DNA of 63,434 nt, filler included, from Basidiobolus ranarum (Eukaryota), in the NCBI GenBank assembly GCA_040143965.1. It is 27 parts of 27 records of this genome, joined end to end, with 100 filler letters (N's around TTAATTAATTAA, not from the genome) between each part and the next. Parts side by side here need not be neighbours in the genome. Positions count along the whole stretch, not along the records: positions 54,156 to 56,400 come from JASJQH010010462.1; 26 more parts are not named here. The stretch is one strand, 5' to 3'. Under the pieces are notes generated by a model, which saw only the letters and a program-made list of their open reading frames with translations, had not been told where the DNA came from and ran no database searches. Shown here piece after piece: positions 1-63,434 of this stretch. How positions within the stretch are numbered: the stretch's first letter is position 1; every line of letters starts with the position of its first letter. The translations under genes and the position numbers were made by a program.

Positions 1-42
1 AAAATTAAATTCCATCAAATCAAAATTAAATTCCATCAAATC
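1..42 (+). repeat. 21-bp tandem duplication at contig start
   Basis: AAAATTAAATTCCATCAAATC occurs at 1-21 and 22-42. Confidence 0.9.
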
Positions 43-439
43 ATTTTAATTCAATGTAAAAAGTAGTCCCTCAAAAGTATCATCATTCCAGTATTGAGTA
101 TACGTCAATGGATTGCTTTTATTATTCTAGTATTGAATATACCAATCCCTTGATTTTCGATATAACCAATTGAGTCTCTAAAGCGGACGATTATTGGATT
201 TGATTCGACAAAATTCCAATTTCCTATTGGATCAATCTAGTTGAAGTTTAAACGATTCGTTGATTGTTATTGTTTGTTTACTTGTGAATTGCTGAGACAA
301 TACAAAAATATCAAAACAAATGCATGGATTCTATACTAAATGCTAAACGGATAGAATAGTAGACTTCACCACTTGACCTTACCTTTTGAGTTTTCTTCGC
401 AACCTTACAGCTAATTCCTAAATACACTGTTTCATAGTA

Positions 440-2261
440 ATGCCGACAATGGACTCCGATGCTATGAACGTCGATTCCCATGAGGAGAGTAAACCTCGTT
501 TAGTCATTAAGAAAATGGCCTTGATCAATTTCAAATCCTACGCAGGTCGCCAGGAGATCGGTCCTTTTCACAAGTCCTTTTCTGCAGTAGTTGGTCCCAA
601 TGGTTCCGGAAAGTCCAACGTCATCGACTCTTTATTGTTTGTCTTTGGTTATCGAGCCAATAAAATGCGTCAAGGAAAACTTTCTGAGCTCATTCATTCC
701 TCTGCCAAATACCCGAACCTAGAACATTGTACAGTGGAGGTACATTTTCAAGAAATTTTGGATTTACCTGGACCGGACGCTTACAAGCCTGTTCCCAATT
801 CAGAATTGATTGTATCTAGATCCGCATATCGTAATAATTCTAGTAAATATTTTATCAATGGAAACCCTAGTAGCTACACCGAAGTTACTACTCTTCTAAA
901 AGCAAGAGGTATCGATCTGGATCACAAACGTTTCTTAATTCTTCAAGGTGAAGTGGAATCCATCTCCCAAATGAAACCAAAGGCTGCAAATGAACATGAA
1001 GACGGGCTTCTAGAGTATCTTGAAGATATCATTGGTACATCCAAGTATAAGGAAACCATCAAGGAAGCATCTCAAGAGTTGGAGAAATACAACGAAGAAC
1101 GTAGTGAGAAACTTACCAGAGTAAAAATTGTCGAGAAAGAGAAACAAAGTTTAGAATCCAAGAGAGCTGAAGCCTTGGACTTTGTTCGATCCGAAAATAA
1201 CCTGGTGTTGAAGAAATCCACCCTATATCAAGCCAATATCATGTTATGCGATAGAAATATCGATAATATGTCTCAAAATATCGAGAAATTCCAAAATGAA
1301 CTTCAAACTGAGAAAGAGAAACATTCCACAGTAAAAGACGATTTATCTATTCTTGAAAAAGATTACAATACCACCGTGAAAGAATACGAAGACATTGGCC
1401 AGAAAACAAATGAGGTTCTTAAAGAACTTGCCAAATACGATCGTGAGGACATCGAACTTCAAGAAAACAAGAAACATCTGAAATCCAAATTAAAGAAGAT
1501 CGCCAAGGAGTATCAGAAGGTTTGTTATACTGCCCTCTCACATTTGATTAAGTATGTTATATTTACATAATGCCATTATAGGATGAATTGAGGAAAGGTG
1601 AGCTGCAGAATTGGTTTGAAAATCACTCGGAGGATTTGGAAAAAGGAAAATCCGAGATCACCACTTTAGAGGAGAGTCTAACTCGAGAAGAAGCTACTCT
1701 GGAGGAAATTACTGCGGGTTTGAAGGGTAAAACCGAGAAATTTTCTGTAAAAATTGAAGCAAAGCAAAAAGAGCTTGCTCCTTGGATTGAAAAAATCAAT
1801 GAAAAGCAATCACAAATTGATGTTGCTCAATCAGAACATCAAATGCTAGAAGCAAGATCTACTGCCGGCCAACGCTCTCTCGAAGAGGCTCTTATGGAGC
1901 TGAAAGACACCAAGACCTCTATCAAGGAGAAGAAAGTTGAGTTGGAGGAATTGCAACAAGAAAAAGATCTTAATGATAAGAAGGTATCATCTTTAGTACG
2001 CAAATTGGAGTTGACTCAAACAAAGGAACTGGAGTTGAAATCAGTCGTTGGTAGAGCTCGTGAAGCAGCCCAAGAAGCTCGCAGCTCCTTACAAGCTGCT
2101 AGCTCTAAAGGAACAGTTCTAAGCAGTCTTCTGAGACTTAAAGATTTAGGTCGCATCAAAGGAATCCATGGTCGTCTTGGCAACTTGGGTGTAATCGATG
2201 ACAAATATGATGTTGCCATCTCTACTGCCTGCCCCTCTCTTGACAACATTGTAGTTGATAC
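440..2261 (+). CDS. SMC4: Condensin subunit SMC4, 3'-truncated at contig end; exons 440-1519 and 1582->2261
   Basis: NFKSYAG..IGPFHKSFSAVVGPNGSGKSNVIDSLLFVFG (Walker A), RFLILQGEVESI, coiled coil, hinge GRLGNLGVIDDKYDVAISTAC. A GT..AG intron at 1520-1581 joins the two ORFs in frame. Confidence 0.97.
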
Positions 2262-2361
2262 NNNNNNNNNNNNNNNNNNNNNNNNNNNNNNNNNNNNNNN
2301 NNNNNTTAATTAATTAANNNNNNNNNNNNNNNNNNNNNNNNNNNNNNNNNNNNNNNNNNNN
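2262..2361. other. Artificial contig spacer N44-TTAATTAATTAA-N44 (first of 26)
   Basis: Identical 100-bp spacer with stops in all six frames starts at 2262, 4623, 6983, 9343, 11703, 14062, 16420, 18777, 21134, 23490, 25845, 28199, 30553, 32906, 35259, 37611, 39962, 42313, 44663, 47012, 49361, 51709, 54056, 56401, 58746 and 61091. Intervening contig lengths never increase. Confidence 0.99.
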
Positions 2362-2427
2362 CTAGTAAACCGAACGAAAAGTTACAAAACAAGTCGGCAA
2401 CGGTAAATCAAATACGAATATACTTAC

Positions 2428-2768
2428 ACGCCATAAATTCGAATTCTGGGAGTAAGTTGGTACAGAATTTTGAGGTCTTCAATTACTTCGTCTTGAGTAT
2501 CTCCACACCCAGGATATTGAACATTCAAAGGAGTGTAAGCTAGACCCCAAAAAGACCGTGAATAACTAGAGTTTGATTGTATCTTAAGGTCTGCATTGAT
2601 AGGGATATCCGGGTTAGTGTAGGCTCCTTTTGAACCGTTATTTTGACCTCCTTGGTTGTCCTTCTTACGCGTAAAGTGGTAACCGAGACCACCAGCAATT
2701 GCAGCTACAGCAATAACTGTCACCACAGCAATTATGATTTTGGTTCTCTTAGTCAAGGAACCTTTCAT
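2428..2768 (-). CDS. Membrane-anchored glycoside hydrolase family 17 (beta-1,3-glucanase-like), first exon only
   Basis: MKGSLTKRTK plus one TM helix, then FWGLAYTPLNVQYPGCGDTQDEVIEDLKILYQLTPRIRIYG, typical of fungal GH17 N-termini. GTAAGT donor at 2427. Confidence 0.8.
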
Positions 2769-3394
2769 TGGATATGTCACTGATTGTTGTATACACGAGT
2801 ATCGAAAGAGATTAAAAATGAAAGCATATGAGAATGATGTATATTTATAGAAGAAACGTTGAATTCCATGTGCCATCACTCGACCAATAGTGAACTATTT
2901 AGGGCTCTAATATATCCTCTTGTGCTACTTCAAATAATTCTGTTAAAGCTAGACTATGTGTTAAGTAATTGTATATCAGTTATACGCCTTTGAAAGTGCC
3001 TCAATCCTTCGAATTGGTTGGATGCATTTTTAGCACATGCATCACAAGGCAATCAATATATATGTTAATGTACTGATTACGCTTTATTCTCACTGAAGAA
3101 TTCTATACCTTGTTTATTTTTAGATTGCTATGGCGCTATTTGCATGGTAACATGGCCTCATACGGTAGATCCCAACATCAGGTTTTAATGGGGTCTTTTT
3201 ATTTCATTCCAATATGATGGCTAAAGGTAGATGTGAGTGGATGTTTGTTTCGGTAGTATGGAATAACGATATAAATACTACTTCTAAACACATATATTGA
3301 CTACTTCGAGAAGGGTTTCCAATAATGAATATATCAAAAAGTACTTGGGTCATGGGAATTAGTATATACATATATGGAGTTACATGCGAATATT

Positions 3395-3958
3395 TTATAT
3401 CAGAAGAACCAGAAGTAAAAGAATAAATAGAACGACTATCAACACCGTAATACAACACGTTGATTCTGTTGATTTTTCAAGACAAAGAATGTTACCAAAG
3501 AGAGTGGAAATAAAAATATTGAAAAAGCAAAATACATACCTGAGCTTTTCTCTAAGAAACGATCGACCCGTTTACGTGCCATCTTCAATTTACCATCAGT
3601 ACTATCTAACTGATTGTCAAGATCTTCTAACAGCCTATAAAAAGTGGATGGTGTTAAAAGATGTTGGAAAGTTTCCCTCAGAAAATTATCGTAGCTGTAA
3701 TTACATATGATGATCATCTAGTTCCCCACCCATCGTAACTGCTATTTCACGAAGATTGTGAACAGTATTAAGAACAGAGTCCAATTGTTGGTCTTGTTCA
3801 TCCATTAATAGCTGTATGAATTAATAGTGTTAGAAACGATATATAGTAGCTATAATATACTCTATTTGTACCCGTTGTTCAGCCTGTTCAGAACCTATGA
3901 AACGATCGTTTTCATTCTTACTTCTAGAGGAGCTTCCCTCACTAAATGGATCCGACAT
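3395..3958 (-). CDS. Qc-SNARE, Tlg1/syntaxin-6-like, 119 aa; exons 3958-3872, 3811-3705, 3634-3540, 3465-3395
   Basis: Three GT-AG introns give MSDPFSEG...EQDQQLDSVLNTVHNLREIAVTMGGELDDHHMLLEDLDNQLDSTDGKLKMARKRVDRFLEKSSESTCCITVLIVVLFILLLLVLLI*, a SNARE motif plus C-terminal TM anchor. Confidence 0.85.
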
Positions 3959-4270
3959 CTTTAGAATCTTCGTGCTTTAGTTTTAAGTAATAACAAGCCA
4001 TGATGTTATCAGGAACATTTCTCCAATTAAGAAACACGTGATCCTCTGAAAGGCTTAATGAAGATCGATTTATAGTGCTTGATAAAATTGGTAAATTCCC
4101 ATTAGTTTCAAATATTACCATTATGGTGTTAGATATATAGATAGATAAATTAAAGAAATTGGTAGTATGAAAGTAGACTTGAAGATCAAGATTTATATAT
4201 AATACATTGTTTATAATCATGGTCAATATATGCTATATGCACTTGACAATAGACAGGTTGAATTGATTAA

Positions 4271-4622
4271 TTATTCATTCTTTCTACCAAATAAACTTTT
4301 AATCTTGGACATCATGCCATCGGAATTCTCAGTTTTCTGCTTCTGTTCTATTTGAGGCTTTTCCTCAACTACACACTCTTCTTCACGAACACCAGTTTGG
4401 TTAGCAGTGGAGGTAGGTTTTTTCATCATACCCATGACCTCAGTCATATCCAGCTTGATTCCACTATCTTGCAGGAGTTTGGTTAATTGTTGAGCTTGAG
4501 TACGAACTTGAGGGTCACTCATGACACGCATAATTTGCATAAAGTTAGGAGGACTTCCACTGGCCACGTTAACACCTTTACTTGAAAGAAGGGTGACAAG
4601 GGATTGAAGAGATTCGAGGACT
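4271..4622 (-). CDS. Hypothetical protein, 3' part (5' end lost at contig end)
   Basis: Open frame runs to the contig end: ...SLQSLVTLLSSKGVNVASGSPPNFMQIMRVMSDPQV...GMMSKIKSLFGRKNE*. Confidence 0.65.
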
Positions 4623-5185
4623 NNNNNNNNNNNNNNNNNNNNNNNNNNNNNNNNNNNNNNNNNNNNTTAATTAATTAANNNNNNNNNNNNNNNNNNNNNN
4701 NNNNNNNNNNNNNNNNNNNNNNACTGCAAGAGGTTTGTTCGTTCAGGTGAACTAGCACCTAACTCACCTATAAACAAAAGTCGATGAAGAAAACAAACAA
4801 AGCCTTGCAAGTAGACAATAAAGTAACAAAGCAGTCAAACAATATCGGAGAAAAGCTATCCATTCATCCTGATACAATTGTCATTTCAGAATGGCCAAGG
4901 TTGCAACTGAGCAGGGTAAGAGTACGATCTATTCAATTTGAATGGATTATTTAAAACGCAGATCTCGCCACATGTGGTTGATGCAGTCATCATTGATCGG
5001 AGAATTCCCACAGGTTCACTATGCTTGTGGATTCATTGTTCAGCTGCACTGTTCCTTCTAATCTACAAGTACATGCATACGCTATTCAGCCACAGAATAA
5101 AGTATTGTGCAAAGTTATTTATTTGCAGTCACCAAATATGTTTCGTATCAATGCAAAGTGTACATGTTGGAATGTTTTTGCTATT

Positions 5186-6000
5186 CTATTCTTGAGGAGA
5201 TGAGGTAGCTTTTTCTTTCAAAAGACGAGCCATTGCGTTTCTAAGGTTGGTTTCAGCTCTCTCGATACCAAGTTCTTTAGCTGCTCTGTATTTTTCAACA
5301 GCGTCCTCAAGTTTGCCTGAGGCATCGAGTAATACACCATAGTTGTAGAAGATTTCTCCATCATAAGGAGATAATTTAGATGCCTCCTCGATATGCTCAA
5401 GTGCTTTCTCAGAATTCTTCAAGTGCATGTAGTAAACACTGGCAAGGTTAAGATGAAGATCTGAGTGAGAGGGTGATAAGTTTAAGGACTTTGTCCAAGC
5501 GTCGACGGCTTCTTGGGGCTTTTGAAGTTGGTAATAACATACACCAATATTGTAATAGCCAGTTGCTGTAGGCTTGGCATCTACGGATTTTTTATAGCTT
5601 ACAATAGCTTTTTCAAGTTCACCGTTGTTTAAGGCTTCAGTACCTTCTTCGAGAAATTGTTGAGCTTGTTCCTCAGCTTCGCTGAAGGTTCCACTAACAT
5701 TGTTGTAAAGAGGAGGGGTCGCCACAAAATGAGCTACATCATATCGAAGAAAAATAAATAGCCGAGATAAAGTGCAAATAAATAAGAACGAACTCACCTT
5801 GACGAGCGAAACATTTCTTAGCGACGGGTAAGATACAGGGCCTCAAGCTAGCTTGTTGAACTACAAATTTATGTTAAGAAAAGTTAGGTAAGAAGCAAAG
5901 AGAATAAAGGGTTCTCTTTATAAGTAGCACCTCTGAGAGAACGGAGGGCGAGAGGAGCAATGCGCTTCAATAGACCAGAGTTGGCAACGAGACGATTCAT
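5186..6000 (-). CDS. TPR-repeat protein with a likely mitochondrial presequence, about 226 aa; exons 6000-5931, 5860-5798, 5733-5186
   Basis: Arg/Leu/Ser-rich acid-free N-terminus MNRLVANSGLLKRIAPLALRSLR. TPR motifs YYNIGVCYYQLQKPQEAVDAW and YNYGVLLDASGKLEDAVEKY. Two phase-compatible GT-AG introns. Confidence 0.85.
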
Positions 6001-6166
6001 TTTGGTACAAGATAAGGTATTGAAATTGTCAGCAAGTCTAATTTATGATACCCCGACCATAGATACTAGAAATTTTTATTCGTCCGCCTTATCTGATATT
6101 CCAAATACTATATTTCATCATTTGGTGTGGGGGAATATAATCGAGGCTATCCTTGGTGTACTCACG

Positions 6167-6982
6167 ATGTATTCTTATTTTTTGCCTCTTTTAATATCCT
6201 TGGCTATTCCCGCTTTCTTTATATATGTTTTTTGTGTAGCGCGTCCACCCTCGGCTTCGATCCCTTTCTTTGGCTCTGGAATGAAAAACATATTACTCGT
6301 TACAGCGCATCCCGATGATGAGTGCATGTTTTTTGGACCTACTCTATTAAACTTGCAAAAAACGTCACAACTTCACGTTCTCTGTCTATCAAAGGGTATT
6401 TTATATATAACGCTATGTTTTCATATGTATTCTCCTCTCTGACTCAATGGAATATATATCCAGGGAATCATGACAAATTGGGAGAGATTCGTGAGAAAGA
6501 ACTCGTCGACAGTTGTAGAGTCCTAGGTGTTAAGCCAGAAAACGCACATTCTCTAGATCATCCGTACGTACAACAAATGTTCAATTTATACAACAATATT
6601 CGACTAAAGTGTTATAAAGAGAACTGCCGGATCATCCTACTAAAGTTTGGCACGCAGCCGTTGTCGCGAAAGTGGTTGAAGAATATGTTACCAAGCATAA
6701 GATTGATATGGTGATTATTTCAGTTAGAGTGTTTGTTTCCCATCAATTACTCATAATATTGTAGATTTTAACCTTCGATACATACGGTATCTCCAGTCAT
6801 GTCAACCATATCTCCACTTATTTTGGTATCAAGTGAGGCTAAATCGTATGCACTTTAAACGAGTACATCAAACTCACATGGACGTCACTATTTAGGTACA
6901 TGCTGGCCAGCTCCGCAAAATACAACTTCGATAACTTGCCCACATACACGTTGACCACGGTCCCATTGGTCAGAAAATATAT
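6167..6982 (+). CDS. GPI12: N-acetylglucosaminyl-PI de-N-acetylase (PIG-L/Gpi12), multi-exon, 3'-truncated
   Basis: N-terminal TM, LLVTAHPDDECMFFGPT motif, LCLSKG|NHDKLGEIREKEL, and ILTFDTYGISSHVNH (second metal-binding motif), separated by short GT-AG introns. Confidence 0.93.
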
Positions 6983-7082
6983 NNNNNNNNNNNNNNNNNN
7001 NNNNNNNNNNNNNNNNNNNNNNNNNNTTAATTAATTAANNNNNNNNNNNNNNNNNNNNNNNNNNNNNNNNNNNNNNNNNNNN

Positions 7083-7483
7083 AAGTTCTTTGCAAGTTCT
7101 CTTGTATTGTTGCCTCCTGTGCTTGTAATGGCTAAAGAATCGACCTTTGTCGATATCTCATCTGTCAGCCAGCAGCTCAACCTTCCACGTCTCCTGCTCA
7201 GCTTCCACTCCACCCAGACCAATTATTCACACCAGCAAGCCTCCGCCACTCAAAATCATGTGAAATGATCATGGCCAAAATTCATACTCTATATGGTGCC
7301 AACATCGACGTGAGTGTCTGCCTCAATTTGGGAATCAATATTGACCTTCTTCGTCTTGCTCGTCTCAAATGCTGTGTGATTGTTGATGCTGCTCAGATTG
7401 CTAGTGTGAGCGTTGAGCTTGAAGTGTGCAATTTATTTGACGGTAGAATTAATATTGGTTTGGACAATTTAATCGGACTTTAA
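7083..7483 (+). pseudogene. Internally deleted, frameshifted paralogue of the secreted Cys-repeat gene at 8528
   Basis: Signal peptide KFFASSLVLLPPVLVMA is joined directly to the Pro-rich linker with the first two repeats missing. That frame stops at TGA near 7266; the last two repeats are in another frame and closely match 8990-9200. Confidence 0.75.
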
Positions 7484-8451
7484 TACCAGAAAAATCGGAC
7501 TTGTTTATGATCGTGATATTGTTTGGTGTATCGAGTATCTCTACTAAGCAGTGAATAATTTTTATGTATGTCTGCATATAGGTATTATCGACCAGTGATT
7601 GATTTGATTACTCTTAATAAAACTCTTCTTCATAAGTACTTTTCATGATATCTCTTATACTATAGCTTCTAAGTTGATTTGTGAAAAACGTTAGAGAATA
7701 ATTCTTTGAAGGTAACCATGACATTCACATTAATAGGGTGCCTCTCTACCCTTATTGAGTGCTAAAATTATTAATTTGATTGGTAATAAATATTCGTATA
7801 TAAATTAGGCTCGTAAGACCACTTGTATTGACTGATAAATGAGCAATAAGTTGACAATTAGCACGTTGTTTGGGTTCACTGACTGAGTAATCATCTGAAG
7901 CCAAATGTTACTCTTCTAAGTGGTGACTATATAGCATATGTTTCCAAAGCAATTAATTGGAGTAAAGCAGGAAAACTAAAACGTGGTTTGTCATATAAAA
8001 GTAGCTTTTAATGTGACAAAAGTCGTGTTCTTTTCATTAGATTTTTATAAGATCACGTTTATGTGTACTAAACTATGTATGAGATGAGTTAAGCGAAATG
8101 AATTCAATTAGGATTTGCAGTCCAAAAAAGGGATTTTCTCTATCTTCCATTCAATTAATCGAAGTTGGCACATGCTGCAGTAACCTTAAAGAGGAAAAAT
8201 CAGACATATGGTCTGAATTGTGCGTAAATCGATTTACAACGATTATAGATACTAAATGATCATCTTAAATGCTCTAACTAAAATTCGATCAAATTGCGAA
8301 AAGCTATTGTTAGTACGGAAATAACTCCCAAATGAATGATATTTTGCACATAATTATTTGTGCTTTGAAGTGGTGTACAAAAATACTGCTCAGTAGACGT
8401 TAGCTACATGTTATACGAAAATTTTGACCACTCGGAAGGAACCAGAGAAGA

Positions 8452-8458
8452 TATAAAA
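8452..8458 (+). promoter_or_regulatory. Putative TATA box of the 8528 gene
   Basis: TATAAAA about 70 bp upstream of the ATG. Confidence 0.5.
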
Positions 8459-8527
8459 TAAGGAAAAGTCATCCATCGGAATAGCAAGTATACAGTTCTC
8501 AAATCACCTCCCTAATCATTCGAAATC

Positions 8528-9211
8528 ATGAAATTCTTCACAAGTGCCCTTTTAGTGTTGCCTGCTGTGCTTGTAATGGCTCAGGAACCAACCCTTATCG
8601 ATATCTCACCCATCGTTGCGAAACAGGCAGATTCTATCTGTAATGGTGTGGTCGCAAGACTGGCTATCTTTGGAGTCCATGTGGATGCAAATGTTTGCCT
8701 CAATGTAGGTATCGCCGATTTAATCTCAAGCGTCCAAACACCCTCTATCATGACGTGCGCAGAGGCCGTCACAGCTATCAGCCTTCTAGGAACTGAAGTT
8801 GATATCAATTTGTGCTTGGATACTGGCAGTCATGGCAAAGAGAACGCTGATATTCTCATGACGAGAGATGGTAATATGAACGTCATGCACAAAAAGCCTG
8901 CAGTTCAACCACCCACGCCTCCTACTCAGCCTCCAGCTTACCCAATTCAATCGTCCCCACCAGTAAGTACCCGTCACTCAAAGTCATGTGAAACAATCAT
9001 TGCCAAAATTCACACTCTATGTGGTGCTAACATCGACGTGAGTGTCTGCCTTAGTTTGGGAATCAATATTGACCTTCTTCGCCTTGATCGTCTCAAATGC
9101 CGTGTGATCGTTGATGCTGCTCAGATTGCTGGCGTGAGTGTTGAACTTGGAGTGTGCAATTTGTTTGATGGTAGAATCAATATTGGTTTGGACAAAATCA
9201 ATGGTCTCTAG
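8528..9211 (+). CDS. Secreted hydrophobic Cys-repeat protein (four C-x18/19-C repeats, Pro-rich linker), 227 aa, intronless
   Basis: Signal peptide MKFFTSALLVLPAVLVMA. Repeats CNGVVARLAIFGVHVDANVCL, CAEAVTAISLLGTEVDINLCL, CETIIAKIHTLCGANIDVSVCL, CRVIVDAAQIAGVSVELGVCN. Confidence 0.85.
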   Translation: MKFFTSALLVLPAVLVMAQEPTLIDISPIVAKQADSICNGVVARLAIFGVHVDANVCLNVGIADLISSVQTPSIMTCAEAVTAISLLGTEVDINLCLDTGSHGKENADILMTRDGNMNVMHKKPAVQPPTPPTQPPAYPIQSSPPVSTRHSKSCETIIAKIHTLCGANIDVSVCLSLGINIDLLRLDRLKCRVIVDAAQIAGVSVELGVCNLFDGRINIGLDKINGL

Positions 9212-9442
9212 TTCCAGAGCAATCATGGATAGCCTTAGAATCGGCCCTGAATTCAAGTAAATTGAGTACCCATTGACAAAATCATTGGTCTTTAATATTT
9301 AGCGATTATGAGTGGCAAGTCTTAGTAAATGGAATTTCTCATNNNNNNNNNNNNNNNNNNNNNNNNNNNNNNNNNNNNNNNNNNNNTTAATTAATTAANN
9401 NNNNNNNNNNNNNNNNNNNNNNNNNNNNNNNNNNNNNNNNNN

Positions 9443-11702
9443 GACTTCACTCTCATCACTTGTACCGACCTGGATAACAACTTGGTAGCGATATTGAGTG
9501 AGTTCATTGATGCTGCTACCAGTCTTCGTCAAGATATTCACCTTGGAGATCTCGGGAATTTCTTCTTTGAGTGCAAAGAAAAAGGCAGGATCAACAAGCA
9601 ATTCCTTCTCACTCAGCATGCTGTCTGCTATACGTTGCTCCAATTCAGCTAATGTGAGGTCATTGTGAACCTTATGCAACTCCATGGCCGAATGGAAGTG
9701 CTCCAATAAGACAAGACTACGAATATCACCGAGGAAGATATGACCTTCTGGTCGTAAGAGTTTGACAGCTTTCACAACTACCGCCTTGAGATAGTCAATG
9801 TTGGGGAAGTACTGAGCTACCGAGTTACATATCACAGTGTCAAAGCCTCCTTCTTCCATGCCATCCAGTTGATCTCCACCTCGCCTCTCTAGTCTGACCT
9901 TATCACGAAGAGAGTATGTATCGAGGTACTTGTTGACATAGGATAAAGCAGCGGTGGATACATCAGTGCCAACATAGTGATCACAGTGAGGGGCAATTTC
10001 GAAGAGCAGCATGCCAGTTCCACAACCAATTTCAAGAATATCATTACCTCCAAGTTGTCTAATTCTGGAAATTGTATCGTTTAACCATTCTCTCATCTCA
10101 TCACCGGGGATGTCTTCACCAGTCAGTGTGCATTTCCAGCCAGTGATATTGAACGACGGCTCAGCTAAGTCTTCATCCATGTCGTCATATACATGTTGGT
10201 CAAATACAGCGCCCCATTCATCCACTTGTTGAGCATTCATTCCAGATGTTGGGTTGGAATCGACAACGACATAGGCGACCAGTTGTTTCTCACCAGATGG
10301 ATCATCACGAGCAATCACAACACACTCCTTGATTGAATCTTGTTGCAAGAGAGTGTTTTCTACTTCACCCAATTCGATTCGGTAACCTCGAATTTTCACC
10401 TGATGATCCATGCGCCCAACAAATTCAATATTACCATCACTTTTAATACGTCCCAGATCTCCAGTGCGATATAATATCTCCCCATCACACTCAGCATTTG
10501 GATTAACCACGAACTTCTGAGCAGTTAGTTCTGGTTGATTTAGATAGCCTCTAGCAAGGCCATCACCAGCGACACAAATCTCACCCACGAATCCGACTGG
10601 GACTGGATTGAGGTTATTGTCAAGAATATAAGCTCTGCGATTGGATAGCGGTTGTCCAATAGGAATATTGTTTGAAATTTCGTTAATCTCGTACCAAGTG
10701 GAGAAGGTGGTGTTCTCGGTAGGGCCGTATACATTTAATAATCTGGGTCGGTTTGATATGGCGAGGAATTTGTGGACAAATCGAGGGTCTATTGCTTCAC
10801 CACCAACAAGAACATGCTTGACATGGTGGAATACAGAAGGCGCATCTTCGACAGCACGATTGAACAACGCTGCAGTCAAGAATGTTATTGTGACTGATTG
10901 GTTGATCATATTTCTTGAAAGAGCAGCCAAATCAATAACGTCAGAGTGACTGATACACACTATAGTGGCCCCATTTAAAAGTGCTCCCCATATCTCAAAA
11001 GTGGAAGCATCAAAGGAGGAACTTGCAATGTGGGCGATCTTGTCATTATTTTGAATGCCAATATACTTTGTATCCTTAACCAAACTAACGATGGATTGGT
11101 GTTGTACTTGAACACCTTTAGGAGCTCCAGTGGAGCCCGATGTATACATAATATACGCAAGATTAGTTGGTAAATGACAGACTTGTGTAGAAACATGTAA
11201 CGAACTCATAATATTGGATATCTCATCATCCAAGCATATAATTCGGTGATGACTTTTCGGTATCATTTCTATGGTTGATTTCTCACAGATTACGAGTGAA
11301 GTTTGAGTATCTTCAAGGATGAATTGTATTCTATCAGGTGGAAATTGTGTGTCCAACGGTACATATGCACCACCTGACTTCAGTATTGCAAGAAGAGCTA
11401 CAATCAAGAGCGGAGAGCGTTCCATGTAAACTGCGACTGAAGACTCAAGTTTCACTCCCAGACTAACGAGATAAGATGCAAGTTTGTTGGTCATATGATG
11501 GAGCTGAATGTATGTGAGGGATTCATCGTTATGTACCACGGCTGTAGCATTTGGCGCGTATTTTACCTGCTCATCAAATAGCTGTACGATCGATTTCTCT
11601 CGAGGGTATTGAGTTTCCGTCTTATTCCAATTCAGTAGTAAGTTCTCTCGCTCCTGATTCTCTAAGAGATTGATCTCTCTTAGAAGTTGAGAAGGAAATG
11701 TG
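9443..11702 (-). CDS. Non-ribosomal peptide synthetase internal fragment: adenylation domain interrupted by a SAM-dependent (N-)methyltransferase
   Basis: Frame is open across the whole contig with no introns. A-domain cores LAYIMYTSGSTGAPKG, SFDASTFE, NVYGPTE, GEICVAGDGLARGY, YRTGDL, GRMDHQVKIRGYRIELGEVE, then MT motifs ILEIGCGTGMLL, NSVAQYFP, FLGDIRS, NELTQYRY. Confidence 0.97.
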
Positions 11703-11802
11703 NNNNNNNNNNNNNNNNNNNNNNNNNNNNNNNNNNNNNNNNNNNNTTAATTAATTAANNNNNNNNNNNNNNNNNNNNNNNNNNNNNNNNNNNNNNNNNN
11801 NN

Positions 11803-12710
11803 TTGCCATTGCCATCCCCATCCCCATTACCACCCTTTCCGGCATCGTAAGCGCCAGCTCCATCACCGCCATTACCATTTCCATTGTCCCCGCCGTTTCC
11901 AGCTCCGCCATTGCCATCTCCATCACCATTTCCACCCTTTCCGGCATCGTAAGTACCTGATCCATTATCGCCATTACTGTTACCGTTATCACCACCATTG
12001 CGATCTCCGTTACCGTTTCCGCCTTTTCCAGTATCATAGGCACTAGCTCCATTACCGCCATTACCGTTGCCGTTATCACCACTGTTTCCAGCACCACCAT
12101 CGCCATCTCCATTACCATTTCCACCTTTTCCAGCATCATAGGCACCAGCACCCTTACCACCGTTCCCAGCTTCGCCGTGGCCATTGCCGTCTCCGTCTCC
12201 GTTACCGTTTCCACTCTTTCTGGCATCATAAGCACCAGCTCCATTACCACCGTCACCGTTATCATCACCATTTCCAGCACCACCATTGCCATCTCCGTTA
12301 CCATTTCTACCTTTTCCAGTATCATAGGCACCAGCTCCATTACCGCCATTACCGTTGCCGTTATCACCACTGTTTCCTGCACCACCATTGCCATCTCCAT
12401 CTCCATTACCATTTCCACCCTTTCCGGCATCATAAGCACCAGCTCCATTACTGCCATTACCATTTCCATTGTCACCACCGCTTCCAGCTCCGCCATTACC
12501 ATTACCATCTCCATTACTATCTCCACTACCACCCCTTCCGGCATCATAAGTACCAGCTTCATTACCATTGCCGTTATTACCGCCGTTAAAGAGGTCTTTA
12601 ACGTCATAGGCTCCATTGTCTCTTTCTTGCAACCTAGGGTTTAGTGCAGCTGCGTTAATGGCAGCAAGTCCAGAAAGAAGACATAATAACTTGAGGGCGG
12701 AAAATTTCAT
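11803..12710 (-). CDS. Secreted Gly/Asn/Asp-rich tandem-repeat protein, 3'-truncated
   Basis: Signal peptide MKFSALKLLCLLSGLAAINA, then at least 8 repeats of about 30 aa, consensus AGAYDAGKGGNGNGDGNGGAGNGGDNGNGNGGNG. Confidence 0.88.
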
Positions 12711-14161
12711 TGTCAAGTGTGTAGAAGTTGTTGATAAATAAAGTTGTTTCTATTGAATCTAAGTGAGATATTTTAGTAATATTCCTTATTGCGTTGTAGT
12801 TGTCTTTTATAGTACTGTAACCTACATGTTTGTTTGCCCCTTCTACTCCTTGATGCCCATTTTATTTCTCCTATTCATTGATGCGTATGTGTGGGGCAAG
12901 ATTCAAATCGGAGCAGTTATTTTCTTCTCACCCCGCACTTTTATCTATCGAGTTTTAATTGTGTTTCTTGACGGAAAATCCCCTATTGATATATCTTCAG
13001 TACGCATAGAGGCTTCCAGTGTACTGTAGCGTATTCGTCTATTGTAAGCAGGGATCTTAGTCTATAAATTTAACTTAGCACCAATGTAGCAAATGCATTC
13101 CAGATAATTCAGAAACTACTGATGATTGTAAATTAGTATTTTATCAACAATACTCCACTACAAGATCGCACAAACAATCTGGTATTCAGTAGAACTTAGT
13201 CTAAGTTTTGATTGGATCTTGTGTATGATTTTGTACATACTTGTCTCCTCCAAAGAAACTGGCAGTACTCTATTAATGATATAATGATTATCAAATTTTG
13301 TCATCTATTGGGATTGAATTCAGGAGGGATGAAAAGCACCTGGTGGTGTAAAATTCATTTAGCTTATATCGTAATCTAAATAAAGTGACAGTTAGGATAA
13401 CAATATATCAATATATGATTACCAATGTATTCAAGTACTGAGGATGTAAATATAGTGTTCAGGGTAGAAGGTGGTAAACAGAAGGGAAGGAAAGCAGGGT
13501 ACATCTTATACACAATCAAACAGAAAGCTAGAGTAATAAATATCAAGAATGGAGCATTGGATAAAAGGTCCCGATCATCTCTCTGATAGTCTATGGCAAC
13601 GATTTTAAACTTCACTGCTCACATACAATAGGATCATCTTGAACCAATTTCAAGCAGGATAGTGAATTTGAAGAAGGTGAGGTAGGCCACTACTTAATCA
13701 GGGGGTTTCTGTGGAGAAGTGATTTGGAGTACTAAAAGAATTGGTGGTTTTTGTTAAAGTATTTTAGGAGATTGTTGGAATTGATGATGAATTTACGCAT
13801 ATCAGAGTTACCAAGAGTACCACAACCAGCATTGAAGGAGAATTATACTGAAATTGAAAATAGATTGGAAGTAAGAGACACTGAAATAAGTTCACTAACA
13901 CACCTTCAAATTCTGCCATATCGTGACGTAGGAAATTTTAACCTTGAGCGCTGGTAGGGGTGCTTGAATATTGACACATCCGGTAGAATAAGAATGACAG
14001 GCATGACCACAACATAACCAATAGTTTTGATACCGACTGGGTATATATAGAAGTTGGGAAANNNNNNNNNNNNNNNNNNNNNNNNNNNNNNNNNNNNNNN
14101 NNNNNTTAATTAATTAANNNNNNNNNNNNNNNNNNNNNNNNNNNNNNNNNNNNNNNNNNNN

Positions 14162-14558
14162 TAATGACATTTTTTCCCATTTTAGAGCAAGAGTAGAACA
14201 TAGCTTTGGTTTCCTAAAGAGATATAGCATTGTAGCAGGAAAGTATAGAGGAAAATCATTTTGTGGGCCTCAATCAAAGTTAGGCAAAGTAGTCAAAATC
14301 TTGATTAATTCTCAATACATCCATACTCAAAGATATCCATTGAGAGCTCTAGACTTAAGACACTATGAACAAAGCTTTCATTATCTTTTGAATGTGCAAT
14401 AATGTCTAAAAGTACTTTTCTTGAACATACCACATGAGTAAAATAAACTGTTTCAAAAATGGTAAATAACATTGTGCCGGATAGTGCCTTATCATGCCAA
14501 TATGTGCTGGCACACTTTTTAGCTGGCCTGATCTGGCTCAATAAAATGGAACAAGTCT
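14162..14558 (+). mobile_element. 3' end of a DDE_Tnp_4-type (PIF/Harbinger/ISL2EU-like) DNA transposon
   Basis: NDIFSHFRARVEHSFGFLKRYSIVAGKYRG at about 14163-14250 carries the R..VE..FG.LK catalytic-Glu motif. Ends in ATGGAACAAGTCT, the same terminus as at 16297 and 35626. Confidence 0.65.
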
Positions 14559-14559
14559 A

Positions 14560-15937
14560 TTTAAGATGGGATCAAAGTTTGAATCAATTGGGAAAATGCT
14601 TCAAAATGTCAAGATGCAATCATATTTTACCAGGACTCCCATCAATATCCAGTCATCTAGGCATTTATACAAATGGAAAGACTGGAAGTATTGGATTTGT
14701 ATTTATTCAAGTGGAATCTTGAAAAGATTTCTGCCTAATATGTATTGGCAACATTGGGGGTTCTTTGTAGATATTGATAATATATTTTTATGACATTAAC
14801 TCACTTTGGGAGATCTTGGGCAGATTCAGCAACTGTGCAAAGAATTTGTAGTTGAATATTATAAACTTTATTACAAGTTTAGAGAAGCTAGATTGAATCT
14901 ATCCCAGTATTCAGTACATTCCCTGTTGAATCTTTCACAATGCTTAGAGATTGTATGCCCTTGCTATACATTCTGGGAGTTCCCAATGGAGCACACCTGT
15001 GGTGAAACATTGCTCTGTGTGAAGTCATCAGTATTACTGTATGCTAATCTGATCAACAATGTATCAGAAAAATCAGTGATGGATATAATGCAATGGGTAA
15101 AGGAGACCACACAGTAAATTAATATTCTAACAAAGGGCCCTTTTCACTGTGCTCATGGATTTTTGCATTGTTTGAGCACAATAACAGCTACAAAACCTAA
15201 TCCATGGACATAGAGTAAATACCTCTATAATTTGAACTAATTTGTTTGTGTAATAATCCAATGGTCTTTCAAGGAGAGCTGCAAGACAGACTTCTTGGTG
15301 AGATAGAAAAAGATATGCGGTATTATCAAGTTAGCTATGGGGTAATATATCCAAGCAATGGCACATCTACTTGTGGCAAGACATTTGTAAACTGCAAGTT
15401 GGGGATATTTTGGCTAAACTGTTTGCAGAAATTTGCCAAAATCCAAGAGCTTAATCTCATTATGAATGGTAAGAAGAGTCAGATATTTAGCAATTTTTCC
15501 ACCATTAGTATGCTAGTAAAGCATATCAATGTTGGTGAGTTATGTCTAATCAGTCAAGTATGTGCATATGTAAAGACTAAACAAAACAAGATTCTTGAAT
15601 TTTTTGATTCTTGTGATGGCCGGAATATAAAGCATAAAATATATAAATAAAGGCATGCAGATTAATACAAATTCCTACAGCAGTACACCCAGTAATTTGC
15701 CAATTGAAAATTAGATTTTTGTGAAAAATGCCGGAAATCAAATAACCAAATGCTAAATATGAAGATCAATATTTTAACATGGATGAATACCTTCAAAATA
15801 CTATCAAAAAACTGCCATCACAGCATCAAAATCCCTGTCAGAATGCAAGCCACCAACATTGTGACAGCTCACTGATGGTATTGCAATCCACAAGAGAGGA
15901 TGCAATCAGGATCAAATTGATTTTATGTTTGTTAGGT
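14560..15937 (+). mobile_element. Degenerate CACTA/CMC transposase 3' half and right terminus
   Basis: KWKDWKYWICIYS..LPNMYWQHW, YYKFREARL..VHSLL and GPCYTFWEFPMEHTCG-type motifs of En/Spm-like transposases, with stops and frameshifts. Ends GATCAAATTGATTTTATGTTTGTTAGG. Confidence 0.85.
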
Positions 15938-16053
15938 ATACAAGCTGTTGCATATATGAGGCTTCCAACTGCACTACAGTAAGGAATATATTTCATGCTT
16001 TCAATATCTTCAGAGGTCTTATATTCCATATCCCTGTTAAGTGTCAGCATATA
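15938..16053 (-). mobile_element. Ty1/copia reverse transcriptase fragment between two CACTA ends
   Basis: MKYIPYCSAVGSLIYA resembles the copia PY.S.VGSLMY motif. Confidence 0.7.
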
Positions 16054-16296
16054 CCCTAACAGAAATTTGAGGATTGTTATTGTAACAAAACCATCAAAAT
16101 TCTAATCCATTTTCAATTAACCATTTACTAAGGATCACAAGATTGTCAAGTTAGGTTTGATTTTGATCAATTTTTTTCAGTTTCAGGTGTGAAATTTCAA
16201 GATCACAAATATTTTTGTGCATGATTGGCAATAATCTTAGAGAGCTATGGATCAGCACATGTGCAAAAATCATAACTCAAATTTTGCATATTTATT
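16054..16296 (+). mobile_element. CACTA/CMC element left terminus
   Basis: CCCTAACAGAAATTTGAGGATTG..., also found at 26095(-), 39812(+), 40844(-) and 59270(-). Confidence 0.85.
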
Positions 16297-16419
16297 AGAC
16301 TTGTTCCATTGGACCAGGTCAGATTGTGCTGCTCAATCCAGCCTGCTAGTACACCATCTGGCGCAATCTGTCAATTACCATGGCTGGGTCCTATAAAACT
16401 CAATTGGACACTATAAGGA
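16297..16419 (+). mobile_element. Terminus of the DDE_Tnp_4 element inserted in a CACTA end
   Basis: AGACTTGTTCCAT..., reverse complement of about 35503-35626. Confidence 0.7.
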
Positions 16420-16519
16420 NNNNNNNNNNNNNNNNNNNNNNNNNNNNNNNNNNNNNNNNNNNNTTAATTAATTAANNNNNNNNNNNNNNNNNNNNNNNNN
16501 NNNNNNNNNNNNNNNNNNN

Positions 16520-17791
16520 TTATTGGATTTGTATATATTCAAGTGGAATCTTGAAAAGATCTCTGACTGATAAGTATTGGCAACATTGGGAGTTGTTAGT
16601 GAATGTTGTTGACATATTCTTATGACATTGACTCACATTGGCAGATCTCAGGCAGATATAGTGGCTGTGCAAAGATTTTGTAAATGGATATGGAAAACTT
16701 TCTAACATGTTTAGGAAAGATAGACTGAATCTATGCTGGTATACAATACATTCCCTGCTGCATCTTTTACAATGCTTGGAGATTACAGGCCCTTGCCATA
16801 CATTCTGGGAGTCCCTGATGGAGTGCACAAGTGGTGAAATGGGGCTTCATGTGAATTCATCACTATTTCTGTATGATATTATGATTAACAATATATCAGC
16901 AAAATCAGTGATGTTTGTAATGCAATGGATTAAGGAGACTCCAGAGTATATTAACCTTCCAACAGAGGGCTCTTTTCAATGTGCTCACAGGTTTTTGCAT
17001 GGTTTGGGCACAATAAAAGCAACAAAGCCCAATCTATGGACACAGAGTAAGTACCTCTATAACTTGGACTAATTTGCTTGAGTAAAAATCTTATGGCTTT
17101 CTAGGAGAGCTGCCATTCAGACTTCTTGCTGCAATAGATCAAAATATGCAGTATTGTTGTTTTAGCCATGGGGTAATCTATTCAAGCATTGACAGATCTA
17201 CTTGTGGCAGGACATTTGTTGACTGCAAGTTGGGGATATTTTGGCTGAATTCTTTACAAAAATTTGCCAAAATCCAAGAGCTTATTCTCATTGTGAATGG
17301 TAACAAGAGTCTGCTATTTGCCAAGTATCAGTGCTATTCAAGATTTCAGATGTTTAGCAATTTTTCTGCCATTATTTTGCTGGTAAAGCATATTGATGTT
17401 GTTGAGTTATGTCTGATCAGTCAAGTATGTGTCAATGTAGAGACTAAACACAACATAATTCCTGTATTTTTTGATTCTCATTATGGCTGGAATACAAAGC
17501 CTAAAATATCTAGAGAAAGACATGCATAATAATTCAAATTCCTATGGCAGAAAGCCCAATAATTTGCTATTCAAAAATTAGATTTCACAAAAATTGCTGG
17601 AAAATTGAATAACATATGCCAAATATGTGGATAATGTTTTAACATGTAAGAATACCATCAAGATGGCACAGTCTTGCCATCAAAATCCCTGGCAGAATGC
17701 AAGCCACCAATAGTGTGATGGTTCTCCGATGGTTTAGCAATCCAGAAGGGTGGATCAAATCTAGATCAAATGGAATTTAGCTTTATTAGGG
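16520..17791 (+). mobile_element. Degenerate CACTA/CMC transposase 3' half and right terminus
   Basis: YTIHSLLHLLQCLEITGPCHTFWESLMECTSG; co-linear with 14690-15937; ends TTATTAGGG. Confidence 0.85.
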
Positions 17792-18776
17792 TAGCTACAA
17801 TAAAAGAATTGCTTTCAAGCAAAGACTACTTTATAGAACAGCAAAATCAGGAAACATACTTGTTGGGGATTTGTTGTCACAACAAGTCATACAATCACTT
17901 GTTCATAGAGACATTTTCAATGATTACCAACAAGAATTCTCAGATATGGTACACTAATTCTGGTGCCTCCAAATATTACACAAATGAAGAATATTTGATT
18001 TTGAATCTTGGAGAAATATCACCACAGACATTGTAAGAACAGTATGGCACCATCCCATCACAATTAGTCATGATAATATTTTTGGAAATATTGTGTCAGC
18101 ACATAACAGGTCATATAGACTAGAATTACCAAGTTAAGATTTTGGATAAATAACAGTGCAAGTTTGTTTCCTAATCTGTGACTTGCCAATGGTTGAATGT
18201 ATGACAATAAGCAATTTGTTCTGTAACTTACCCCATCATGTGTATGAGCAAAACATATGTATATTTATGGCCACTCATCTCTTGCTGATTATCATAGTCA
18301 GATCTTCAATTGGGTCCAATGGTTCCTGTATCATGAAACATTAGTAGTTTTAGTATACTAGGGGCAATTCACAGCACTTTGTGATAGGACACTCTGCAGT
18401 ATGATAAATTTAACCAGGATCACTTTAGCATCATTTTTGGATGAACAAGCTATTTATTTAATCATGTGAGCTTGTATTTGGCCAAAAACATGAATAGCTT
18501 GAGCCAAATCTAACCAACATGGCTGCACAAGTGGTTCACTGACTCCCATTTTCATTTAATTGTAATGAAATGGTATGAATGAATAGGATATCAATGCCTG
18601 TTTTTGAATATGATGATTTCACACTTTCAGTTCTACATAAGGTTAAAAGCAATTGTAATCAAACTGAAGTGTTTTATCATCTAGTGTGTAGAAAGTGGCT
18701 TTAGAAGAAGAACATTCAACTTGACATTCAGTCTGATGTTGACCATGCAGATATCTGGGAAGAACTTAATACAGAG
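17792..18776. mobile_element. Nested TE debris: copia protease fragment, DDE_Tnp_4-element fragment and CACTA second-ORF fragment
   Basis: WYTNSGASKY (copia protease W.DSGAS.H) near 17945. 18040-18185 matches 35359-35500 in reverse. 18690-18776 matches 40305-40395. Confidence 0.7.
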
Positions 18777-18876
18777 NNNNNNNNNNNNNNNNNNNNNNNN
18801 NNNNNNNNNNNNNNNNNNNNTTAATTAATTAANNNNNNNNNNNNNNNNNNNNNNNNNNNNNNNNNNNNNNNNNNNN

Positions 18877-18990
18877 TACATGTTAATTTGTTTACATATT
18901 TAAAAAACTATAAATGTCAACTTCCTACTCAATAAAGCAATAAGTGAAAAACCATTAATTTTAACAATTCTTCAAACCACTTCCAACTTA
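18877..18990 (+). mobile_element. Copia LTR 3' fragment
   Basis: AAAACTATAAATGTCAACTT..CTACTCAATAAA..AACCACTTCCAAC, shared with the LTR at 22670-23017. Confidence 0.8.
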
Positions 18991-19263
18991 TCATATAAAA
19001 TCACATAATCCCAGTAATTCGATCAATTCTTTCAGTTCATTTAAACTATAATTGCGGTATCTAGTTAAATTAAGCAGGTGATCAGCATTAGTATTATTAA
19101 GCCAGAGACTGGTTTCTTCTCAAGGCCATCCATTCCCACATTCACATTCTAGATTGTATAATCGCGATTGAACCACTCACTGATCATACTTGCAAGTATA
19201 CGATTTGGTTAAGTCACATATAGCGCCTTAATTGACTACCATAACCAACTTTCACTAAACCGT

Positions 19264-20029
19264 ATGGACGTTCCTGAAAGAAAATCTACAAGCAAAAGGA
19301 GGCTTTTATCCTATGGATGGTGGATCATTATTGTCATCATCAGGTAACACTTTCCTATGGAATTGTCTAACACAATCTTTGATTTTTTATCGTTCTTTCA
19401 CTATGTAGTTTGATAATTATAAGTACCTTAAGAAATGTATACTATGCTGGAAAGGAGGAGAGCCCCGAATCAAATGAGTATATAACTCCTGTAAAACAAA
19501 CTCCTTCTGATCTTCCTAACCAAGCTGGAAATACCACAAATCCTGATGTGAACGAACAAATCCGTCTGAGTGACCGTTTTCAGTGCTATTCTTTAGGGTC
19601 TTGCCAAAAATGTAGTGAAGCAGAGATGGTATTTTATTGTATAGCTATTACTTTTCTCTTGAATTTGTTGACTCAATCGTACCATTTAGATTACGGAGGA
19701 TACTTGCAAAGATACAGGTTATAGAGAGCCTATTCAATGTTCGTATAAGGACTCGAACAAACCTTCGCCAAAGGAACCAGTCGAGGTTTTACCCACTTTT
19801 CGTAATTGTTCCAGAACGAAATACCAAGGAAAACTACAATTCTTTAAGTTCTTGGTGAGAGAGAAAATAAGAATATAATTACCACACCAGTTATTCTAAC
19901 ACATTCATTTTCATCCAGGGATTTGTCATTTTTATCAGCGTTTGCTCTGGGACTTTACTAGTTTTGCGTCGTAGGAAAATACAAAGAGAGCAATATCGTC
20001 GTTTAATGCGTCGTATCGAAAACGCTTAA
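19264..20029 (+). CDS. JTB: JTB (jumping translocation breakpoint)-family membrane protein, 191 aa; exons 19264-19343, 19409-19628, 19690-19854, 19919-20029
   Basis: Spliced product: N-terminal hydrophobic segment, then CYSLGSCQKCSEAEMITEDTCKDTGYREPIQC...FRNCSRTKYQGKLQFFKFLGFVIFISVCSGTLLVLRRRKIQREQYRRLMRRIENA*. This matches the JTB pattern of six Cys, TGY.E.I.C, F.KF.G, TM and basic tail. All introns are GT-AG and phase-consistent. Confidence 0.82.
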
Positions 20030-20539
20030 ACAAACAAAAGTCATGGATTCTTCATTTATCTTTGAATGTTATTATATCTGTTGATAAATCTCTGCATATG
20101 TGAGAACATAGTTTATCATAGTGCATTTAATTATACGTCAACTTTTCGCTATTACTAACAATGATAGTCTTGCTTGCTTTTGATATACACATTACCAATA
20201 CATATGTACTCTTATCGGAGGAATTTTTTCTTTTCTAACCCAAAAATGTCTCGTTCGTATCGGGAATAAAGATTGCTTACATTGTACGTTTGATTTCAAC
20301 AAAAATGATTTTAATCAAATTAATAGTAAACAAGTAAATGAGGCTAAGTAGTAGTACTAGTAGTTGTTGCAAAGCAAGAAGGAAGAATAAAGAAAGGCCG
20401 GGCAAGAAGGAAGGATCGACCACTTAATATTTAATGGTGGGTGTATCTTAAGTTTTCGAAGGGGATTTCGAAATGGTTTTATGACCTGTGCTGTATATTA
20501 ACAGTATGGTATAAATATCATTGCAGCCCAGAGATTAAT

Positions 20540-21133
20540 CTATTTACCAGACCTTGCGTGCTTTATTAACCATTGTAATATGAGGTCGATGTTCACCTGA
20601 TGTTTAGCTGAGATAGAATAACAGTACAGCTCTCGATTAGTAATAGATTTCAAGTTCCTATAAAGCAAAGGTTAAGGTTAATGATCGGTTGAATAGATGG
20701 AAATATTGAAAAATAAATGGCCAACATGATTTCTATCAACTCATCAACTGTTAGTGCACCTGGAAGATCATTTTTGTTACCAAGTACTAAGACAGGTATG
20801 TTTGCAAGTTGCGGTTTCTCTAGCAAACTCCTTAGTTCAGTCTTCGCCGCATCAAACTTTTCATGATCAGCAGAGTCGATGACAAATCTATAATGACAAG
20901 TAGAAACATTATTAATAAATATGACTTGGGGTATAAATAAAACAGCAGTAAGAAGCATTAAGGACTCCATTCACTTACACAATCGAGTTCACACCACGGC
21001 AGTATCTCTCCCACATACTCCTGAATCGTGGTTGTCCTCCAAAATCCCATAGCTTCAAGGTGACATTTCAGTTGGTCACTTTTCACATATTGAAACCGAC
21101 TGAGGGTATCATATAGTCTGTGATTTGACCAAA
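20540..21133 (-). CDS. ARL8: ADP-ribosylation factor-like GTPase ARL8, 5'-truncated; two in-frame TGA near the contig end
   Basis: [53 protein letters not shown]|..[29 protein letters not shown] codons at 21083-21085 and 21068-21070. Confidence 0.92.
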
Positions 21134-21233
21134 NNNNNNNNNNNNNNNNNNNNNNNNNNNNNNNNNNNNNNNNNNNNTTAATTAATTAANNNNNNNNNNN
21201 NNNNNNNNNNNNNNNNNNNNNNNNNNNNNNNNN

Positions 21234-21567
21234 GGAGCCTGTTGGAAGTGGTTTGGAGAATCAGAGGAATTGGTGTTTTTCACTTATTGATTTATTGAGT
21301 AGAAAGTTGACATTTATAGTTTTGTCAAGATGTAAACAAACTAATGTGTAGAATATGTTAAGGAAGGTACCAGGAACATGTGTGCAAAGTTTGGGGCTTC
21401 TAGCACAAGTTTGAAAATTCTATATATCTGAGAACTTCTAAGTTGGTAAAATTATTCTAAGTAAATTCCAATTGAGAATAATTGATAATATCTTGGTTAA
21501 TTATAAGATAACTAAGTACCAAGCTATATATTACTATATAGGTGCTGAGGCAATGCTAATTTCAACA
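21234..21567 (-). mobile_element. Copia LTR, reverse orientation, truncated by contig start
   Basis: Reverse complement begins TGTTGAAATTAGCATTGCC and is co-linear with 22670-23017. Confidence 0.9.
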
Positions 21568-21599
21568 TTGCACAGTTTAATTCAATCAGATTGATTTTA

Positions 21600-23017
21600 G
21601 CAATTTCAGCTAAATACCAGTTTATTGTACATCTAATGGATGTTAAAACTACTTTTGTGAATGATGAGCTTGTTGAGGAAATCTATATGAATCTTCCAGA
21701 TGGTGTTGGGGACCCAGCAAGCCATTAAAAAGGTTGCAGCCTCCAGCAAACACTCTATGGCTTAAAACAATCTCAACAAGCTTGGAATAGGAAAATAGAC
21801 GCTTTTTTGGAACCACTCTAATTACAAAAGAGTAATGCTGACTACAGTTTCTACTTTGGGCCAGAAAAGACAAGCCCAGTTTTATTAGCTTTACATATAG
21901 ATTACCTTATTATAGCAAGCAATGCCTTAAAAACTTTGGAGAAAACCAAATCCAGCTTATCTGCCAAATTCAAAATGACTGATCTTGGTGAACTGATGGG
22001 ATATCTTGGAATCCAAATTAAGATATGTCAAACTACCAAACTAACAACTCTATCCCAGTCTAAGTATATCCTAGATATACTAAAGAAGTCTAAAATGGAA
22101 GAATGTAATCCAGTATCTTTCTCAATGGAGACAAATCTTAACTAGACCAAAAATGGCTCAAATCAGATGTGTTTGGATTCAAACAAAGACTAGAATTTTC
22201 CTTATCAATCTAAAATTGTTATTTTGATGTATATCACAGTTTGAACATGGTCAGATATTGCACATTCTGTGAGTGTTATTTGCTAATATCTAAGAAAAAA
22301 CGAAATGTAGCACTTTCAATAACATGCAGAAGATATGGCTGCTTGTGAAGCAACAAAAGAAGCAATATGGTTAAGAAAGCTCTTAACAAGCTTAGCTTAT
22401 TCTCAAAATTCGCCAACTGTATTATTTCAAGATAATCAAAGGTGTGTCAAATTAGCTAAAAATCTAATGTTTCATAATAGAAGCCAACATATAGATACTA
22501 ATCATCACTTCATTAAAGAGAATGTAGAGAATGAGTTTATTGACTTAACTTATTGTTCTACAGAAGACATGATTGCTGATATAATAACCAAACCATTAGC
22601 TAGACAGAAATTTCAGAAATTTAGACCTTAGTTAGGATTTGTTTATATCACTATTTAGTAGAGTGAAAGTGTTGATATTAGCATTGCCTAAGCACCTATA
22701 TAGTCATATACAGCTTAGTACTTAGTTATCTTACAAATCAGTAAGATATTATCACTTAATCTCAATTGGAATTCACTTGGAATATTTTTATCAACTTAAA
22801 AGTTCTCAGATTTGTGGATTTTTCAAACTTGTGCTAGAAGCCCCAAACTTTGCACAAATTTTCCCAGGTCCTTCATTGACACATTCTACATGTTAGTTTG
22901 TTTACTTCTTGACAAAACTATAAATGTCAACTTTCTACTCAATATATAAATAAGTGAAAACCACTAATTTCTCTAATTCTCCCAACCACTTCCAACAAGC
23001 TCCTAAATACTTTGACA
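21600..23017 (+). mobile_element. Degenerate Ty1/copia 3' end: RT, RNase H, PPT and 3' LTR (22670-23017)
   Basis: FKMTDLGELMGYLGIQI, SQSKYILDILKK, AACEATKEAIWLRKLL, QDNQ, HNRSQHIDTNHHFIKE, DMIADIITKPL. Purine tract AGAGTGAAAG precedes a TG...CA LTR. Confidence 0.92.
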
Positions 23018-23177
23018 CCAGGTTCCATGGTAAAGTCAAGATTTTTTGCCAGTATATCTGACTCTGGAAATACAGATCATTGGAATGGTGGGAAGAGTTT
23101 GGTAAGTGGGACAACAGAGCCCAAACTCACTGGTTCCTTTGCTTTTGCCTTGGGTTTACAAACTTCCTGCTCCTTTG

Positions 23178-23370
23178 CCCTAACAAAAATAAATCAATTT
23201 GATCCAGATTGGATCCACCCTTCTGGAGTGCAAAACCATCAGAAAACTGGCACAATATTGGTGGCTTGCATTCTGCCAGGTATTCTGATGGTGTGATGGT
23301 GGTTTCATAATGGCATTTTGAAGGTATTCATACATGTTAAGTATTGATCCTCATAATTGGCATGCATTGT
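23178..23370 (-). mobile_element. CACTA/CMC right terminus, reversed
   Basis: CCCTAACAAAAATAAATCAATTTGATCCAGATTGGATCCACCC. Confidence 0.85.
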
Positions 23371-23589
23371 AGTGGGGCAGCATTGCTACCCACTGGCAGG
23401 TTGACTTATTTCCACTCCAAGCTCATATCATTACTATTGCACAATTTTTATTTTATTATCCTTATTTGACTTACCCATATTTTCTAGCCNNNNNNNNNNN
23501 NNNNNNNNNNNNNNNNNNNNNNNNNNNNNNNNNTTAATTAATTAANNNNNNNNNNNNNNNNNNNNNNNNNNNNNNNNNNNNNNNNNNNN

Positions 23590-24594
23590 ATGAGACTGGC
23601 CTTTCTCTATCACTTCAGTCAGGCTAAATTGGTAGCTGGATCGAATGGGGATCAATATGTTGACTTCGGCTCTGAGAAACCTAGCTTTTCTTCACCAACA
23701 ATGGTGCTCGACGAAAACTGGTACTACAAACATCGTGAGAAGTTCACCACAAAGTACATTGTTCGCCTGATCATCGGTGCACTCGCATTCCAGATGGCAC
23801 TGACCTTACTAGTCCAAGCATTCACCACGAAGTTCCAGATCACTCCAACCATGGCTCTTGGCAACTGCTTGGTGGGTTGGGAGTTCATTCCTGTCTATCT
23901 CACCTCAGCATTCTATGTGTTTGTCCTCTGTCCCCTCTTCATCACCTGGTTGCGTGGGGTCAATGATGCCTATGGGATCAAGCGTGAACTGATGGCTGAT
24001 TTCACACTGGGAGTGACTGCCTTCATCCTATACATTCTCTTTGCTGCACTTCCATCACTTAAGGACACAATCAAAGTATTCCCTGCTGCACATTGGAGTG
24101 TTGTAGCCCTCATGATCAGCCATATATTCAGTATTGTCCTCCCAACCATTGATGCTCTACGAGGTGGTGCGTCTAGTGGTAGCAAGAACTCCAAAATGTC
24201 CTCGTTTGACTCGATGGTCGAGGACCCACAACAATTTGAGGTATTCAAGAGATTCTCTCTTCGTGATTTTAGTGTGGAGAATGCCCTCTTCTTTGAACGC
24301 ATCCAGAAACTTCGCTACAAGACTCAAGATCTAGTGGGTATGGAAGAACTCCCAACCTGGGTCATTCTTGAGATCAACAGCATATACAACACATTTATCG
24401 CAGTCGATTCTGAGTTTGAGTTGAACCTCGAGGCCTCTACTGTGAGAGAGATTCGTCGGCGTTTTCAGACCAACGCGATCCACTTGGACATCTTTGACAG
24501 ATCATTTAAAGAGATTCGTACACTTATGTTCAGATACACCTACCCCAGATTCATCAAGATGGGCCAAAAAAGTCTTGCTGAAACAATAATATAG
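23590..24594 (+). CDS. Multi-TM (7TM) RGS protein, 3' part
   Basis: Several TM helices, then RGS domain FDSMVEDPQQFEVFKRFSLRDFSVENALFFE...IYNTFIAVDSEFELNL...IFDRSFKEIRTLMFRYTYPRF. No introns. Confidence 0.92.
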   Translation: MRLAFLYHFSQAKLVAGSNGDQYVDFGSEKPSFSSPTMVLDENWYYKHREKFTTKYIVRLIIGALAFQMALTLLVQAFTTKFQITPTMALGNCLVGWEFIPVYLTSAFYVFVLCPLFITWLRGVNDAYGIKRELMADFTLGVTAFILYILFAALPSLKDTIKVFPAAHWSVVALMISHIFSIVLPTIDALRGGASSGSKNSKMSSFDSMVEDPQQFEVFKRFSLRDFSVENALFFERIQKLRYKTQDLVGMEELPTWVILEINSIYNTFIAVDSEFELNLEASTVREIRRRFQTNAIHLDIFDRSFKEIRTLMFRYTYPRFIKMGQKSLAETII

Positions 24595-25451
24595 AAGCGA
24601 CATTATCATTGTAAAATCTAGTAGCGCTTATTCTTTTATTAGCATACCTGTAACACTCACATTATTTCTTTTCAGTCAAGATCCTTTACACAATTCCTAA
24701 TAAATATTTCTACCAATGATTTACCGCTTTATGTGTTGCAGTATATTTTCAATATACAAATAAAATAACTCTCAATTACTTACATGCCAACTGCACGCAG
24801 GAATAACCATGTGTTTTCAACACGATTATTAACTGTGAAAAAGAGAGGTATAGGTAATTTCAAAATACATTATTCGACAGTAACTATAATAATCGTAAAT
24901 ATTCTATACACGACTGTATAACCCTATTCCATCTTTTCTGAAGCGGATTACTTCAATATTTCAAGGAGTGGTGGTTTCCTGATAGAAACTACCATCAGAT
25001 ATGTTTAGAAACAGAACAAGATGTATAAACATTATTTGTCGGTGAACTTCAATGTAAATATATAAACTTACGCAAATATATGCTAGCGGTCATGCTGCGT
25101 TGTTTCGTGTTCCAATCACTCTGCTATACAACGAATAGCTCAGTTTTCCTCATCCAAGTTAATAAATAATGGTATTCCTGAGTTGGAAATCATCAATCTA
25201 GACTCCATTCTATCGAATCTACTTTGCCGAATAGGAGGGTGTAAATATGTGTTGATGTGGAGTAAGGGGTGTTCACCTCGCACAGCAGGTACTCCTGCAG
25301 CCTTTTGTCAATAGTTATCTAGTTAATTATAAAAAAGAAAATGATGGTCGAGAGGAAAGCACAAATCAAACTGTTTTTCAAATTTTAAAACAATCCCATT
25401 ACCCGGCATTGAAATCATAAAGGGTGACGTCACAACAAACCAGTTACAACC

Positions 25452-25844
25452 ATGGACAATTGGACAACTTCACAAAAGTTCTACTATCCCGTGACGATTG
25501 GCTGGAACTTCATCCTCATCGCCACCACTTTCCTGTTCATCTCTCAGTATCAGTCACCTGCTATCCGCTACCGAAGCATCACTCTCTCGGTGTTCATGGT
25601 CATTGGAAACTCGTTAGTCACAACACTCTATCTGGGACGAGAGCCAACATACGACAGCTTCCCATGCTTCGTCAATATCTGGGTCTCGTCAATTGGTATG
25701 CCCCTGTGGCTCACCTCAGTGGCTGGTCGATTCATGAGACTGGCCTTTCTCTATCACTTCAGTCAGGCTAAATTGGTAGCTGGATCGAATGGGGATCAAT
25801 ATGTTGACTTCGGCTCTGAGAAACCTAGCTTTTCTTCACCAACA
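25452..25844 (+). CDS. Multi-TM (7TM) RGS protein, 5' part (next tandem copy, or the same gene on a loop)
   Basis: MDNW..TM..PAIRYRS..TM..FPCFVNIW..PLWLTSVAGRFMRLAFLY. 25734-25844 is identical to 23590-23700; joining the parts gives 428 aa. Confidence 0.9.
25734..25844 (+). repeat. 111-bp exact terminal direct repeat of this contig (same as 23590-23700)
   Basis: ATGAGACTGGCC...TCACCAACA at both contig ends. Confidence 0.97.
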
Positions 25845-25944
25845 NNNNNNNNNNNNNNNNNNNNNNNNNNNNNNNNNNNNNNNNNNNNTTAATTAATTAA
25901 NNNNNNNNNNNNNNNNNNNNNNNNNNNNNNNNNNNNNNNNNNNN

Positions 25945-26095
25945 AGATCTTGAAATTTCACTCCTGAAACTGAAAAAATTGATTAAAATCAAATCTAACT
26001 TGACAATTTTATGACGGTAAGTAAATGGTCAATCCCAAATGGATTAAAATTGTGATGGTTTTCCTACAATAACAATCCTCAAATTTCTGTTAGGG
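25945..26095 (-). mobile_element. CACTA/CMC left terminus, reversed
   Basis: Near-identical to the reverse complement of 39812-39961; ends CTGTTAGGG. Confidence 0.9.
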
Positions 26096-26290
26096 TTACC
26101 AATGCCCCTGCAGTCTTTCAACAAATGATGAATGATATCTTCAGAGAGTACCTTGACCAATTTGTGGTAATCAACCTTGACAATATCTTGGTCTTCCCAA
26201 GCTCTCAAGAAGAACATAAAAATCATGTTTCCCAAGTCCTAGAAAAGTTGAAAACCTCTGGTCTCTATGCTAAACTTGAGAAATGAGAAT
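26096..26290 (+). mobile_element. Ty3/gypsy reverse transcriptase fragment
   Basis: FQQMMNDIFREYLDQFVVINLDNILVF..EEHKNHV..VLEKLKTSGLYAKLEK (degenerate YLDD). Confidence 0.85.
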
Positions 26291-26311
26291 TTTTTTTTTA
26301 ATATCCTGCTC

Positions 26312-27000
26312 ATGCCACAGCACAAATGTTTAAAGAAGCTCTGCTTTTATTGTTACAAATTCCTGAGCTATGAAGCACAGGGGCTTCCTAGAAAAAATAT
26401 TCACAAGCACAATCACAGTACAAAGTCCCTAGCTGCACAAAGCCTGTGGAATAACAACAGTAATAATTGTCACAATAAGGAACTGGACAAGGACTGGAAA
26501 CAACAACAAGAGCTTAGAAGGCAAAAGAGTACTTGGGTGTAGCCACAAGACAAGACAAGACTGGACAGTGAAGATACTTTGGCAAGAATCTTTATCAATA
26601 CCTGCTGTTGATCAGATTGAGATCTGATCAAGGAATACCTGAAGCTTATACAGATATTGCAGGGTGAAACATAATATACTGAACAAGTTATATACTGTGG
26701 CAAGTTCAAGTGTCAGGGTATAGGGGACTACAAAGACCAATACAAAGAGGGATGATGTAAGGATGATCAGGTAACCTTCCATGGAAGGTCTTGGCAGAAA
26801 TACACTATGTGTGGGAGATCATGATTGGTTAGGTTTCATGGAATGTTCCAAAGAACATGACTTCCATATTGGGTAACCTGGACAAACTAACACAAGATTG
26901 CCAAGAAAGGATGGTACAGCAGATATGATGTCAAAATATAATAATAGAAGAGTTCTATTAGCAGTGGATGAGTAAGCCAAGATCAGAATCATGACACTAT
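26312..27000. mobile_element. CACTA fragments: transposase start fused to a reversed second-ORF region
   Basis: MPQHKCLKKLCFYCYKF start as at 39030(-) and 49551(+). 26640-26990 matches 39470-39800 in reverse and 42413-42735. Confidence 0.75.
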
Positions 27001-27099
27001 ATCCTCCTTTAGTGATGGCTTCTATACATCCTAGGGCCAGGTTTCTCTTGGTAGGCTTCATGAAACTCCTAGTAAAGTTCCTTGGGGTTTGAAAGATTT

Positions 27100-27797
27100 G
27101 ATGCTGGATACATGATTAAACATTTGTTCAGTGTCCCTTCAGTCCACTAAACGTTGCAATTTAAATCCATAAATCCTGGAATCTAGAATTTAGCTAACTT
27201 CATATTCAGGATGTTCTTCAACTTGGATTGCTAGGAGTGAGTCAACGGATCAGCCCTGGAAGGTGTGGTTAGCATGTGGCTCTAGGGGAGGCACATGGAA
27301 TACATTGTGGACTCTGAAATGGTCAGGGAGTTCTAGGCAGAAGGCTACTGAATTGATTTGCTTAATAATCTTACAAGGTCCCAGTCTTTTGTGATTACGT
27401 TTATCAAAAGCTCTAGTGGTCTTGATATTTTTTGGAGTAGCCGTACTTAATCTCCTGGCTTTAGATCTGTGCTTGGCTTTCTTTTCTTGCCAGCAAAGTT
27501 CTTGTATTAGGATTGAGCATGCTCTAACTCAGATATTAATTGTTCATGGATGTCCTTAAGGAAAGTATCATGGTCTGAGGCAGCAGGGCAAGGTAGAATG
27601 GATGGTGGGTGAATTGTGGAACAAGGATTGAATCTGTAATTTGCCAAGAAAGGAGTTTGTTTTGTTAAGGTATGATAAGAGTTGTTATAAGCAAATTCAG
27701 CAAGAGGCAAGAGTTGTGTCCAATTATCCTGATTATAGTTGACAGTGCATTGCAAACATTGTTCCAAAACTTGATTGACTTTTTTCTGTGTGGCCAT
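27100..27797 (-). mobile_element. Ty3/gypsy (chromovirus-like) integrase C-terminus and degenerate chromodomain
   Basis: VNQVLEQCLQC..NQDNWTQLLPLAEFAYNNS..TPF, GP.KIIKQINSVAF.LELP..RVHNVFHV (GPY/F domain), EYEVS*ILDSR (chromodomain start). Confidence 0.88.
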
Positions 27798-27809
27798 CAG
27801 ATTGTTACC

Positions 27810-28198
27810 ATGCTTTTATAACCAGAATGATGTAGGTAGAAATACAACTTTGGTTAAACCAGTAAGTCAAGACAACTTTGAGGACATGCTGCTAGATGAC
27901 CTTGGTGATTCCAATACTGATGGTAGTATTTCAGAAGATGAAGAAGAAGACAATAGTTTTGTTACAAACTGTTTGTTATTAGCAAGCATTAGTTCACTCA
28001 TAACCCCTAACAAAAATAAAATCAATTTGATCCGGATCGGATCCACCCTCCAAAATAGCAAAACCATCAGAGAACCGTCACAATATTGTTGGCTTGCATT
28101 CTGCCAGGGATTTTGATGGTGTGATGGCGGTTTCTTGACGGTATCTTGGCGGTATTCATATATGTTAAAATATTGATCCTCAAATTTGGCATGCGTTA
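27810..28198. mobile_element. CACTA transposase fragment interrupted by a reversed, well-preserved right terminus (28005-28198)
   Basis: NDVGRNTTLVKPVSQDNFEDMLLD as in other copies, then CCCTAACAAAAATAAAATCAATTTGATCCGGATCGGATCC. Confidence 0.85.
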
Positions 28199-29156
28199 NN
28201 NNNNNNNNNNNNNNNNNNNNNNNNNNNNNNNNNNNNNNNNNNTTAATTAATTAANNNNNNNNNNNNNNNNNNNNNNNNNNNNNNNNNNNNNNNNNNNNAT
28301 TGAAACATCGTTATCGAATGGGTAATGGCCGTTTCAGAACAGTAAGAAGATTTATTTATAGAAGTAGCATATAGCGCAGTAAAAAGGGTTACACTTTGTG
28401 AACCTGTCTGATATGTGTTTCTGAAACATTCTTATTACAATAATACAGCAGATGAGGCTCATGGTAAATACAGGTGAGAAATATGGCTGGTAAAATCGAA
28501 AGAATAGCGTTTCACTTGTATATTTGACCCAGAGTTAGGATGATGAGAAGCACCAACAGGTGTAGTGTTTATTTATTTCTGTAGTAACAAACAAGGAGAT
28601 ATTCAGAATCAATAATACTTAACGTATTGTGATAGTTGAGCATTTTCCCCTTATTTCCGATTTTTGCAATAAAATCAATTTTAAAAGCTGTGAGCTTGTA
28701 AGTTTAGTAAATTTAGAGCGTCAAAAGATTAATACTCCGGCCTTTTCTGTTGACACTGAAGCAAACCTAGCATCTAGAATTACCATCTTTCAAGTCGCCT
28801 TCCGGTAGTTAATCCATAATGAATCAATTTGGTCGTTGGGACGAAGGATTGTTGAAACTAGATACGCATGTAATACACCTCGATAAACATATCTGAGTAT
28901 CCTAGCCATATCTTGAATCCAAACCAGATTGAAGACGCATATCATCGTCGTGATAACTAATGGACTTCGCATGATCATAAGAAAAAAGATCACTAAGGAA
29001 TTGAATGTCACATTTAAGCTGTTACCTAGCAGCTTGCATAAGAAAACAGAACATTCTCAATATGTTGAAAGATTGAAGTAGAGGTACCAAAAGTAGGCAC
29101 GTATTTTATTTGATCATTTCAATATATTTTCATTCTGATCAATCGTAGGTAGAGAG

Positions 29157-29460
29157 TGTTGAAATTAACATAGCCTAAACATCTTTATAGTCATTTATAG
29201 CTTAGTATTTAGTTATCCCATATTGAACTAAGATATCACGAACTATTCGAAATCCGAATTAATTTGGAACATTTTGAAAACTTGTCCTAAAGGCCCCAAA
29301 CTTTCCTGGCACCTTCCTTAACACATTCTACACCTTTGTTTGTTTACCTCTTGACTAAACTATAAATGTCAATTTTCTACTCAATAAATCAATAAGTGAA
29401 AACTACCAATTCTTCTAGTTCGAAAAACCACTTCCAACAAACTCCCAAAATACTTCAACA
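29157..29460 (+). mobile_element. Solo copia LTR (304 bp) with 5-bp target-site duplication GAGAG
   Basis: GAGAG|TGTTGAA...TTCAACA|GAGAG. Internal sequence matches the LTR family at 22670 and 49125. Confidence 0.93.
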
Positions 29461-29565
29461 GAGAGTACCTAAATTTTAGATATTACATCTCGATGTTAGT
29501 ATAAATAGCAAAGAGAAGCAGTCTCTGACAATCACATTCACATACAAGCCCTCTACTCATCAATT

Positions 29566-29908
29566 ATACGTTTCGTACTTGCTTTATTAGTTGTATTGTG
29601 CTCAATTTTCTCTACAATTGCTACGCCAATACCGTTGAATGCTGTGGCAAATATCAACGCTGGGTTTACTAGTATGCCGTCCACTCAGGTAGTTGTGATG
29701 GTGTTAATACTAAGATCAGTATTTGAAAGTGAATATTACCGCGGTTGTTTGCCTTAGGAGTGAGAAAAAGTTGCCTATCGGTGTGGTACCAAGCCCGAGC
29801 ACACAATGCTCCCCCGATGTCGAAGCACGCATTAACGCAATGGGATTAGGCATTCGCGCAATTGTATGTCTTACCGATGGCATCAGAGTTGTTACTACTG
29901 TTCAATAA
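29566..29908 (+). pseudogene. Pseudogene of the secreted C-x18/19-C repeat family
   Basis: Signal peptide with ATA in place of ATG (IRFVLALLVVLCSIFSTIA). Repeats CDGVNTKISI/LKVNITAVVCL (frameshifted) and CSPDVEARINAMGLGIRAIVCL. TATAAATA at 29500. Confidence 0.65.
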
Positions 29909-30696
29909 TAAGGCACTAATAATTATCATTGAATCAACTATTACATGATACATTTTTTGGTTACACAGATTCCTTTCTTCATAAAACTACTAGTTAATTT
30001 GTTTAAAGAAAACACTTTTCTCACAGTAAGATGTAAGTCACCGTTCCAATGATGATCCATGATGAACGCAACAGATCGTTAGACAGCCCAAATACTTTAG
30101 TACTCAGTAGCTACTCTTCAACATCACATTTGAAATCAAGTATACTGCTCTATTAACAATAGCTTGCGCAATCTTCACATTAAATGCACCAATAGCGCTA
30201 GAAACCATGTCATATACCAAAGTCAGCGCTTATATAATGGGCCACAGGCATCTGCTCCTGGAGTGAAATATTCCAATATCGAGCTTTGCTACTGGAGCCA
30301 TTATTTGCCTTGAAAAAGATGTTCGACTGGCTAATAATAATTAATGAAGTGGGCGTTTTTATTTGAAAGCAAACATACAATTTATATTTTCTTTTAGTTG
30401 AACATTCAAAGAGTACACCATCCATTTGAAATTTCAACCCTCTGAAGTCGGAATTGCTAGTAATCGTGGATCACCATGCCACGGTGAAATGGAATCTGGA
30501 AGATGTACTAATCGCCCGTCAAGAGCCGGAAGTTATTGAATCAAAAAACATTNNNNNNNNNNNNNNNNNNNNNNNNNNNNNNNNNNNNNNNNNNNNTTAA
30601 TTAATTAANNNNNNNNNNNNNNNNNNNNNNNNNNNNNNNNNNNNNNNNNNNNCAAATTATCATATCGTTCACGTGGTGCTCCCTTTTCATATAATC

Positions 30697-32851
30697 ATGG
30701 AGACTATGAACACGTCAAGGCGTGTTTGCAATCCCAATGGCCTGTTAGACGTGACTGGATCTAGTTCAAGAGGAAAACGCGGACGCGATGAAGAGGATTA
30801 CGCGACAGATCCTGCATACATCCAAGAGACCGAGAACCCACCAAAAAGGAGGCTTTTATCCGTCTTTGTGGAAGTTGCTAGTCGACTCTTTTCTTGGGTT
30901 GGTGGGTCTAACTCTGAGTCAAGTTTAGAACATAAAAAGAGTGGTCACTCAACGGAGTGTCTCTCACACGAGTTTAAACCGGAAACTACTGATGGTAAAA
31001 AATCGTCGAGATATTATTTTGGTTGACTTGTTGACTCGTATTCTCATATAATTATGTTTATGAAAATAGAGAATACACCGAATAGATTAGATAGAATCAC
31101 GAAAGATGAAAAAGATGAAACCTTAATTGTTGTTGAAGGTAATGCTTTTATTTTTTTACATGATTGATGTACCTAATTTCTCATGCCCTATTCTCTACAC
31201 AAAAAAACAGATACTTTAGGAGCAAGAGATGGAGCAGATATATTTGATGATTTATCTCCAATTCTTACGAGTGAAGCCAAATCTACCTCGAATGGGCTTT
31301 CATACAGCACAGATTTGTCACCCAAATTTGAAACCACCATAATATATAGTGAGTCTGATGAAGAATTTTCAGAGCATTCGCTTTCAATTGATGATACTGC
31401 AATTATGGCCACTTCCAGCAGGAATGCTTCGCCTAGAAAGCTAAATTCCAATCAAGAGACAGTATACCATTTTGAAAGTACAGAAATCAGGGGAACTCCT
31501 CAAAAGGATTCCACCGAACCTATTATTATTGATGACTCGGACGATGAATTGCCAGTGAAGTTACTAAAATCCCCATTTGTACGCTCAACATTTCGCGGGA
31601 AGCCAAACAATGTCCAGAAAATATCAACCAGTGGTGGGTTTAGAAAATCGCGAAAGTCGCCATTATTTGAAGATAGGGTAACGTTCAGATGGATATCAAA
31701 GTTTGTTGAGAAACAATTTTAACATTTCCTACAGAGAAAGAAGCACGTTAAAACGATCACTCGGGAGTTACTTAACGCCTGTGTACCTTTTTCACAGGCT
31801 AAAGACCTAGGTAAGTCTATTTTTCTAAATATTACTGCAGATATATTTAATCTAACTATTCTTCACAATAGGCTATTCGGGAAGTGAGGGGGAATACGCT
31901 GGTAAATGTAAAAGCAATTTCTATATAGTAAAGACAATTATCAATCTCGGTTTCCATCCTTTTAGATTTTACCGATTATGCTAGACAAGTGTACGAAGCT
32001 TCGATTGGTGCGGGACCACAGGATGAAGTGTTTATTTCAAGTAAGCATCTTGATCCACCTACTTTTGCAAAAGACTAAATAGTTCTAATTTTTTTGTCTT
32101 TTCTTCAAGACTTTTTCAGGCCTAGACAGGAAATCGAAACCAAGCAGAAGACTAGTACGCTGAGAAAGGCACTTTTATCTGAGACTCAAACACCTACGAA
32201 GGTACATAATCATGAGTACTGTATAGAGGGCCATTTAAATTCTAACTACATTCAAAAGAAAATCCGTGAAAGTACTTTATCTACGAAGCTAGAGTCTTCG
32301 GGAGAAGAAGAATGGTTGAAGAATCTTCGGGAGCGAATTGAAAAAGCACACTTATTGTAAGATTCATTTGTTTGAAAACTTTCATGACAGTTTCGTAATT
32401 CTTCTTAATGTAATAGTAAATCACCAGAGGATCGTCCATATACTCCGATCTTTGATAAATTGAAGCAACAGGACTTATTGTTAGACCAATTGGTTAGTTC
32501 AAGCTATTATGGCAATTTATCACCGCTATTAAACTTTGTGCATTTCTATAGATTGATGAGCAAAGAGAGAAGGCTAAAGTAAGCTTATTCTTGAACCATT
32601 GTTTTTTAGCTCAACTAACCGCAGCATTTAGCCAAAGCGAAATAATTTTCCCGAGTTGTCGGAGGAAGCGTATGAGACGGTAGCTATTGCTTTTGTTTAT
32701 GAAGTATGATGATGGCGTCTAATTGCTTGCGAGGGTTTAGATTGAATGGGCAGTTGGACCTGGATCTGAAGATATTGTTGATGGCTTTAATGTTACCTTG
32801 AGCAAATCTTATATCCAATCCCTCAAAGATGGAATATGGCTAAATGATGAA
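30697..32851 (+). CDS. Ulp1/SENP-family SUMO protease, many-intron 5' part up to the start of the catalytic domain
   Basis: Long disordered N-terminus with a SIM-like IIIDDSDDE and many short GT-AG introns. Last visible exon VDGFNVTLSKSYIQSLKDGIWLNDE has the peptidase C48 WLNDE motif. Confidence 0.8.
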
Positions 32852-33005
32852 GTAATCCTTTTATTAGCCTACTCCCCCCAATCTGTACTAATCTTTCTTA
32901 TTTCCNNNNNNNNNNNNNNNNNNNNNNNNNNNNNNNNNNNNNNNNNNNNTTAATTAATTAANNNNNNNNNNNNNNNNNNNNNNNNNNNNNNNNNNNNNNN
33001 NNNNN

Positions 33006-33499
33006 TCAGCTATTTGCCAAGTGTCAGTGCTATTCAAAATTTCAGATGTTTAGCAATTTTTCCACTGTTAGTTTGCTGGTAAAGCATATTGATGTTGTTG
33101 AGTTATGTCTAATCAGGCAAATATGTGCATATGTAGAGTCTAAACACAACAAGATTCTTGTATTTTTTGATTCTCATTATTGCTGGAATACAAAGCCTAA
33201 AATATCTAAATAAAGGCATGCATATTAATTGGAATTCCTAAAGCAGTAAACCCAGCAATTTGCCATTTGAAAATTATATTTTTGCAAAAATTGCTGGATA
33301 TTGAATAATGGATGTCAAATTTGAGGACTAATATTTTGATATGTATGAATACTGTTAAGATACCATCAAGAAGCTGCTGTCACACCATCAAAATCCCTGG
33401 CAGAATGCAAGCAAACAATATTGTGATGGTTCTCTGACAGTTTTGCTATTTTGGAGCGTGGATCCAATCCGGAGCACATTGATTTTATTTTTGTTAGGG
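33006..33499 (+). mobile_element. CACTA/CMC 3' end and right terminus
   Basis: Co-linear with 17310-17791; ends TTTTTGTTAGGG. Confidence 0.88.
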
Positions 33500-35150
33500 A
33501 ACAATTCTTGGCTGAATCTGTTGCAACTGCAGTATATATTTAGAATAGATGTTCTTTTAGGTCTCTACTGCCTATGAAACCTTATCAGGCTTGGTTTTGA
33601 AGCAAACCTGATGTGGCTAATATCAGAGCTTTTGGCAGTACCACATATGCAATGATTCCAGACCTAAAGAGATCAAAATTAAACCAAAAAAGCCAAAAAT
33701 GTCTTTTTTTGGTATATTGTGATAGAACTAAAGGGTACAGACTTTATGGCACTGTAAGTAAGAGGCTAATCAAGTGAAGGGATGTGGAATTTGCAGAAGA
33801 AGAAAAATTTTCAATCAAAATAATCCAGGTGCAAGAAAACAACCAAAAATTGATGAAAATACTTCTTTCTGTCACTTGATCCTGATCAGGGAGAAAAACA
33901 TTGAAAATTCTTCATCTGCAGTCACCTCAACTAAGCCTAAGGTGGTTTCATTGCCTAAGAAGGTACTAGAAGTGTAGTGCCAATTTACCATCTTGGGAGA
34001 TCCAATCAGAAGAGATATCCACCTGATTACTACTCTCACACTAGCCAAAAGGAACCTAGTGCTAATTTAACCTATTCTGATGAACGCAAAACAGTACAGG
34101 AGGCTATAGAGAGTACCAACACAAAGTTTTGGAGTGCTGCAATGGCAGAGTAGTATCAGTCACTCATATATAACCAAACTTGGACTTTGGCTCAGTTACC
34201 TGATGACCAAAAATCAATTGGATGCAAATGGTTGTTTAAAGTTAAATAGCAAGCTGGTGGATCTGTAGAAAGATATTACGCCCAACTTGTGGCTATAGGA
34301 TACTCTAAAATGGAAGCAGTGGATTACAGTGAAACATTTGTTCCTGTAGTAAAGTTTAATTCCATCAGAACCATACTAGCAGTAGCAGCAAAACACACCT
34401 TAAAAATCCATCAAATGGTTGTTAAAACTGCCTTTTGAATGGAGACTTGGAAGAGGATATATTCATGAGTCAACCAGATGTTTTGTGGATCCGGAGCACC
34501 CTGAGGATGTGTGTAAGCTTTAATATTTACTCTATGGATTTAAACAATCACCCAGGGCCTGGTACACTAAGATAGATACATACTTGGAATCACTTGATTT
34601 CCAAAAGAGTAAAGTAGATTTTGGGATCTACTTTAAGACATATAAGGATGGCAAGGTGATACTTTCCTCATATGTAGATGGTCTGATTATAGCTACCAAT
34701 TATGTTGAAGCTCTCAGGAATACCAAAAGAGATCTATCAGTCCAATTTAAGATGACCAAATGGGTAAACTTACGTTTTTTTTAGGCATGCAGATCCATAC
34801 AGATATAGTGAGCAAATCTATTACTCTGAATCAGTCTAAATACATCTCAGATATTCTCAGACATTACAGGATGGTGAATTGCTAGCCAGTAGCAACTTCC
34901 ATAGATCCAGATGTGAAACTAGTTAAATATCCTATCAAAAATGATGAAGATCAGCCAACTACGGCACAAAACATGTCTTTTGAAAGCCCTGAGTTCCCTT
35001 ATCAATCTATGGTAGGTAGTTTGTTCTTTGCTATGACTGGAACATGGCCAGATATCTCTTTTGCAGTGGGAGTACTTAGCCATCATTTGCAAAGCCCAAG
35101 ATCTGAGCATTTTTGATCAATTAAGCGGATTATCAGATATATAGAGGTGA
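33500..35150 (+). mobile_element. Degenerate Ty1/copia integrase end and RT
   Basis: FLAESVATAVYI*NR, YCDRTKGYRLY, NQTWTL..LP..KSIGCKWLFKVK, DYSETF.PVVK, LYGFKQSPRAWY, PYQSMVGSL; many stops. Confidence 0.92.
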
Positions 35151-35358
35151 CAAATGTTGAAGTTTATTGTCTTTATCATATATGTTATCCCTATCTTTAT
35201 ACACCTAACTATTTCATATATCACATATTAGTTAGTCAACATTATTTAGTCAAATATCNNNNNNNNNNNNNNNNNNNNNNNNNNNNNNNNNNNNNNNNNN
35301 NNTTAATTAATTAANNNNNNNNNNNNNNNNNNNNNNNNNNNNNNNNNNNNNNNNNNNN

Positions 35359-35626
35359 AGTTACAAACTAGGGGATGAATTTACTTTGTCAGTTACCCAA
35401 AATTGTAATTCGGCAATACTAAATCGGGTAACTTGGTATGGGCTGGCACGATATCTCCAAAAAAATCATCGTGTCCAATTGTGGTGGGATAGTGCCATAT
35501 TGTTCCTTATAGTGTCCAATCAAGTGTTATAGGACCCAGCCATGGTAATTGACAGATCGCGCCAGATGGTGTACTAGCAGGCTGGATCAAGCGGCACAAT
35601 CTGACCTGGTCCGATGGAACAAGTCT
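35359..35626 (-). mobile_element. Terminus of the DDE_Tnp_4 element (younger, CpG-retaining copy)
   Basis: Ends ..GATGGAACAAGTCT|AT; matches 16297-16419 and 18040-18185. Confidence 0.7.
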
Positions 35627-37610
35627 ATTTACCTGATTTCAACAAAGCTATCCTTGCCTTTCAAAAGAAGCAGAGGAAAGCACTCTGTACACTTTGTCTA
35701 CATCTCAGAGACTTTCACTTGAGATACATAAAATCAGCCAAGAACTTCCAAAATGCTTGTGAAATACTTGAGGGACTACATGAGATTAAAAGTTTGGCTA
35801 ATAGGCTATACCTTAGGCACAATTTTTTAATTAAGATGAATTCTGAAGATTCTATGCTTAATCATATAAATTGGATAAAAACTATGGTAAATCAGCTGTC
35901 ATCTGCTGGAGCAACTGTAAATGAAGATAATGTTATCATGACACTACCTGGGAGCCTGCCAGACAAGTTTGGGAAACTCATAATTGCCTTAGAATCAAGA
36001 TCAGAGCCATTAACAATGGAATATGTTGATGCTAGGCTTTTGAATGAGAAATTAAGGGGATCTAATTCCCAGTAAAACAATGCAGAACAGGCATTTTCTG
36101 GAGCTGTAAAATGTCCAACAGGCTTCAGCAATGGTGCCCCTAATAGGAAATTCATCATCTACTAGTATTACAACAAACCTGGCCATTTAATCAATGATTG
36201 TAGAAAAAGGATTATTGCCAAAAAGCCAAAATTGGAAAAAGCATATCAAGTAAGCTCTGATAGGGACCATCTGTGTGTTTGTGCCCTATCAGTAACCACT
36301 AAAGAAGACTCAGAAATGTGGTATATTGTTTCAGGAGCTTCCCAACATATGTCAAACAAGAAAGCTAGGTTTCCAACTTAAAATCAATCCTAAAAAGGAA
36401 TGTCTAGTTAGGTGATGACTATCTGCAAAATTGAATGATGCACTGTATGTATCAAATATAGCCAACAATCTACTCTCAGTAAGCAAAGCAACAACTCAAG
36501 GACTAGGTTTCATGTTCAGCAAGGCTTGATGCACTATCACTGATTGGAATAATAGCAAATCTGCTACAGGGATCAAAACCCAAAACTTTTACCAGCTAGA
36601 AATTAACAAGTTGCAGTTTGAGCATGCAAAGATGGCAAAAACCAGTGAAACAAGCTGTCAAATATGACATATAAGATTAAGCCACATTGGGGAACAAAAG
36701 CTGACCCAGATGATATATAATCAGCTTGCTTCAGGCTTAACAAAAAACAACCTGGATGACATGAAACTGGTTTGTTCCTGGTTTAGAAATTGAAAATATC
36801 ACCAAGTTGGATCTGTGTGAAGATTGCATGTATGCAAAACATCACAGACAGCCATTTTCAAGCTCTGGAGAGATCAACTGCACTTAGAACCTTGCCCTGA
36901 TTCATTCTGGCCTATGTGGGCCCATGAAAAATATCTCACCAGGTGGGAAAAGGTACTTTATTCCCTTTATTGATGTCAAAAGAGCATATAGTTGGGAATT
37001 CTTTCCCAAATTAACAGCTGAAGCCATTGCTACATTCAATTGCTACCAAGCAATGGTAGAGAAAGAATCAGCTCAAAAATTAAGGATACTAAAGAGAGAT
37101 AATAGTGGAGAATTTAGCTAAAAAGACTTTGCTAGTTTTTGTTCTAAACAAGGAATTGGGCAACATAATGTTGTACCTTATACTCCATAGCAGAATGGAG
37201 TTGTAAAATATGCTAATAGGACCATGGTGGAGATGGTAAGATCAATGTTACATGATCAAAAAATAGATTACCAATATTGAGCTGAAACTGTCTCCACTGC
37301 AGTCTATATCAAAAACAGATGAAAATTGGAACCCACTAATCAAGTGCAAAGATGTGATTTTTGATGAATAAGCAAATTGTTCACCTCAAATCACAGTTCT
37401 TGATCCAGAAAACACAATCTGCACTATTAAAGAAGTGTCTGACAAGAGTTCTGCTGTATCTGAGCCCTATTAAACCAAAAGTACAGTCCCAATTACATCA
37501 GAACATGATTCAGGATCCAGAAGATCATCCACAAGGAGAAATCAGCCAGGAAACTGGTGGAACACTTCCAATGATGATGCATATGCTTATGCAGCATTTG
37601 GTTATAAGCA
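35627..37610 (+). mobile_element. Degenerate Ty1/copia gag-protease-integrase
   Basis: SLANRLYLRHNF..LPGSLPDKFGKLIIALESR (UBN2 gag), degenerate Zn knuckle, WYIVSGASQHM, CEDCMYAK, HSGLCGPM, DNSGEF, QNGVVKYANRTMVEMVRSML. Confidence 0.92.
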
Positions 37611-37710
37611 NNNNNNNNNNNNNNNNNNNNNNNNNNNNNNNNNNNNNNNNNNNNTTAATTAATTAANNNNNNNNNNNNNNNNNNNNNNNNNNNNNNNNNN
37701 NNNNNNNNNN

Positions 37711-39030
37711 TTGGATAGTAGTAATGCGTATGCCTGTTGGAGTAAACTCCATTGATTTGACAAAATCTACAGCAAGATAGTACATTGTGCCTGCAAAAAC
37801 CTCCAATTTTACTGATGGCAGGAGTGTCACCAATACATACTATGTTATTATCTTTAATATAATATTCACCCATCTGAACCTTATGAGATAACCACTCAAA
37901 TTCCACAATCAATGGCTCCAAGAACCTATCAATAAGCACTGGTGACTTAGGTCCAGATATGATGGATAGTATCAAAATATTATGACTCTTATACTGTTCA
38001 GAGGGAGGAAGAATTAAGTTGATTAAAATTATTGGCCAGCAAGGATTTCCAATGGTAGATTTGTCTAGTGAGAAACCAACCAGAGCCAATGCAAATGCAT
38101 GCTCATATGTGTTCTCAAAGAAACTGTGACTTTTCAGATTCTGGTAGTGATATCCATCAAATGTATTAGTGATACCTTCAACTTTACGGTGAGTATTTTG
38201 GTATTGAATCAATGATCTATACTTGGGTGATTTCATCAAAACTTTAAGACCGGGAAACAATGGTATGTACACTAAATATAAACAATATTTACCTGATTCA
38301 GTGATTACCAATTGTGTGCAAACAGTATATGACTTCAGGTTTTTCAGATCACCAGTGAAAGCTAAACAACCATTTAGACATGAAGGCAGTTTAATTTCTG
38401 AAGGATGATAAGTCATAAAATTGACAAGTGCTTTCCACTTCAACCTGGTCTGTGGCAAACAACAGTTGCCAATCAACTGTGGTAAAAGTGTAAGAAAACC
38501 AATTAACGCCTGGTTGCAAAGATTGGATCAAACACTCAACTCCTAAAAATTCATAGCCGCTTTCCTTACTGTAGTGTTATGAGTGGACTAATGCTTGCCA
38601 ATAACAAAAAGTCCAGAACAAAACCATCGTTTTCTTCTTCAACTTCTGATATATTACCATGAGTAGGGGAATAACCAAGGTCAACATCAAGCAGCAAGTA
38701 CTCAAAGTTGTGTGAGCTTCCTGGTTTGACCAAATTTGCATTTCTACCTACATTATTCTGGTCATGTAACTGTGGTACCTTCATGGTATCTTGACTTTTG
38801 GCAGTGTTACCAAAACTTTGTGAAAAAGCATAGCAAGTGGACTAAGTGCACAAAACTACAGTCATTTTTGTGCACTTATTACTGTTGATATTAACCAGGC
38901 TTGGTGCAGCTGGTGGCGTTGTACAGTGACTGTGCTTGTGATTATTTTTTCTATGCAGCCTCTGGCTTTCTTAGCATAAGAGTTTTTGACAATAATAACT
39001 GGCCTTCCTTGAACATTTGTGTTGTGGCAT
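37711..39030 (-). mobile_element. CACTA/CMC transposase 5' half, degenerate
   Basis: ATG at 39030 (MPQHKC..), CLNGCLAF..YTVC, HAFALAL(D/V)GF, CWPIILINLILPPSEQYK..ILSIISGPKSP, GDTPAISK, HNVLSCCRFCQING..HYYYP. Confidence 0.9.
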
Positions 39031-39229
39031 CAGAAGGGTATTGTAGAAAAAAAAACACCTCCTATGTAAGGGTGGCATTTTAGGTAAAACCCTTCAATAT
39101 CACCAGCTGATTCTGTGATGGTGTCACAGATGAATCATCAGGGGATTTACATGATTTTTCTGGTAGCGGATGGCAATTTTTGTTTTTATGGACTGTTTCT
39201 AAGCAATTTCATTACCCCAAGTTTACCAT

Positions 39230-39810
39230 CTGAAAATTTCAATGCTACTCAAAAACCATTCAAAATCAAAATCAAAATTGGCCTCCAGGCCAAAGCCTGC
39301 TGGCACAAAAGAAAAAAAACCAGCAAGAAACAAGGACTTAATTGATGAGCAGTCTAGTGATCCACTATCCACTTTGGAAGGTGTTGATATGCCTGAAACT
39401 AACTCAAGTAATGATGAAGCAATAATCCATGTACCATATGTGTTCCTTTCCAGCAATAGTGCTGTCTGGATTCTGATCTCTGCATACCAATCCACTGCAA
39501 ATAGAACTCCTCTATTACTGGATTATGACATCATATCTGCTGTGCCTTACCTTCTTGGCAATCTTGTGTTAGTTCATTCAGATTACCTTATATGCTACTC
39601 ATATTCTTTGGACATTCCATGAAACCTAACCAATCATCTCATCCCACACATAGTGGTTTTCCACCAAGACCTTCCATGGAAGGTCACCTGATCATCCTTA
39701 CATCATCCCTCTTTGTACTGGTCCTTGAAGTCCTCAACACCTCAACTCTTGAACTTGCCACAGTATATTCTCTCTTAAGTATATTATATTTCACCTTGTA
39801 ATATCTATAT
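39230..39810 (+). mobile_element. CACTA internal region with a putative divergent second ORF (5' part)
   Basis: Lies directly upstream of the transposase ATG in the opposite orientation; repeated at 26640-26990 and 42413-42735. Confidence 0.55.
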
Positions 39811-39811
39811 A

Positions 39812-39961
39812 CCCTAACAGAAATTTGAGGATTGTTATTGTAGGAAAACCGTCACAATTTTAATCCATTTGGGATTGACCGTTTACTTACCATCATAAAA
39901 TTGTCAAGTTAGATTTGATTTTAATCAATTTTTTCAGTTTCAGGAGTGAAATTTCAAGATC
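39812..39961 (+). mobile_element. CACTA/CMC left terminus inserted into another copy
   Basis: CCCTAACAGAAATTTGAGG. Confidence 0.9.
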
Positions 39962-40299
39962 NNNNNNNNNNNNNNNNNNNNNNNNNNNNNNNNNNNNNNN
40001 NNNNNTTAATTAATTAANNNNNNNNNNNNNNNNNNNNNNNNNNNNNNNNNNNNNNNNNNNNGGAAGTTTAACGAACACTTGGCACCTCTCAACATGCCAA
40101 AACACCAGCAAACAAAACTCATGGCTCTCCAACCTCAACTGGTACTTTTCAAAGTGTTGAAATTTGCCTCAAAGTTAAAGGCAAGCCAAAAGCCATACAA
40201 ACACCTCAAAGCACCCTCAGTAGTGTAACAGTACAAGGACATTCAAATATAGTAAAAGTGCTTGAGGAGTATTTTCAAAAGTGATGGGAAAAACACAGT

Positions 40300-40844
40300 G
40301 CAAGTATGCAGAAAGTGGCTTCAGAAGAAGAGATTCAACTTGACATTCAATCTGGTGTTGACTGTGCAGATATCTGGAAAGAACTTAATACAGAGTGGCA
40401 CAATATCACAGGGTATCCGCCAGATAGCTGGAAGAATGTTGATTCAGTAATATTAACACAATGGTGGGCTTTGATGGAGATATTGATACAAACTAGTGTT
40501 GGGTATGAGCTAAACCTTGGGTATCAAGAAGTCTGTAAAAATATTCAGGAGAATATATCAAAGAGACTATGGATTTTGAAGGTGACAAATTAGTGTTCAA
40601 GTGCTAATTGTGTAAATTTGAGTTACATTTTTCCCACATGTGTTGATCCATAGTTCTCTGAGATTGTAGCCAATCATGTGCAACTATTTTGCAAGATCTT
40701 GAAATTTTACTCCTGAAATGGATAATATTGATTAAAATCAAATCTAACTTGATGATTTTATGACAGTAAGTAAATGGTCAATCCCAAATGGATTACAGTT
40801 GTGATGGTTTTCCTACAATAACAATCCTCAAATTTCTACTAGGG
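40300..40844 (+). mobile_element. CACTA second-ORF 3' end running toward the left terminus
   Basis: QKVASEEEIQLDIQSGVDCADIWKELNTEWHNITGYPPDSWKNVDS..QWWALMEILIQT, then the reversed left end ..TTTCTACTAGGG. Same arrangement at 58846-59270. Confidence 0.75.
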
Positions 40845-42312
40845 AAATAAGTACAAAAAATTGACTTTAGTTTTGTCCACTGAGTCCACTGACTGTATTT
40901 TTCCTCAAAGTTTTGGTAACATTGCCAAATGTCAAGATACTATGGATTTACCACAGTTATTCAACTAGAACAATGTATATAGAAATGCAACTTTGGTCAA
41001 ACCAGTAAGTCCAGACAAATTTGAGGCCATGCTGCTAGATGTTAACCTTGGTTATTCCAGTACTGATGGTAGTATATCACAGGTTGAAGAAGAAGATGAT
41101 GGTTTTGTTATGGACTCTTTGTTATTGGCAAGTATTTGTCCACTGATAATACTTACATTAAAGGAAGCAGCTTTGATTATTGAGGAGTGGAGAGCTCAAG
41201 CCAATCTTAGCAACCAGGTGTTTATTGGTTTTTGTACACTTTCATCAGAATTGATGGGCAACTGTAGCTTGCCACAGACCTGGTTCAAGTGAAAAACACT
41301 TGTCAATCATATGACTTAAAATTCTTCAGTAATTAAACCACCTTCATGTCCAAATGGTTGTTTGACTTTCACCAGTGACCCAAAAAACTTACAGTCATGT
41401 ATTGTTTGCACACAATTGGCAATCACTGAATCAGGTAAATATTGTTATATTTGACTGACAGACCATTGATTACCCATCTTAAAATTTTGATGAAATCATC
41501 CAAATATAGTTCATTGATCTAATACCAAAGTACTTGCCATAAAGCTGATGGTTTTACTGATATACTTGATTGATATCACTACCAGAATATGAAAAGTCAA
41601 GGTTTGTTCAAGAACACATATAATCATGCATTTGCATTGGCTCTGAATGGTTTCTTGCTATTCAAGTATACTGCTTGAAAGGCTTGCCGGCCAATGATTT
41701 TGAATAACTTAATTCCTCCTCCTTCTGAACAGTAGAAGAGTCATAATATTTTGATACTCTCCATCATATCTGGACCTTTATCACCAGTGCTTATAGATAG
41801 CTTCTTGGAGCCTTTGATAGCAGAATTTGATCAGTTATCTCATGGGGTTCATATGGGGAAATGTGTATTTAAACTAATATTATTTTATGTATTGGTGACA
41901 CTCCTGCCATCAGCAAATTTGGAAGTTTTCATGGGCACAATGCACTATCTTGCTGTAGATGTTGTCAAATCAATGGAGTCTACTCCATCAGGCACACACA
42001 TTACTACTATCCAAATATAAAACTGAACTCCATGATTTTACTGTCAGGAGCCTGTTTAGATTTGAACATGATCACTGATATCAATTCATCAAAAAGTCAG
42101 TTTAACATCAAACTTGGTATTAGCCATAAGACTAAGAAATTATGGCTTAAGGGGATCAGCTGGAGCCAGAGCGTCCCATTAGGCACCATGCACTTACTAT
42201 TCAACAACATTCTAATGATACTCACTCAGCTACAGGGTGGAAAATTCAATACAAATGAGCCATACAAGATAGGATCAAAGTTTGAATTGATTGGGAAGAT
42301 GCTTGAAAACAT
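40845..42312 (+). mobile_element. Degenerate CACTA/CMC transposase, N-terminal to central region
   Basis: CPNGCLTF, HAFALALNGF, ILSIISGP, GDTPAIS, HYYYP, PLGTMHLLFNNI. Confidence 0.9.
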
Positions 42313-42412
42313 NNNNNNNNNNNNNNNNNNNNNNNNNNNNNNNNNNNNNNNNNNNNTTAATTAATTAANNNNNNNNNNNNNNNNNNNNNNNNNNNNNNNN
42401 NNNNNNNNNNNN

Positions 42413-44560
42413 ATACTGAATAGGGAATAAACTGTGGCAAGTTCAAGAGTTGGGGTGCTAGGCACTGTAAGGACCAATACAAAGAGGGATGATGTAAGGA
42501 TGATCAGGCAACCTTCCATGGAAGGTCTTGGTGGAAATACATTATGTGTGGGATGACATGATTGGTTAGGTTTCATGGAATTTTGCAAAGAACATGACTT
42601 CCATATAAGGGAATCTGGATGAACTGACACCAGATTGCAAAGAAGGGATGGCACAGCAGATAGGATGTTGTAATCTAATAATAGAAGAGTTCTATTTACA
42701 GTAGATCAGTATGCCAAGATCAGAATCATGACACACTCTGGATGGTTTCTCACAAAGCAATTATACCATTGGAAAGGTTTGCTGCCCAATAATTTTAATA
42801 AACTCACATCTGCCTCCTTTTGAAATGTTCAAGAGTCATAATATCTTGATACTTTTTGTCATATCAGGACCTAAATCACCAGTACTTATAGACAACTTCT
42901 TGGAGCCTTTGATTGCAGAATTTGAACAATTATCTAATGGGGTTCCAATGGGCGAATATTTTATTAAAGGTAATATCATTGTAAGTACTGGTGACACTCC
43001 AGCCACAGTGAACTGGAGGTTTTTGTAGGCACAATGCATCATCTTGATGTAGATTCTGCCAAATCAATGGCATTTACTCTATCAGGCATACCCATTAATA
43101 CTATCCAAATACAATACTAAACTCCATGATTATACCATCAAAAACCTGGTCAGATTTCAACACAATCACTGTTACCAAATCACCAAATGGTTAGTTTAAC
43201 ATCAAACTTGATATTATCAATAAGCCTAAGATTATATTGCTTGAGGGGATCAGCTGGAGCCAGGCTTCCCTTTAGGCACTATGAACTTGCTATTCAACAG
43301 CATTCCAATACTACTGACTCAGCTATATGGTGGAGAAATTCAATATGAATGAGCCATTCAAGATAGGATCAAAGTTCAAATTGTTTGGCAAAATCCTTGA
43401 AAATGCTAAGATACCATCATATTTTACCAGGACTCTCAACAATATCCACTCATCTAGGTGTTTATTCAAATGCAAAGACTGGAAGTATTAGATATGTATA
43501 TATTCAAGTGAAGTTTTGAGAAGACTTCTGCCTGATAAGTATTGGCAACATTGGGAGTTGTTTGTTGATATTGTGAATATATTCTTACAGTATCAACTTA
43601 CATTGTCAGCACTCTGCCAGATACAGTGACCATGAGAAGATTTTGTAATTGGATATGAAAAATTTTATTACAGGTTTAAACAAGATAGATTGTATCTATG
43701 CTGATATGCAATGAGTTAAGGAGACTCCAGAGTATATTAACCATACAACAAAGGGTTCTTTTCAATGTGCTCATGGGTTTTTGCATTGTTTGAGCACAAT
43801 ATCAGCAACTAAGCCCAATCTATGGACACAGAATAAGTACCTCCATAATTTGGACCAACTTGTTTGTGTGATAATCTGACAGTATTTTTAGGAAAGCTGC
43901 AAGACAGACTTCTTGGAGAGATAGATCAAAATATGCAGTATTGTTGTTTTAGCCATGGGGTAATATATTCCAGGAATGACATATCTACTTGTAGCTGCAC
44001 ATTTCTTGACTGCAAGTTGGGGATATATTGGCTGAATTCTTTATAGATATTTGCCAAAGTCCAAGAGCTTATTGTCATTGTGAACAGTAACCAGAGTCAA
44101 CTATTTGCCAAGTGTCAGTGCCATTCAAAATTTCAGATGTTGAGTAATATTTCTACCATTAGTTTGTTGGTGAGGCATATTGAGGCCATACAGTTATGTC
44201 TAATCAGTCAAGTATGTGCATATGTAGAGACTAAACACAACAAGATTTTTGTATTTTTTGATCCTCATTATTGATGCATTACAAAGCCTAAAATATCTAA
44301 ACAAAGGCATGCATATTAATTTGAATTCCCACAGCAGTAAACCCAGTAATTTGCCATTGGAAAATTAAATTTTTGCAAAAATTGCCAGATATTGAATAAC
44401 CCATGCCAAATCTGAAGATCAATATTTTAACATATATGAATACTGTCAAAATACTGTCAAGAAACCACCATTGCACCACCAAAATACCAGGCAGAATGCA
44501 AGCCACAAATATTGTGATGGTTTTCTGATGGTTTTGCTGTTTTGGAGGGTGGATCTTATT
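42413..44560 (+). mobile_element. Rearranged CACTA copy: reversed second-ORF piece (42413-42735), then transposase central/3' part and subterminal region
   Basis: ISGPKSPVLIDNFLEPL, GDTPA, KDWKY, YWQHW; internal deletion near 43710; right-end subterminal sequence to about 44560. Confidence 0.88.
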
Positions 44561-44564
44561 GGGA

Positions 44565-44662
44565 AAATATGGGCTGTTTGGAGGAACTTTAGAAAAGTGG
44601 AGTTGTGAATAGCTTTGTGAGATAATTATTTATTGACCAGAAATTAAGCATTTATACATTTT
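44565..44662 (-). mobile_element. Diverged copia LTR fragment
   Basis: TTATTTATTGACCAGAAATTAAGCATTTATA resembles the LTR segment TTTATTGAGTAGAAAGTTGACATTTATA. Confidence 0.5.
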
Positions 44663-47199
44663 NNNNNNNNNNNNNNNNNNNNNNNNNNNNNNNNNNNNNN
44701 NNNNNNTTAATTAATTAANNNNNNNNNNNNNNNNNNNNNNNNNNNNNNNNNNNNNNNNNNNNGGGATAGGGGGAGCTAGTGAGTTGACTTTCAATACTGC
44801 AAGGATTTCCAAAACAGGGAGTTGTAGAGATTGTAAAATTTATTTCACTTGGACGGAGATAGAAGCGTCATATTGAACACGGCCAATGTATCTCAGGTCC
44901 ATAGTAGTGTAATTGAGATGGGCCCCCAAACATTCGAAAATTCGATATACCAATTACCTTCACAAAGCATTGTTTGTCAACACTGAGTTGAATGTTATCA
45001 ACATGGATCCTCATCCGATGTTAAACTAATTGACATTTATTAAAGCTTAGTGTAGACAAATCAGCTGAGACAGAAGTGAAATTAAGGTTTTGGAAGTGTT
45101 GACACCGGTAAATTTGAGGAGATGATGCTGATATCTGGCGGGTCAGCCTGGGGTGATAAAATCCACTTAGATAATTAGGTACAAACCGAAGAGTTGCGTA
45201 AAGGACGTGGTATGAGCTGTACCCCCGCATACATAATAAATATGCACATGGTTTGGATGTAGAGCAGTGAAATCAACTTACTACTGATTTGTTGGTTTCG
45301 GCCCATGTGACTTGAGTTTGGAAAGAAAAATTTCTAATGAGGCTTCGGGAATGTTGTGAGCTTCCCTATTAGGATATGTTCTATAGAATCCACCAATTCG
45401 AATGTTGTAGGATGATTGGATTATTGTAACGCTCATTATTTACTTTGCCCATTGATCTTGTACTGTTGGAGGTTCTCAAACTGTAGGGGCTAATTCCCAC
45501 GAGATATTACCTATACATTGAGAAGTTGTGTTTCTGGCGAGAACTTCATGCTTGCAATATGGGTGTTCCATTTGGCACTTGTACCATAAATGTAGTGCTA
45601 CCACTGACATTTAGAGATCCAGAAAGTCAACCAGAATTCACAACCATTAGTGAGCGCGTTTTCTCTGTAGGATGACGTAATAATTAATTGCGGGATTGCA
45701 TCCGGTTTCTATGGTAAGATAGATGCAGGCTTGTAAGTCATATGATATACAATATTACCAATACCGAGTTTGGTGCGCATACCAGCAGTGATGTCCAACA
45801 TAAACGATAAGTCCTGTTTGCGCATAGGAGCGTATAGATGCATATTGGCTTAATGAGAAAGAGGACGCTTGGGAAGTTGTACTCATATACTGAGTGACAA
45901 TTCCAGCTACCACGTGTTAAAGCTAATATTCGCATTGGGGATTATATGATAGTAGTTTAGATGTCAAGTAAGGCAACTGTAAGTTTTTTGTCCTAGCAGT
46001 TGACAGATGCATTACAACTCTTAGTTTACTGTTACATAGATCTTCATGGATGAATTTAACTTGGCTCATATGCCCCATGGTTTGATACTATCACTAGATT
46101 AGATTTTATATGAACATCAGTTCATATATTGAGCCCATTTTTATAAGTATTTGATTATTTTCAAGATAGAAACTCGAGTGTGCAAGTCAAAAATATATAC
46201 ACTTATGCCATTCTGAAATTCTCTAAGCCCTGATTGAAATATTTAGAACCATTTGATGGTTTACTACTACTCAGGTGCAAAAGAGAGTTGTCAATAGTGA
46301 AATTTCCAATATGAAAAGCGGTCAGAAGTAGGAGTGGAGAAGTCTCAGAAGGGTGGAATTTTCCCACTTCAAAATAACATATAGCGCATACAGTTGGAAA
46401 TTACTGTCCCTGTGTTATGGATATTGTGGGAGCCCAAGGTCTATAATGGAACTCTAAAGAATTTGGGTAACTTCACATTTGAATGATGACTTATTCAGCT
46501 ACTAGCAATATGATATTAACTTGATGTGTAAAGCTAAACAGTATTGGAGTATTGCAAAGCACATATTGAGTTCTGAGTTTTGTTTGGAAGGCAGCAAAAT
46601 TGGTGGAAATGATTTAATGATTCTAATACATTTGGCATGCAAAACAAGCAGTAGTTCCGATTTTCTGAGATAAATATTAATTACTCTAAAAATTTGCATT
46701 CATTTGATATATGAAGCTATCATGACAGGTACAGTGCCAGCTAACCAAGCTAAATTATTGTGACAACAAAGTCAAGCTCAATATTGAAAGCTATGCCAGT
46801 CAGTGACAACAATTTAGCATACAACTACTTTTCTAGTCAGCACCTCTAAGATATACTCCCCCTGAGCTACAACTTGCTGTGGGACAGTAATATATATGTC
46901 CTTGTTGGATAATTAATCTTTATTCAACATCATAGTTAACTTTAGTTATGATACATATATCAGAAACAGAAAGCAACGTATCTATAGCCCCTATATTCTA
47001 AATAGGAATATNNNNNNNNNNNNNNNNNNNNNNNNNNNNNNNNNNNNNNNNNNNNTTAATTAATTAANNNNNNNNNNNNNNNNNNNNNNNNNNNNNNNNN
47101 NNNNNNNNNNNACAAGCAACTGATTGGCCTTAGACTTTGTGTTCAGATGCAGTCACCATACTCAATATTTTCCTCTTTGGGAATTACTGCTTGTACCAC

Positions 47200-49360
47200 A
47201 AGTCACCAGACTTTCAACAATAGAGTTAGACAGACTTCTAGTAAAACTCCTATTCTTCAGATCTACAGCTATAGCAACAGGTTTCACCCAAAAATTATGA
47301 GGTAAATATTGTGCATTTATCATAGATCTTGCCATTTCTATTATAGTCCTGTTAGCTCTTTCAGCAACTTCTTTTGTTGAGATGAATAAGGGGCAGTAGT
47401 TTCCTGCTTAATTCCATGAACTTTGCAAAAGTGCTTAAAAGTGTTTATGTATATTCTACACCAATATCAGTACATATATTCTTGATTTTACTTCCAGTTT
47501 CAGTCTCCACAAGTGTTTTAAAATATCTAAAGATAGAGAGAGCTTCTTCTTTTCTTTCCATAAAGTAGACCCAAGTGTTCCTTATACAATCATCAATAAA
47601 TGTGTGCAAATGTCTTTTTTGGCCTAAAGAGAAATTTTGCATAGGTCCACACAAATCTGATTGAATTAGATCTAATTTTTTGACAGATTTGATTAAGCCA
47701 GAGTTCTTGAATGGTTGGCTGGCTTGTTTTCCATATATACACCCTCACAATTTTCCATTTTGGTTGAGGGGTTGATTTGAATTCCGGAAATTAGCCAATT
47801 TTTGATCATTTTGCTATAATGATCAAATCTAATATGGCCAAATCTCTTATGCCATAATCAAATAGTTTCTTGATTGGAATAACTTATATTTACACATAAG
47901 CATCTTGGATTATATGTAAGTTTGTATACTTTCTGATCCTTTTCTCCCAAAGTTTAATAATTCCTATTTTGATCAGTGATGGTACATCTGGACATATCAA
48001 AATTGAATTTTAGCCCTTCTGAGATGGCCTTGCATACAGATATAAAATTCTTGCCAATATCTGGAACATGTAGTACATCCTTAAAAGTATATGCTTTCTC
48101 TTCAGAAGCTCCAGTTAAATTGACTTGAATTGTTCCCATTCCAACAGCATCCAGTGTGCGGTCATCTCCCATGAAAGCCTTTCTAATTGGGATTTCTTCA
48201 TAATCCACAAACCAATGTTTTTCATTTGTGAAATGCTGCAAAGCTCCAGAATCAATATACCACCTCTCAAAATCCTTGTTGATAGTCATAGATAGAACAG
48301 ATATGAACAAGCGATCTTCAGTTGTAACCACATTTACAGATTCTGTATGTTTTTCTTCTTTTGCAATTCTTTTAAAGCAATCTTTGCTTAAATGGACAGT
48401 TCTTTCACAGTAATCTCAGGATGTCTTAGTTTTCTTCCTAAAGTGCTCTTGACCTCTATAGGAAGGTTTCCCATAGCCTATTAAAGTATTTGCTTCGTTC
48501 TTTTGGTTGGATCCTGATTTGTGTAAATCTTAATCCAGAAGTCTGCCAAATACATAATTTAAGGTCAAATTTTCAGTTCTTGTTTCTAGAGCCATTTCTA
48601 GGCTCTGAAACTTGTGTGGTAGGCTATTCAGGACTGTAACTATGCTATCTTGATCAGTAGTAGGTACACCTATGCATTCCATTTCATCCACTAAAATAGT
48701 GACTGTATTAAATAGTGATTTAATGTCTTCTCCTGGCTTCATCTTTAAGTTAAAGAATTGTTGTCTTACAAACATCTTGTGGGCAGTAGAACTTGTTTGG
48801 TAGGTGTTTTCCAAGGCTTTCCATACCATCTTAGTAGTTTTAGCTCTTGAACATTGAATTAGCAATTTGTCATTGACACTAAGACAAGTTGTGTTACAGG
48901 CCCTTTGTTCTTTGTTAACTTGGAGTAAAATTTTGGTTTCAGAAAGTTTTGCATTGTTTTCTTCTCCTACAACAGTGTCCCAAAGTCCTTTTTCTTGCAG
49001 CAGCATTTTCATATTTGTATTCTAAACTTGAAAATTGGTTCTGTCCAAGTTTTCAGAAGAGGGAAAAGTTTGACAGATTTGAGAAGTAGACATTACACAG
49101 AGTGCAAGCTTGGGGCTCATAACCTGTTAAAGTATTTGGGAGCCTGTTGGAAGTGGTTTGGAGAATTAGAGGAATTAGTGATTTTCACTTATTGATTTAT
49201 TGAGTAGAAAGTTGACATTTATAGTTTTGTCAAGATGTAAGCATACTAGCATGTAGAATATGTTAAGGAAGGTCCCAGGAACATGTGTGCAAAGTTTGGG
49301 GCTTCTAGCACAAGTTTGAAAAATCTATATATCTGAGAACTTCTAAGTTGGTAAAAATAT
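47200..49360 (-). mobile_element. Ty1/copia 5' end: LTR (49125-49360), PBS, gag, protease, integrase (degenerate)
   Basis: MKMLLQEKGLWDTV (gag), WYIDSGALQHF (protease), WHKRFGH/CEG (IN Zn finger), SDLCGPM, TFIDD, DIGVEY, AERANRTIIEMARSM. Confidence 0.94.
49111..49124 (-). promoter_or_regulatory. Primer-binding site, half-tRNAiMet (Drosophila copia/hemivirus) type
   Basis: On the - strand the LTR end ..ACTTTAACA is followed directly by GGTTATGAGCCCCA. Confidence 0.8.
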
Positions 49361-49460
49361 NNNNNNNNNNNNNNNNNNNNNNNNNNNNNNNNNNNNNNNN
49401 NNNNTTAATTAATTAANNNNNNNNNNNNNNNNNNNNNNNNNNNNNNNNNNNNNNNNNNNN

Positions 49461-51587
49461 CATCTCAGAGTCAGCTGATGATATTGAAGGGCTATACCTA
49501 AAATACCATCCTTATGTAGGAGGTGTTTTTTTTTCCACAATTTTCTTCTCATGCCACAACACAAATGTTTAAAGAAGCCTTGCTACTATTGTCACAAATT
49601 CTTGTTCTATGAAAGTTGGAGGCTTCATAGAAAAAATAATCACAAGCATGGTCACTGTACAAAGCCACCAGCTGCACAAAGCCTGGTAAATATCAACAGT
49701 ATTAAGTGCACAAAATTGACTTTATTTTTGCCCACTGAGTCCACTGACTGAACTTTGCATCAAAGTTTTGGTAACACTGCCAAAAGTCCAGATACTGTAG
49801 AGTGACCAGAGTTATATGACCTGAATGATGTAGATAGAAATGCAACTTTGGTCAAACCAGTAAATCTAGACCACTTTGAGGATGTGCCACTAGATGTTGA
49901 CCTTAGTTGTTCCAGTACTGATGGTGGTATATCATAGGTTAAAGAAGGAGACAATGGTTTTGTTACAGAGTCTTTGTTATTGGCTAACATTAGTCCACTC
50001 ATAACACTCAGAGTAAAGGAAGCAGCTTTGATTATTGAGGAGTGTAGTGTTCATTCCAATCTTAGCAACCAGATGTTTATTGGTTTTGATACACTTTTAC
50101 CAGAGTTGATTGGCAACTGTTGGTTACCACATTCCTGGTACAACCTGTAAATTTTACAACTTAAAATCCTTCAGCATTAAACTATCTTGCTGACTAAATG
50201 GGTGATTGGCTTTCACCAGTGATCTGAAAAACCAGATATCATGTACTGTTAGCATACAATTGGTAATCAATGAATCAGGTAATTATCATTCATATTTGGC
50301 TTACATTCCAATGATTGACCATCTTAAAGTGTTGATGAAATAACCTAAATATAGATAACTGATCCAATATCAAAGTACAAGTTGTTTGTGGGTATTGTTA
50401 ATATATTCTTATGGCATCAACTTACATTTGCAGATCTCATGCAGATACAACTACTGTGCAAAGATTCTGTAAATGGATATAAAAAACTTTATCACAGGTT
50501 CAAAGAACATAGACTGAATCTATGCTGGTTTTCAATACATTCCCTGCTGCATCTTTCACAATGCTTAGAGATTATAGGCTCTTGCTATATATTTTAGGAG
50601 TTTTCATAAGAGCACACCTGTGGTGAAATGATGCTCTGTGAAATTGTTAGTATTACCACATGCTAATCTGATTAATAATGTATTGGCAAAATCAGTGTTG
50701 GATATAATTCAATGGATTAAGGAAACTCCAGAATATATTAGCCTTCCACAAAGGGCTCTTTTGAATGTGCCTATGGGTTTTTGCATTGTTTGAGCGCAAT
50801 AACAGTAACAAAGCCCAATCAATGGACACAGAGTAAGTACCTCTATAATTGGACTAATTTGCTTGTGTGATAATCTGATGGTATTTTTAGGAAAGCAGCA
50901 AGACAGACTTCTTGAAGAGATAGATCAAGATACACAGTATTATTGTTTTAGCCATGGGGTAATATATTCAAGCAATGACACATCTACTTGTGGCAAGACA
51001 TTTGTTGACGGCAAGTTTGGGATATATTGGCTGAATTCTTTACAGAAATTTGCCAAAATCCAAGAGTTTATTCTCATTGTGAATGGTAACAAGAGTCAGC
51101 TATTTGCCAAGTGTCAGTGCAATTCAAACTTTCAGATGTTTAGCAATTTTTCTACTGTTAGTTGCTGGTAAAGCATATTGATGTTGTTGAGTTATATCTG
51201 ATAAGTCAAGTATGTGCATCTGTAGAGACTAAATACAACTAGATTCTTGTATTTTTTGATTCTTATTATGGCTGGAATACAAAGCCAAAAATATCAAAAT
51301 AAAAGCATGCATATTAATGCAAATTCCTACAGCAGTAAACCCAGTAATTTGTCATTCAAGAATTAGATCTTTGCAAAAATTGCCAGAAGTTAATAATGCA
51401 TGGCAAATATGAAGATCAATATTTTAACATGTATGAAAATTGATAAAATACTGTTAAAAAACCACCATCACACCATCAAAATTTCTGGCAGGATGTAAGC
51501 CTCCAATATTCTAATGGTTCTCTGATGGTTATGCACTTTAGAAGGGTGGATCCAAACAGGTTCAAATTGATTTTATTTTTGCTAGGG
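49461..51587 (+). mobile_element. Internally deleted CACTA/CMC copy, from upstream of the transposase ATG (49551) to the right terminus
   Basis: MPQHKCLKKPCYYCHKF start. Near 50380 it jumps from ..LIQYQST to LFVGIVNIFLWH, losing the catalytic core. Ends TTTTTGCTAGGG. Confidence 0.9.
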
Positions 51588-51808
51588 ATGCATAATGGTA
51601 CATTTTCTCAAACAAAACCCTGACTTTTCAGATTCTGTTAGTGATATCCATCAAGTACATTGGTAATACCATCAGCTTTAGGGTGAGAGCTTTTGTATTG
51701 AATCAATGNNNNNNNNNNNNNNNNNNNNNNNNNNNNNNNNNNNNNNNNNNNNTTAATTAATTAANNNNNNNNNNNNNNNNNNNNNNNNNNNNNNNNNNNN
51801 NNNNNNNN

Positions 51809-54055
51809 TAATGTCTGAGAAATTCTGAGATGTTTTTAGAATGATTTAGAGTAGTAGATTTGCTCAATATATCTGTATTGATCTGCAGGCCTAAAAAATA
51901 CATAAGTTCACCTAAATTGGTCATCTTGAATTGGACTGATAGATCTCTTTTGGTATTCCTGAGAGCTTCATCATTCTTGGTAGCTATAATCAGATCTTCT
52001 ACATATAAGGCAAGTATCACCTTACTGTCCTTATCTGTCTTAAAATAGATCCCAAAATCCTCCATACTCTTTTGGAAATCAAGTGATTCTTAGTATGGGT
52101 GTCTCAGTTTACCAGGACCCGGGTGATTGTTTAAGTCCATGAAGTGATTTTTGTAGCTTTCACATGCCACAGGGTGCTCAAGGTCCATAAAACCATCTGG
52201 CTGATCCATGAATATATCCTCTTCCAAGTCCCCATTCAAAAAAGCAGTTTCAACATCCATTTAATGGATATTGAAGCTGTGTTTTGCTGCTACTGCTAGT
52301 ATGGTTCTGATGTAATTAAACTTTGCTACAGGAGCAAATGCCTGATTGCAGTCCATGCGGTACCTCCAAAAACTCTGAGATAAACCACATCAGGTTTACT
52401 TCCAAACCAAGCTTGATAAGGTGTCATAGCCAATAGAGATCTAGCAGGACATCTATTCCTAATATATACTGCAGTTGGAACCAATTCAGCCCAGAACTGT
52501 GTTGTTAAATCTTGATCATGAAGCATAGATCTTGCCTGGTCCATTATTGATTTGTTTGCACATTCTGCTACTCCATTCTGCTGTGTAGAATATGGCACTG
52601 TAGTCTGCTGCTTTATCCCATGTGTTGAGCAGAAGTTAGAGAAGAGTTTGGAGGTATATTCCCCCATTGTCAGTACAGATAATCTTGATCTTTAGACCTG
52701 TTTCAGTCTCCACCATTGCCTTGAATTTCTTGAATGTATCAAAGCCTTCATCCTTGCTGGCCAGAAAGTACACCCAAGTATATTTTGTCTTATCATCAAT
52801 AAAGGCCATACATAACCTTTATCACCTAAGGATTTTGTCTGCATTGGGCTACCCAGATCTGAGTGCATCAGGCCTCATTTTTGATCAATTTTGCCCATTC
52901 CAGAGCCCACAAACTGCTGTGTGTGTTGCACACCATAAAGGCAACCTTCACATAGCTCCAGCTCTGGTAGAAGTATCAAATTTAGCCCCAAAACCATCTT
53001 ATCTTTGATTACATTTCTAATATTTTTAGCTCCTAGATAACCCAATCTCCTATGCTGGATTTTCCAGTCTGTCTCTTCAGCTGCGGCAGTATTACCTTGT
53101 TAATATATTGGCCTAATATAATAATGTTTATACAAGTTATTTTGCTTAGCTCCAGAAGCCACATATTTCCCTTTTTGATCCCTGATTGTACAGCCATTGT
53201 GATCAAAATTATAGCTATATCCCTCAGATGTAGTTTTACTCATTAATGACAAATTTTTTGCTATCCCAGGCACATATAGCACATTTTTTAAGAGTCAAAT
53301 ACATGTCCCCAGAGATACCCCCAAGATCTACTTCAATTTCTGCCACTCCCAGAGCTTCTAGTAGCCAGTCATCTCCCATATAAACCTTTTTCTTTATGTC
53401 AGTTTTGAGTGTCTTAAACCAGTTTTTTTGCGAAGAGAAATGTTGCAAGGCTCTAGAATCAATATACCACAACCTGCAGTCTTGTTCAGAGGTCACTGAT
53501 AGGGCAGAAATGAATAAAACGTCCTCTTTGGTTGAAACCTGATATGCTTGTTCTGACTTCTCATTTTTGTTGTAATTTTTTGATTTGGAATCTTTTAACT
53601 GGAGTACTGGCTTGTTACAACCATAGCATAAAGCTGGTTTCCTTCTTCTGTAACCTTTATACTTGCCAATGCTATGTTTTTCAGCTCCAAAAAGAGCCAC
53701 TCCCTCAGATTCTTTTTCCAAATTCTTACTTCCGAGGCATTGATCCATTAGCCTTGCCACCACAAACTCCAAAGACACCTTGTCTGATCTTGCTTCCAAA
53801 GCTTTGACCAAGTTCAAATACTGTTCTGGTAGACTACTTAGAAGAGTCATAATGACATCTTCTTCCTGTGGAGGTTCACCAATATTGTCCAGTTATTTTG
53901 CCAAAGATCTCACATATGCAATATGAATAACCATTCTTTCAGACTTTTCCATCTTTATATTGAAGAATTTTCTTCTGACTAAGAGTCTATTAGCAAAACT
54001 CTATGCTTCATAACACTCTTCCAATATGGTTCAAGTTTGATGGGAAGTCTTTGCA
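51809..54055 (-). mobile_element. Degenerate Ty1/copia gag-PR-IN-RT with an internal deletion near 52330
   Basis: [91 protein letters not shown]. Confidence 0.93.
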
Positions 54056-55622
54056 NNNNNNNNNNNNNNNNNNNNNNNNNNNNNNNNNNNNNNNNNNNNT
54101 TAATTAATTAANNNNNNNNNNNNNNNNNNNNNNNNNNNNNNNNNNNNNNNNNNNNCTGCGCGGATATCCAAAATTTTCAAGGCTATAAAATACACATAAT
54201 AAATTGAAATTGTTCCTATAAATACTTTTTCTAACTCAAGTCGGGAATGGATAATATTTGTTTCTCAATTCTTTATAGTTTTAAATGCTCTGTAGCGCTG
54301 TAAGAATTAGATATATTTTCTAATTTGATCAACTGTAAGCAGCAATATGCGATCTTGATCTCTTGAATCTGCATTGAGATTTGGATCACATAGTTATTTT
54401 GGAGGCAATACCTAAAATGGAAGCTTCAATTTTGCACCAAATTATTTTGTATAGAATGCAAATGCAAATGATCCAAACTAAGCCATTTTTAGCCAACTCG
54501 TGTGGTAAAACACCTCTTATGGTAGTCCTTCAACTGGTCTGGTAATATCTATTTGTTCAATACGATTCGAATTTTGAGGCAGATGGGATCGGGATCCAAA
54601 GAACTATAGGCTTCAGTACAAAGAAGTATATACACAAGAACTGATTTGTATCTGAGAACTCCACCATCCAATTGCAACTCGTAAATTATGGAACGAAGCG
54701 AGTGTGACAGGCACGCATAATAAATTTGCTCGTATTAACACTCGAGTATTCCATTTTCCAAACTGGCCAAGTGCTTCTTACTACTGGTCAGCATATTACT
54801 ACCAGTGAATACGTTGCCCCGAGTTAACCAGAGGTTCCCTCCACTGCCTTTATCCAATGAAATTACCACTTAACTTTTGCTGTAACAGATATAGAATGCA
54901 TGAACAGAGGCACGGTGAAGTTTTCACCATTTCCTATAAGATCTTCAGAACCAGTAGTAGTCCATCTTCTCACACACCACTATCAAGTTAACCCCGATAT
55001 ATATTCAATTTATTAGCGATATCAGTAAAAATATCAGAGAGTATATTGTGTAATTATTTTTCCTTTGGAAAGTAGAGCTTACGCAATCGGAATGTATGTT
55101 TAAAATTTGCCGTTATGTGTTTAGATGTTATCATACCCCAAGTGCTTGGGTATTAGACAGCCAAAATCAGCAACTAGGGATGGTTGTCAAACTACACTGT
55201 CTCATTTCAAATCTCCTAGTTCTGGTGCATTAAGTTATAGTTTCTTCTCTAAATGATAATGCAAGCGAAATATATCATTTCAATCCCACTCCACATAATC
55301 TATACTCGATAAAATCATTTCGCGGCCTCTTTTAAACCATTATATGACTTGAAATTGATTGGACTAATCGACCCACAACTAATACCATTGGTTTATTCCC
55401 ACAAATCGCCATCAAGTACCCATCGGATTGAATCTTAATTCAAGTACTCTACCAATAAATGAAACTGAGAACATGCGTACCTATACATCAAAACTAACTA
55501 TGGTAGTTCCACTTATGGTTCTCATGATAAACACATCGATCAGAATGGAAAAAACGGCCTGGGATCTGGAAGTGACTTTGAAGGACTGCTATCAAAGACG
55601 GAGAGAGGAGGTTACAAATTCG

Positions 55623-55630
55623 TATAAATA
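55623..55630 (+). promoter_or_regulatory. Putative TATA box of the CHAP gene
   Basis: TATAAATA about 70 bp upstream of an ATG in AACATGG context. Confidence 0.6.
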
Positions 55631-55697
55631 CGGTGGATAGGAGTTATGTACAAATCAGTACTGGTTTACTATTAGAAGTCTACTATTCGAAATCAAC

Positions 55698-56243
55698 ATG
55701 GCCAAATTTACATTTGCATTATCTTGTGTCTTCCTCGCAGTCACTGCTTTCGTGGCATCTTCAGTAGAGGCTCTACCAACTCACGGCACTGCTGTTGCTC
55801 CTAGCTCGTTGAATCAAACTCATTTGGCTAGTACATCAACATCAAGCAAACTCGCCAATATCAGTGTACTCACCTCGTGCTCTCGCAGCTTCCGCTTCAA
55901 TAATGGCCAGTGCACAGATTGGGCTGATGCTCGTTACTACGAGCTTACCTGCCAGCACACTGAATGGTGGGGTGATGCTCGCACCTGGCCAGACAGTGCC
56001 CGCAATGTCAATGGATGGGTAGTCTCGAGTCAACCTCGTGTTCCCTCCATCATCGTCATTCAACCAGGCTACCAGGGTTGTGGCTCTACTGGCCATGTTG
56101 CCGTTGTTGAGAGTATCAATAATGACGGTAGTGTGTACACTAGCAACTGGAACTACGAGTTCAACGGACAAGGTGGAGTCTATACCACCTCCTATGGTAA
56201 CTTCAACACCGGTAGTGGTGTATCCTTCCTTTGGCATCAATAG
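55698..56243 (+). CDS. Secreted CHAP-domain (Cys/His-dependent) peptidoglycan amidase/peptidase, 181 aa, intronless
   Basis: Signal peptide, Ser/Thr-rich spacer, then GQCTDWA (catalytic Cys), WWGDARTW, PRVPSIIVIQPG, GHVAVVE (catalytic His), GSVYTSNWNY. Confidence 0.93.
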   Translation: MAKFTFALSCVFLAVTAFVASSVEALPTHGTAVAPSSLNQTHLASTSTSSKLANISVLTSCSRSFRFNNGQCTDWADARYYELTCQHTEWWGDARTWPDSARNVNGWVVSSQPRVPSIIVIQPGYQGCGSTGHVAVVESINNDGSVYTSNWNYEFNGQGGVYTTSYGNFNTGSGVSFLWHQ

Positions 56244-56289
56244 ATTGAAGGTCAGGCTACCAAAGATTTTAGAATAGAAAATATATCTG

Positions 56290-56400
56290 CTGCGCGGATA
56301 TCCAAAATTTTCAAGGCTATAAAATACACATAATAAATTGAAATTGTTCCTATAAATACTTTTTCTAACTCAAGTCGGGAATGGATAATATTTGTTTCTC
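56290..56400 (+). repeat. 111-bp exact terminal direct repeat of this contig (same as 54156-54266)
   Basis: CTGCGCGGATATCC...ATTTGTTTCTC at both contig ends. Confidence 0.97.
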
Positions 56401-56500
56401 NNNNNNNNNNNNNNNNNNNNNNNNNNNNNNNNNNNNNNNNNNNNTTAATTAATTAANNNNNNNNNNNNNNNNNNNNNNNNNNNNNNNNNNNNNNNNNNNN

Positions 56501-56746
56501 AACCACTTCCAACAGGCTCCCAAATACGTTAAAAGTTAGTTATATAGATTTTTCAAAGAGGCCGCAAACTTTGCACACATGTTCCTGGGATCTTCCTTAG
56601 CATATTCTACATGTTATTTTGTTTACATCTTGACAAAACTATAAATGTCAACTTTCTACTTTCCACTCAATAAATCAACAAGTGAAAACCACCAATTTCT
56701 CTAATACTCCCAACCACTTCCAACAGGCTCCCAAAATACTTTAACA
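56501..56746 (+). mobile_element. Two nested copia LTR 3' ends
   Basis: AACCACTTCCAACAGGCTCCCAAA occurs at 56501 and 56712; the second ends ACTTTAACA. Confidence 0.88.
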
Positions 56747-58845
56747 GAGACAGTATTATCAATAGTTCCCGAAGTACCATTCTTTTCTATAATTAAACAG
56801 GATTTCAGGAACTTGAAAATCTAATATAACAATATTAGTTTTAAAGAAACTAATTTACCCATATCCTGAGGATTATACTTTGAGAAAAATTCATTATATT
56901 TGAATAACATAAACGAATTCACATTTGAACTGTCTCTACACTGTCTTCACAAGGACAGGTACAAATTGAATCTTGATGAAACTTTCTAATGGATCTATAT
57001 TACATGCCAATTTGACCTTAGTTATTATATCTCCAAAAGAATGGAGCACATTTCCCTTTCTGGACACCTGAAAGGGGTTTTTTAATACAATATACATATC
57101 TCTTTGCATTAATCAATCAAGACCAACTAGCCACATACGACCCTCCTAAGTACCTTTGGTATCTTTAAACACTTATATATTGCTTGAGTGTACAGCAATT
57201 GTTACTGATACCAAGCAAGTCAAAGACAAATCATGGACATATATGAAATGTTTTCAAAGATTCTAGAGGCTATAGGGCGACCAAGGGTAATGTTAGATTT
57301 TGTGCCAAATCATGGATGACTTATTTATATATTGCATTTATTCTCACTAGAGAATCTTAGTTTACTTCGCGAGTTCTGAATATTGTTGAAATGGGGGGGT
57401 TGAAGATGTACGGATTACCTCAAGCCCAAGGTTATGAACATAATGGCAATATGACTTCAGCCCGATGTTGGTCCATTCGCCTAGCACAATCACAAAACGT
57501 TCAATAGAATCTGAGACAGATCTTAATTTGAGGCAATCCATATATGGTGTCTATTTGAGCAAATCATATCAACACCATACCTGCTTTAACTGGCAGTCTG
57601 ACTGTGATTAATGGAGAGTCTCTGGCTTCGCCTTGTGGGGTTGTCATTCGTAGTAGTGCTAATTCAAACGATCATTTCCTAATATAGAACACCCCCATTC
57701 ATCTGGAATTTATTAAGTCAGAAACAAGAACTATTCTTGATTACCGTCCATTCATATTATAATTAATAAGCAAGACCCAGTATCTTGCAGACGTGACAGA
57801 AACGTTGTCTTCTACACAATTGCCTAGAATCATCATTAGGGAATGCACATTCAAATGAAACACCGCAAAGGTTTTCACGAATTTCTGGCTTCCATATGGA
57901 CCATCAACCCAAACCTCGCGCGGGAGGACGATTGAAGCACTTAGAACTACATTTGTGGGCAGTAGCTTGTGTTATCCCCGCCATGAATGGGCTGTTTTGG
58001 CGCATGTTGATGTAACAGTTGCCGGACAAATAATCACTGTACAACAGGCATTGAAATAAGTGATTTAATAAGTTTTCTTAAGAATCGGCGAGTTGGCATA
58101 TTCTTCCTAATTGACGATACTTGACGCATCCCTCAAAGCTTCGTTTCGATTTGCCCGCAAGACATCGATGTACTAGGCGAGGAATTCCAACTGACTGCCG
58201 GCTTTTTTTAATTTCCTTCAATTTAACTTGCCATCCTGCCAACATAGGTTTCATCATGGACTGATGATCAACCTGCCTCACCCATTTTTCGCTGCGCATC
58301 ATTTGTGGTTAGCCTGTGCCATTGGAGGATACGGATTCATTGACCAACCTTGCACCTTATTCCCCATAGATAAACCCGGCTCCAGATCTAGACCAAGATG
58401 AGCAAATGTCTGAAGAGTGATGAATAAAGTTTCGTTTGAGAGATGTGACACACGATTCAACGTTAGGCCAATGCATACGATGTTCCATCAGAAGCCGCAT
58501 TGTATCTTCCCTTAATATGAGGTGGCGTGTAGATGGTGATACCCCCAATCTCGTCTCCCTCTTCACACACAGATTGCTCGTAAGATCTTTGCTCACTGAT
58601 GCTATCTTGATCTTATGTCTAAATCCAGTAATTTAGGGCTTCATGAGGAATTCCGGTTGGATTGTTTCTTACTTTAGACAGAAATACATCCTTTCCACAT
58701 CAAGTGATCTGTCCGCCGTTCGGGAAATGGATTGAGGTGGGACATNNNNNNNNNNNNNNNNNNNNNNNNNNNNNNNNNNNNNNNNNNNNTTAATTAATTA
58801 ANNNNNNNNNNNNNNNNNNNNNNNNNNNNNNNNNNNNNNNNNNNN

Positions 58846-59270
58846 CAGATAGCTGGAAGTATGTTGATTCAGCAACATTAATACAATGGTGGGCTTTGAT
58901 GGAAATATTGATGCAAACTAATATGGGATATGAGCGAATCCTGGGGTATTAAGAACCCCATCAAAATATTCAGGTGAATATATCAAAGAAACTAGGGAAT
59001 TTTGAAGGTGAAAAATTAGTGATGAAGTGGTAAATGTGCACAATTTGAGTTATGTTTTTTGCACTTGTGTTGATCCATAATTTTTGAGATTGCACCCAAT
59101 CCTATGCTACTATTTTGCAGGATCTTGAAATTTCACTCCTGAAACTGAAAGTAGTAACAAACATCCAATCTAATTTGATGATTTCATGATGGTAAGTAAA
59201 CAGTCAGTTGAAAATGGATTAAAATTGTGATGGATTTCTTTCAATATCAATCCTCAAGTTTCTGTTAGGG
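58846..59270 (+). mobile_element. CACTA second-ORF end and reversed left terminus
   Basis: Co-linear with 40420-40844; ends TCTGTTAGGG. Confidence 0.85.
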
Positions 59271-60700
59271 TATCTGTCTCTCACTTGAGAGTGCTTGGAT
59301 GGAAAGCTTATGCACACATACCCAAGGTGTGCTCTAAGAAAAGAGAATGTCTGCTTATTAGATACTTTCATTAAACATAAATCTACCACATGTATGATAT
59401 GAAAACTAACACTATGCTCAAAGCAGGGATGTGGTGCCTTATGAAATATGGTCCAATACTTATAATCAGGACTCCATGACTTTTGTGGGTAAGGAGGAAG
59501 TCAATTTAGCAGCTGAAGAGCATTTGGGTGCATCTGCCTAATCTGATCATCTTAAGGATGAAAATTATGATGAAGGAGCTGCAGTACTTGTGGAAGTGTC
59601 TGTAAACCATACCAATACAACAAAAAAATACCGCCACCCTAAGAAACATCATACTAAGTGATGGAAGACTACCAATGACTAAGCAAACATGGCTAGCGGT
59701 GAAACAGTATATGAAGCACTTGAAGGTGAAGATAATGAGCACTGGAAGAACACTGCTGGTGAAATATACAATTCCCTAATGTTAAGTAGAACATGACTTG
59801 GTGAAATTGCCAGCTGAGAAAAAGCTTGGATTTGAACTTGCTTGGAACAGAAGATGAAAGATCATCAACACAAATTAGAGGATTTACAATATTAACACTT
59901 TAGCTAGATATAAGATGCTAGATGATAAATCTGTGCCTGCTCTAATGGATATGAATGTTAAGCTGACTAGGAAAGTTTTGCTTGTTCTATGAAAGAAAAA
60001 GACACAATGGACACTGAGCCTTATCAAGCAGCTGTAGGAAGTTTTTCTATGCTATGACAGTACTTGGGCCAGATATTGCATATGCCCTAGGAGCTGTGAG
60101 TCAATACTTGATTAGTCCCAGAAGATCATACTGGACTGCTGTTAAAAGATTTTTTTGCTATTGGTAAAAAAATGGAAGACTATTGTCTTCAATACTGGCC
60201 CTTAACTCATGACCACTTACTTTTATAAAGTCAGTGACTCTCATGGGGTTGGTGATCTGGGTAAACAAGGATCTCAAACTGGGTATATTTTTATCATGGG
60301 AAAAGGAGCTGTTTTGTGGAAAAACAGGAAAATACCTACCATAGCCATATAAGCAACTGAAGAAGAATATAAAGCTGTAACTGAAGCTACAAAAGAGGCC
60401 ATATGATTAATAAGCCTCCTTGAAAGCCTGAGCTTCAAGCAGTCCAGACCTATGATTATCAATGTAAACAATCAACAACATATATATTGCCCAAGAATTC
60501 TGCTTTCCACAGTTGGTAAAAGTACATTTATATTCACCATTATTGTGAGAGAGAAGCTTGAAGAAGATATCACTCAACTTGAATATTGTCAGACAGAAAA
60601 TATGATTGCCAAAGCCCTGACCAAAATATTTTGAGAGCAGAGGCTTAGCAAATTTGTGAGCTTGTTTGGATTTCAAAGTTCCCAACAACAATAATTAGGA
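59271..60700 (+). mobile_element. Highly degenerate Ty1/copia IN-RT-RNase H
   Basis: SHLRVLGWKAYAHIPK, PYQAAVGS, TGYIF, EEEYKAVTEATKEAI*L, ENMIAKALTK. Confidence 0.85.
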
Positions 60701-61646
60701 AGAGCAATGGAATATACTAAGTTAGATGATTAGTCAGCAGCTTTAGTCATTATTATTGTTTACTACAGCTTATCAAGATGATCAGCTCATCATCAAGATG
60801 TATTTACAGTTAGTAATCTTATAGATCAGAATCTTTATTACTAATATATTCAAACATGATCACTCATATGTTTTGGGAAGTAATGAGTCATTAAATTTTG
60901 CCTTTGCCACATTGTGTTTGTAGTATATTGATATGTAATTTTCTCAATAAGGATCTGGACAAGAACTGGAAACAACAAAAAGAGGCTAGAAGGCAGGAGA
61001 GTACTTGGGTGTAGACCACAAGCCAAGACAAGACAAGACTGGACAAGGAAGATACTTTGGCAAGAATCTTTATTGATAACTGGCGTTGATNNNNNNNNNN
61101 NNNNNNNNNNNNNNNNNNNNNNNNNNNNNNNNNNTTAATTAATTAANNNNNNNNNNNNNNNNNNNNNNNNNNNNNNNNNNNNNNNNNNNNGGGACATGTG
61201 CAGGGTGATGACGCATTGACTCTATGCATGGTTATTCAACTAATGATCATTCATTTAGTGTTTGAGTTGAGCACAGTTCAAATACTGATATGACTTGTAA
61301 AACAATACTTTCGTTAATATCAAGGTGCTTTTATGTTTGTATATACTTGTACGTCTAACAAACAGGGCTTAGCCAAACTGATGAAAAATGCTTCATAGAT
61401 ACTTCTATGTGTGTTTCAAGTATCACGGTCTTTTTTCGATGGTCGAACAATCAAAGCTCATTGTACTACTGCTCTAGGATTATCTGAGAGCCTGTCTTTG
61501 GCATCTACTATATCAGTACATGACTTTACTTACAAGATGCTTTTGTTAACGTTGCAATACTTTGAGGACTATTTACTATTACGTAAGATTCTTTGATATA
61601 TTTCATATTTTTCTTCGAAGTCAAATTTTACAGAGCTAGTTCTTAC

Positions 61647-62560
61647 TGTTGAAAGAAACATAGCTAAAGCACATATATAGTCATATATAGCTAAAGTATT
61701 TACTTATCCTATATTCAACTAAGATATCACCCTCTATTTTCATGAGGAGCTCACTTAGAATATTGACACCTACTTAGAAGTTCTCAGATATATAAATATT
61801 TCACACTTGTGTTAGAGGCCCTAAACTCTGTGCACATGTTCCTAGTATTGAAGTTGGTATTACTTGAACACCTATATGGTTATTTATAGTTTAGTATTTA
61901 GTTATTCTATATTGAGCTAAGATATCACCCACTATTTTCAATCAGAATTTACTTAAAATATTGACACCAACATAGAAGTTCTCAGATATGTAGATTTTTC
62001 CAAACTTGTGCTAGTAGCCCCAAACTTTGCACTCATGTTCCTGGGACCCTACTTGACAAGCTCTACATCTTGGTATGCTTACTTCTCGGCAAAACTACAG
62101 ATGTTAAATTTTTACTCAATAAATCGGCAAATGAAAACCACCAAGTTCTATAAAACTAATGACAAATTTGGAAAATTCAAATCATAATGCTGCTGCAAGA
62201 AAAAAAACTTTAGAAAATTGTTGAAGGCAAAGAAAACAATGCAAAGCTGTCTGAAACCAAAGTTGCTATCAAGGTTAAGACAGAATAAAGTGCCTTCAAT
62301 ACATTTTGTCTTAATGTTACCAACAAGTTGCTAATTCAATGTTGAAGAGCTAAAGCTGCCAAATAGGTATGGAAAGCCCTTAAAGATATCTACAAATGTG
62401 TTTCTCTCAACTAGTAGCTTCTAAGAAGAACAATCTTGAGCTTAAAAATGAAGCCAGGAGAAGATATTGAATCTGCAATCAATAAAGTCAATATTTTTGG
62501 GGATGAAGTAGAATGCATTGGAGTACCTACCATTAATCAGGATTGCATAGTCCCTATGAA
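61647..62560 (+). mobile_element. Two nested copia LTR fragments (61647-61845, 61846-62150) and a gag fragment
   Basis: TGTTGAA start and the LTR core AGAAGTTCTCAGAT..CCCAAACTTTGCAC twice. LKMKPGEDIES..DEVECIGVPT matches the gag at 48530-49012. Confidence 0.85.
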
Positions 62561-63434
62561 AATGTATTATATATGCCCTGGATTGGATCCTGATCAACCC
62601 TATGGAATACCATCATAAATTCTGCATACCACCAGTAACTTGAATTTTGCCTGCTTTTACACAGATTATGTGATTGTTTTCTGGAGGGGCTTCTGTAGTA
62701 TTTTTTGCAACAGATTTTTTGACCAAAACTTTATCCCTTTTACACAATCCTTATTCTGAATTCTTCCCATCTCTGGCAGTATTAATTTGGCCTCTACCAT
62801 GCATACTTTTGGTACACCTGTATTAAACTTTCAAAATATTTTTGGTATCAAAACTTTTTGCAGCTGCAGAGGGAGTCAAAAATTAAAATAAATTATGCTT
62901 TCTGCACTTTGAGATAGGCTCAATTATGAGTAAATAGATATATCTCCAAAACTTTGTTGCTTCCCCCCCAACATTCTCCATGATAAAGTTGCTACACATT
63001 GTATCACTTGAAACATGTTTATTTTGCAAATAAAGGGTTCTTGTGATTTCTACTCACCATAATTAACCTCTTGCTTGGGCAATTATCTGTGGAGTATTCA
63101 GCTAGAAACACCCTATGCCTATTTATATAACTGAAGCATGCCAACATCATGGGCTCATATTAGAATATGCAACATCATGTACAAAATTATACAATTGCAC
63201 TCCATCCAGCAAAATCCTGAACATTTTGAACTAATTTGTTCAAAGTCAAGCTTAATGTTAGATTTTGCAACTAATACTGAAATATATACTCAGCTTGAGT
63301 GGAACTCATATGCTAATACTGACAATTTCACACAGAGCAGCATTTACCACTGGTGCCCTCCATTGGGAACTCCCAGAATGTATTTCAAGGGCCTATAATC
63401 TCTAAGCATTGTGAAAGATGCAGCAGGGAATGTC

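Follow-up and report, generated by a model that had tools for sequence, protein, structure and literature searches.

A predicted secreted CHAP-domain protein of Basidiobolus from a fungal family with closest bacterial relatives in Ktedonobacteria

Results

A CHAP gene on a short assembly piece

The window analysed here is a stretch of 63,434 nucleotides, filler included, from the Basidiobolus ranarum assembly GCA_040143965.1. Its 52 N-runs follow a regular N44 + TTAATTAATTAA + N44 pattern, which identifies it as a set of 27 stitched, non-contiguous pieces of about 2.25 kb each, joined by N/TTAATTAATTAA linkers. One of these pieces (JASJQH010010462.1) harbors an open reading frame that was confirmed at 55698..56243 on the plus strand and encodes a protein of 181 amino acids. 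As an in-frame stop precedes the ATG at 55698, this ATG is the first of the open frame. A tblastn search of the whole stitched window did not reveal a second CHAP copy. The features of the locus are:

54156..56400, no strand: assembly piece with the gene, 2,245 bp, bounded at both ends by N44+TTAATTAATTAA+N44 linkers; the sole DNA physically linked to the gene
54156..55697, plus strand: AT-rich upstream non-coding DNA, GC about 0.36, longest stop-to-stop frame 85 aa
55623..55630, plus strand: TATA-box-like TATAAATA, 68 nt before the ATG; a motif match alone, common by chance in AT-rich DNA
55698..56243, plus strand: intronless CDS, 181 codons and TAG; 80% identical to the B. meristosporus protein P0001 (179 aa), with collinearity along 100% of the CDS
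55698..55772, plus strand: signal-peptide-like segment, residues 1-25, based on hydrophobicity and a model helix at 5-19, with putative cleavage between VEA and LP
55773..55877, plus strand: Ser/Thr-rich linker, residues 26-60, with the sequons NQT (39-41) and NIS (54-56) and predicted disorder (pLDDT <50 at residues 22-54)
55878..56240, plus strand: CHAP domain, residues 61-181, based on the Pfam match, a block of pLDDT 85-98 and Foldseek
55911..55913, plus strand: codon of Cys72 in GQCT, the putative nucleophile, kept in 54/54 fungal sequences
56094..56096, plus strand: codon of His133 in GHVAVVE, kept in 53/54 fungal sequences
56145..56153, plus strand: codons of Asn150-Trp151-Asn152, with N150 as third triad position (Glu in 2k3a and 5t1q)
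56332..56337, plus strand: poly(A)-signal-like AATAAA, 89 nt past the stop; a motif match alone

Within its own piece the gene is flanked by 1,542 bp upstream and 157 bp downstream. The long AT-rich flanks devoid of an operon that were described in the original prediction are therefore found on the upstream side, where no frame exceeds 85 aa and where the GC content of 0.36 was measured over 2 kb, extending past the linker into the neighbouring piece; the downstream side is short, and the relevant unit is a contig of 2.2 kb rather than the window. The predicted TATA box, as a motif match, and the start-codon context AACATGG are both present. The GC content of the CDS, 0.495, is near the mean of 0.4865 given for fungal genes of B. 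meristosporus (PMC7466969). Bacterial CHAP regions have a median GC of 0.556 with a range of 0.474-0.622, which includes the value of the CDS, and base composition was rejected as evidence on origin since it does not discriminate.

A signal-peptide-like N-terminus and a short linker precede the domain

The N-terminus of the protein contains a hydrophobic core with a Kyte-Doolittle mean of 2.74 over 10 residues, followed by VEA and then LP. The A/LP junction is recurrent in most Basidiobolus paralogues, and 42 of 54 fungal sequences passed a crude hydrophobicity test for a signal peptide. Based on this signal-peptide-like N-terminus, the CHAP protein is predicted to be secreted. Its cysteines are located at positions 10, within the signal peptide, 61, 72, the catalytic residue, 85 and 128. 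C85 and C128, a pair that is exclusive to one Basidiobolus subclade, probably form a stabilising disulfide. The signal peptide, the Ser/Thr spacer with both sequons and the three extra cysteines (C61, C85 and C128) had been anticipated in the original prediction and were all recovered.

The domain has the catalytic residues and the fold of CHAP hydrolases

CHAP (PF05257, MEROPS C51) is the only Pfam family found in the protein at E<=1; it matches residues 67-150 with 58.5 bits (cutoff 26; E 9.5e-16), in agreement with the intronless CHAP frame recognised earlier. The corresponding motifs are GQCT (70-73), WGDA (91-94), GHVAVVE (132-138) and SNWNY (149-153). In the AlphaFold model the domain adopts the papain-like alpha+beta fold characteristic of CHAP (pLDDT 85-98), in which C72 opens the helix 72-84 and H133 resides on the strand 133-140. 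Both residues are matched in the alignment by the Cys and His of 2k3a and 5t1q. The counterpart of SNWNY is SEMNY in Staphylococcus saprophyticus 2k3a, placing N150 at the position of the Glu in this protein, and SESN in 5t1q; N150 and N152 provide the polar third residue two positions before a conserved Asn that is expected of a CHAP domain. The earlier reading of SNWNY as part of a Cys-His-Asn triad is compatible with this alignment, but Asn150 is ancestral and not a fungal innovation, as Asn occupies the third triad position in 197 of 247 bacterial relatives. Among the fungal sequences (n=54), position 150 is occupied by N (44), D (7) or H (1); N152 is kept in all 52 sequences that cover its position. 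The conservation of these two residues together with that of Cys72 and His133 argues for selection on catalysis.

A Foldseek search of the PDB with the model as query returned 20 matches at E<=1e-3, all of which are CHAP-type peptidoglycan hydrolases or phage lysins. The chains listed are mostly staphylococcal or phage CHAP domains (5t1q, 9eum, 2k3a, LysGH15 and LysK), the remainder being other phage lysins and PcsB. The staphylococcal and phage hydrolases (5t1q, 2k3a/SSP0609, LysK CHAPk, LysGH15, the phi812 hub and PcsB) have the same fold and the same placement of Cys and His, with a Foldseek probability of 1.00, E values of 3e-7 to 1e-4 and phmmer E values of 1e-7 to 2e-4. In contrast, they are only 16-29% identical to the fungal protein, have Glu instead of Asn as third triad residue and carry SH3b, amidase or coiled-coil modules, none of which occurs in the fungal protein. 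A search of the ESM Atlas returned generic bacterial CHAP clusters with scores of 0.88-0.89. Many bacteriolytic enzymes possess a wall-binding module; no such module was found in the fungal family, as Pfam shows CHAP only in 53/53 paralogues.

Several more specific identities were tried and rejected. The SsaA/PcsB-like form that had been proposed applies to the CHAP domain and not to the full-length protein, which scores 36.9 bits with the NCBIfam PcsB equivalog against a cutoff of 450; similarly, the PRK08581 models reach 17-43 bits against cutoffs of 605-839, with matches to the CHAP part alone. Descent from Dae/Tae type VI amidases was rejected as well, as CHAP alone among the Pfam families matches at E<=1 and Tae3-Tai3 (4hz9) is at rank 50 in the Foldseek search (E 0.072).

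The gene belongs to a fungal family of restricted distribution

Among 127 candidates, a protein search yielded 73 matches, the best 40 of which are all named Basidiobolus (20 from B. meristosporus CBS 931.73 and 20 from B. ranarum) with identities from 80% to about 49%. No identical protein was present in the protein database searched, where P0001 was the top match at 80%. An index-free search of 1.84 billion representatives gave 12 matches at E<=1e-30, namely 11 of these 40 Basidiobolus proteins and P0074, which groups in the same clade as the Basidiobolus proteins. The only fungal taxa among the named matches are Basidiobolus and Entomophthora muscae.

P0001 (K493DRAFT_368928) is one of the hypothetical Basidiobolus proteins that are annotated, automatically only, as 'Peptidase C51 domain-containing' and that fall into orthogroup OG0000093. 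It derives from a different Basidiobolus genome and shares with the protein studied here, at 80% identity over 100% of the length, a signal peptide followed by a short linker and the CHAP domain, as well as the extra C61, C85 and C128. In the supplement of a 2022 secretome study, OG0000093 ranks first among the indicators of Entomophthoromycotina (A 0.99, B 0.75), the specificity A of 0.99 applying among 132 zygomycete genomes (PMC9391592). According to the same supplement, three Basidiobolus genomes have 39, 3 and 1 copies, three Conidiobolus genomes 1, 7 and 0, E. muscae 8 and Zoophthora 0, and the 39 copies in B. meristosporus are small secreted proteins; the orthogroup is listed there, with its origin and function left undiscussed (PMC9391592).

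By sequence comparison, the gene is thus one paralogue of a family common to Basidiobolus and E. muscae and, per this supplement, also Conidiobolus. Basidiobolus is placed in the Entomophthoromycotina within the Zoopagomycota. Vertical spread of homologues across fungi had been named as an observation that would speak against a domesticated bacterial gene; such a spread exists within one subphylum and not across the fungi.

The nearest relatives outside the fungi are Ktedonobacteria

The next named matches after the fungal proteins belong to Thermogemmatispora/Ktedonobacteraceae and Dictyobacter/Thermosporothrix. Ktedonobacteria are filamentous Chloroflexota. When genome contigs were scanned with alignment A1, 70 of 70 loci were from Chloroflexota, 55 of them with Ktedonobacteria-lineage titles, at 38-60% identity, a count that is biased because the scan patterns derive from an alignment that already included Ktedonobacteria. 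With the single protein as query, the scan of genome contigs gave 61 pattern matches, no relative being among them. Of the best 30 non-Basidiobolus representatives, 23 share 70% identity or more with one of the 70 Chloroflexota loci. Each of five Ktedonobacteria genomes contains 4-11 CHAP matches.

The Ktedonobacteria proteins (Thermogemmatispora, Dictyobacter and Ktedonobacter; 'surface antigen' in JGI annotation), whose genes often form tandem arrays, are membrane-anchored. Their CHAP domains are 44-60% identical to that of the fungal protein and have in common with it TSN[YWM]N[WY], a PSIIV(L/I)QPG block and a C-terminal GVSF(V/L)WH. At about 270-320 aa they consist, in addition, of a cytoplasmic N-terminus and one transmembrane helix (about 200 residues) that are absent from the fungal gene, while they lack a signal peptide and the extra cysteines. 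They also have an aromatic residue after Cys-Thr, where the fungal protein has Asp: this residue (position 74) is acidic in all fungal rows (D in 40/40, E in 8/8), as opposed to Y, W or F in 232 and D in 5 of 247 bacterial rows.

An IQ-TREE tree was calculated from 99 rows and 119 columns. Basidiobolus (support 97/95) and the Entomophthorales-like sequences (99/97) each form a clade, and both are joined in a fungal clade (99/97) that is recovered in 287 of 300 bootstrap trees. In all 300 of these trees the fungi are located inside the most recent common ancestor of the 23 named Ktedonobacteria rows, the nesting in one bacterial clade that had been suggested as a check; however, an AU test did not reject a non-nested tree that keeps the 49 bacterial ingroup rows together to the exclusion of the fungi (p-AU 0.544; 3.29 log-likelihood units better), so that the fungi may be nested inside Ktedonobacteria or sister to them. 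A Dictyobacter clade is the specific sister group in only 120 of 300 bootstrap trees, and deep nodes are generally weak due to the short domain.

The family accordingly combines a restricted fungal distribution with bacterial nearest relatives, the pattern taken here as indicative of HGT, and with Ktedonobacteria as the closest non-fungal relatives a bacterial origin is the best reading. Horizontal acquisition, as originally put forward, is supported to this extent; what does not hold is a single recent capture, as the gene is a paralogue of a shared family.

Discussion

Our analysis places a gene with an intact CHAP domain in a family of Basidiobolus and entomophthoralean fungi whose nearest other relatives are bacterial. 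We consider it probable that this family goes back to an old bacterium-to-fungus transfer of a CHAP peptidoglycan hydrolase that entered once, was secreted and expanded thereafter, and that serves in the lysis or digestion of bacteria. Its source would be soil bacteria, with membrane-anchored CHAP proteins of Ktedonobacteria as the nearest known forms, and a single entry would most likely have preceded the split of Basidiobolus and Entomophthorales. The cytoplasmic and transmembrane N-terminus of the bacterial proteins would have been lost and a eukaryotic signal peptide gained, followed by a multiplication that in B. meristosporus led to dozens of copies. The resulting protein would be a small cysteine amidase/peptidase of the CHAP type destined for secretion: the signal peptide would route it via the ER and be cut after Ala25, leaving a short, possibly glycosylated Ser/Thr linker ahead of the papain-like CHAP domain of 120 residues, in which Cys72 would attack an amide bond in the stem peptide or cross-bridge of peptidoglycan, with His133 as the base and Asn150 orienting His133.

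These fungi live in the herptile gut, dung, litter and insect cadavers. The most likely role of the protein would be to lyse or digest the bacteria of such shared habitats, for competition or nutrition, and an antibacterial function appears plausible. It might be argued that the enzyme is indeed secreted and of bacterial origin but now acts on an amide outside the wall, e.g. in gamma-glutamyl or D-amino-acid peptides such as Basidiobolus non-ribosomal peptides, in host or insect proteins or in the fungus's own wall proteins, or that it scavenges soluble muropeptides without cell lysis. Such non-muralytic CHAP amidases exist, and E. coli glutathionylspermidine amidase and trypanothione synthetase-amidase are among the fold matches (ranks 21-43 in Foldseek). 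A shift of this kind would also fit the absence of a wall-binding domain from all fungal paralogues and the exchange of an aromatic for an acidic residue after Cys-Thr in all fungal copies, which could mean an altered substrate pocket, and Basidiobolus is rich in NRPS genes (PMC7466969). However, the closest matches in structure and sequence are all peptidoglycan hydrolases (E about 2e-3 for the Gsp amidase vs 3e-7 for 5t1q), the Cys, His, Asn and Asn are the same as in the bacterial relatives, and the expansion of a secreted family among dense bacterial populations is in accordance with bacteriolysis. We therefore regard a substrate other than the bacterial wall as rather unlikely.

With respect to the route of entry, the family might instead have reached Basidiobolus and the Entomophthorales separately, either by two transfers from related Ktedonobacteria-like donors or by one transfer followed by passage from fungus to fungus. 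In support, the Basidiobolus domains are 57-60% identical to Ktedonobacteria and only about 52% to E. muscae, a gap that is also compatible with fast evolution in Entomophthorales. Furthermore, the SSP sets of Conidiobolus thromboides and Zoophthora radicans have no member of the family, and the position of Basidiobolus in the fungal tree has been termed 'rogue' (PMC9391592); the weak deep nodes obtained with a 119-column domain also leave room for two routes. Conversely, the fungal sequences form one clade (99/97, 287/300 bootstrap trees) in which the two orders are reciprocally monophyletic, and all fungal rows have an acidic residue at position 74, where D occurs in 5 of 247 bacterial rows. 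Two routes appear unlikely, and a single ancient transfer is the reading that we would favor.

That the contig is bacterial and carries an ordinary bacterial CHAP gene, as its length of 2,245 bp without linkage to anything else and the overwhelmingly bacterial and phage occurrence of CHAP might suggest, is highly improbable given an identity of 80% across the entire protein, with its signal peptide and linker, to a B. meristosporus protein on a contig of 160,813 bp, at most 60% identity to any bacterial locus, a position of the protein within the Basidiobolus clade, 1.5 kb of ORF-free upstream DNA with a GC of 0.36 that is unlike bacterial coding density, and the missing N-terminus of about 200 cytoplasmic and transmembrane residues. 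As the contig of 2.2 kb carries no other gene, its linkage to fungal genes is deduced from close similarity to genes on contigs of about 83-268 kb, most of them above 100 kb, in another Basidiobolus genome. The best matches are Basidiobolus proteins at 80-56% identity, as the original prediction of a fungal gene implied, and we regard it as a genuine gene of a Basidiobolus species.

We found no published account of the bacterial origin, the donor or the function of this CHAP family; the 806 HGT candidates of PMC7466969 (tables S4 and S5) may well include its genes. Literature searches combining the CHAP domain with fungal HGT and peptidoglycan, and Entomophthora with the CHAP domain, gave nothing on these fungi, and those on HGT between Ktedonobacteria and fungi nothing relevant by title or abstract. 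Similarly, we found no earlier study of a fungal lineage in which a CHAP family has grown to dozens of secreted copies. It has been proposed that secondary metabolism derived from HGT lets Basidiobolus structure herptile gut microbiomes (PMC10964425, PMC7466969). If active, the CHAP proteins would be a counterpart at the protein level, could explain how entomophthoralean pathogens keep insect cadavers free of bacteria, and would offer enzymologists a natural set of eukaryote-expressed lysins. A shared acquisition would make Ktedonobacteria a further donor of fungal genes and could serve as a phylogenetic marker in placing Basidiobolus, whose position is disputed. More tentatively, it might be speculated that a single ancient capture of a Ktedonobacteria-type gene by the common ancestor of Basidiobolus and Entomophthorales is a genomic change of a rare kind linking the 'rogue' Basidiobolus to the Entomophthoromycotina, and that the gene, once provided with a signal peptide, with an acidic residue next to the catalytic Cys and, for one subclade, with a new disulfide, grew into about 40 secreted copies, a protein-based bacteriolytic arsenal that shapes gut and cadaver bacteria alongside horizontally acquired NRPS chemistry; in this complete form the scenario is doubtful.

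Captured bacterial wall hydrolases are known as weapons in ticks, ladybirds, oomycetes and other eukaryotes. As far as described in the part of the literature considered here, tick Dae2 and the ladybird cwh genes (PMC7807722) follow the same concept, a captured bacterial wall hydrolase that is equipped with a signal peptide and often duplicated, with Dae2 deriving from type VI Tae amidases and not from CHAP. In the oomycete Saprolegnia parasitica, seven secreted CHAP genes have been attributed to HGT (PMC3681718), a likeness in concept.

A phage endolysin was considered as an identity of the protein and rejected, since only 2 of 50,697 phage records in INPHARED match, at no more than 37% identity, and a binding domain is absent. 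A phage as vector is likewise unsupported, the best of 213 relatives in IMG/VR being 41% identical. Of relevance to this idea, P0079-type lysins, which are encoded on contigs of 12-23 kb, have an N-terminal CHAP domain with or without SLT, lysozyme or M23 domains and a C-terminal membrane tail; between their CHAP domain and the fungal one the identity is about 54%, and in five Ktedonobacteria genomes they find matches via the CHAP part only.

An intact CHAP enzyme in a fungal genome

It is almost certain that the reading frame at 55698..56243 belongs to the fungus and that it encodes a catalytically intact CHAP enzyme, as judged from its sequence and relatives. Its ATG is the first in frame, with an in-frame stop directly ahead of the frame opening. 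The features of the assembly piece that carries it are:

54156..56400, the piece itself, from the N-run table
55623-55630, +, TATAAATA, the predicted TATA box, by sequence reading
55698..56243, +, CHAP coding sequence, 181 residues
55842-56240, -, ORF of 132 aa inside the CHAP coding sequence, in all likelihood a shadow frame arising from the GC-richer coding sequence

Pfam recognizes a single family in the protein, CHAP (PF05257, residues 67-150, E 9.5e-16), at 58.5 bits compared to a gathering score of 26. The sequence details listed in the original prediction were all found on reading, namely the motifs GQCT, WGDA, GHVAVVE and SNWNY, the start context AACATGG, the sequons NQT (39-41) and NIS (54-56), and three cysteines (61, 85 and 128) in addition to the catalytic C72. 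The proposed likeness to SsaA/PcsB holds for the CHAP domain, to which the NCBIfam matches are confined, but not for the full-length proteins: the cutoffs are 450 for the PcsB model, which reaches 36.9 bits, and 605-839 for the staphylococcal PRK08581 models, which reach 17-43 bits. By hydrophobicity, the protein starts with a segment whose core is strongly hydrophobic and which leads into VEA-LP, and the -3/-1 rule would place a signal-peptide cut after Ala25. An AlphaFold model based on a 26-row alignment shows an N-terminal helix (5-19), a disordered linker (22-54) and pLDDT values of 85-98 from residue 61 on. Foldseek against the PDB returned 20 matches at E<=1e-3, all of them peptidoglycan-hydrolase chains and mostly CHAP domains, including Staphylococcus aureus 5t1q (E 3e-7), the phage phi812 hub CHAP, S. 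saprophyticus 2k3a, LysGH15, LysK CHAPk, Ly7917 and PcsB. The PDB sequence search gave five matches, 2k3a (E 1.1e-7) followed by 5t1q, 2lrj, 9eum and 9euf.

The window contains 52 N-runs in a strict pattern of N44, TTAATTAATTAA and N44 about every 2.35 kb (e.g. the linker 56401-56500), and is therefore made up of 27 separate assembly pieces of ~2.25 kb, sorted by length and joined by a stop-codon linker. Neighbourhood within the window thus has no genomic meaning, and ORFs running into X-runs end at piece ends. The long AT-rich flanks described earlier exist upstream, where 1,542 bp of ~36% GC hold stop-to-stop frames of at most 85 aa; downstream, the piece provides only 157 bp, and the pieces are unlinked. 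No second CHAP copy was found in the window.

Of 127 candidates in a word-indexed protein search, 73 proved to be relatives. The 40 best are all named Basidiobolus proteins, with B. meristosporus CBS 931.73 and B. ranarum contributing 20 each. The top match, P0001 (B. meristosporus K493DRAFT_368928), lies on a contig of 160,813 bp and is 80% identical over the full length; among the named Basidiobolus matches identity drops from there to about 49%, and no identical protein was found in the protein database, which points to a different Basidiobolus genome as the source of the window. An index-free search of 1.84 billion cluster representatives yielded 956 matches at E<=1e-3 and 12 at E<=1e-30, of which 11 are the same Basidiobolus proteins while the twelfth, P0074, falls inside the Basidiobolus clade. 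The GC content of the coding sequence (0.495) is close to the mean given in PMC7466969 for fungal genes of B. meristosporus (0.4865). Thus, the matches, the clade placement and the GC fit make it very unlikely that the contig stems from a contaminant. PMC7466969 also reports 806 HGT candidates in B. meristosporus; these have 0 introns in the median and do not differ in composition from fungal genes.

One fungal clade and its bacterial relatives

A FastTree phylogeny was computed from 295 unique CHAP domains, obtained from 316 full-length domains among 324 proteins after dropping 8 partial domains and merging identical rows. The window protein groups with 38 named Basidiobolus rows and P0074 in a single clade (97), whose sister (92) consists of 8 proteins with eukaryote-style signal peptides and Q/N/P-rich linkers; a search from one of these names P0101, P0156 and P0211-P0214 as Entomophthora muscae proteins. 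For a more careful tree (IQ-TREE, LG+C20+F+G4, 119 columns), 312 rows were thinned to 99, comprising 25 Basidiobolus (<85% mutual identity), 9 Entomophthorales-like (<95%) and 51 bacterial ingroup rows (<68%) together with 14 outgroup rows, drawn from 29 thinned rows of another bacterial type. In this tree, the bootstrap of which had not quite settled (correlation 0.988), support is 97/95 for Basidiobolus, 99/97 for the Entomophthorales-like clade and 99/97 for both joined, a grouping present in 287 of 300 sampled bootstrap trees. One fungal origin is therefore well supported, with Ktedonobacteria-type proteins nearest. A single acquisition before the split of Basidiobolus and Entomophthorales would fit best and is the reading we moderately favour; two related transfers, or a hop from one fungus to another, would be less probable.

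The 119 columns do not discriminate between nesting of the fungi among Ktedonobacteria and a sister position. When rooted with the outgroup, the fungi lie inside the common ancestor of 23 named Ktedonobacteria rows in 300/300 bootstrap trees, and they are sister to a six-row Dictyobacter clade in 120/300. The AU test, however, does not reject a tree in which the 49 bacterial ingroup rows were kept together without the fungi (p-AU 0.544), and this tree is 3.29 log-likelihood units better than that of the free search.

After the Basidiobolus matches, the named relatives are Thermogemmatispora sp. and Ktedonobacteraceae. We also scanned one genome per prokaryotic species with patterns derived from an alignment containing Ktedonobacteria, obtaining 170 matches to the patterns and 124 relatives. 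Of the latter, the best 80, at 70 loci, are all from Chloroflexota (38-60% identity), a result biased by the patterns; 55 loci carry Ktedonobacteria-lineage titles (Ktedonobacteraceae, Thermogemmatispora, Dictyobacter, Ktedonobacter, Tengunoibacter, Ktedonosporobacter) and 15 are titled Chloroflexia or Chloroflexota only. Independently of the scan, at least 70% identity to a scan locus is seen in 23 of the 30 non-Basidiobolus representatives ranked best by the index-free search, and in 87 of all 169 non-Basidiobolus proteins. Phage collections held no close relative: INPHARED gave 2 of 50,697 records at <=37% identity, and the best of 213 relatives in IMG/VR is 41% identical. The family to which the gene belongs is very probably of bacterial origin, and a Ktedonobacteria-type lineage is the probable donor. 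The gene would be a eukaryote-captured bacterial wall hydrolase; tick Dae2 and ladybird wall hydrolases are reportedly comparable systems.

The Ktedonobacteria proteins are longer (~270-320 aa), and CHAP is preceded in them by an extended N-terminal region and a single hydrophobic helix. Five Ktedonobacteria genomes hold 4-11 CHAP matches each, several in tandem, with six within 7 kb in Ktedonobacteria bacterium brp13; tandem loci include L071 (genome G002, C1 6649322-6656458) and one in genome G001 (C1 515914-517746). The outgroup lysins (P0079, P0086, P0115, P0231-P0256) have an N-terminal CHAP and a C-terminal membrane tail, and sometimes carry SLT, PF18896, C-type lysozyme or M23 domains. 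They share the motif LLDQVH..GFYGIALA..EAEQ.PG, reside repeatedly on contigs of 12-23 kb and match the five Ktedonobacteria genomes by their CHAP part alone. These lysins might represent a small group of phages or plasmids yet to be characterised.

Inherited and fungal-specific residues

Conservation was assessed in 54 fungal sequences, the window protein, 41 Basidiobolus and 12 Entomophthorales-like. Cys72 is kept in all 54 and His133 in 53, and N152 in 52/52 that cover the position. Position 150 is N in 44, D in 7 and H in 1, two sequences ending short. Staphylococcal CHAP proteins have Glu here (SEMNY, SESN) in the PDB sequence alignments, and a Cys-His-Asn triad had been put forward for the window protein. 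N is found in 197 and D in 24 of 247 bacterial relatives, and the arrangement is therefore inherited and no fungal change.

Two other traits are fungal. All 40 Basidiobolus rows have Asp after Cys-Thr and all 8 Entomophthorales-like rows have Glu, whereas 232/247 bacterial rows carry Y, W or F at this position. Of the Basidiobolus rows, 14 have both C85 and C128, 25 have neither and 1 has a single one of the two, which points to a disulfide probably gained in the subclade of the window protein; C61 would then be left with no obvious partner. Both traits are apparently unreported, as are the Ktedonobacteria-type origin and the single fungal clade spanning two orders.

Pfam identified nothing besides CHAP in 53/53 fungal paralogues, hence no known wall-binding module. 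In four Basidiobolus paralogues (P0014, P0020, P0024, P0025), a module of ~60 residues rich in Cys (C-P-x-G-N-G-L-Y-C-G ... C-x-N-G-C-V ... C) stands at the N-terminus, ahead of an Asn-rich linker and CHAP; Pfam does not match this module, which could serve in binding and be of a new kind. The B. ranarum paralogue P0013 is extended at its C-terminus, and the hydrophobic tail at the end of this extension (…SSGIMTIAAVLTVTLLV) resembles a GPI-anchor signal. Part of the family may be bound to the surface instead of being released.

A catalogued family and its possible role

The gene is less of a singular case than had been proposed; it is one copy of a lineage-specific family catalogued before. 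In supplement mmc6 of Chang et al. 2022 (PMC9391592), OG0000093 (PF05257, CHAP) is the first indicator orthogroup of Entomophthoromycotina among small secreted proteins (A 0.99, B 0.75, IndVal 0.86), and another CHAP orthogroup (A 1, B 0.5) is given in mmc7. Presence of OG0000093 in 6/8 genomes is consistent with B = 0.75.

Table. Copies of OG0000093 according to supplement mmc10 of PMC9391592.
B. meristosporus CBS 931.73: 39
B. meristosporus B9252: 3
B. heterosporus B8920: 1
Conidiobolus coronatus: 1
C. incongruus: 7
C. thromboides: 0
E. muscae: 8
Zoophthora radicans: 0

The main text of that study states that many indicator orthogroups resemble defence proteins and goes no further, and the main text of Tabima et al. 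2020 (PMC7466969) does not contain 'peptidoglycan', 'C51' or 'lysozyme', although its supplementary lists may include the genes. In the literature we found no account of the origin or function of the CHAP family in these fungi. For the oomycete Saprolegnia parasitica, seven secreted CHAP genes are attributed to HGT in PMC3681718.

Because of family membership, the conserved catalytic residues, the expansion of a secreted family and the ecology (as outlined in PMC10964425), we consider secretion of the protein highly likely and action on bacterial peptidoglycan reasonably likely, while the chances are about even that it serves to kill or digest bacteria in gut, dung, litter or insect cadaver.

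Other pieces of the window

Elsewhere in the window, Pfam identified SMC, TPR, PIG-L, RGS, copia-type gag and tnp2 transposase domains and an NRPS-like adenylation and methyltransferase fragment. These eukaryotic genes show the genome type and are unlinked to the CHAP gene. Individual features, on separate pieces in the case of the transposon fragments, are:

9395-11539, -, NRPS-like fragment, AMP-binding adenylation domain (274.8 bits) with embedded methyltransferase, clipped by linkers on its piece
11751-12716, -, ORF with a signal-peptide-like start and long Gly/Asn/Asp-rich repeats (GNGNGDGDGNGGAGN...AYDAGKGG), by sequence reading
35614-36075, +, copia-type gag fragment
48530-49012, -, copia-type gag fragment
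53236-53850, -, copia-type gag fragment
37655-38476, -, tnp2-family transposase fragment

Basidiobolus NRPS genes are reported as largely HGT-derived in PMC7466969. The ORF at 11751-12716 looks like a repetitive secreted protein, and N/G-rich linkers akin to its repeats occur in several Basidiobolus CHAP paralogues (e.g. P0036). The start of the RGS ORF 23590-24594 (+) is repeated by the end of ORF 25452-25892 (+; ...RFMRLAFLYHFSQAKLVAGSNGDQYVDFGSEKPSFSSPT). The two pieces overlap in content, either as contigs of a single membrane RGS gene that were left unmerged or as two alleles. Transposons abound in the assembly and may account for its fragmentation.
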